A program made the translations under genes and the position numbers. Positions 1 to 57,427 of a stretch of DNA of 57,427 bases are shown piece after piece. The DNA is from Octopus bimaculoides (lineage: Eukaryota), in NCBI RefSeq assembly GCF_001194135.2, contig NC_068986.1:102763730-102821156 (forward strand). The letters are read 5' to 3'. Each line of letters starts with the position of its first letter. Position 1 is the first letter of the stretch. The notes beneath the pieces are model-generated. The model had not been told where the DNA came from. It did no database searches and saw nothing but the letters and a program-made list of their open reading frames with translations.

Positions 1-13147: not shown

Positions 13148-13743
13148 CATCTACCCGCTAGAAAGAGTAGCAAAAAACTCTATACCACAAAAATAGGGAT
13201 AATTTCGAAAGAGAATGAAAAATAAAAACATTATAGGCATCTCTATATTTTAAATTAATATATATGTAGTCTATTGACTAATTTTTTATTCTCGCTGGAC
13301 CACTGGTGGTAAATTAAATTTTTTAAATTTATTTTGCTGCCCTATGATTAATAATGATATATTTTTTGGCTAATTTCTGAAAGAAAATCGGCATTTGTTT
13401 TACATTTACTGCCGATTAGTTAATGCGCACATGCGTGGTTAATTTTTGGGAAATTAAGCATGTAAGTCTCGAGTCAGGTTCTTACCTTGGCTCGTGTTTA
13501 CACGCTAATCCGGATCTCTGCTGATGAAAGCCCCGGAGTTAGATATAAATTTATCTAGGTAAATAGCTTGAAACCATGGTACAGAGTGTAGACTGGTATA
13601 AATGTTTTTATTTTTCATTCTCTTTCGAAATTATCCCTATTTTTGTGGTATAGAGTTTTTTGCTACTCTTTCTAGCGGGTAGATGTCCTATTATAGGCAT
13701 CTCTATATTTTAAATTAACATATATGTAGTCTATTGACTAATT
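13148..13743 (+). mobile_element. Non-coding HHR-containing retroelement (Penelope pLTR / non-LTR retrozyme-like)
   Basis: 85-bp inverted repeat (13148-13232 vs 13601-13685), 54-bp direct repeat with one mismatch (13230-13283 vs 13690-13743), internal HHR, and (TA)n flanks on both sides. Confidence 0.75.
13496..13593 (+). ncRNA. Type I hammerhead ribozyme, core intact
   Basis: CUCUG-CUGAUGA-AAGC...GCUU-GAAA-CCAUGG-UA-CAGAG. Stem I is 13516-20/13582-86, stem II is 13528-31/13566-69, the cleavage triplet is GUA with predicted cut after 13581, and a distal stem I pairs GUUUACA (13496-502) with UGUAGAC (13587-93). Confidence 0.85.
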
Positions 13744-15147
13744 ATATATATATATATACACAGAGAGATACTGAGAGAGAGAGAAGAGAGAGACCGAGAG
13801 AGAGTGAATGAGAGAGAGGAGAGAGAGAGATACGGGGAACACCAATGCACAGACGGCCGCTATCAAGCAGAGCGCCAGTCGTGATTGAGGCACCATGTTG
13901 ATCCAAACTGCTCTGTGTGGGTCGGAAGCCGACGAGCGGAACATGCTAGGCGGTGCTGCTCAAGGTGTCCCACTAATACGTTCGTGATCATGCCACACTG
14001 GATGGCACCCGATTTCCTTTGAGAGGGCCAGTCGTCTACAGAGAGGAGAGGTGGATATACGTCAGCAGATGCACAGGCTGAGCTGACTCCATGTCACGTA
14101 GTCCACCATGAATTCCCCAAACACACATGGCTCTGCGGGGTTCTGAAGAATGGTTTATATTTGTTTGTATGATTTATGCGTACACTATCCGATTTCCAAA
14201 TGTATATCCGGTAAAAGGCATATTCCTAATGTATGATGGCATATGGAAACCGATAACCGCGGAAGTGCTTTGAAATGCAAGTTATAAGCTTATTACCTAG
14301 ATTATAAATGTCTATGTGTATGTGTGTGCGTGTGTGAGTATATACACACACATATATTTGTATATATGCATTGCATTTGCAGCTGCATATTTTATTGCAA
14401 AGAACGTATCTGTACCACAAATCCTGTTAAGGTGGTTTTCTTGAAACCAGTCACATTTAAAATTGCACTGAAAGGTAATACATGCGCACCATTACGGTGC
14501 TCGACTTTAATCAATTTTATGTGAGGAAGGGTTTACGTCAAACCGAATTACTGCCAATTTTACTGCCAAGAAAATTGCATTTTTCGACAGGACTTATATA
14601 ACGGTTATAAAGATAATTCATTCAAGAGAAGTTTCTTCAGTAACTCTGCGTAAAATAATCATAAGACTGCCTTTCCCGTGAAATCGATGCTGCTGCTTCT
14701 CGTTTCTCAGTGACATAATCAGCATGACTGGTTAATAATTAAATATACAGAGATCGTTCTCAGAGCTTAACTCTGCATACTTCATATTACGGGTAATATT
14801 TATTCGTTGCTGAAGTTTATATGTATATATATATATTTTTTAAATTTTTGTCCAGGTTCATTCAAGATCGGCTTGTGAAATTACAAAATGCGTTCCAAGT
14901 GTCATTATCTTGACATTTATTTAGATAAAGTGCATCTCGAACTTCATTATACATAACGTCACACTATCTCCTTAGCACAGAAGTGCTCGTGGTGACGCAG
15001 TTATCTACTATTTCCCATCACATGAGCGGCGACTGACTGAACCACATGTATCTTCGGGTATGGTGTTTCAAATCTAAAGACATATCATTGATCTGCAGGA
15101 AATGTCATAGGACGGTATGAACACGTAACGAAATATTTAGAAATATT

Positions 15148-15340
15148 GGTGTACGACGACGTGGCTGCGTGGTAAGAGGTTTGCTTCCAAACCAATGGCT
15201 CTGGGTTCAGTCTCACTGCTTGGTACCTTAGGCAAGAGTTGTCTATTATAGACTCGGGCCGACCAATGCCTTTTCAGTGAATTTGGTAAATGAAGGTGGT
15301 AAAAGAAACTGAAAGAAGCCCGTAGTATATATATATATAT
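15148..15340 (+). mobile_element. CORE-like SINE (family B) head and core
   Basis: GTGGCTGCGTGGTAAG...GGGTTCAGTCTCACTG...CCTTAGGCAAG...GAAACTGAAAGAAGCCCGT followed by (TA)n. Confidence 0.85.
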
Positions 15341-15352
15341 AAGACATATATT

Positions 15353-15600
15353 CTGTGTCCGATTAGTATTTGCGAGGGGAGCTAATCGCTCCCACGCCTA
15401 GCCTCACGTGGACTCGAGTTTCTGGGTAGTTACCCGTTTTCATCGAGTGTTAATCACCAGCTGGTGATGAAAACTCAGTCAACTTGCAAAATACTATATG
15501 CGTTTTCCAGCGACAACCGTCACTGATCTCGAAAAAGGAGAAATAAGCTATATAGGGATGGGTGCGATGACCTCTCCTCGCAAATACTAATCGGACACAG
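15353..15600. mobile_element. 248-bp MITE with perfect 25-bp TIRs
   Basis: CTGTGTCCGATTAGTATTTGCGAGG at 15353-15377 and its exact reverse complement at 15576-15600. Imperfect complementarity continues about 13 bp further inward; no ORF. Confidence 0.9.
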
Positions 15601-16255
15601 TATGTGTGTCTTCAGCCAGCTGGAAGAGGTGTCTTTCTGAGGCTATAAATGTTAGTAGCACTGTCCAGTATAGGACACTATACTTGGTTGGCAATTATAA
15701 GTCACGATTCTGTATTGCTCCTGTTCATATCTCCCGCAGAGATTTAAAATAACCTATATATATATATATATATTTGTAAATTTTAAGGGATTACTCGAAA
15801 CGTTTGCCGGTTTACTCTCATTTAGGTACTCAAAAAACCTTGTATAAAAATATTTGTTTAACTCACGCACCGATGAGGCAGTTATACAAATAAATCTTTC
15901 ATTTAACTAAATAAAACTTCTGCATTCTTCATTAAACGTATCCACATCAACAAGCTAATCCGTAAATTCTTTAATATCACGTCGACACAAAATGAAAATG
16001 GTATGTTTAAAAGTAAAACTTCGTGCCCAAGCGCTTATAGACAAATTAGATGCTATGATATAAAACTACATGATTCACAAGCCAAGTAGAAAATAAATTT
16101 TTATATATATATATATATATATATATNNNNNNNNNNNNNNNNNNNNNNNNNNNNNNNNNNNNNNNNNNNNNNNNNNNNNNNNNNNNNNNNNNNNNNNNNN
16201 NNNNNNNNNNNNNNNNNNNNNNNNNNNNNNNNNNNNNNNNNNNNNNNNNNNNNNN

Positions 16256-16291
<36 letters not shown>

Positions 16292-17972
16292 TAAAAAATA
16301 CAAAATGGGACAAGAACGTAAAACATTCAGACAGTTAGGTGATACCAGAATGGCACAGCAAAACACCCAGATAGACGATAGAAAGAAAATAAGGACGGGT
16401 CATTCGGAGGTTTCTTTCCTCAGTCGAGTTCCAGATTATCTTTGCAATTTCGGGTAGTTACACTCGAAATTGCTCCAATCTGGCCAGCCCCAAGGAAAAA
16501 CTAACCTTGGAGCATTAGATTCCTTGGAGGAAAGCAGCGAATGTATACGAAAACAAGGATGGAAAAAAGACGGAGAATGTTACACAAATACAAATTACAG
16601 GACATAACAACAGGTGTCTGTCGACTAAGGTCGAATTAAATTAAGCTGGCATGTGTGAAAGTAAAGCTTTACGGCAGGGATACAAGATTTGACAGGCACA
16701 TGGAAGAATATTGATGTTGCACAGACAGCGGTCAAACCAAGAAAGGTCATGCTTGGCCGGACACCGGGCACGTGGAGAGAGAAGAGAGAGAGAGAGGAAG
16801 AGGCAGAGGGACAGAAGAAATAACAAGGGGCAAGAAAAAATGACAGGGACACAGTGAAGTGAAAAGAGGGGGAAAGTGAGCATGAAGAGAAGGCAAGAAA
16901 AGGTGAGAGAGGGGGAACGAAAGAACGAAGAGTGGAATGAACGAAGTTAGGGTGAAGGGGATGATAGAAAGAAGGAGAGAATGAAAAAAGAGAGAAAGAA
17001 CAGAGTGGTACATGATTTAGAGAAATATATACTTACATATAAGAGAACAAAGTGAACGTACGTCGATATATATATATATGTGTTTGTGTNNNNNNNNNNN
17101 NNNNNNNNNNNNNNNNNNNNNNNNNNNNNNNNNNNNNNNNNNNNNNNNNNNNNNNNNNNNNNNNNNNNNNNNNNNNNNNNNNNNNNNNNNNNNNNNNNNN
17201 NNNNNNNNNNNNNNNNNNNNNNNNNNNNNNNNNNNNNNNNNNNNNNNNNNNNNNNNNNNNNNNNNNNNNNNNNNNNNNNNNNNNNNNNNNNNNNNNNNNN
17301 NNNNNNNNNNNNNNNNNNNNNNNNNNNNNNNNNNNNNNNNNNNNNNNNNNNNNNNNNNNNNNNNNNNNNNNNNNNNNNNNNNNNNNNNNNNNNNNNNNNN
17401 NNNNNNNNNNNNNNNNNNNNNNNNNNNNNNNNNNNNNNNNNNNNNNNNNNNNNNNNNNNNNNNNNNNNNNNNNNNNNNNNNNNNNNNNNNNNNNNNNNNN
17501 NNNNNNNNNNNNNNNNNNNNNNNNNNNNNNNNNNNNNNNNNNNNNNNNNNNNNNNNNNNNNNNNNNNNNNNNNNNNNNNNNNNNNNNNNNNNNNNNNNNN
17601 NNNNNNNNNNNNNNNNNNNNNNNNNNNNNNNNNNNNNNNNNNNNNNNNNNNNNNNNNNNNNNNNNNNNNNNNNNNNNNNNNNNNNNNNNNNNNNNNNNNN
17701 NNNNNNNNNNNNNNNNNNNNNNNNNNNNNNNNNNNNNNNNNNNNNNNNNNNNNNNNNNNNNNNNNNNNNNNNNNNNNNNNNNNNNNNNNNNNNNNNNNNN
17801 NNNNNNNNNNNNNNNNNNNNNNNNNNNNNNNNNNNNNNNNNNNNNNNNNNNNNNNNNNNNNNNNNNNNNNNNNNNNNNNNNNNNNNNNNNNNNNNNNNNN
17901 NNNNNNNNNNNNNNNNNNNNNNNNNNNNNNNNNNNNNNNNNNNNNNNNNNNNNNNNNNNNNNNNNNNNNNNN

Positions 17973-18124
17973 TTAGTCGAACAAATCGATCCCAGGACTT
18001 ATTCTTTGTAACCCTAGTACTTACCCTGTCGGTTTCTTTTGTGGAACCGCTAGGTAACGGGGAAGTAAACACACCAACATAGGTTGTCAGGCGGTGTTTG
18101 TGGGGACAAATACAGACACACGAC

Positions 18125-18172
<48 letters not shown>

Positions 18173-18312
18173 CGATGGGCTTCTTTCCGTTTCTGTCTAC
18201 TAAATCTACTCACAAGGCTTTGTCAGTCCGATGCCATGGCAGTAGTCACTTGCCCAGAGTACCACACACTGGAACTGAACCCAGAAACATTTGGTTCGGA
18301 AGCAAGCTTCTT
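17973..18312 (-). mobile_element. CORE-like SINE (family B) with internal (CA)n
   Basis: Tail TTAGTCGAACAAATCGA...GGACTTATTCTTTGTAA, then (CA)n(TA)n, core CACTTGCCCA and a B-box region. Confidence 0.85.
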
Positions 18313-18329
18313 TATTTCATTTTATTGGC

Positions 18330-19660
18330 TATGACGGCCTTACACAGAAGAAAAGGGGAAAAAAAGAAAGGAGCTGCGGGTTGGACAAAGACATAATGGT
18401 ATGTGTAATGAAAGTGATAATAATGAATAAATGGGGGGAAACAGCGACGCCCGCCGATTGCTTGATCCCCGAAAACATTGTTCTCATATATGAGGCAACA
18501 AGCCTCTTACAAATGTTCATATTGTTCATGATATCTATCGCTGAAACATATTTGCCTTTCATGCATAACCCTCCTCATCACGTGTGTGTCCGATTCCCAT
18601 CAACGCCCACGCCCTCTCTGGGCACACGTCGAGTGGCGTGTCGGCGTCGCCAGGCACCACGTAAAATATTTCTCTGAAGTCATATAGCTTCTGCACTGTG
18701 TCCCACATTAAGACCTCCACAATTATCTGCGGAGGCCATTCGGGATCCCNNNNNNNNNNGCGGGCACGTTTTCTTTATTCTGCTCCAGGACCTTACCACG
18801 GCCCTGGATGCAGTTCTTTCTAATATGGCCAGGCTCCAGGCACTGGTGACACTTGGCGGGGGGGGGGAGTCCCTCAAGGATCACCGGGTACCTTTGGCCC
18901 GCCATCCTCAGAAAATCTGGGAAAACCAGATCTTTAGTTGATTGGGTCCATATGGTCAACATAGCTTTCGAGCCAACCCAATTAACTGAAGGCAGAATTT
19001 TAACATTAATGAGCCTGGATCCACTACCAACCATCCCCTGGCGGATAGTGTCTTCTATCCACTCAGGCTCTATGCCGGGTGGCAGCCCACAGATCCAAGC
19101 TCGTGTCAGTTTCTTCCCACAGTAAGTGGGGAGAAACAAGATATCCTGCCCTACAATGGGCTGGCTCTCAAATTTGCGAGCCACTTCAGGGGTGTCAAAT
19201 AGCAACCAAATTGTTGCATACTTGGCACCCCTGACTATAAACTTTATGGTGAGGAGATGTTCCGCCAATTCTTTTTCTATATCAGTTTGAGGAAAGACCG
19301 TAATGGTGTCGAGTAACTTGGAGTAAGTCCTCAACACCACCGTTCTTTCCTCCATTTCCCTCATCCATTTTTTGGGTGGGCATAATTCCCACTCCAAGAT
19401 GGTATTTTTTCTTATTGTTCATTGTATTGTTCAACTGTTAGCAGAAAGTCACACAGAAAAAAAGCAGAAGGGAGGACAGAAGAAAGAAAAATAGTTCGGA
19501 TGCAGAAAAAAATCATACAAAAATAGAAAAAAAGAAAAAAAGAACGCAGTTCAAAAGTTCCAACGAACAATTTTCCGGCCACTAGTAATCCAGGCCACAT
19601 GTACACGGAATCCTGCACCTGAATGGCTTCCACAATTTTTTAAAAAAATTAGTAATCGTA
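18330..19660 (-). mobile_element. Tx1/L1-like non-LTR element: 5' UTR plus ORF1, no ORF2 evident
   Basis: T-rich 5' UTR (19400-19660), ORF1 with a CCHC knuckle, and only about 230 bp of sequence after the ORF1 stop. Element boundaries are approximate. Confidence 0.7.
18559..19364 (-). CDS. Retrotransposon ORF1 (gag-like nucleic-acid binding protein with CCHC zinc knuckle), interrupted by a 10-N gap
   Basis: Open frame MREMEERTVVLRTY...WICGLPPGIEPEW...CHQCLEPGHIRKNC (Cx2Cx4Hx4C at 18810-18851). Beyond the gap another open frame DPEWPPQIIVEVLMWDTVQKLYDF...DEEGYA ends at TGA 18561-18559; the gap length is unknown, so the join is inferred. Confidence 0.75.
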
Positions 19661-20580
19661 TTCAATTTCTTGGAGAACACAGCAATTTTCACAAAAACTA
19701 TTCACTAAAAGTGAACAAATTGCTTTTGCATAATTTCACAAATAGTTCAACCATTTCTCGAGTCGAGATACGTCCCCAGAAAGGAAGGCACAACACAAGC
19801 TTGCTACGCAAGCCTCAGTACACAAAAAACAGCGGCCACCGAGGGAAGGCAAAATTGTCCTATAGCTTTGAGCGATTTATTAACAATAAATACACTATAA
19901 TAAATTTCTCCCATCTTAGAAAAAAGACAAACTCACCTACCTCGCCGACCGTTCTCTGTTTTGTTGTTCTTTTATTTATTTTTTGGATGGAGCGCAACTG
20001 GCTCACATCTACCTTGATTCAGAAGAAACTGACTCACTGCGCAAGACCGGAAGCAAGCTTCTTAATATACTGACAACTGCTGAACAATTCTGAAAACTCG
20101 AAGTTGCTTCTTAATATATCTGGACAGCGTTCCATGTAGCTTGCCATGGAAGTTATCTCTTGGCCGATGACGAATAGAACAGCGACTTAAACGATTTTGT
20201 TTCGCATCATGCAATGAAGTCTGGGAGTCTTTTTCTTTCATTAATTTCGATGCTCTCTTCAACGTCTTTCGTTTCTTTACGAAGATGATGGTCAAAAGAC
20301 ATACTGTTTTAATGGTATGAATCAAAAACGCCATACGCAAGGATACTTTTGCCGTGTGCAACCAACGATTAATTCGCATTGATAATACGGTTACTCCTAT
20401 ATATTCATTAGCCTAAAAACGTCAGGTGCTTTATATTGTATACGTACACATATACATACATATGTGTATATTTTTACTCACACACACTTCCATTTATGCA
20501 TTTATCTCTATTTATCCATCTATCTATATATCAACTTATGTTTCTCTCTCTTCCTCTTTCTCTCTTCCTCTCTCTCTCAG

Positions 20581-20629
<49 letters not shown>

Positions 20630-20857
20630 NNNNNNNNNNNNNNNNNNNNNNNNNNNNNNNNNNNNNNNNNNNNNNNNNNNNNNNNNNNNNNNNNNNNNNN
20701 NNNNNNNNNNNNNNNNNNNNNNNNNNNNNNNNNNNNNNNNNNNNNNNNNNNNNNNNNNNNNNNNNNNNNNNNNNNNNNNNNNNNNNNNNNNNNNNNNNNN
20801 NNNNNNNNNNNNNNNNNNNNNNNNNNNNNNNNNNNNNNNNNNNNNNNNNNNNNNNNN

Positions 20858-20923
<66 letters not shown>

Positions 20924-22284
20924 CACATACATATATATTTGTATATGCATACATACCCACACACTCACATACACACACACACACACACTCACACACACAC
21001 CTTCACACCCGCCCACACACACACACATACGCATATAATCGGACAGAAAAATGAAATAAAATTTGCAAATGGTTTATTGTTCATTATATTTGTATTTTTT
21101 TTTTTTACCTCGTCTCTTGATCAATAAATGCTGTTTAGCTTGCAGATAAAATTTTAACAACCGGTATATTTCTATTCTTAGAAACTTGGACAAATTCCAT
21201 ACAATATTGGTATATTTTATTGCCTCCATTTTAACATATATGGCCAATTATATAATAACATTTAAATTAATGATGGATATATTCTGTTTTATGGGATTAG
21301 TCACATAGCATTTCACCTAATACTATCTTGTAGTACAGACTTGGATAACTGTACTAATAATATAATTGCCCTTTCCATTATTATATTATTCTCTAAGTTG
21401 ATATATATTCTTAATGTTATATTGCATCTTCGAAAATTTTATAGATCGGAATTTACAACTCGTTGGAGTGCTTGCTTGGTTGTTGGGAGCATCACAATAT
21501 CGCATTTAGAGCAACTTTTAAAACGTTCCACATTTACAACATGAAAAATTGTTCAAATAGTTTATAACTTTTTCAGCAGTTATTTTTTTAAAGTTGCCTG
21601 CACTGTTAAGGATATTCTAAATTCTAATTAAACTCAATTTCTTAGCCAAACTTTGAAACCGACATGCACTGTCTGACGATGGTTATATTTTGATAAATAT
21701 TTTTTTTTTCCTTTGCTTTATATTTTTATTCATTGCACATAAATCCTTTTAGTATATCATTTATAGTTCTTTTTCTACAACTCATTCTTCCATGGGCAAA
21801 GCTACAGGTAGAATACATCGCAACCGTGGGAATCTTGTCCGAATCCAGTGTCTCTCTTCTAGATGTAGCTATGAGTGTAATTTAACTTTAAATGAGAATG
21901 GTAGCAACTTAATCTCCATTTGTACCTGTTCGCAGCAACCGATCGATGTATTTTCCATGGGCCACCCATTATGTATTTCCTAAAATAGAAAACATGCGTT
22001 CATCATTTACTGACTTCTGTGTTTACATTACATTAATACTATTCTCTTCGTATAAAAAAAATAAAACGTTTTATTTTTACGTATGGGAAGATAGACATTG
22101 GGATTTACAGACATTTTAAAATATAAGAATCTCGTTACTAATTCCATATAAAAAAAAATAGTGAACGCAAATCAGCATGAGGCTATATTTTTTTCTCTAA
22201 TAATAGGTAAAATTTGTACTACTGTATTTGAAACAAAGCAGTGAGAGAAAAAGACAGGGCCTGATGAGGAAAAGAAATTATATT

Positions 22285-22780
22285 GCAGTGTATTTATGTG
22301 TTGTGATGCTGAATTTAGGTAGGGGTCGTATGGCACGTGATCCTAGCCTTGGATGAATTCTGAAATTGATGTTCAGATTGTTTGGGCAATGCTGGTTGTA
22401 TATTCTCCATATCGTGCAAATGATGTGTCGCTTACGGTGGAGCTGGTGAGAATACAGATTCAATGCTTTAGGGCGGTGTCATTAATCGAGGTTTGTTATG
22501 CCCTTAATTATTTTAATGAAATACATCTATGGTGATTCAGTTTTCATGACGATTTGTGTGGGGAGACCACTGGGGGCAGCAGTATTCGTGGTGTGGCCGT
22601 ACAAAGGAGGAGAAAAGAAGAATGATGACACCTTGCTCTCTCCGCCGGAGTGTGCTTAGGGTCCAGGAGCTAATCCTACGAGCGATATCGACCGTATTGT
22701 GAATGTGGTCATTCCAGCTGAAATTGTTGTCACCAATTACTACAGTGCAAAAATTAAAATTTTCAGAAAGGGACAGATAA
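22285..22780 (-). mobile_element. CR1/L2-clade LINE, C-terminal RT region fragment
   Basis: FSWNDHIHNTVDIARR...LLFSSFVRPHHEYCCPQWSP followed by LNLYS...HIICTIWRIYNQHCPN...HPRLG, the typical CR1/L2 post-RT motifs, degenerate. Confidence 0.85.
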
Positions 22781-23908
22781 TAATAAGGAAGAGAAAGCGG
22801 AGAATCTTGCCTCCCACAATATGGAACCATTTGTCATGCATCCAGCAGATAAAATGAAAAAGAGTTGCCTCGGAGGACAGCGAAGAAGATGCGCTGGAAC
22901 AGCCACTCTGGCTCACAGGGCTTGCACTTGCGGACGGCAGTTTCGGCCCCGATAACGGTGAGCAGGTATATAGTGCCGGAGGCCAAGAACGTTGGAGGTC
23001 TCAATTGTCACAGGCTAGATTATTTTAAATAGGTAGTAAAATTAATTTATAATTATTTTAAGGTCATCAAAAATCATGGTTGTATAGAAGCATATATACA
23101 GAAGGAATCATATTTAGGTATTTATACAGAATTTTAGGGGAATGAACGGCCTTCCATTTATCATCTTCTGTGTGTGTATAAGAAATGTTTTCTATTTTTA
23201 GAAATAATGTGGGAGTTTGGTTGGTGGGGTACAGCATTGTGGTATCNNNNNNNNNNNNNNNNNNNNNNNNNNNNNNNNNNNNNNNNNNNNNNNNNNNNNN
23301 NNNNNNNNNNNNNNNNNNNNNNNNNNNNNNNNNNNNNNNNNNNNNNNNNNNNNNNNNNNNNNNNNNNNNNNNNNNNNNNNNNNNNNNNNNNNNNNNNNNN
23401 NNNNNNNNNNNNNNNNNNNNNNNNNNNNNNNNNNNNNNNNNNNNNNNNNNNNNNNNNNNNNNNNNNNNNNNNNNNNNNNNNNNNNNNNNNNNNNNNNNNN
23501 NNNNNNNNNNNNNNNNNNNNNNNNNNNNNNNNNNNNNNNNNNNNNNNNNNNNNNNNNNNNNNNNNNNNNNNNNNNNNNNNNNNNNNNNNNNNNNNNNNNN
23601 NNNNNNNNNNNNNNNNNNNNNNNNNNNNNNNNNNNNNNNNNNNNNNNNNNNNNNNNNNNNNNNNNNNNNNNNNNNNNNNNNNNNNNNNNNNNNNNNNNNN
23701 NNNNNNNNNNNNNNNNNNNNNNNNNNNNNNNNNNNNNNNNNNNNNNNNNNNNNNNNNNNNNNNNNNNNNNNNNNNNNNNNNNNNNNNNNNNNNNNNNNNN
23801 NNNNNNNNNNNNNNNNNNNNNNNNNNNNNNNNNNNNNNNNNNNNNNNNNNNNNNNNNNNNNNNNNNNNNNNNNNNNNNNNNNNNNNNNNNNNNNNNNNNN
23901 NNCTCTAA

Positions 23909-23955
<47 letters not shown>

Positions 23956-24361
23956 TGTGTAGGTACGTACGTTTATATCTATGTGCATACACACACACAT
24001 ACATACACATATGTGTGCGTAAGTGCGTGTGTGTGTGTGTCTGTGTGTCTGTGCGTGTACAATATCTATAACGAGGAATTCTGGAAGGCACACTCTTAGA
24101 ACTCCCTACGTCCCTTTATACTTCGAAAGAGAAGCCTATTAAAAACTAACTACAAAGGCAAACTACAATGACGTCTGTAGCGGCAACACCGAGTGTGATG
24201 ACGATTACAACGAACGACAACCGCAACAACTTCCAGCGTCGCAGGCAAAGAATTACAACAGCATTGACAAAGTAATTTCTCACTGACCTTGTTCTGACCA
24301 CCATTCACACGAGATAACCTCATTTATTTATCACCCTGCGGCCTTTTCCACTGAAATGTTC

Positions 24362-24412
24362 CTGCTGCTGCTGCTGCTTCTTCTTCTTCTTCTTCTTCTT
24401 CTTCTTCTTCTT

Positions 24413-24462
<50 letters not shown>

Positions 24463-24481
24463 TCTTCTTCTTCTTCTTCTT

Positions 24482-24525
<44 letters not shown>

Positions 24526-24657
24526 TCTTCTTCTCCTTCTCCTTCTTCTTCTTCTTCTCCTTCTTCTTCTTCTTCTCCTTCTTCTTCTCGTTCTTCTTCT
24601 TCTTCTCCTTCTCCTCCTCCTCCTCCCCCTCTTTCTTCTTCGTCTTCTTCTTCTTCC
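24362..24657. repeat. Compound trinucleotide microsatellite (CTG)(CTT)(CTA)(CTC)
   Basis: Directly visible; explains the poly-L/R/S ORFs. Confidence 0.97.
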
Positions 24658-25264
24658 TAAAATTATCATTCTTTTTATGTACACAGTTTTAATAATAAGG
24701 GCACTCAATAGACGCAATCCTCCGCAAAGGCAACACCAACCTCCACTAAATGATTAGTCAGAGACGATTTTTAATATGAGAATAACTGAAATAGACTCGA
24801 CTGCTCTCACAAACAAGAATACTAAAAATGTACCCAACCGTTCTCAAAAATTAAGTAAAATAACAGCAAAAATAATCCAGAATCCTTATCCGGTACCGCA
24901 TCGATCCCAACATCTAAACCGTTCGTGCCAGTCACGCGGCCAAACATCCCTGAAAGTTTTATCTGAATCCATGCAGTGGTTCTTGTGATATCTTGTCCAC
25001 GGACAAATAAACAAACGAATACGACTGAAAACAATACCTTCGCACTTATTAATCTACGTCGCTGTGAGCATGCGTATGCTTTGGTCGTATGAGAATGTGA
25101 GTGTCTGTATATTATTGAGACATTTCTGTATGTATATATATATATATATGTATTTACGTACGTGTGTATCTGCATATCTCCCACTCTGTGTGCATGTGTG
25201 TGTGTGTGTATGTGTGTGTGTGTCTCTGTGTGTGTGTGTCTGTGTGTGTGTGTGTACATATTCT

Positions 25265-25443
25265 CTTATCTGATTCAGTCGGTTGACTGTGGCCATGCAC
25301 GAACAACATTTTACTCGAACAAATTTATCCAAGGACTTATTCTTTGTAAGCCTAGTGCTTATTCTATCGTTTCTTTCTGCCGAACCACTAAGTCGCTGGG
25401 ATATAAACACGCCAGCATCGGTTGTCAAGCGATGATGACGAGA

Positions 25444-25480
<37 letters not shown>

Positions 25481-25630
25481 TTCAGTTTCTGTCTACCAAA
25501 TTTATTCACAAGTCTTTGGTTGGCCAAAAGCTATAGTAGAAAACACTTGCCCAAGGTGCCACGCAGTGGGACTGAACCCGCAACCCCTGTGGTTGTTATG
25601 CATGCTACTTACCACACAGCCACTCTTGCA
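25265..25630 (-). mobile_element. Full-length CORE-like SINE (family B) with internal (CA)n
   Basis: Tail, (CA)n, CACTTGCCCAAGGTGCCACGCAGTGGGACTGAACCC, and head TTACCACACAGCCACTCTTGC. Confidence 0.9.
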
Positions 25631-25685
25631 TACACATACATACAGGCATATGTATGTGTTTGTGTGTATTTCACTGCGTGCTTGT

Positions 25686-25731
<46 letters not shown>

Positions 25732-26084
25732 ATGCATCTTCGCGCGCGTGCCTGTCCGTCTGAAGGACAATCTAATAATTTGAATTTCTGAAGGTAATTT
25801 CGAAAGAAATCATTCAACGTTTACGGACTGGCAAATCTATTTGATAACAAACTGTTTAAGTTTTTGCGGTTTCAATTTTCTGACATTGATTCGTTGTCAA
25901 TATTAAAATCCTGTCATCTCGTGGAATTGTCTTCGCAATAACAAGAACTTCTAATTACTTATTTAATTTTCTCAGGTATTGTGTATTTGTCGAAGTCTAA
26001 ATATTTGCTGTACATCTCGAGTCTCCGGAGTAAAAAGTAAGTAGCCATTATAAAAGAAACTTATTGCTTACATTAGTGGTTTCC

Positions 26085-27750
26085 AAGCTATTGTCTGTAG
26101 ACCCCTGGTGGTCCGCAAAGGTAGTAGGGGGGGGGGCCGAAAACTAAATTCAAAATTTCATATATACATTATATATATATTCTTTCACAAGAAGAAGGCA
26201 CAACAAATCTGAAATTGATACGGGATTTGTAACTTGAACAAACGTCTCTACCAACATGGTTGTGAAAATCTGCAAATGATTATGAGAGGAGGACATTGAT
26301 ATTCCAGCTCCTAGTCAGCAAGGCATTTACAAAATGACCCGTTCAACAAAGCTGGTGAAAAGGAGAAACACTTGATTGATACGCTACACAATCAGAAACG
26401 GAGCCTGCATTTCCATGGTAAACATATTGATGGAAATGAATATCAAGCGCTTGTCATCACGAATGAAACACGTGAAATCAAGCTGGCTGCTCTGAAGGTG
26501 TGTGATGGCAAGTGTCAGACCATTTCAGAAAGAGTGAAAAGCGTCTCGGACGAATTTCACTAATGAGGTGCAATCTCAATGATTGTTGATGATACGACGA
26601 GTGTGAACACAGGACGAAAGAGTGGAGTAGTGGTTAGACTGCAGACAATGTTCTTGAGCAAAGGCTATGACAAGCCAGAGTTTGTGAGCTGCTAACACCA
26701 TGTCTTGAACAGAATCATGCACATTATTATGGAAGAGGGGCTAACAAGCGCAAGCAATTCACTGAACGTCGAATATTTTCTTGTCAGAGAACTCATGACA
26801 AATTACGAAGAACTTCAAGGCACATTCCAGAATGGAACTCATTATTGAAGATTAAGGTGTTTGGAGAGATGATAGGAAGTTTCTGTTCCACTTAACCTTT
26901 ACCTTCAGGTATTTACATGAAGAGCGAGACATACCTTTCATCAAGTTTCACAAAATTTCGAACATCAGTAATACGAGATGGAATTCGCAAACAATCTTAT
27001 CCCTTCTTACATTTTTCTTCATGCCACATGTGAGAGATTGCTGATGGTCTACCAGTTTCTCACATGCGACTGGACAGATCACTGATTCAGTGACCAAGCG
27101 TATAGAGCTTAAGATTAGGCAGAGCTATCGCAAGCTTTACTATCATATCCTCTGTAAAACTCAGCATCTTGCGGTCATCTTTCCCAACCTCATCCCATAC
27201 TGCTTGCCAAAGATTTCTAACAGCATTTACTAAGACATCTGAAGATGATGCAATGCAGCTATTTAATGCATTACCTTTTTATGAAGCATACAATTAGTAT
27301 TTCATCCTCATTGAAAGGACACAAGAAGAACTCCATCCTACAATGTTTTACATCAACAGCTTGGACCTTGCCATTCTGCATTTAGAATTGGCGATTCAGC
27401 TCTTTCATCATTTATATTGTTCATGAAGCCTAATACCCTGGAAACAATCCAAATATAGACAAATACCGAAGTAACTTGGTGTCTATAAAGATAAGTGAAT
27501 AGAAATATTTTCTACTGAATTTAGAAAGTCTATTGATTTGATAACACTGATCAACAAAATTCGCACTTTTTACTGTCCCATGAACTAAAGAAGGAGAACT
27601 GTATAGTACTTTTAACGCAGATTTCGAAACTGTTTTTAGAATTTTTCTATCGAACATGGTTTTTATGTGACCGAATAATTAATTTATCCAACAAATGTAC
27701 TATATTAATGCAGACGTAAGGCTGACAGTTATAATTGGTCCGCACAATTT
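26085..27750 (+). mobile_element. Degenerate hAT-like DDE transposon
   Basis: Stop-interrupted peptide SLHFHGK...MIVDDTTSVNTGRKSGVVVRL...SC*HHVLNRIM...WRDDRKFLFHL...ISNTRWNSQTI, showing DTTxxNTG, CxHH and RWNS motifs. Boundaries are approximate. Confidence 0.75.
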
Positions 27751-27849
27751 TTTTTTCTGTGCGTCATAGTGTTTCTGTGATAGCATATGTAAATTGTTAA
27801 ATAATTGTATTTCATGAATTCAAAAATCAGGCTGATAATACAAGGAAAC

Positions 27850-29160
27850 TTACCTTTACAATGTAGAGGCCTATGTATTTAGCTTCTGGAATGATCAACA
27901 ACAATCAGGCAACATAGAAGATCCCCACTTTCTTGGTACCTAGTTTCTATGGTCAGAATATCTTGCTGAAAACTCTCGCCGTGCTTGTCACTGATGGCCA
28001 CAAGATTTGTAGGGAGAAATTCCGAGTGAGAATTCAAGAAGTGGATTTTAGACTCATATTGTATCTCAAGGCGTTGTAAGATGTTCGTAGTTCTTTCACA
28101 ATGTCAGAATAGTTCTCTGTTCCAAGATCCCTCCAAAACTCACTGCAAAATTTCTTAAATGACAGCCACGCAGCTTTTGCAACATCATTGACCTCTTCAC
28201 CACACTCTTGGCCTTTCATCAGTTTTCTTATATGTAGCCCCCCCCCCAAATACCCTCCTTGATTTTGAGTCGTTTACTCTTGAAAATATAGTTTTCAAAA
28301 ACACGAATCTCTTGCAAGTATTATCTATAGCACATTCTATTTTTGTTCCTTATATATAATTTTTTGTAACAGAAACTTCATGCTCTCAGATGATTCTGTT
28401 ATGTTAGCTGCATGGGCCAGTAGAACAGACGGACACCTATCTCCATTGTGGAGTAAAACTGCTTTGAAGCTTCATTTTGACGAGTTAATAAACAAACGCC
28501 ACTAATTCCTGCTATATTTGTGATTAAGTTCTTCCATAACATCGTTACAAAACATCACACCATCTTCAAGTGAGAAAAGGATTTTCAAAATCACAGTGCC
28601 AAGCACTATCAGCACTAACTTTATTCTCTTTCAGGAGAAGGTTCCAGCCCTTTAACCTGAAACCAAGAAGTTCAGCTTGCTTTTTATACAAGTTTAAATC
28701 CCGCAAAAGATCGTTCAGATCTACCTGACTCAACAAATGTGTTCACTTGAAGAATAGTTAGGCTCAAAGTTTATGTCATTACTTGACTCATCGTCACTAA
28801 GTGTCATTTGCTTTGGAGGGCCAGGTACAGATAAGTGTTGTCTGGGAAGTACTGATCTCATAGCAGATTGTAAATTAAGATATTCTACAGTATGCTTGGA
28901 TTTTGATGTTATAACTTGTATATTCGTCAATCATAAGTAGCAATCTGAACTGTGATATTTGACTTCTCTCCAAATCATAGGGATGGCAAAGAGCATATGG
29001 CATGAACATTTGCCCCATGCAGTGAGTAGCCTTATACAGGTTAGACAACACACATGAGGGGCTAAGTTTTCATCCTTGTTCCACAGAGCTGAAGAGATAA
29101 TGTCGCTGTAAATGAGAAATTTACAAAACCCTGAATAGAATGACCACACAACGGACGACC
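27850..29160 (-). mobile_element. Degenerate Chapaev3-like (CMC superfamily) transposase
   Basis: N-terminal APHVCCLTC...FAIPMIWREVKYHSSDCY and C-terminal AAWLSFKKF...NYSDIVKEL...NMSLKIHFLNSHSEFLPTNLVAISDKHGESFQQDI...RYQ. The transposase call is firm; the Chapaev3 name is from recall and needs a search. Confidence 0.7.
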
Positions 29161-29173
29161 GTATGACTTCCAG

Positions 29174-29226
<53 letters not shown>

Positions 29227-29244
29227 CATGTATATAAGTATGTA

Positions 29245-29380
29245 TTTGTGTGTCGATGTTTGTCCTACCAATATCGTCTGACAACCGATGTGGGTGTGTT
29301 TATGTACCCCGCTCTACTAAAGGCAGTGCTCCGGCATGGTCGCAGTCAAATGACTGAAACAAGTAAAAGAATAAACGAAT
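29245..29380 (+). mobile_element. SINE family B 3' tail, internally deleted
   Basis: TGACAACCGATGTGGGTGTGTTTATGT...CTAAAGGCAGTGCTCCGGCATGGTCGCAGTCAAATGACTGAAACAAGTAAAAGAATA. Confidence 0.85.
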
Positions 29381-29959
29381 ATATGCACAAGCACACACAC
29401 ATATGACTCATACATAAGCACATACGCACACACACACACGTATAAACACAGACGCATAGAAGCATCTCTCATAAAGAATGAGACAGTGATTCGCCATTGC
29501 TTAGTCAATAAAATCATAGAGAACTCCAAAGTCATGGCGAGATACTTCAGCACAAATTATAAGTGCAGTCGTTATGAATTACTTTTAATATTTCTTCATT
29601 TTATGTATTGCCATCTTGGAAATGCTTGCTAAGTATTCATAACAATGATATCTATATTCTATAAGAAATAAAACTACAAAACATACACAGAAAAGTTTTC
29701 GAAATTGTTGCATCATCTCGTCTTAATACAATTGGAGTGTTCTTGTCACATGGCAAACTTTTGAATATATCTCTCATTAATTTGAGAGATATTTTATGTG
29801 CTGAATTTACCCTGAATCATTATTTCAATTGAAAATGTATTCATTTTGTTATACCCAGTTATGTTTCTAGATTTCCGGAGAAATCTAAAAAGCCGGTTTC
29901 TAACTTAGTTCAAAATCGCCTTCCCCGGAGTTTTAAATAACATGAATTAGGTATGTGCA

Positions 29960-30465
29960 TGTTTGCCTGTATATGTGCACTACTTGGAGTCACTGCATTT
30001 TCATGCATATTGTTGCATGTCGAGACGTGGGCGTTATATACATAATTAGTAAACTTTTGGAATTTTTAACAAATTTTGACAATTTCACTGATGGCTTGTG
30101 TCTGTAATCTTCTAATTAGCTTTCTCTTTTCTGGTTTTGTGAAGCCTAATTTCTCAAGATTAATTTTGAGGCAGTTTCTTACATATACTTGTAACCCAAT
30201 AATTACATCAAGAGTAGTGTAAACTTCTCAGCAGTGCAGGGTAACTTTTTTCCTTCATCTTTAGCTTTAAGTTGAGATCCGTGGGCAACTAATTTCACAC
30301 AATGAGCAAAGCTTCTCTTCCTCGTCCCGAATCACAATGTCTGGTCTGCTACGCTTGCCTTTTTTTGCAGTTTTCTTCACCACATACCATCGCTATGTAT
30401 TCATATGAAAAGTGGTTATGGCCACCACCGGACTGTAAGCTTTTGTATGTTTGGCCGCAAGATTA
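29960..30465 (-). mobile_element. 3' fragment of RLE-type (R4/NeSL-like) non-LTR retrotransposon
   Basis: KTAKKGKRSRPDIVIRDEEEKLCSLCEISCP (PD-(D/E)xK-type nuclease, RPDIVI at 30330-30347), then VIIGLQ...NLEKLGFTKPEKRKLIRRLQTQAIS...VKIC. Confidence 0.75.
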
Positions 30466-30824
30466 CGTATGTATGTATGTATGTAGGTGGGTAAGTATAT
30501 ACGCGTGTTCATGAACGTAGAGTAATATACTATGAGTAAATGAGAGTGTGTACATGCGTAAGTACGTGCATGTGTGTGTGTGTTTATCTGTGTCTGTGAT
30601 TGTGTTTGTGTGCTTGATTATGTGTTCATATGTGTACGTGTGACGGTTTATGATTTGTTGGTTGAATGAGACAGGAGTGCTGAATACGGACTGAAAATGT
30701 CATGGTTATTGAAAATGTTATGTGTTTCTTTCGATTTGCGGCACAAATTTTCAATAAAATTATTTGTATGTTTATGGTAATCAATAAAATGTAGGTAAAG
30801 AAAAACACGTATATGTACAACCTA

Positions 30825-31300
30825 TACTCGTTTACTCTTTTACTTGTTTCAGTTATTTGACAGTGGCCATGCTGGAGCACCGGCTTTAGTGGAAGGAATT
30901 TCCCCCAGGACTTATTCGTTGTAAGCCTAGTACTTATTCTATCGGTTTCTTTTGATGAGCCACTAAGCTACGGAGACGTAAACAGACCAGCATCGGTTGA
31001 CAAGCGATGTTGGGGGACAAACACAGACATACAAGAATATATATATATATATATATATACGACAGGCTTCCTTCAGTTTCCGTCTACCAAATCCACTCAC
31101 AAGACTTTGGTCGGCNNNNNNNNNNATATATATATATACGACAGGCTTCCTTCAGTTTCCGTCTACCAAATCCACTCACAAGACTTTGGTCGGCCCGAGG
31201 TTATGGTAGAAGACACTTGCCCAAGGTGCCACGCAATCCAACTGAACTCAGAACCATGTGGTTGGTAAGCAAGCTACTTACCACACAGCCATTCCTGTGT
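30825..31300 (-). mobile_element. Full-length CORE-like SINE (family B), containing a gap-flanking duplication
   Basis: Tail, (TA)n, core and head all present; about 67 bp is repeated on both sides of the 10-N gap. Confidence 0.9.
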
Positions 31301-31409
31301 CTATACATAGACTCACGCACACACACCTTCTCTCTGTCTTTCTATCTATCTCTACCTCTCTCATACACACGTATACATAAATCTATAAATTTTTGTTTTA
31401 TGTGTGAGT

Positions 31410-31610
31410 TTTTTCCACAATATTGTTTAACAACAGATGTTGATGTGTTTATGTTCTCGTAAATTAGCGGTTCGGGTAACGAGAGCGATAAAATAAGTAC
31501 CAGGATTTAAAAAAAATAAGCTCCGGGTTCGATTCAGCGGATTAAAATTCTTCAGGACGGTGTTCCAAGATGGTCACTGTCTAATGAGTGAAGCAAGTAA
31601 GAGGTAAAAG
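31410..31610 (+). mobile_element. Older SINE family B tail
   Basis: GATGTTGATGTGTTTATGTTCTCGTAAATTAGCGGTTCGG...ATAAGTACCAGG. Confidence 0.7.
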
Positions 31611-31662
31611 TTGAGGTATTTTTTCTATTTGGAAAAAGAAAGTAAAATCATCGTGTGTGTGT

Positions 31663-31699
<37 letters not shown>

Positions 31700-34071
31700 T
31701 GTGTTTATGTTTGTGTGTGTGTGTGTATGTGTGTGTGTGTGTGTGTGTGTGTTAGAGAGAGATAGAGAACGGGGAGAGACGGAGAGAGGGAGAGAAAGGG
31801 AAAGAGAAAATGAGAGAATGAGAGCTATGTAAGATTTTTTTTTCTAGGATTTAAATGATCTTTCTGGTTTTGCACTTGAAATCTATCTTTCACTTAATTG
31901 GTATAATGGCAAATTTGCTTCATCAATCCTTCTGCATTTTGTTTTTGTTTCAATATCTTCGTTTCCATGATTTCTCTTTTATTTGTCTCCTATTTTTACT
32001 GCTTGTTCTAGCGGCGCAAAGCATTGAAATCTTAGACAAGTCATTGAAAATTGAAATTTGTATTATATGGAAAAAAAGTATATATAATATTTATTTTATT
32101 TTTACTTGGTTTACGGATTAACTATTCTGTTTTTGTTCTAAAAAATAGAACTTGAATGCATTGTATGTTGCCAATGCTTTTAAATGAATTCTGAATTAAT
32201 GTGATAATTTTTGAACAAAGTTAAAATACGAATACATAAAAAGAAATCACTTAACAAGTTTCTCATTAATTCAATAGGAATAAAAATATCAAATACAAAA
32301 CAAAAATAGAATATTCACTAGACAACAAATGATCAAATGCTCTAATGTTCATGGACATTTTGTAATGTTATCTGGACGTTATATTGAATATTATAAAATT
32401 AGAACTAAAACCACTTCAATGTTTTATAGATTAATATTCCCACGCCCAGACCTTCTCCCCCAAGCCAACGGTAAAATTCAAAATGAATGTGTAATAAAAT
32501 GTTGAGCTCTACTAAAGAAATATTGCAGAGTTGAATTAATTTCCAGTTCAACTGTGTTTTCTTTCAACTACTTTTCATGTGTGTATATGCATGCATATAT
32601 ACATGTGTGTGCATGCGCGTGCCTGTGTGCATGTGTATTTCTCTCATAGCACCAGTAAGAATAATATTTTAAAAAAAACAGTTTAGTGGAGCGCATAGAA
32701 AGCCACGGCGCTACCATACGTAAATCCTCTTTGATTGCGCCTAGATTTAAGTTAGCCATTATAGCCATTTATTTCCTTTTATTTATATATTTATTTATTA
32801 TTCATTATATATGTTTGTAGCAGTTGTTTAAGCTGTTATTGTCCATGTTGCTAATATTTTATTATTTGTTGTTGTTGCTGCGACTACTGCTACTGCTGCT
32901 ACTGTTGTTGTTGTTGTTTTTGTTATTGTTGACATTATTGTTGTTTATTGTTGTTACAGTATTCCATTATTCCTTCGTTTTATTGGTTTTGTTATCTCAG
33001 GAGAGAATTGAACTATATATACAAATATATACACTCACTCACACATAAGTATATAAATATGTTTTTATACACACATACATACACACAAACTCACACGCAC
33101 ACACACACACACATATACACTCAAACACACATACACATATAAATATATTATACATACACCCATATATGTATATATACAACTATATAGAAACATGTATATA
33201 TATGTATGCATGCACACACGTATATATACATATATATACACATATATATATATATATACTTATATATANNNNNNNNNNNNNNNNNNNNNNNNNNNNNNNN
33301 NNNNNNNNNNNNNNNNNNNNNNNNNNNNNNNNNNNNNNNNNNNNNNNNNNNNNNNNNNNNNNNNNNNNNNNNNNNNNNNNNNNNNNNNNNNNNNNNNNNN
33401 NNNNNNNNNNNNNNNNNNNNNNNNNNNNNNNNNNNNNNNNNNNNNNNNNNNNNNNNNNNNNNNNNNNNNNNNNNNNNNNNNNNNNNNNNNNNNNNNNNNN
33501 NNNNNNNNNNNNNNNNNNNNNNNNNNNNNNNNNNNNNNNNNNNNNNNNNNNNNNNNNNNNNNNNNNNNNNNNNNNNNNNNNNNNNNNNNNNNNNNNNNNN
33601 NNNNNNNNNNNNNNNNNNNNNNNNNNNNNNNNNNNNNNNNNNNNNNNNNNNNNNNNNNNNNNNNNNNNNNNNNNNNNNNNNNNNNNNNNNNNNNNNNNNN
33701 NNNNNNNNNNNNNNNNNNNNNNNNNNNNNNNNNNNNNNNNNNNNNNNNNNNNNNNNNNNNNNNNNNNNNNNNNNNNNNNNNNNNNNNNNNNNNNNNNNNN
33801 NNNNNNNNNNNNNNNNNNNNNNNNNNNNNNNNNNNNNNNNNNNNNNNNNNNNNNNNNNNNNNNNNNNNNNNNNNNNNNNNNNNNNNNNNNNNNNNNNNNN
33901 NNNNNNNNNNNNNNNNNNNNNNNNNNNNNNNNNNNNNNNNNNNNNNNNNNNNNNNNNNNNNNNNNNNNNNNNNNNNNNNNNNNNNNNNNNNNNNNNNNNN
34001 NNNNNNNNNNNNNNNNNNNNNNNNNNNNNNNNNNNNNNNNNNNNNNNNNNNNNNNNNNNNNNNNNNNNNNN

Positions 34072-34089
34072 ACGACGCTCTTCCGATCT
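34072..34089 (+). other. Illumina adapter remnant
   Basis: ACGACGCTCTTCCGATCT, the 3' end of the TruSeq read-1 primer/adapter, directly after an N-gap. Confidence 0.95.
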
Positions 34090-34699
34090 AATTAAAAACA
34101 ACGCAGACATTTAGCCTCATGTTTCCGTAAACAATGCTTTCATGTCCCTTCTTTTATCCATATTTTATCTATAATTTTGTTGAAAATACATACATTTCTT
34201 ATTGATATTGATAGTTTTCAAGTCGAATTTTCTAATACAACAAAAACATTAGCTTTACATACAACTACTTCACACTATATACACAAATTATAATATTCAA
34301 TATGTTATATATTGCAGTAAGATAACATTAATGTTCTTTAGGTTAATTATGTTTTATTCCTCTAATTGATAAATCATTAAGTGTATCATAAATACTATGG
34401 TAATATGTAATCTCGTTCATATTCTTTCTCTCTCATCATGTATATGCCTATGTGTGGGTGTTTGCAGAATGTTTGCGTCTTAAGTGTACGTATATGTTTA
34501 TATTTGTGCCTAAATGATATCATATCTCTATGTACCTATGTCCATCTATCTATCCATTTGTCTGTCTATCTGTCTATGTATTCATCTGTTAATAAACGAG
34601 CGTCTGTTTGCATGTATGTATGTATGTATGTATACATGGATGGATGGATGGATGGATGGGTGGATGGATTGATGGATCGGTGGGTGGATGGATGAATAT

Positions 34700-34855
34700 A
34701 TGGGTGTGTGTTGTGAAGTTCGCTTCCCAACGACATAAGTCCCTGTTCACTCCGACTGCAGGACAGTTTGAGCAAGTGTCTTCTACTACAGTCTCGGATC
34801 TCCCAAATCCCTGTGGACGGATTTGTTAGATGGAAATTGAAAGCGACTGGCATAT
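34700..34855 (+). mobile_element. Old SINE family B head and core
   Basis: TTTGAGCAAGTGTCTTCTACTACAGTCTCGG...GGATTTGTTAGATGGAAATTGAAAG. Confidence 0.65.
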
Positions 34856-34910
34856 GTATCTATCGATACATATATAGGTATTTATTGTTTCATGTATATG
34901 TGTCTATCGA

Positions 34911-34960
<50 letters not shown>

Positions 34961-35404
34961 NNNNNNNNNNNNNNNNNNNNNNNNNNNNNNNNNNNNNNNN
35001 NNNNNNNNNNNNNNNNNNNNNNNNNNNNNNNNNNNNNNNNNNNNNNNNNNNNNNNNNNNNNNNNNNNNNNNNNNNNNNNNNNNNNNNNNNNNNNNNNNNN
35101 NNNNNNNNNNNNNNNNNNNNNNNNNNNNNNNNNNNNNNNNNNNNNNNNNNNNNNNNNNNNNNNNNNNNNNNNNNNNNNNNNNNNNNNNNNNNNNNNNNNN
35201 NNNNNNNNNNNNNNNNNNNNNNNNNNNNNNNNNNNNNNNNNNNNNNNNNNNNNNNNNNNNNNNNNNNNNNNNNNNNNNNNNNNNNNNNNNNNNNNNNNNN
35301 NNNNNNNNNNNNNNNNNNNNNNNNNNNNNNNNNNNNNNNNNNNNNNNNNNNNNNNNNNNNNNNNNNNNNNNNNNNNNNNNNNNNNNNNNNNNTATATATA
35401 TATG

Positions 35405-35555
35405 ATTCCAGGTAAAAGAATCATAGGTAAAAGTGTCACAGGAAAAAGGTCACAGGGGTTCTGTCCGGGGATAGTTTTGTCCGAAGGATTTTGTCTTTGT
35501 AGGGTTTTGTCCGCATCCTATGAATTAATTTCCTGTGACTTTACTACCTGTCACC
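35405..35555. repeat. Small inverted-repeat element with internal (GG.TTTTGTCC) repeats
   Basis: GTCACAGGAAA near the left end is complemented by TTTCCTGTGAC near the right end, with four internal TTTTGTC/TTCTGTC units. Confidence 0.5.
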
Positions 35556-35664
35556 ATATATATATATAAGTGTCCGTGTGTATGTGTGTGTGCGTGTGTG
35601 TCTGTGTGTGTTTATGTGTGTTTATGTGTGTATGTATGTTTGTATGTATGTATGTATGTATGTA

Positions 35665-36298
35665 TTGGGTCTTCCCATAAATAATGCGGTTTTTTATAAT
35701 TTTATTTTTCAAAATTAAGATAAACGAATTTCTTTCAAAATCTAAAATATACTCTCCTTCCTTTTCGTCACTGTTCTTCGATCTATCTGGTAGACTTGCA
35801 AGGCCTCTCTTCCAAAATTCGTTTGTCCGTGACGAAAAATACTCCTCCATTACTATTCTGACCTTGTCTACAGAATGCATATGATTATCAGATGGGGCAA
35901 TATCCAGTGAATATGGTGCGTGTGGCATCGTTTCCCATTTAAACTGCTCCAGCCTTTGGAATGTCATCCTCGCTGTATGCGGATGAGCATGTTCCTGATG
36001 GAAGAACTCCTTTTATCTTGAAACCAATGATGGTCGTGTTCCTTCTAGCGCTGATTTAAACCTCTGAATCTGCTCGGAGCAGATCTTGTTTGTTATCGCG
36101 TCGTTGGGGTTTAAAAGTTGAAAGTGACTAAAGCGGTCATATCCCACCAAACAGATAACAATACCTTACGTGGGTGAAAACATACTTTAGCCTGGGATGC
36201 CGATGTTTCTCCTTTCCCAACTCATTGTTTTCGGTGCTTGACATTTTTTATTGAGAACCCATTTCTCGTCATCAGTTACTAATCGAATTATTAACCCT
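35665..36298 (-). mobile_element. mariner 3' half with right TIR
   Basis: TA plus TIR TTGGGTCTTCCCATAAATAATGCGG; minus peptides VTDDEKWVL, VLLSVWWD and HAPYSLDIAPSD. Confidence 0.9.
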
Positions 36299-36302
36299 GA
36301 AT

Positions 36303-37165
36303 TATGAACATGACAAAAAAGAATCTTCGATTATTTTCTTGCATGTCTTCAAGCTTGGGCACCATGCATCTTAAACTGCTGCCAATATCAACACAGCATG
36401 GGGAAAGGTGTCCACAAATGATGGCACAGTACGAAGGTGGTTTCAGAAATCCCGTAATGGATATGACAATCTTGAAGTTGAAGAAGATAGAGGACGGTCA
36501 TGCAGTTTTTACAATGAACAATTGAAAGCAATTGTTGAACAAAACCCACGTCAAAGTCTCAGAGAAATGTCTCAAGCACTTGGTGTCCGTATTGCAACGG
36601 TCTCACGCAATCTGCAGAATACTGGTAAGGTTAAATAAGCTCATAAATGGGTACCACATGAGCTCAATGAAAATCAAAAAGCTCGGCGTCTTGAAGTGTG
36701 CTCGATGCACTTTCTGCGAAACACCAATGATCCTTTTCCTAAGCGAATAGACACCTGCGACAAAAAGTGAATCCTTTATGATTACCGTAAATGATCAGGT
36801 CAATGGCTTGATCGTGATGAGTCCCGCAAACATTTCCCAAAGTTGCATCAGCAAAAGATTATGGTGACTGTCTGGTGATCTGCAATTGGTATTGTCCATT
36901 ACAGCTTCCTGGAAGCCGATCAGAGCATTAGAGAAGAGGTTTACTGCAATCAACTCACTGAAATCCATGCTCACTTTCAAAAAATGAGACCTGCATTGGT
37001 GAATCGGCGTCGCCCAATGCTGCTCCGCAATAATACAAAGCCACATGTTACAAGAATTACGTTCCAAAAACTCACAGACTTGGGATACGAGACTTTAGCA
37101 CATCCTCCATATTCTCCTGATCTTTCATCTACTGACTAGCATTTTATAAGCGTTTAAACACGCTT
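36303..37165 (+). mobile_element. Degenerate mariner transposase (Hsmar1-like), TIRs missing
   Basis: TVRRWFQK...KWVPHELNENQKARRLEVCS...MVTVW...HPPYSPDLSSTD, with several in-frame stops. Confidence 0.92.
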
Positions 37166-38559
37166 TTAACCTTGATCGATGGCAGAGATGCATAGATGTT
37201 AACAGCCCATTTCCATTGTTAATTTTGCCAGAAAAAATAATGATTGTAAAATCGGCCATTATTTTCGGAACAGCATAATAGTTACTAGTTTTACAGGATT
37301 ACTCCGTTTTTAACGGTATTGCACGTAAATAATTCCATGTGATAAGTTATGGAATATTTGCGACTGATCACATTGCAGTGGCCTTTCATTAGACTTGCAT
37401 CATTAGACTTACATTAATTGTTATAATCAGTTCATCACTTGTGATATGCCCTTTTCTTTCGTATAAAATTAATTACTTCGTTGTGGAGAAGTCATTGTAG
37501 GGTAAGCGCTATACTGATGATGCTTATCAGTACGGAATCTTTAGTCTTTTAGACAGCACTTCTATAATGTTATTTCAATTTTGCAGATTAATACATGAAT
37601 GCCTTTAAATGTTTTACAAGCAACTTGCACATTCAAGTGTTACCATTAGAAAGCTCTACATACCGGAAGCCACCAGCTGTATGAGGCCATCAGAAGAAAA
37701 TGCGCGCCACTTCGGGGCCTACCTCTCGACGGCATCATTGCATACCCGCTCCCGTCACTGACATGAGGCCTATATTATGAAATATAGCTCAATATTCTTC
37801 TACTCATCCTTCATCATCTCTTTTTAACTAAATCCAGTGGCTAGCCGTTTCCACTGCAGTTTGGATATCGTTTAGGGATATCTTCCACATTTATTTGGAG
37901 TTGGGCACAATTATACCAAGTGATTTTTGTACCTCCAATAAATTGTTTTGCATGGTATTTAACATATTTCCCTTTTTTCGTTTAAATACATACAAATGGC
38001 TTCCATCGCTTTATTAACTTCGTTGTACTTTAACATTTATGAGAGCTTTTCAGTGTTTATATTGAATCGATTAATCGTCTTAAATTCTATACGTTGAAAA
38101 GAACTTTTATCTGTAAACTGAAATCTTCCTTCTACTCTGCTTTATCAGGGCTCGTGTTTCTTGTAGAGAAACATTTTCATTTTAAAGTGACATTTATCAC
38201 ATTCGAGCAACTTTCCTGTTACTATAGAAATAGCAAATGCTATTTACTCTTCTAGTTGAGTCCTTTTCAGAAGCCATTTGAAATCCCACTGAATCTCTAC
38301 TGAAATTCGTGATTTTTATTTCTGCGTTCAATAAAATAAGACCTACTTGATGAAGGCCTTAAGGAATGCTACCGGTAACAGGTAACGCAGTACGAATTGT
38401 CATATGCTTGGACTGTCGGCGTCTAAACCGGTAACTCACTCCACCGTACTTGATGAGTAGGGTGGTTTTTAGATACCTTGTGACATGAACAACAAGATCC
38501 ATCTTCAAAGGGCCGACGAACTCGACAGAGTCAAAGGCCATTCAATTACACGACATATG

Positions 38560-39030
38560 TATTCTTTTATTCTTTTATTCTTTTATTTGTTTCAGACATT
38601 TTACTGCGGCCATGTTGCAACACCGCCTTTGGTCGAACAAATCGACCCCAGGATTTATTTTGTGTAAACCTAGTACTTATTCTATCAGTTTCTTTTGCCG
38701 AACCACTAATTTACCTGGACATAAACACACAAACACCAGTCGTCAAGCGATGGAGTGGAGACAAAAACATAGACACACACATACAAATACCCCACACGCG
38801 CACACACACACACACACACACACACGCGCACACACACACACACACACACGCACACACATATATATGAAGGGCTTCTTTCAGATTCCGTCTACCAAATCCA
38901 TTCACAAGGATTTGGTCAGCCTGAAGCTTTGATAGACGACACTCGCCCAAGGTACCACGCAGTGAGACTGAACTCGGAAACATGTGGTTGGGAAACAAGC
39001 TTATTACCACTACACAGCCACACCTGCGCT
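38560..39030 (-). mobile_element. Full-length CORE-like SINE (family B) with internal (CA)n
   Basis: ATTCTTTT tail repeats, body, (CA)n, CTCGCCCAAGGTACCACGCAGTGAGACTGAACTC and head. Confidence 0.9.
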
Positions 39031-39041
39031 AGCATGTATGC

Positions 39042-39074
<33 letters not shown>

Positions 39075-39129
39075 TGTATGTATGTATATATGTGTGTATG
39101 TATGTATATATGTATGCATATATGTATGT

Positions 39130-39312
39130 AAATATGTACATGGGCAGATTTGTATATTTTATTTTATGGATGTATTCTCATCCATATATTTGCATGTCTA
39201 GACATGCTCATACATACCTAAATGACAAACTTATGGAAAGCTTTACAGACTTTTACAGTTCCAGTGATGGCTTGGGTCTGTAGTCTTCGAATCTTTCTCC
39301 TTTCTGTTTTGT
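39130..39312 (-). mobile_element. Second 3' end of the RLE-type LINE
   Basis: KTERRKIRRLQTQAITGTVKVCKAFHKFVI* matches the C-terminus at 30060-30150; the 3' UTR motif GTCT(A/C)GACATGCAA is shared. Confidence 0.75.
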
Positions 39313-39391
39313 ATGTATGCACATATATTTGTAAATATATGTGTGTGTCTATATATATATATTTATATGTATATATGCATGTATATATGTA

Positions 39392-39452
<61 letters not shown>

Positions 39453-39689
39453 GTGTGTGCACATGTACATATGCCTGTGTATATATATGTATGTACAGGT
39501 GTACATATATGTGTATATGTATGCGTACACACATACACACACATATATGTATGTATGTATGAATGTTTGTAAGTATAAATGCATGTGCTTGTATATATGT
39601 ATTCTTTTATTCTTTTAAGCGTTTCAGTCCAAAGGTTGTGGCCATACTGTGGCACTGCCTGTGTAATATCGTTTGCTATGACCATCCGT

Positions 39690-39900
39690 ACTCAGTAGGA
39701 TTTTGGTGAAGGAATGAATGTGACTTTGCTGCCCTCTTTGGAATCTCTTGCCGTCCCTCTGAGAATTTGGACAGTGGAAAGTCAATGTTTTTCTTGAAAA
39801 CATCTATTTCAACTGCATATCGATTCCTGCAATGTTTTGGCAGTTATTGAATAGCCGTGGGACCTTGAATCACAAGCTATTGCAGTACATGACACTCACT
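39690..39900 (-). mobile_element. CR1/L2-clade LINE 3' end, old
   Basis: CNSL*FKVPRLFN...DVFKKNID...RAAKSHSFLHQ, homologous to 43620-43790. Confidence 0.7.
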
Positions 39901-41113
39901 CTAGACGGAATATATAAGACCTCTCTATGTTTAGTGATAACTCCTCAAGAATATATAAATATGTTTGTATGCATTTCCAATGCCTTATGATATTTAGTTC
40001 GATAATCTGACGCGCATTTATCCTACCAGAGTGCGTAGGTTACTAATCCAGGATGAAAGTACAGAAAAGCTTGAGGGGTGATTTTCGTTGAGTTTGATGC
40101 GAACATTTGCATCATATTTCTGCTACTATCATTTCCAAAATGTTTGTGTAGTTCTACACAAACCTCGGTTACTGAAAACTATTCAACTGTGTGGGTACTC
40201 TAACAGTTATAACATTGGCTGTTGGAACTCCATGTTCCGAAGTCGACAGGAGAGTTTATTATACATTATATATTATGTTAGCATAACTCACTATATTATT
40301 ATCTCGACACATGACATTAAACCGCTGTAAGAAATCAATGATTAACGTGCTCAAAATTCCCCTTAAAATATTTTAAAATCCTATAATGGTTATATGGAGA
40401 TTAAAACCGGACAGCAACACGCGTAAAAGAAGTGAATGTATCCAGTAACATATTTCTGATGTTACACCGAACATAATTCTCATGAGTAAAGAAGAAGCGA
40501 TACGATCACCTAGGTATCTTTCATAGAGAAATAACTATAAAACTCATATACATTTTTTTAATGTTTCTAGTCAAATATTTTAAAGAGAAGTTTGAGAAAG
40601 GGTTTCTATGGAACAGTTGAGCCCATGAAATTTAAAATGATTGAGGCATCCCAACGAACCAACGAACAAAATTTAAGAGATGTTGCTGAATACATAACTT
40701 CAAAATATTTTACTAAATACGTTGTTATAACATTAGCCCCGTCACTACTTTCTAAAGCTATTGTATAAATTTCCCTTAAATCCTTTAGATTTCACATCAA
40801 AAGAAATTAAAGAAAAAAAAAGCAAATATAATTTCTAAATAACAACAGATTATTATAACAGAAGAACGTATCTACAAAGATAATGCGTAATAAATGTGTA
40901 ATACATAAAATTACTAATTAAAATCGTAACGAGGAATGACAAACAACATTATGATATTTATGATTCCTAGTAGGATAATGAGTGAATAATGGAAGTAAGA
41001 CAACGGCAATGAAAACTGTAAACAACAATCCTTGCGATATAAATGTTATTAATTAATAAATATAATGATATTTATGGCGCAACTCATAATGACTTTTTAA
41101 TGTTAAATCGCAT

Positions 41114-41152
41114 CTTTAGAAATACAAAACAGCATCAACAACAACAGCTGCT

Positions 41153-41225
<73 letters not shown>

Positions 41226-41245
41226 CAGCAGCAGCAGCAGCGGCA

Positions 41246-41295
<50 letters not shown>

Positions 41296-42489
41296 TGGTA
41301 GTGACGGTGGAGGTAATAAGAGTTTTAATTATAGGTGATGTGGTGGTGTTCTATTGGTGATGTTACTGTTGTTGGTTGTTTCTAGGTGTTGCTGTGGCAG
41401 TGGTCATAGCCTTAAACAATTCTCCTCAAAAACAACCGTCCCTATATTTTTTCTCTTTCATCCGTTGATTCCTTTTTGCTTCCCTTTATACGTAAGCGCT
41501 CGCACCTACACAAATACGCAGGTAGACGCACAGACACAGGCACACACACATGCATACATACATACATACATACATACATACATACATACATACATACATA
41601 CATACCTCCGTGTCGTTCTTCCTTCTGTTGTTCTTCACCTCTCCCCTTCACAACTATATATCTCTCTCTTCCGCCCTGTCTCTCGTTGCTCACCCATATT
41701 CTACTCCACACTTTTTTGCTCTCTACCACGCTTTCTCCTTACCCCTCGCTGGTCACATGTGTCCGGCTACTGCTTCTTTTCTTACCTTGGCCACTGCCAA
41801 GCTAGCACGAACTTTCTTCTTCTCTCTTCCTTTCAGTTCGTCACATCAAAACGTTCAGTATACATATATATTTTTTAACGTCTGGCCTTATAACCCTTCT
41901 TGTTTATTTTCACTGTTTCTTTTTCCTGTTGTGTTTTCTGTTCGCCACTATATTCCTCCACATTACAATTTTCTTTTGTTTCCACGAGAAGAGCCATTCT
42001 AACAATGCGTCCTACCCTAACTCTTCGAAACGCTTAATTTTAGAATGATGGCAGCTGATGAAGGAAATGTTCTCTATGTTTGCCTGTGTGTTTTCTATGC
42101 TTTGTTTATGTTATGTTTCTCATTTTGTCCACGTTTTTTTTTGACGTCCTGTACCCAGATATGCAGCTATATATACATGTAGATGTAGGTATGTACATAC
42201 ATATACGTATATATGCATATACTATATACATATATATATATTCTTTTATTCCTTTCTTCATTTACTTATTACAGTCATTTGACTGCGGCCATGCTGCAGC
42301 ACCGCTTTTTAGTCGAACCAATCTACCCCAGAACTTATTCTATGTAAGCGTAGTGTATATTCCATCGTTCTGTTTTGCGTAACTTAGTGGTTCCGCATCA
42401 CCTATAATTAAAACTCTTATTACCTCCACCGTCACTACCAACTACTACTACTACTACTACTACTACTACCACTGCCGCTGCTGCTGCTG

Positions 42490-42547
<58 letters not shown>

Positions 42548-42586
42548 AGCAGCTGTTGTTGTTGATGCTGTTTTGTATTTCTAAAG
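41114..42586. repeat. Inverted segmental duplication (41114-41340 vs 42396-42586)
   Basis: Unique flanks are identical in reverse complement around a compound (GTA)/(GCA) microsatellite whose repeat numbers differ between the two copies. Confidence 0.92.
42240..42378 (-). mobile_element. SINE family B tail, truncated by rearrangement
   Basis: CAGTCATTTGACTGCGGCCATGCTGCAGCACCGC...TTCTGTTTTGC, then breaks. Confidence 0.85.
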
Positions 42587-43344
42587 CCGATGAATTCGTA
42601 AGTGCTTCTCTTATCGTTGATTTTTGGTGCCGCATGGCCAAGGATTACCGTGAATTTTTTTAGAGACACTTTCAAATTTATCAGAATATTTGGGCTGAAG
42701 ATTGGAATAGTGAAGTTTTCGTTCGCTTAACCATGAAACGATTCGTACCCAATTANNNNNNNNNNNNNNNNNNNNNNNNNNNNNNNNNNNNNNNNNNNNN
42801 NNNNNNNNNNNNNNNNNNNNNNNNNNNNNNNNNNNNNNNNNNNNNNNNNNNNNNNNNNNNNNNNNNNNNNNNNNNNNNNNNNNNNNNNNNNNNNNNNNNN
42901 NNNNNNNNNNNNNNNNNNNNNNNNNNNNNNNNNNNNNNNNNNNNNNNNNNNNNNNNNNNNNNNNNNNNNNNNNNNNNNNNNNNNNNNNNNNNNNNNNNNN
43001 NNNNNNNNNNNNNNNNNNNNNNNNNNNNNNNNNNNNNNNNNNNNNNNNNNNNNNNNNNNNNNNNNNNNNNNNNNNNNNNNNNNNNNNNNNNNNNNNNNNN
43101 NNNNNNNNNNNNNNNNNNNNNNNNNNNNNNNNNNNNNNNNNNNNNNNNNNNNNNNNNNNNNNNNNNNNNNNNNNNNNNNNNNNNNNNNNNNNNNNNNNNN
43201 NNNNNNNNNNNNNNNNNNNNNNNNNNNNNNNNNNNNNNNNNNNNNNNNNNNNNNNNNNNNNNNNNNNNNNNNNNNNNNNNNNNNNNNNNNNNNNNNNNNN
43301 NNNNNNNNNNNNNNNNNNNNNNNNNNNNNNNNNNNNNNNNATAT

Positions 43345-43525
43345 ATATATATATACATATAAATACGACGGGCTTCTTTCAGTTTCCGTCTGCCAAATCC
43401 GCTCACAGGCCTTGGATGGCTCGAGGCCATAGTAAAGACACTTGCCAAGGTGCCATGCAGTGGGACTGAACTCGGAACCATGTGGTTGGGAAACAAGCTT
43501 TTTACCACACAGCCACTCCTGCGCC
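43345..43525 (-). mobile_element. SINE family B head and core (tail in gap)
   Basis: Minus GGCGCAGGAGTGGCTGTGTGGTAAAAAG...GGTTCCGAGTTCAGTCCCACTGCATGGCACCTTGGCAAGTG. Confidence 0.9.
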
Positions 43526-43539
43526 TAAGGTGTGGAAAC

Positions 43540-43611
43540 CTCGGCGGCGGGGAATGTAACCCCGGTCTCCCGCGTGACAGGGTGGGATACGTACCGCTAT
43601 ACTAAAGTGTA
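43540..43611 (-). pseudogene. tRNA-Asp(GTC) pseudogene
   Basis: Minus TAGTATAGCGGTACGTATCCCACCCTGTCACGCGGGAGACCGGGGTTACATTCCCCGCCGCCGAG closely follows eukaryotic tRNA-Asp (anticodon GTC at 43578-43576). The T-loop is TTACATT instead of TTCGATT and the 5' acceptor strand does not pair. Confidence 0.75.
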
Positions 43612-43619
43612 TATATATT

Positions 43620-43790
43620 GCCATCTAAAGACAGGACCAAATACTGCAACAGCTTGGGTTTCAAGGGTCCACAGTTCTTCAGTATCCTTCGAAATGTCCT
43701 GAAAAAACTGCATGGTGTAGATGTAGCTGCCTTCAAAAGATAACTACATCTCCTCATTTTCAAGGGTTCCAGATGAGCCTACCTCACATC
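43620..43790 (+). mobile_element. CR1/L2-clade LINE 3' fragment
   Basis: RTKYCNSLGFKGPQFFSIL...LHGVDVAAFKR...RVPDEP. Confidence 0.8.
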
Positions 43791-45480
43791 ATCTGGCATT
43801 TTCTGCTCTAGTAGTAGAGAATTCTCCACTGTCAACCATCAAAATACGAGTGTTGTCACGCACCACGAGTCTTAATGAGAAATCCTCCCAAGATAAGGCG
43901 GTTTTCTGTTTTCTAACACAAACCCCAAGGTACGTTCGGCATCAAAATGACCTCTTAGTATTACTACCCCTTCTATCACAATGTATATATANNNNNNNNN
44001 NNNNNNNNNNNNNNNNNNNNNNNNNNNNNNNNNNNNNNNNNNNNNNNNNNNNNNNNNNNNNNNNNNNNNNNNNNNNNNNNNNNNNNNNNNNNNNNNNNNN
44101 NNNNNNNNNNNNNNNNNNNNNNNNNNNNNNNNNNNNNNNNNNNNNNNTATATATATATATATATATGTATGTATGAATGTATATATATATGCCATCATTT
44201 TCTGTTCCACCTTTTCTGTCAATCTTTTTCCATTTATCTTTCTTTACCCTCTCTCTGTCTCTCTGTCTCCTTCTGTCTCTGTCTGCCTGTCTCGTCACTC
44301 TTTTTCTCTCTCTTTCGTATATCTCTTTTTCGTATCTCTCTCTCTCTCTCTCTCTTTCAATATCCATATTGATTCATATAGTGTATCATATTTCCAAGAT
44401 ACTCAATCCCTGTGACGTACATAATTATCTCCCGCTTGATCTGACATCCTACATCCCCAATCTGATTGAATAAGTCATTAATAATATACGATCTATTATA
44501 TCATGCAACCCTCTTTACATTTAGTGCTGACCAGTACAGTACGATTTACGTAACCAGCACTAGTGAAAAGCTATACTTCTCGCAATCTATTACGACTACG
44601 ATTTGATCCATGAGAGTCTTTCTCTGCACATTAGCAAATAATTATTTTAACCTCAGAAACTGTCACTCATTTACGAATGTTATAATTAACCAAACCTTAC
44701 GTTTGTCCCTGCATACGCATCTTCGTTATGCAACCAAGACGTTTCACAAAGTTTTTGCAAGAGATTGATACGCAAATACATTGTAATAAACATTTAATCA
44801 ATGCATGTCCATCTTGTATACTTCAGCAACATAAACACATAGCCATCTCACATAGTCATAATAATATAACGCAGTGTAAAATTGTATTATATTACGATAA
44901 TAAAATAAAATATAACATATCATTATCATATTTTAGTAATATAATAGTTATGATATAGAACATAATATAAAATATCAAAATATAATAACCCCTTATATGG
45001 AGCCATGTAACCCGTACAAATAGGAACCACAATGTTATATCTCTCCTTCACTAAATGTTATTTTATAACCAAAGGACACACTCATTATAGTAAAATCTGC
45101 TTTTGAGTTGAGGGTCAAAAATGCATTCGCCTCTATCATAAAATTCAACGAGACAGCACAACTGAGTAATTGTCCCTCAACTGGGATGACAGTGTCTGGT
45201 CACGGATCAACTGCAGTCAGTTGGATACTAATCACACATCCTTCACCGGCATATTGAGTCCATATTCCATTTCCTGCAACCGAACAACACACCAGCCTTC
45301 CTTGTTTAGAAGGGCAACCGTGTGGACATCTTTTACCATTTTTCACTGTACCCCACAGTTTGCTGGTAATTACACAAGAGTCGTCAAAACCTATGTACCA
45401 TACATGCTTCGCAGGACATCAGAATTCAGTATGCACAGCAAATTTATGTCGTCCAAGCAAATAACAAGTTACGAATTGAT

Positions 45481-45507
45481 AGTAGTAGTAGTAGTAGTAG
45501 TAGTAGC

Positions 45508-45548
<41 letters not shown>

Positions 45549-45564
45549 CAGCAGCAGCAGCTGA

Positions 45565-45638
<74 letters not shown>

Positions 45639-45697
45639 AAGAAGAAGAAGAAGAAGAAGAAGAAGAAGAAGAAGAAGAAGAAGAAGAAGAAGAAGAA
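45481..45697. repeat. Compound (GTA)(GCA)(GTA)(GAA) microsatellite
   Basis: Directly visible; source of the poly-V/A/E ORF 45170..45751. Confidence 0.97.
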
Positions 45698-45757
45698 TAT
45701 AACCTGAAATTTCCACTGAAGAGAGTTTATCACTTCATAGATTTCTTATAACATTAA

Positions 45758-45970
45758 GGCGGCGAGCTGGTAGAAAGGTTAGTACGCTGGCGAAATGGGA
45801 ATTTCGTATGGTTTTTACGTTCTGAATTCAAATTCCGCCTAGGGCGACTTTTCCTTTTATACTTTCGAGGTCGATAAACTATGTACCAGTTGCATACTGG
45901 AGTCGATCTAATCGACTGGCCCGCTCCCCAAAAAGTTCGGGCATTGTGCGTAGAGTAGAAAAGAAAAAGA
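45758..45970 (+). mobile_element. Full-length SINE (family A) with TSD
   Basis: GGCGGCGAGCTGGTAGAAAGGTTAG...GTTCTGAATTCAAATTCC; TAACATTAAG at 45749-45758 and 45978-45987. Confidence 0.9.
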
Positions 45971-46499
45971 GTTCTATTAACATTAAGCTTTTGTATTTTA
46001 AAACAGTTAGACTTGTTTATTTCGTAAACTTGCGTTAATATACACCACGGGATATAACTAACCTTTGAGTAAAGGAAATATATCGTCCGTGTAATCCTGA
46101 AACTATAATAAAGATACTTGTAAAACGATTATAGTCGTACTGAATCAAAATATCTAAAACGTTCCCAGACAGAATAACACTCACGCGAAATTGTCGCTCA
46201 TCGTAAAACCTGAAATAAATCAATTATACCACAAAAAGAAGAAGAAAAAACCCCAGACCAAAGCCAATAAAGTTTCAGAAAAATATTTATGTGAATCCCA
46301 GTAAATAATGTTCCTATTTCCTGTTTTTAGTGCTTTTTTCTTAGTATTTTGTGAGTTACAAGTGGTTATTTTGTACTAACTATTTTATTCTTACAATGAA
46401 CAACCTACGCACAGTAAGAATGTATTCCATTTTATATAGCAGATAAAATAAAACTTTGGCACAACTACATAAATCGAAGCAATCCCAGTGAATACATAT

Positions 46500-46736
46500 A
46501 TACTGGTTTACAAATGTTGCACCCTACAATATATAACTTCATTATGATCGATGCGTGCATAGACGAGATACAATTTGTACTAAAGTATAAGCGAAGCAGG
46601 AAAATATATACGCAAAGCGAACTTGAAATGAAAACGAGCAGCATCAACATAAAAGAAACTATATCCACGAATAAAGCAAAAGCAATGAAACTACACTCGC
46701 TGAGCGATGATATATTATGCAATCAATGCCGACTCG

Positions 46737-46770
<34 letters not shown>

Positions 46771-47213
46771 TTACTTAACCTCAAAAAATGACAGTTTTAA
46801 AAGTCATCTTGTAGTAGTGAGGAAATTAAAACCAAAATTAAAGGAAACCATATTGAAAGTTTACATACCTATTACATTTCGAAACACGAATAATGAGTTA
46901 GTTAATAACTAGACAGAATTCGTAGAGGAAATTATCTCTGCTGACTAACGAGGATGCAGATATAGATTAAACAAGACGGTAGTAAAATTTGTAGTATTAC
47001 AGACTAATAGAAAGAATGGAGGTAGTAAATTTTAGAAATAACATTGGTTTGCCTATAAACCGGTTTATTCGTGAGCCGGTTTATTGCCATTCATTCTCGA
47101 ATTAAGGGATAAGTATATAACGCTCCCACCAAAATAAAGAAGCAAATTGCACAAGAAAGCCGCGCATGATATATATGTTTCTCTACAACACGATATATGT
47201 ATACACACACACG

Positions 47214-47269
<56 letters not shown>

Positions 47270-47969
47270 AATAGGACGAATTCTTTTACAAGAATTTATC
47301 AAGTAGCTAGCGTGAAAAAAACCTCATAAGGGAAAAAAATCCATCATTTATTCCCGAAATATATATTTATATTTATATAAGGGCATTACTATACAATAAC
47401 GCCTCACGCCATGAGGGACTCTAAGATCAGACTACTATAAAAAGCACATTTTTACCGAATGCGATATATATATATATATATATATATATATTCTACAACG
47501 CAAAAACAAATAAAGGAGTAACATGAATAGAGATATAAAGAAAAGAAATAGCTCAAATCTAATATGAAGTCGACAACTATAAAATGTAATCTACAGCATA
47601 AGGTGTATAGATGGTGCTTGTAAAGACAAGAATATGATATACATTACTGAAACATCTCGAAGCATTGCGGGGAGACTAGATGGCGATTCCAGACAATATG
47701 ACGACAACAAAGCAGTGTATCATAGTGTACCAAAATGCCAAAGACCAATATGGAAGCACACTGGGTCAAGTTGACATTCGCATTTTATCGAAACACCAGA
47801 AATACCCAACACTCAGACAAATAGAGGAGTACGTCCTCATAAATGAAACATACCAATATTTTAGAGATCATAATTGGATTAGAAAGCGACTCGACAAAAT
47901 ACTTAGATATCACCATGGGGTTGCCCGATTCAGCCCAGGTAGCAGACATAGTGGATATCTCTCTCTCTT

Positions 47970-48054
<85 letters not shown>

Positions 48055-48450
48055 NNNNNNNNNNNNNNNNNNNNNNNNNNNNNNNNNNNNNNNNNNNNNN
48101 NNNNNNNNNNNNNNNNNNNNNNNNNNNNNNNNNNNNNNNNNNNNNNNNNNNNNNNNNNNNNNNNNNNNNNNNNNNNNNNNNNNNNNNNNNNNNNNNNNNN
48201 NNNNNNNNNNNNNNNNNNNNNNNNNNNNNNNNNNNNNNNTATATATGCACACAAAAAGGGTCCACGAAATTCGCGCATGCTTAAAAGAAAGAAAACGCTA
48301 ACGAACACAGACGTGTATGCCTACAGACCCCCTTCAAATGTTATACATATAGTACCACTACACTAATTCCATCTCCACAAGAATACGAAACTGAAGGAGG
48401 CAGACATTTCCCTCGAACACTTGCAGAAATATTTTACTTACTTGCAACAT
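46500..48450 (+). mobile_element. Highly decayed Penelope-like element ORF (RT)
   Basis: HNWIRKRLDK(frameshift)YLDITMGLPDSAQVADIVD at about 47870-47957 matches the PLE RT motif W.K...FD(V/I)TMG..D.A....LVG. Weaker matches upstream (VDIR..FY; YLTSKN.SF..VRKLKP) and downstream (YAYRPPSN). Confidence 0.6.
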
Positions 48451-49473
48451 ACCCACCCTAATGGCGATGTTTTGGCACTAAGGGTTATAACTCTTAATTC
48501 AATCCCCTGCTTATTTCGATTCAACATCTTTATCACAGCAACCGCAGACTGGATGTGGCTATTCACCTCCAACGATAGAGACCGGTCGCCATATTTCATT
48601 CCATATAGGCTGCCTCTGGTGAGTACAGGGTTACATAATCAGACTGTTACTCAACATTGCTTTGAATCCCTACTTTGAAACCGATTTGTAAGATTGGCCC
48701 TATGGATATATGATAGTGTACTCTTCTGATAATATGTATCTACATATAATATAAATCCCATTCTCTCAGTGTGCGTGTGTGTAAACGATTATAACGGCCG
48801 TAGTTTCCAACTGATTTTTTTCCAACCTGGGAATATACATTACTTATGTTCGAGAGAACGGGCGTCCTCAGGATTGTCTCCTTTACATCCATTCGGCAAA
48901 AAAAAAAAAATTCACAATCTCATCTAATATACATAATAGAATTGTTTGTAAATTAACTTTTCACGCGTATCTCTATCTCTCTATATCTCTGTATCTCTCT
49001 ATTCATCTCCACCTCTATATCTATCTCTCTGTATCTATCTGTCTACGTCTTATCTGATGTATTCACTGTAAGTGTTCAATCGCTATTTACAAACGACAAC
49101 GACAAATTACTGACAGAAAGAACTTCACAATTACTGATTAAAGTAATTTCATACATAATTTAGAGATACAAGTAAATTCATAAATTTTACTTAAATCCGT
49201 ACATTTAGTTAATTTGCATAAACACTTCTTATTTATTTTTGCAACGGATTTGTGTTTTTTCTGTTGTTAACGGCTTTTCTTTGGTTTCTCCGACACTGGC
49301 TCTTTGGTTCACTGACAAATTTTGCTTCAGCCCGTATAATTCTTTCTTTTCCGGAAAAAAAAAAAAAATCTTATTTACTTTCTGCCCGTCGTATTATAAT
49401 TATATAATTTCCTTTACCCAGGTATTTTTATTGTTTACTCTGCACCCGTGTATTTCTCTATACGTATATAACC

Positions 49474-50360
49474 ATGCCTAGAAGGAAAGTGTCAAATTTG
49501 TCTACAATGTCAAGGTCAGCCAAATGAATGTCTCTGTTCAGAGAAAGAGAGACAGCTGCAGAAAGGGTAGCACACCAGGAAATGAACTGTCTCTGCACTA
49601 CTATACCAGATTATCTCAAATTGATGGACAGAGGTATGCACGGCTGACATGAATAGGATCTCCACTGCAGAACGAAGAGCAATTGCATCCGTTCAGAGAA
49701 ACAACTATTATGAAGCAGCTTTCAATTATGATCCAACAGTTCATTATGCTGATGACACAAGAGTTTCCATTGGTGCAATGACAACTGTATGCATACATTG
49801 TAAAGCAAGGAAGCGGCCTAGAGAGACACCTGCACTGTGCTGCAGTGGTGGAAAGGTGAAACTCCTTGCAATCCCCCAACATCCAGAGCCATTGAAGAAA
49901 CTGTTGTCATCATGCGACCAAGATTCCAAGCAATTCCAAAGCAAAATTAGACAATACAACGTTGCACTACAGATGACATCATTTGGAGCCACAAGAGATT
50001 TCACTGAGCCAGGATTCAGGCAAATTTTCAAGATCCAAAGTCAGATTTATTATCGGAGTGGCTCTCTACTACCTACCTATGTGAAATGAATCACCAAAAT
50101 CGGTCTTTCATTGTTTATAATCTGTACCTACTTTTTGGTTAAGAAATAAGCTACATAAAATTTTATATACACATATGAGTTGAACACTTTCTTTCAACAT
50201 TTCACTTAACATCTATGTTCCATGCTGGCATGGATTACAGAGTTATTAATATAGAAAGTAGTTATTTCAACCACTAACAGTTGAGACATGCGATATCTAG
50301 ACGGCGTTCTTAAATTTCATATTTGTTTTTAACCCGGGCAACGCCGGATATTTCTGCTAG
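49474..50360 (+). mobile_element. Internally deleted Helitron: Rep N-terminus plus intact 3' terminus
   Basis: ATG at 49474 (MPRRKVSNL.., with stops); ORF 49649-50089 IGAMTTVCIHCKA...LCCSGGKVKL...PEPLKKLL...IRQYNVALQMTSFG...GSLLP; 3' hairpin CCGGGCAACGCCGG, then CTAG ending 50360 followed by T. The 5' end was not located. Confidence 0.92.
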
Positions 50361-51214
50361 TATATGTGTATGTGTGTGTGCATGGATGCTTGTATGTATG
50401 TACGTATGTATGTACAATTGTATCGATAACCGTATCTGTAATTCGATAGAGTATTTCGTGGTTATACCTTATGTTTGTTGTTCGCTTCCAAACAACTTGC
50501 CCATTTATATAATCCCTTCGTAAAATGGGTTCTTGCTTATAGAACTTATGTATTACATGGTCAACATCTAGGTTGATATAAAACGCCAACACTTAATTGT
50601 TCGTATCACACAAGGCATAACATTGTAGTAATAATCACAGTTTATGTAGTAAATGTTTTTTAGAATTTACAGGCTTTATGTCTTTTCCGGGCTAGTCAAA
50701 CCAGGATATAAACATTGCTGCGTTTCCCAGCAGCTATTTGAATGTTCTGACAGCCGTATATTTGTCTAACATCATCCCTTATGTATGTGTGTGTATGTGT
50801 TTGTGTGTGTGTGCATACTCGTTCGTACGAAATTCATGTTTGGTGTATATACATATTGTGTTGCATGTTGGGTGTCAGTTGTTCGCATTACGACAATCTT
50901 TGCTGTAAACATTTTCTGATTATCTCGACCAAGTTCCTTCATTTCGTCTGCGTTTTAGGCGTAAAAGTTGCAGATTTCACACATGCCCGCGCGCAAACAC
51001 GTATGCAGACAGCCATACACTCACATACGAGACTAGAACACAGAGACATCATACATACGTTTGTGTGTGTGTGTGTGAGATAGAGAATGTGTGTGTGCAT
51101 GCGTGTGTGTGTGTGAGTGTGTGTGAGATAGAGAATGTGTGTGTGTATGCGTGTGTGTGTGAGTGTGTGTATGTCTGTGTATGTGTGTATGTGTGTGTGT
51201 ATGTGTGTGTGTGG

Positions 51215-51245
<31 letters not shown>

Positions 51246-52088
51246 TATATATCTTTGATTGGTCTCTTTATCGCTTCAACTTTGCAACCTTTGTCGCAGC
51301 TACGTGACATCATAAATCATAGTCTTTTCCATCACAACTACCAGCGGAAGTGCTCCAATGTGCTTTCTCTCTTATTTTCAGATGATTTTGTGCCATCTTG
51401 CCTTATCCGGAACTCATACCGTCTTCATCCCAATGCTGTTTTGCTTCCGCGAATAAGGAAATATTCGNNNNNNNNNNNNNNNNNNNNNNNNNNNNNNNNN
51501 NNNNNNNNNNNNNNNNNNNNNNNNNNNNNNNNNNNNNNNNNNNNNNNNNNNNNNNNNNNNNNNNNNNNNNNNNNNNNNNNNNNNNNNNNNNNNNNNNNNN
51601 NNNNNNNNNNNNNNNNNNNNNNNNNNNNNNNNNNNNNNNNNNNNNNNNNNNNNNNNNNNNNNNNNNNNNNNNNNNNNNNNNNNNNNNNNNNNNNNNNNNN
51701 NNNNNNNNNNNNNNNNNNNNNNNNNNNNNNNNNNNNNNNNNNNNNNNNNNNNNNNNNNNNNNNNNNNNNNNNNNNNNNNNNNNNNNNNNNNNNNNNNNNN
51801 NNNNNNNNNNNNNNNNNNNNNNNNNNNNNNNNNNNNNNNNNNNNNNNNNNNNNNNNNNNNNNNNNNNNNNNNNNNNNNNNNNNNNNNNNNNNNNNNNNNN
51901 NNNNNNNNNNNNNNNNNNNNNNNNNNNNNNNNNNNNNNNNNNNNNNNNNNNNNNNNNNNNNNNNNNNNNNNNNNNNNNNNNNNNNNNNNNNNNNNNNNNN
52001 NNNNNNNNATATACAAGATAACAAAAGATGAAGACGGGTGTGTAAACAACAAAGAGATGTATTAGTTTAACGCTTGGAAGGTGCGAAA

Positions 52089-52130
52089 GTCTTTTACGTT
52101 TCGAGCCTACTCTCTTCAACAGAGAGGAAC
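52089..52130 (-). ncRNA. Atypical/degenerate minimal hammerhead-like motif
   Basis: Minus CUCU CUGUUGA A GAG AGUAGG CUC GAAA CG UA AAAGAC. Stem II (GAG/CUC) and the ACGU stem III palindrome are present, but the core has A6U and stem I pairs poorly. Confidence 0.35.
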
Positions 52131-54335
52131 ACAGAAATAAGCAGGAAGAAAAAGGTAAAGTGGCTAGTGAATTATCATGGCGAACGCAGAACAGAGGGGT
52201 CATATATGTATATATATATATATATATATATAAGAGAGAGAGACAGACAGAGAGACAAAGAAACAAGCAGATAGAAAGACAGACAGGTAGACAGATAGAT
52301 GTCTATCAGAGGAACGCTTAGGGTACGATGTTGTTCCTTCACCTGCTCTGAATAGCGAAGACATTTTACTGCAGTCTGTAAAAATGCTTCTTGTAATGTA
52401 GTATTGGTTACAAATTACATAAGAAAAGATACAACGTCTTCTGGAATGACTTTAGAATATGTTCCTGCGATAGCACTTCAGGTAAATAACAAGAACAATG
52501 GCAAAAACAAAAACATCATAGAAATTTGTCTCATTGATATTGAGAATTATTCCGGAGATCATATTCTCGTTATAGTTATTCTTCAAATTATTGATTCCTA
52601 ACTTTACAAAACTCCACTAAATACTATTTAAATGATAAAGCCGATGCAGTTGACCACAAGATAATATAAGAAATATTGTTTTAAATTTGAATATTTATAG
52701 TGAAACCTTGTCCAAATTGACTTAGACACGTATTGGGATATATCAAAATTCTGTCACAATTTAGTCCTGTTTCTTACTACATCGCTCATTTAACTTGACT
52801 TGAAAGCCATAAATTCATTGATAGCAATCAAACCACGTTCTCTTGCTTCCCGTAGAAACGAGCTACTGTTTGCACAACAATACTTTTCAGTCGTTGTTTC
52901 GCATATTAAATATCGTCTGACTACGTCGAGTGAATTAGTATGCATTCTTCTGAAATCACTTGAATAATGTCCAAAAATGATAAACGTTCATAATTTCTGA
53001 TGGGAGCTAATTAACTAGTTATTTAATATCAGTGTTACACGCTATGAGACTATTGAACATGATAGCAGCGTGAGGAATGACTGCAATTTTGTATTGGACT
53101 AAATAACGGCTTCTAAATCTTATGAATGAACCAAGTAAATTGCTCTCCGTCTGGGAAGGTTATCACCAAAATAGTGCATTACACTAAAGAAGATCGTGTG
53201 CAGTATGTAGCTAAACGCTTTTAGAACAAAACGTAGAAATCAAACACTATTCACAAACTTTACACATCAGGCAAATACTTCAGCTATATAATACCAAATC
53301 TAATCTGAAAATTAAAAAAAAGAAACGAGACGTCGTATATTTTAATTATCCTAAAATTCTAATTCTGGCTAAAATCATAGTATAATTATCTAGAACAAGG
53401 ATGCCGAGTTAGATTTTCCAAAAATAATCTTCCGAAAAACTAATAAGATCAAAGCAGGATTACCTTCCTTAATAGGCGTCATCGACGGAGACAACTTGTG
53501 GTAAAATATCTACAGCCACAAGTTTAAAATATAAAACCAGTTGTGAACACTACAGTTTTTTATTGAGATGTCCCCACCCTATTCATTAAAGTAGAACATT
53601 TGCTGTGTATATATGAGAATGATGGGAAAAGGAGAAACAAAGCAGGGATTATGATTTTCCGTATTAGGCTGCAGCGTACATTGTTCTTCCGCTGGAAGCT
53701 CTGCCTGAATAATTCTATAACAGATAACTCTAATGAATGCACCGGATTATAACCATGACAATACAATACAGTGATGAGGTATAAGATATAATGTAAAGAA
53801 AAGTTGAATTCATAGGAACTCATATATATGCATTCGTCCACATCATACAAATAACGTACACATTCGACGTAAAATCACACCTAAGCACAAATGGATGCAT
53901 ATTGCAGAAATAATACACCACACACACACACACAAACACACACACACGCACGCACGCATATATATATATATGAGTGTGTGTGTGAGCGTGTGTGTATATG
54001 CGTGTGTGCGTGTGTGTACAAGCGCACATTTTCACGTGTATATGGGTTCACACCTGCATATGAGTTCGAAGAGTTGATTTATAGATATAACTATTACCAT
54101 ATTCACGTTCACATTGAAATATAAGCTCGTAGATCTGAGGAGAAGTACACATTCATCTATAACATTGGATATTTTCAATTACACATCGACTTGGATGCGC
54201 ATTTTTTATATATTAACACATTTTTCGTATTCAGACGAATACATTAAATGCTGACTACGTAAACAAACGATTCTCGGCGGTGATAAAATTATAATTTCCT
54301 TGTGGCTGAAGCATATTGGCAGTAGCTAATAAACC

Positions 54336-54384
54336 TTTCTATTATAGGCACAAGGCCTGGTTTTTGAGGGAAGGAGCAAGTCAA
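54336..54384 (-). mobile_element. SINE family A tail, truncated
   Basis: TAGGCACAAGGCCTGG...GAGGGAAGGAGCAAGTCAA aligns to 55939-55980. Confidence 0.7.
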
Positions 54385-54414
54385 TTAGGGTTAGGGTTAG
54401 GGTTAGGGTTAGGG
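54385..54414 (+). repeat. Interstitial telomeric repeat (TTAGGG)5
   Basis: Five perfect TTAGGG units. Confidence 0.95.
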
Positions 54415-55934
54415 TAAACGAACACACGTGTGTTGCCTCTCTGCAAAATGTCAGAAGTAATGGAGATTAAATACGCTTTACACCGCTTAAACTGTCAAAG
54501 GAGTAAGTGTAAACAACTAAATACTTGTCAGTGATTGGTTAAAATTATCGAAATAAGACAATTTTTTACATGAAATAAATTCGAATAGAAATTTTTTTTT
54601 CTGCTCTATAACACAAAATAGATAAGTATACGAAGTTTGAAAGTTTTTCGGTACCAAAAACACTACATAAAACATAAATGAAANNNNNNNNNNNNNNNNN
54701 NNNNNNNNNNNNNNNNNNNNNNNNNNNNNNNNNNNNNNNNNNNNNNNNNNNNNNNNNNNNNNNNNNNNNNNNNNNNNNNNNNNNNNNNNNNNNNNNNNNN
54801 NNNNNNNNNNNNNNNNNNNNNNNNNNNNNNNNNNNNNNNNNNNNNNNNNNNNNNNNNNNNNNNNNNNNNNNNNNNNNNNNNNNNNNNNNNNNNNNNNNNN
54901 NNNNNNNNNNNNNNNNNNNNNNNNNNNNNNNNNNNNNNNNNNNNNNNNNNNNNNNNNNNNNNNNNNNNNNNNNNNNNNNNNNNNNNNNNNNNNNNNNNNN
55001 NNNNNNNNNNNNNNNNNNNNNNNNNNNNNNNNNNNNNNNNNNNNNNNNNNNNNNNNNNNNNNNNNNNNNNNNNNNNNNNNNNNNNNNNNNNNNNNNNNNN
55101 NNNNNNNNNNNNNNNNNNNNNNNNNNNNNNNNNNNNNNNNNNNNNNNNNNNNNNNNNNNNNNNNNNNNNNNNNNNNNNNNNNNNNNNNNNNNNNNNNNNN
55201 NNNNNNNNNNNNNNNNNNNNNNNNNNNNNNNNNNNNNNNNNNNNNNNNNNNNNNNNNNNNNNNNNNNNNNNNNNNNNNNNNNNNNNNNNNNNNNNNNNNN
55301 NNNNNNNNNNNNNNNNNNNNNNNNNNNNNNNNNNNNNNNNNNNNNNNNNNNNNNNNNNNNNNNNNNNNNNNNNNNNNNNNNNNNNNNNNNNNNNNNNNNN
55401 NNNNNNNNNNNNNNNNNNNNNNNNNNNNNNNNNNNNNNNNNNNNNNNNNNNNNTTTTCAACACTAAATATGAATAATAAAGTTTTGAAAAATTATTGAAA
55501 AATTAAATTTTGGTAAATTTAAAAGAAAATTCTTTTTAAAGACATATTTGTATAGTATTCAAATAACCGGGGCATTTTTCTTGTTTCTGCTTGTCTCTGT
55601 TTCACTTGTTAACTCTTGTGGGTTCGAAGAAGGAGTGCTATGATAGTAGCAGAGTGTTAATTCGTTGGGTGTCCTGACATTGACCTGTTGACGGTCATAG
55701 TGATCTGTATTGTTTATAATGTTTGCGTAGGTGTTACTCTAAACAGCAGTAGTAGTACTAAAGTAAGGGAGGAGGTGGTGGAAAGGAAGAAGAAGATGAG
55801 GGATGGGGAGAGAAGAGAAGCGTCTATGTGCATAAACGTTTTTAAAATACAATTTGGTGTTTCCTAGATTCGCATTGTTTTAGATTACTATTTATGTTCT
55901 CAAATACTTCTCGCCGCCTTCAATGTTCTTTTGT

Positions 55935-56135
55935 ACCCTAGGCACAAGGCCCGAAATTTGGAGGGAGGGGGCCAGTCGTTTAGATCGACCCCAATACGCA
56001 ACTGATAATTTATTGACCTCGAAAGGAAGAAAGGCAAAGTCGACCTCGGCGGAATTTGAACTCAGAACGTAAAGACAGATGAAATACCGCTAAGCATTTT
56101 GTCCAGCGTGCTAACGGTTCTGCCAGCTCGCCGTC
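55935..56135 (-). mobile_element. Full-length SINE (family A)
   Basis: Same A/B boxes and central domain as 6406-6632. Confidence 0.9.
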
Positions 56136-57390
56136 TGGATATTATTAGTGATATGGATGGTTTCTAGAAGGCAAGTATTCATTAAAAAATTACATCTCCA
56201 CGTTATAAAAATGGGAACAGGTATAAACATGACTATTTGCATTATATTTCCTCTAAATTTTGAGATGATACAGTAATAAAATCTCAGACTTTAAACACTA
56301 TAATGATTTTATATAACGAACTATATATTTTAGCTCTACATCTGTATGCTTATATATATTTGTACAAGTGCATGTACGCATATATGTATATATGAATGTG
56401 TGTATGTGTGTGTACGTACAAGCGTGTGTGTATGTGTGTGTACGTACAAGCGTGTGTGTATGTGTATGTGTGAGCGCGCGCGTGATGTAAATTTGGAGAG
56501 AGAAAGACAGACATACACCGACACGGTGCGGATGATGTAAATGTACTGAACAATTATCGTATCCAGATGTCCTGATTGAAAACTAAATAATAGATGGCGA
56601 GATACTGTAGGCAAATAAATGCTACTGAGATAAACAATGATATAGTGATGTAAGCAGAGAAGATTGGCTGAAGTTTACCTTGTTTTATTATACAAAATAG
56701 CCTGATCATACATTGGAAAACTATGCTTCAATAATTCTTTTCTTATTCCGAGATATAATTTCCCTCACTGACAGCTTTACTGCTAAACAGTAACTACGTA
56801 AGGAGGACATTATTCAGAAATGTCTTTCTGTATAGGTAATCATAGAAATACATCAAATATTTTATTTATGCTAACTTCGCTTTAATTAATATTCTGCTAG
56901 ATAGGAAATATTGTCGGACCTTGATGGACGTACAGACTCCTTTCCAATGAATATGACTACAAAATCCCCATAGAATACCACGCTGTGTAAATGTTAACAA
57001 CTCTAGGCATATACCATCGTTGATGCTGATTATTATAACCATTTATCGTGTAAGAAAACAATAGAGAAGAAATAATTTGAAAGATAAACTTCTACGCATA
57101 CAAAAACTCACTTGTTTATAATAGCTTTCACCTTTTAGAATTGAGAAGGGTAACTAATTTACAATGATGTAAGCATATTTCTTGCATTTAGTTGTTATTT
57201 ATGTGTGTGGAATGGATGCAAACCTTGGTTGATTCAACATTTCGCTTCCGGCCATGTTAATGGTTTCTTAAATGCTTTCTATTATTCGCTGTAGTAAGTT
57301 TCTTTACACTGTACACGAACGCACGCACGCACGCGCGCGAGCGCGCATACGCATGTGTGGGCAATATGTATTTACATGCATATAACTACT

Positions 57391-57427
<37 letters not shown>

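What the first reader, a model, noticed from the sequence alone, without database searches (positions are those of the whole stretch)
13496..13593. Intact extended type I hammerhead ribozyme with a candidate bulge-loop pseudoknot
Seen: perfect core CUGAUGA (13521-27) and GAAA (13570-73), a GUA cleavage triplet, stem I CUCUG/CAGAG, stem II AAGC/GCUU enclosing an extra UAGAUA/UAUCUA hairpin, and stem III as the palindrome ACCAUGGU. After a 13-nt 5' bulge, stem I continues for 7 bp (GUUUACA/UGUAGAC). The bulge contains UCCGG (13509-13), complementary to CCGGA (13533-37) in the stem II loop. Established: natural HHRs need stem I-loop II tertiary contacts, and short palindromic stem III motifs work as dimers in PLE/retrozyme HHRs. 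Inference: a probably active ribozyme whose tertiary contact may be a 5-bp Watson-Crick pseudoknot.
Basis: partly seen in the sequence, partly recalled or inferred. Interest (0 to 1): 0.88.

Follow-up and report, generated by a model that had tools for sequence, protein, structure and literature searches.

The report
Retroelement-borne type I hammerhead ribozyme copy
The motif is a real hammerhead self-cleaving RNA of the well-known kind carried by Penelope-like or retrozyme retroelements in animal genomes, here as a single copy in a young 0.6-kb insertion, and its proposed pseudoknot is plausible but unproven.

Summary
A type I hammerhead (HHR) descriptor hits only this site in the window. 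A motif this good is expected about 0.001 times per window, but about 33 times per 2-Gb genome, so the motif alone proves little.

Two further lines make it a real, retroelement-derived HHR:
- **A relative.** One metagenome contig (L001) carries two tandem 259-bp repeats, each with a minimal HHR. These share stem I, the unusual A-U/A-U base of helix II and the palindromic helix III with the candidate. Seven matches to the same pattern in bacterial and viral collections are all non-HHR chance hits.
- **The context.** The candidate lies in a 596-bp composite insertion inside a (TA)n microsatellite. It comprises a 460-bp unit, a 54-bp partial tandem copy, and an 85-bp perfect inverted copy of the unit's 3' end. 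This is the published signature of Penelope-like element (PLE) insertions.

There is only one HHR at this locus and no PLE ORF nearby. The closing pair of helix II is A-U rather than G-C. Rfam models miss both this motif and L001. The pseudoknot has modest post hoc statistical support (p about 0.01), no covariation data, and no counterpart in L001. Pseudoknot-stabilised HHRs are already known. Verdict: a new member of a known kind, of low to moderate interest.

The parts
13126..13147 (.). Left flank: AT/TA-rich microsatellite into which the composite insertion is set
   Evidence: Sequence read directly...ATATGTAAATATATATATAT | CATCTACC
13148..13232 (-). Inverted, 5'-truncated copy of the unit's 3' end. 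It is the reverse complement of 13601-13685 and may extend to 13236 / 13596 with one indel.
   Evidence: 85/85 identical as an inverted repeat. It matches the 'inverted 5'-truncated copy adjacent at the 5' end' described for PLE insertions (PMC8557442).
13230..13689 (+). 460-bp non-coding repeat unit that carries the hammerhead. I read it as a non-autonomous PLE-mobilised, retrozyme-like element.
   Evidence: The direct repeat 13230-13283 = 13690-13743 sets the period at 460 bp. No ORF >=80 aa lies between 11018 and 15139.
13496..13502 (+). 5' strand of the outer extension of helix I (GUUUACA)
   Evidence: Pairs with 13587-13593 and is kept in the MFE fold. The chance of such an extension is about 0.14. 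L001 has no equivalent.
13503..13515 (+). 13-nt 5' bulge in helix I (CGCUAAUCCGGAU), holding the pseudoknot candidate CUAAUCCGG (13505-13)
   Evidence: It aligns without gaps to the 5' flank of the L001 HHR, within an 18-nt flank that is 11/18 identical (p = 0.002).
13516..13520 (+). Helix I, 5' strand (CUCUG; positions 2.5-2.1)
   Evidence: Pairs with CAGAG 13582-86. Identical to L001.
13521..13527 (+). Catalytic core box CUGAUGA (C3-A9)
13528..13531 (+). Helix II, 5' strand (AAGC; 10.1-10.4), with an A10.1-U11.1 closing pair
   Evidence: Pairs with GCUU 13566-69. L001 has the same AA...UU base.
13532..13565 (+). 34-nt loop II insert. It contains an internal loop, the hairpin UAGAUA/UAUCUA (13540-45/13552-57), and the pseudoknot partner CCGGA(G)UUAG (13533-42).
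   Evidence: L001 has only a 3-nt loop here.
13566..13569 (+). Helix II, 3' strand (GCUU; 11.4-11.1)
13570..13573 (+). Core box GAAA (G12, A13, A14, A15.1)
13573..13580 (+). Helix III palindrome ACCAUGGU. In a monomer it gives 2 bp plus a CAUG tetraloop. Between two copies it gives an 8-bp shared helix.
   Evidence: The self-duplex energy is -13.2 kcal/mol, and RNAcofold forms this intermolecular helix. L001 has ACCAUAUGGU.
13581..13582 (+). Predicted cleavage site: after A17 (A13581), before C1.1 (C13582)
   Evidence: Follows from the hammerhead numbering and the NUH rule applied to G13579-U13580-A13581. Not tested experimentally.
13582..13586 (+). Helix I, 3' strand (CAGAG; 1.1-1.5)
13587..13593 (+). 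3' strand of the outer helix I extension (UGUAGAC)
13601..13685 (+). 3'-terminal segment of the unit, and the template of the inverted copy at 13148-13232
13690..13743 (+). Partial second tandem copy (first 54 nt of the unit, 53/54 identical), which ends in the microsatellite
13744..13760 (.). Right flank: (AT)n microsatellite followed by (GA)n

Best explanation
The site is a type I hammerhead ribozyme of the animal retroelement class: PLE pseudo-LTR 'min-HHR' or non-LTR retrozyme. It sits in a 460-bp non-coding unit that was copied into a (TA)n microsatellite recently.

**Shown.**
- The motif has all core letters and the three helices.
- A related HHR sits in tandem 259-bp repeats in an unrelated contig.
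- The insertion has the PLE architecture: a more-than-unit-length direct copy plus an inverted 5'-truncated copy, within a TA microsatellite.

**Inferred mechanism.**
- In the parent element, multimeric transcripts fold into hammerheads.
- Two hammerheads pair through the palindromic ACCAUGGU to build one shared 8-bp helix III.
- Each cleaves after A17 (A13581 | C13582), leaving a 2',3'-cyclic phosphate and a 5'-OH.
- Unit-length RNA is circularised by a host tRNA ligase or stays multimeric.
- A PLE reverse transcriptase/GIY-YIG endonuclease supplied in trans primes on the A/U-rich stretch after ...GACUAAUU and copies 514 nt, more than one unit, into the microsatellite.

This particular locus holds only one hammerhead. 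It is most likely a non-propagating 'monomer' offspring. Its ribozyme would cleave weakly, if at all, unless it pairs in trans with another copy.
For: - **Motif.** It is the only descriptor hit in 57 kb on both strands, with 0.0009 expected per window.
- **Relative.** The pattern CTGCTGATGA N12-42 GAAACC N2-8 GGTACAG found one metagenome contig, L001. L001 holds two tandem 259-bp repeats at 91% identity, each with the HHR UGCUCUG-CUGAUGA-A-AACA-UUC-UGUU-GAAA-CC-AUAU-GG-UA-CAGAGCA.
- **Identities not forced by the pattern.** Helix I pairs 4-5 match (CU/AG). The rare AA...UU base of helix II matches. Loop 3 is palindromic in both. The 5' flank is 11/18 identical (p = 0.002).
- **Empirical null.** The same pattern gave 6 hits in 596 Gb of prokaryotic genomes and 1 hit in viral contigs. 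None of them has more than 1 extra helix I pair, more than 3 helix II pairs, or a palindromic loop 3.
- **One-sided change in L001.** Copy 2 has C15.3 changed to U, which keeps the pair as U.G.
- **Context.** There is an 85/85 inverted copy of the unit's 3' end at the 5' side, a 53/54 partial tandem copy at the 3' side, and TA-type repeats (AT/TA-rich on the left, (AT)n on the right) on both flanks. These are the features published for PLE insertions (PMC8557442). The near-identity implies a recent event.
- **Literature fit.** Short palindromic helix III, dimer dependence, mostly solo copies, and tandem or inverted arrangements are all described (PMC4209133). Retrozyme units range from 51 to 972 bp, and monomer derivatives are common (bioRxiv 10.64898/2026.07.22.740005).
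Against: - There is no second copy of the unit or the HHR in the window, and no PLE RT or GIY-YIG ORF nearby.
- The source genome could not be searched, so family size and covariation are unknown.
- A10.1-U11.1 replaces the G10.1-C11.1 pair that PLE min-HHRs conserve. The unpaired nucleotide after A9 that is typical of them is present in L001 but not here.
- No Rfam hammerhead model hits, even at E <= 10 on 111 nt.
- The nearest-neighbour MFE is a different fold, 7-10 kcal/mol more stable.
- L001 was retrieved with a pattern taken from the candidate. The 22.6-bit, E = 0.0012 hit of the L001-trained covariance model is therefore partly by construction.
- Beyond the HHR and its 5' flank, the two units share no significant similarity.
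- The perfect inverted repeat lies in a gap-rich draft scaffold and could be an assembly artefact.
Confidence: 0.72

Rival explanations
1. The motif is a self-sufficient, fast 'extended' type I hammerhead. Its active fold is locked by a Watson-Crick pseudoknot between the helix I bulge (UCCGG, possibly CUAAUCCGG) and the enlarged loop II (CCGGA, possibly CCGGA-G-UUAG).
For: - The complementarity is real. In its extended 9-bp form it is stronger than 99% of shuffles.
- Its position is where stem I / loop II contacts sit in canonical HHRs: 5 bp up helix I and 4 bp plus 1 nt up helix II.
- Pseudoknots of 4-6 bp are a proven tertiary lock in HHRs of all three types (PMC3088659).
- Adding about -7 kcal/mol for the 5-bp helix would bring the hammerhead fold close to the MFE.
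Against: - There are no homologues carrying the insert, so there is no covariation.
- The only relative, L001, lacks the loop II insert, the bulge and the outer stem.
- The same helix is part of the nested, non-catalytic MFE fold that buries CUGAUGA in a hairpin loop.
- The 9-bp version competes with the UAGAUA hairpin.
- TCCGGA is itself a palindrome, so it could pair bulge-to-bulge between two copies just as well.
- The p-value is post hoc.
- The A10.1-U11.1 pair and the 2-bp monomeric helix III argue against fast monomeric cleavage.
Confidence: 0.15
2. The motif is a hammerhead relic that no longer works. It descends from a retroelement HHR, but the 30-nt insertion in loop II, the loss of two loop 3 nucleotides, and the alternative fold have inactivated it. 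The bulge/loop II helix is then an accident, or an 'off' conformer.
For: - The MFE fold is not the hammerhead and is 7-10 kcal/mol more stable.
- Relative to L001, helix II is interrupted by an 8 x 8 internal loop, and helix III is reduced to 2 bp plus a tetraloop in the monomer.
- PLE min-HHRs are barely active even when intact.
- It is a solo copy.
Against: - All 11 invariant core letters, the NUH site and the three helices are intact.
- The insertion is young (85/85 and 53/54 identity), so there has been little time for decay at this locus.
- Any changes relative to L001 belong to the family, not to this copy.
Confidence: 0.25
3. The motif is a chance match to the hammerhead consensus in AT-rich intergenic DNA. 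Its resemblance to L001 and to PLE architecture would be coincidental or an assembly artefact.
For: - About 33 motifs of this quality are expected per 2-Gb genome under a Markov model.
- Rfam does not call it.
- The fold z-score is -1.6.
- The scaffold is a draft with 17 N gaps.
Against: - Only 0.0009 such motifs are expected in this window.
- The unforced identities to a bona fide tandem HHR are jointly very improbable: helix I pairs 4-5, the rare A-U/A-U helix II base, the palindromic loop 3, and the 11/18 5' flank. All 7 control hits lack these features.
- The motif also sits in a structure typical of PLE insertions.
Confidence: 0.06
4. The motif is a box C/D snoRNA-like element. UGAUGA would be box C, closed by the terminal stem.
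For: Weak C/D snoRNA model hits appear on the equivalent L001 sequence because of UGAUGA. A weak H/ACA (SNORA72) hit, also a snoRNA model, appears just upstream in the window.
Against: There is no box D (CUGA) near the 3' strand of the stem. All scores are far below gathering thresholds (7-17 bits against 36-50). Nothing is returned on 13490-13600.
Confidence: 0.01

Closest known systems
Minimal hammerheads (min-HHRs) in the pseudo-LTRs of Penelope-like elements (Cervera & de la Pena 2014, PMC4209133)
   Same: - Type I topology.
[quoted passage not shown]
- Palindromic 15.2-16.2 pair and loop 3, implying action as a dimer.
- Mostly solo genomic copies, sometimes tandem or inverted.
- The insertion architecture (partial tandem, inverted 5'-truncated copy, TA microsatellite target) matches PLEs (PMC8557442).
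   Different: - A10.1-U11.1 replaces the conserved G-C.
- There is no unpaired nucleotide between A9 and 10.1 here, although L001 has one.
- Helix II is 4 bp, then an 8 x 8 internal loop, then a 6-bp hairpin, instead of a continuous 6-8 bp.
- No PLE ORF is within reach.
Metazoan non-LTR retrozymes (Cervera & de la Pena 2020, PMC7229834; Li et al. 2026 preprint)
   Same: - Non-coding, AT-rich unit within the 51-972 bp range that carries a type I HHR.
- A more-than-unit-length copy, consistent with a circular or multimeric RNA template.
- Monomer derivatives are common.
- The relative L001 is a true tandem dimer with a 259-bp unit.
   Different: - Only 1.12 units and one HHR are present here, so this locus cannot release a unit-length or circular RNA by itself.
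- The published mussel and coral retrozyme HHRs read here have G10.1-C11.1 and GUC sites, unlike this one.
Canonical metazoan type I hammerheads (newt satellite 2, Schistosoma Sm-alpha, axolotl HHR_Amex1/2)
   Same: Helix II is 4 bp. A helix I bulge or loop is placed about 5-6 bp from the core. Helix III is very weak and capped by a palindromic tetraloop, with dimer-dependent cleavage.
   Different: The conserved loop 1 / loop 2 tertiary nucleotides are not recognisable. Loop II is 34 nt. The cleavage triplet is GUA. The closing pair is A-U.
Pseudoknot-stabilised hammerheads (Perreault et al. 2011, PMC3088659), for example the human C10orf118 intronic HHR with a 5-bp pseudoknot
   Same: If the proposed contact is real, it would be a 5-bp Watson-Crick helix linking the stem I and stem II peripheries.
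   Different: There the pseudoknot is supported by covariation and mutagenesis. Here it is supported only by a post hoc energy statistic, and it is absent from the one relative found.
Rfam Hammerhead_1 (RF00163) and the other Rfam hammerhead models
   Same: Same core consensus and three-helix junction.
   Different: No match was returned at E <= 10, even on 111 nt. The tandem L001 HHRs are missed as well, so this subclass lies outside what those models detect at these thresholds.

Membership tests
Hammerhead ribozyme (type I) | Core box C3-U4-G5-A6-N7-G8-A9 | tested here: met
   CUGAUGA at 13521-27
Hammerhead ribozyme (type I) | Core box G12-A13-A14 plus the A15.1-U16.1 pair, and a cleavable N-U-H triplet | tested here: met
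   GAAA at 13570-73, A13573-U13580, and triplet G-U-A at 13579-81
Hammerhead ribozyme (type I) | Three helices around the core in type I order, with helix I open | tested here: met
   Helix I 5 bp, helix II 4 bp, helix III A-U plus 1-2 bp. This is the only descriptor hit in the window.
Hammerhead ribozyme (type I) | G10.1-C11.1 closing pair of helix II (highly conserved) | tested here: not met
   A13528-U13569. The relative L001 also has A-U. Conservation is stated in PMC4209133.
Hammerhead ribozyme (type I) | Tertiary contact between the helix I and helix II peripheries | tested here: inconclusive
   Candidate pseudoknot 13505-13 x 13533-42, -11.7 kcal/mol, p about 0.005-0.01. There is no covariation, L001 lacks it, and the same helix is used by the competing MFE fold.
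Hammerhead ribozyme (type I) | Match to the curated covariance model (Rfam RF00163 or another hammerhead model) at the gathering score | tested here: not met
   No hammerhead hit at gathering or at E <= 10. The models also miss the tandem L001 HHRs, so sensitivity for this subclass is poor.
Hammerhead ribozyme (type I) | Mg2+-dependent self-cleavage at the predicted site | not testable with these tools
   Needs in vitro transcription or end-mapping of cellular RNA.
Hammerhead ribozyme (type I) | Covariation of the helices among homologues | tested here: inconclusive
   Only L001 is available (2 near-identical copies). There is one one-sided change, C-G to U.G, in helix III. Helix II differs in register between L001 and the window.
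PLE pseudo-LTR min-HHR | Palindromic 15.2-16.2 pair and loop 3 (dimeric helix III) | tested here: met
   ACCAUGGU is a perfect palindrome with a self-duplex energy of -13.2 kcal/mol. The intermolecular helix is predicted by cofold.
PLE pseudo-LTR min-HHR | Unpaired nucleotide between A9 and 10.1, and a long (6-8 bp) helix II | tested here: not met
   The best register here has no bulge and gives 4 bp followed by an internal loop. L001 does have the bulged A.
PLE pseudo-LTR min-HHR | Location in the terminal repeat of an element encoding RT plus a GIY-YIG endonuclease | tested here: not met
   No ORF >=80 aa lies between 11018 and 15139. Window ORFs give only a LINE-type RVT_1 fragment, Tc1/mariner domains and a Helitron-like ORF.
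PLE pseudo-LTR min-HHR | PLE-type insertion architecture: partial tandem, inverted 5'-truncated copy at the 5' end, microsatellite target | tested here: met
   13148-13232 is the reverse complement of 13601-13685 (85/85). 13690-13743 equals 13230-13283 (53/54). TA-type repeats lie on both flanks: AT/TA-rich on the left, (AT)n on the right. The criteria come from PMC8557442.
Non-LTR retrozyme | Two or more tandem units, each with a type I HHR, able to release a unit-length or circular RNA | tested here: not met
   There are 1.12 units and one HHR. L001 meets this criterion, with two HHRs 259 bp apart.
Non-LTR retrozyme | Multicopy family in the host genome, expressed as linear and circular RNA | not testable with these tools
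   The source genome and transcriptome are not in any searchable collection here.

The most novel reading that the evidence does not exclude
A lineage of PLE/retrozyme hammerheads with an A-U/A-U helix II base has acquired a 30-nt loop II insert. This insert base-pairs over 5-9 bp with a helix I bulge. The pairing either turns a dimer-dependent minimal hammerhead into a self-sufficient monomeric ribozyme, or acts as a conformational switch between a sequestered 'off' hairpin and the pseudoknotted 'on' fold. That would be a natural example of how peripheral tertiary locks are gained by retroelement ribozymes.
Probability: 0.15. Interest if true: 0.5.

Novelty: new member of a known kind. Interest (0 to 1): 0.3.

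Why it matters
Type I hammerheads in Penelope-like elements and retrozymes are already known in thousands of copies in many animal genomes, so one more copy changes little. There are three modest points of interest.

- This subclass has an A10.1-U11.1 pair and very short helices. It is invisible to the Rfam hammerhead models, so genome annotations based on Rfam undercount such ribozymes.
- The locus is a clean, young example of a more-than-unit-length copy with an inverted 5'-truncated partner. This bears on the debated rolling-circle or multimer template model for PLE and retrozyme mobilisation.
- If the bulge/loop II helix is functional, it would show how a minimal dimeric hammerhead gains a tertiary lock or switch.

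Tried and rejected
- **Rfam cmscan.** I ran it at gathering on the whole window and at E <= 10 on 301 nt and 111 nt. It gave no hammerhead hit. I rejected this as evidence against, because the tandem L001 hammerheads are also missed.
- **Near-exact pattern in metagenome contigs.** It returned nothing.
- **A 28-base family pattern in prokaryotic genomes and viral contigs.** It returned nothing.
- **The looser pattern in the same two collections.** It gave only chance hits, which I used as a null.
- **Finding repeat copies through spurious ORFs that overlap the HHR.** Exact look-ups of the 37-aa and 33-aa window ORFs and a homology search with the 95-aa L001 ORF found nothing.
- **Reaching more sequence of the source genome through transposon proteins.** The Helitron-like ORF found no relative above 54% identity. 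Exact look-ups of two window ORFs were not on record. The host species therefore remains unidentified. A cephalopod-like repeat landscape is only my recollection, not a test.
- **Homology between the units outside the HHR.** The local alignment was not significant (score 48 against a shuffle mean of 36.6, sd 5.2).
- **A broader metazoan HHR covariance model.** The MAFFT alignment of L001, coral and mussel HHRs was wrong, so I abandoned it. The model built from L001 alone finds the candidate as the top hit (22.6 bits, E = 0.0012). That result is partly circular, because L001 was found with a pattern taken from the candidate.
- **Energy of the double hammerhead.** It cannot be computed with a nested model.
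- **C/D snoRNA reading.** I rejected it because there is no D box.
Full report
**The observation.**
- Core boxes: CUGAUGA at 13521-27 and GAAA at 13570-73.
- Helix II: AAGC 13528-31 with GCUU 13566-69, enclosing a 34-nt insert that contains the hairpin UAGAUA/UAUCUA.
- Helix III and cleavage site: the palindrome ACCAUGGU at 13573-80, the triplet G-U-A ending at A13581.
- Helix I: CUCUG 13516-20 with CAGAG 13582-86, then a 13-nt 5' bulge and an outer 7-bp stem (13496-502 with 13587-93).
- Proposed pseudoknot: UCCGG 13509-13 opposite CCGGA 13533-37.

**How far this exceeds chance.**
- I wrote a type I descriptor requiring helix I >=4 bp, helix II >=3, helix III >=1 beyond A15.1-U16.1, and loop II up to 60 nt. 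This is the only hit on either strand of the 57-kb window.
- Importance sampling under a first-order Markov model of the window gives 0.0009 expected motifs of at least this quality per window. It gives about 33 per 2-Gb genome. The motif is therefore unlikely for one window but not decisive for a large genome.
An outer 7-bp stem after a bulge arises in 14% of shuffles, and a 5-bp Watson-Crick match between bulge and loop II in 17-22%.
- RNAduplex shows the complementarity is longer than reported. CUAAUCCGG (13505-13) pairs with CCGGA-G-UUAG (13533-42), giving 9 bp with one bulged G at -11.7 kcal/mol. Only 0.5-1% of shuffles or window samples reach this. That figure is post hoc.
- Thermodynamically the hammerhead secondary structure (-12.6 kcal/mol, or -15.2 when optimised under constraint) loses to an MFE fold of -22.2 kcal/mol. 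The MFE fold keeps the outer stem, the hairpin and the UCCGG/CCGGA helix, but as a nested helix that buries CUGAUGA in a loop. The z-score is only -1.6.

**Rfam.** No family reaches its gathering score anywhere in the window. No hammerhead model is reported at E <= 10 on 301 nt or on 111 nt. I do not count this against the motif. The same models also miss the two tandem hammerheads of L001, even when only 86 nt are searched.

**A relative.** The window is a draft eukaryotic scaffold with 17 N gaps, abundant TA/TG/CA microsatellites, and transposon debris. None of the searchable DNA collections holds its genome.
- A near-exact pattern found nothing in the metagenome contigs.
- A looser pattern, CTGCTGATGA N12-42 GAAACC N2-8 GGTACAG, found one contig, JAAUYG010307604.1 (L001).
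- On its minus strand, L001 carries two tandem copies of a 259-bp repeat at 91% identity. Each contains UGCUCUG-CUGAUGA-A-AACA-UUC-UGUU-GAAA-CC-AUAU-GG-UA-CAGAGCA.
- That is a 7-bp helix I, a 4-bp helix II preceded by one unpaired A, and a 3-bp helix III with a palindromic AUAU loop. This is the minimal architecture described for PLE hammerheads (PMC4209133).
- Copy 2 carries C15.3 changed to U, which keeps the pair as U.G.
- Several identities to the window were not forced by the pattern: helix I pairs 4 and 5 (CU/AG), the unusual A-U, A-U base of helix II, a palindromic AU-type loop 3, and 11 of 18 ungapped positions in the 5' flank (binomial p = 0.002).
- As an empirical null, the same pattern gave six hits in 596 Gb of prokaryotic genomes and one in viral contigs. 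All seven have at most 1 additional helix I pair, at most 3 helix II pairs and a non-palindromic loop 3.
- L001 shares no other repeat with the window and has a different GC content, 43% against about 33%. It is probably from another organism. Outside the hammerhead and its 5' flank, the two units are not significantly similar.
- A covariance model built only from the two L001 copies ranks the candidate first in the window (22.6 bits, E = 0.0012, next hit 14.6 bits). This is partly circular, because L001 was fished with a pattern taken from the candidate.

**Context.** A self-comparison of 12.5-14.7 kb shows that the hammerhead sits in a composite insertion spanning 13148-13743.
- 13230-13283 is repeated directly at 13690-13743 (53/54 identical). 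This defines a 460-bp unit (13230-13689) followed by a 54-bp partial second copy.
- 13148-13232 is a perfect (85/85) inverted copy of 13601-13685, the 3' end of the unit. It lies immediately 5' of the unit.
- The whole structure is embedded in TA-type repeats: AT/TA-rich sequence on the left, (AT)n then (GA)n on the right.
- Craig et al. describe exactly this for Penelope-like elements: partial tandems forming pseudo-LTRs, an inverted 5'-truncated copy adjacent at the 5' end, a bias for microsatellite targets including (TA)n, and resulting trouble for short-read assemblies (PMC8557442).
- The near-identity of the repeats implies a recent event, or else an assembly artefact.
- The direct part is 514 nt, more than one unit. 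The template therefore must have been multimeric or circular, as the PLE/retrozyme model proposes (PMC4209133; PMC7229834).
- I infer that priming occurred at the A/U-rich stretch after ...GACUAAUU, by microhomology with the (TA)n target.
- There is no ORF of 80 aa or more between 11018 and 15139. None of the window's ORFs has a PLE-type domain. The unit is therefore non-autonomous.
- The window holds no second copy of the unit or of the hammerhead.

**Most likely mechanism.** The family's transcripts fold into hammerheads that cleave after A17, leaving a 2',3'-cyclic phosphate and a 5'-OH.
- Helix III is only A-U plus C-G with a CAUG tetraloop in a monomer, whereas ACCAUGGU is a perfect palindrome. 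Two hammerheads, from adjacent units or in trans, can form one shared 8-bp helix III (-13.2 kcal/mol). This is the double-hammerhead mode known for newt, axolotl and PLE motifs.
- Unit-length RNA would then be ligated by a host tRNA ligase and reverse-transcribed by a PLE enzyme in trans (inferred from the literature).
- The copy in this window has one hammerhead only. It is best seen as a 'monomer' offspring, a common class, that cannot release a unit-length RNA by itself.
- Activity is uncertain. The closing pair of helix II is A-U rather than the conserved G-C. Published min-HHRs cleave poorly in vitro even as dimers.

**The pseudoknot.**
- It is geometrically reasonable. The bulge starts 5 bp up helix I, and the partner starts 1 nt beyond the 4-bp helix II. 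It is energetically non-trivial.
- Watson-Crick pseudoknots between stems I and II are proven in many hammerheads of all three types, including a 5-bp one in a human intronic HHR (PMC3088659). The idea is therefore plausible but would not be a new principle.
- Against it: there are no homologues with the insert; the one relative lacks the insert, bulge and outer stem; the same helix stabilises the non-catalytic MFE fold, so it could equally be an 'off' conformer; the 9-bp version competes with the loop II hairpin; and TCCGGA is itself a palindrome that could pair bulge-to-bulge between two copies.
- I put the pseudoknot-locked monomer reading at about 0.15.

**Comparison and novelty.**
- The motif works like, and almost certainly descends from, the type I hammerheads of PLE pseudo-LTRs and non-LTR retrozymes.
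- It meets the core, helix-order, NUH and palindromic helix III criteria, and the PLE insertion-architecture criterion.
- It fails the G10.1-C11.1 criterion, the unpaired-nucleotide/long helix II criterion, the 'two or more tandem HHRs' criterion for retrozymes, and the Rfam score criterion.
- I therefore file it as a new member, in an A-U/A-U helix II lineage, of a known kind. It is not a new kind.
- Cephalopod and other invertebrate genomes are already known to hold both Penelope elements and Rfam-detectable hammerheads (PMC6962438). I could not establish the species of this window.

**Verdict.** Confidence that this is a genuine retroelement-derived hammerhead is about 0.7. Confidence that it is a fast, pseudoknot-locked monomeric ribozyme is about 0.15, and that it is pure chance about 0.06. 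Interest is 0.3.

Noticed in passing
window 15181-15332(-), 17973-18307, 25259-25595, 29241-29381(-), 30825-31274, 31408-31534(-), 38561-39000, 42240-42378, 43355-43498: An interspersed repeat of about 430 bp with an internal (CA)n tract is present in at least 8 copies on both strands at 69-85% identity. It looks SINE-like, but there is no tRNA, 5S or 7SL hit. From memory it resembles abundant cephalopod repeats; this was not tested.
   Followed up: partly
window 49625-50086 (+): A 154-aa ORF is similar to the N-terminal region of Helitron proteins. Its best hits are named 'Helitron helicase-like domain-containing protein', at up to 54% identity, mostly from arthropods and rotifers. No Pfam domain was found.
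   Followed up: partly
window 10316-10588 (+), 35554-36012 (-), 36375-36635 (+), 36879-37136 (+): These are Tc1/mariner transposase fragments with DDE_3, HTH_32 and Transposase_1 hits. The 36.4-37.1 kb copy is split across reading frames. The 35.6-36.0 kb piece gave no Pfam hit and is mariner-like by eye only.
   Followed up: partly
window 3-335 (-) and 18726-19418 (-): There is a LINE-type reverse transcriptase fragment at the window edge (weak RVT_1 hit). There is also a 231-aa ORF with a CCHC zinc-knuckle-like motif, interrupted by an N gap, with no Pfam hit.
   Followed up: no
window 10040-10082: A 43-nt hairpin-forming inverted repeat, CTGATGAAA...TTTCATCAG, produced several spurious CTGATGA...GAAA pattern matches. 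It lies about 230 bp upstream of the Tc1-like fragment.
   Followed up: no
window 27966-28040 (+): A relaxed hammerhead descriptor also hits here, with a CUGAAAA core. That core puts A at position 8 without the compensating U3, so the hit is probably chance.
   Followed up: no
window 13505-13514 and 13532-13542: TCCGGA (13509-14) is itself a palindrome, and CCGG occurs twice within 30 nt in otherwise AT-rich, CpG-poor sequence. Bulge-to-bulge kissing between two copies is therefore as possible as the bulge/loop II pairing.
   Followed up: partly
window 13596-13601 relative to 13581/13582: The inverted 5'-truncated copy starts 15-20 nt downstream of the predicted cleavage site, just past the outer stem. 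This would fit a cDNA made on a hammerhead-cleaved 3' fragment, but it may be coincidence.
   Followed up: no
L001 2634-3196: L001 has a second tandem repeat with a period of about 351 bp and 78-83% identity between copies. My descriptor found no hammerhead in it.
   Followed up: partly
window, whole: The scaffold is a draft, with 17 runs of N (10-889 nt), often next to microsatellites. Several long 'ORFs' and 'repeats' reported by the mechanical tools are N runs or microsatellites.
   Followed up: yes
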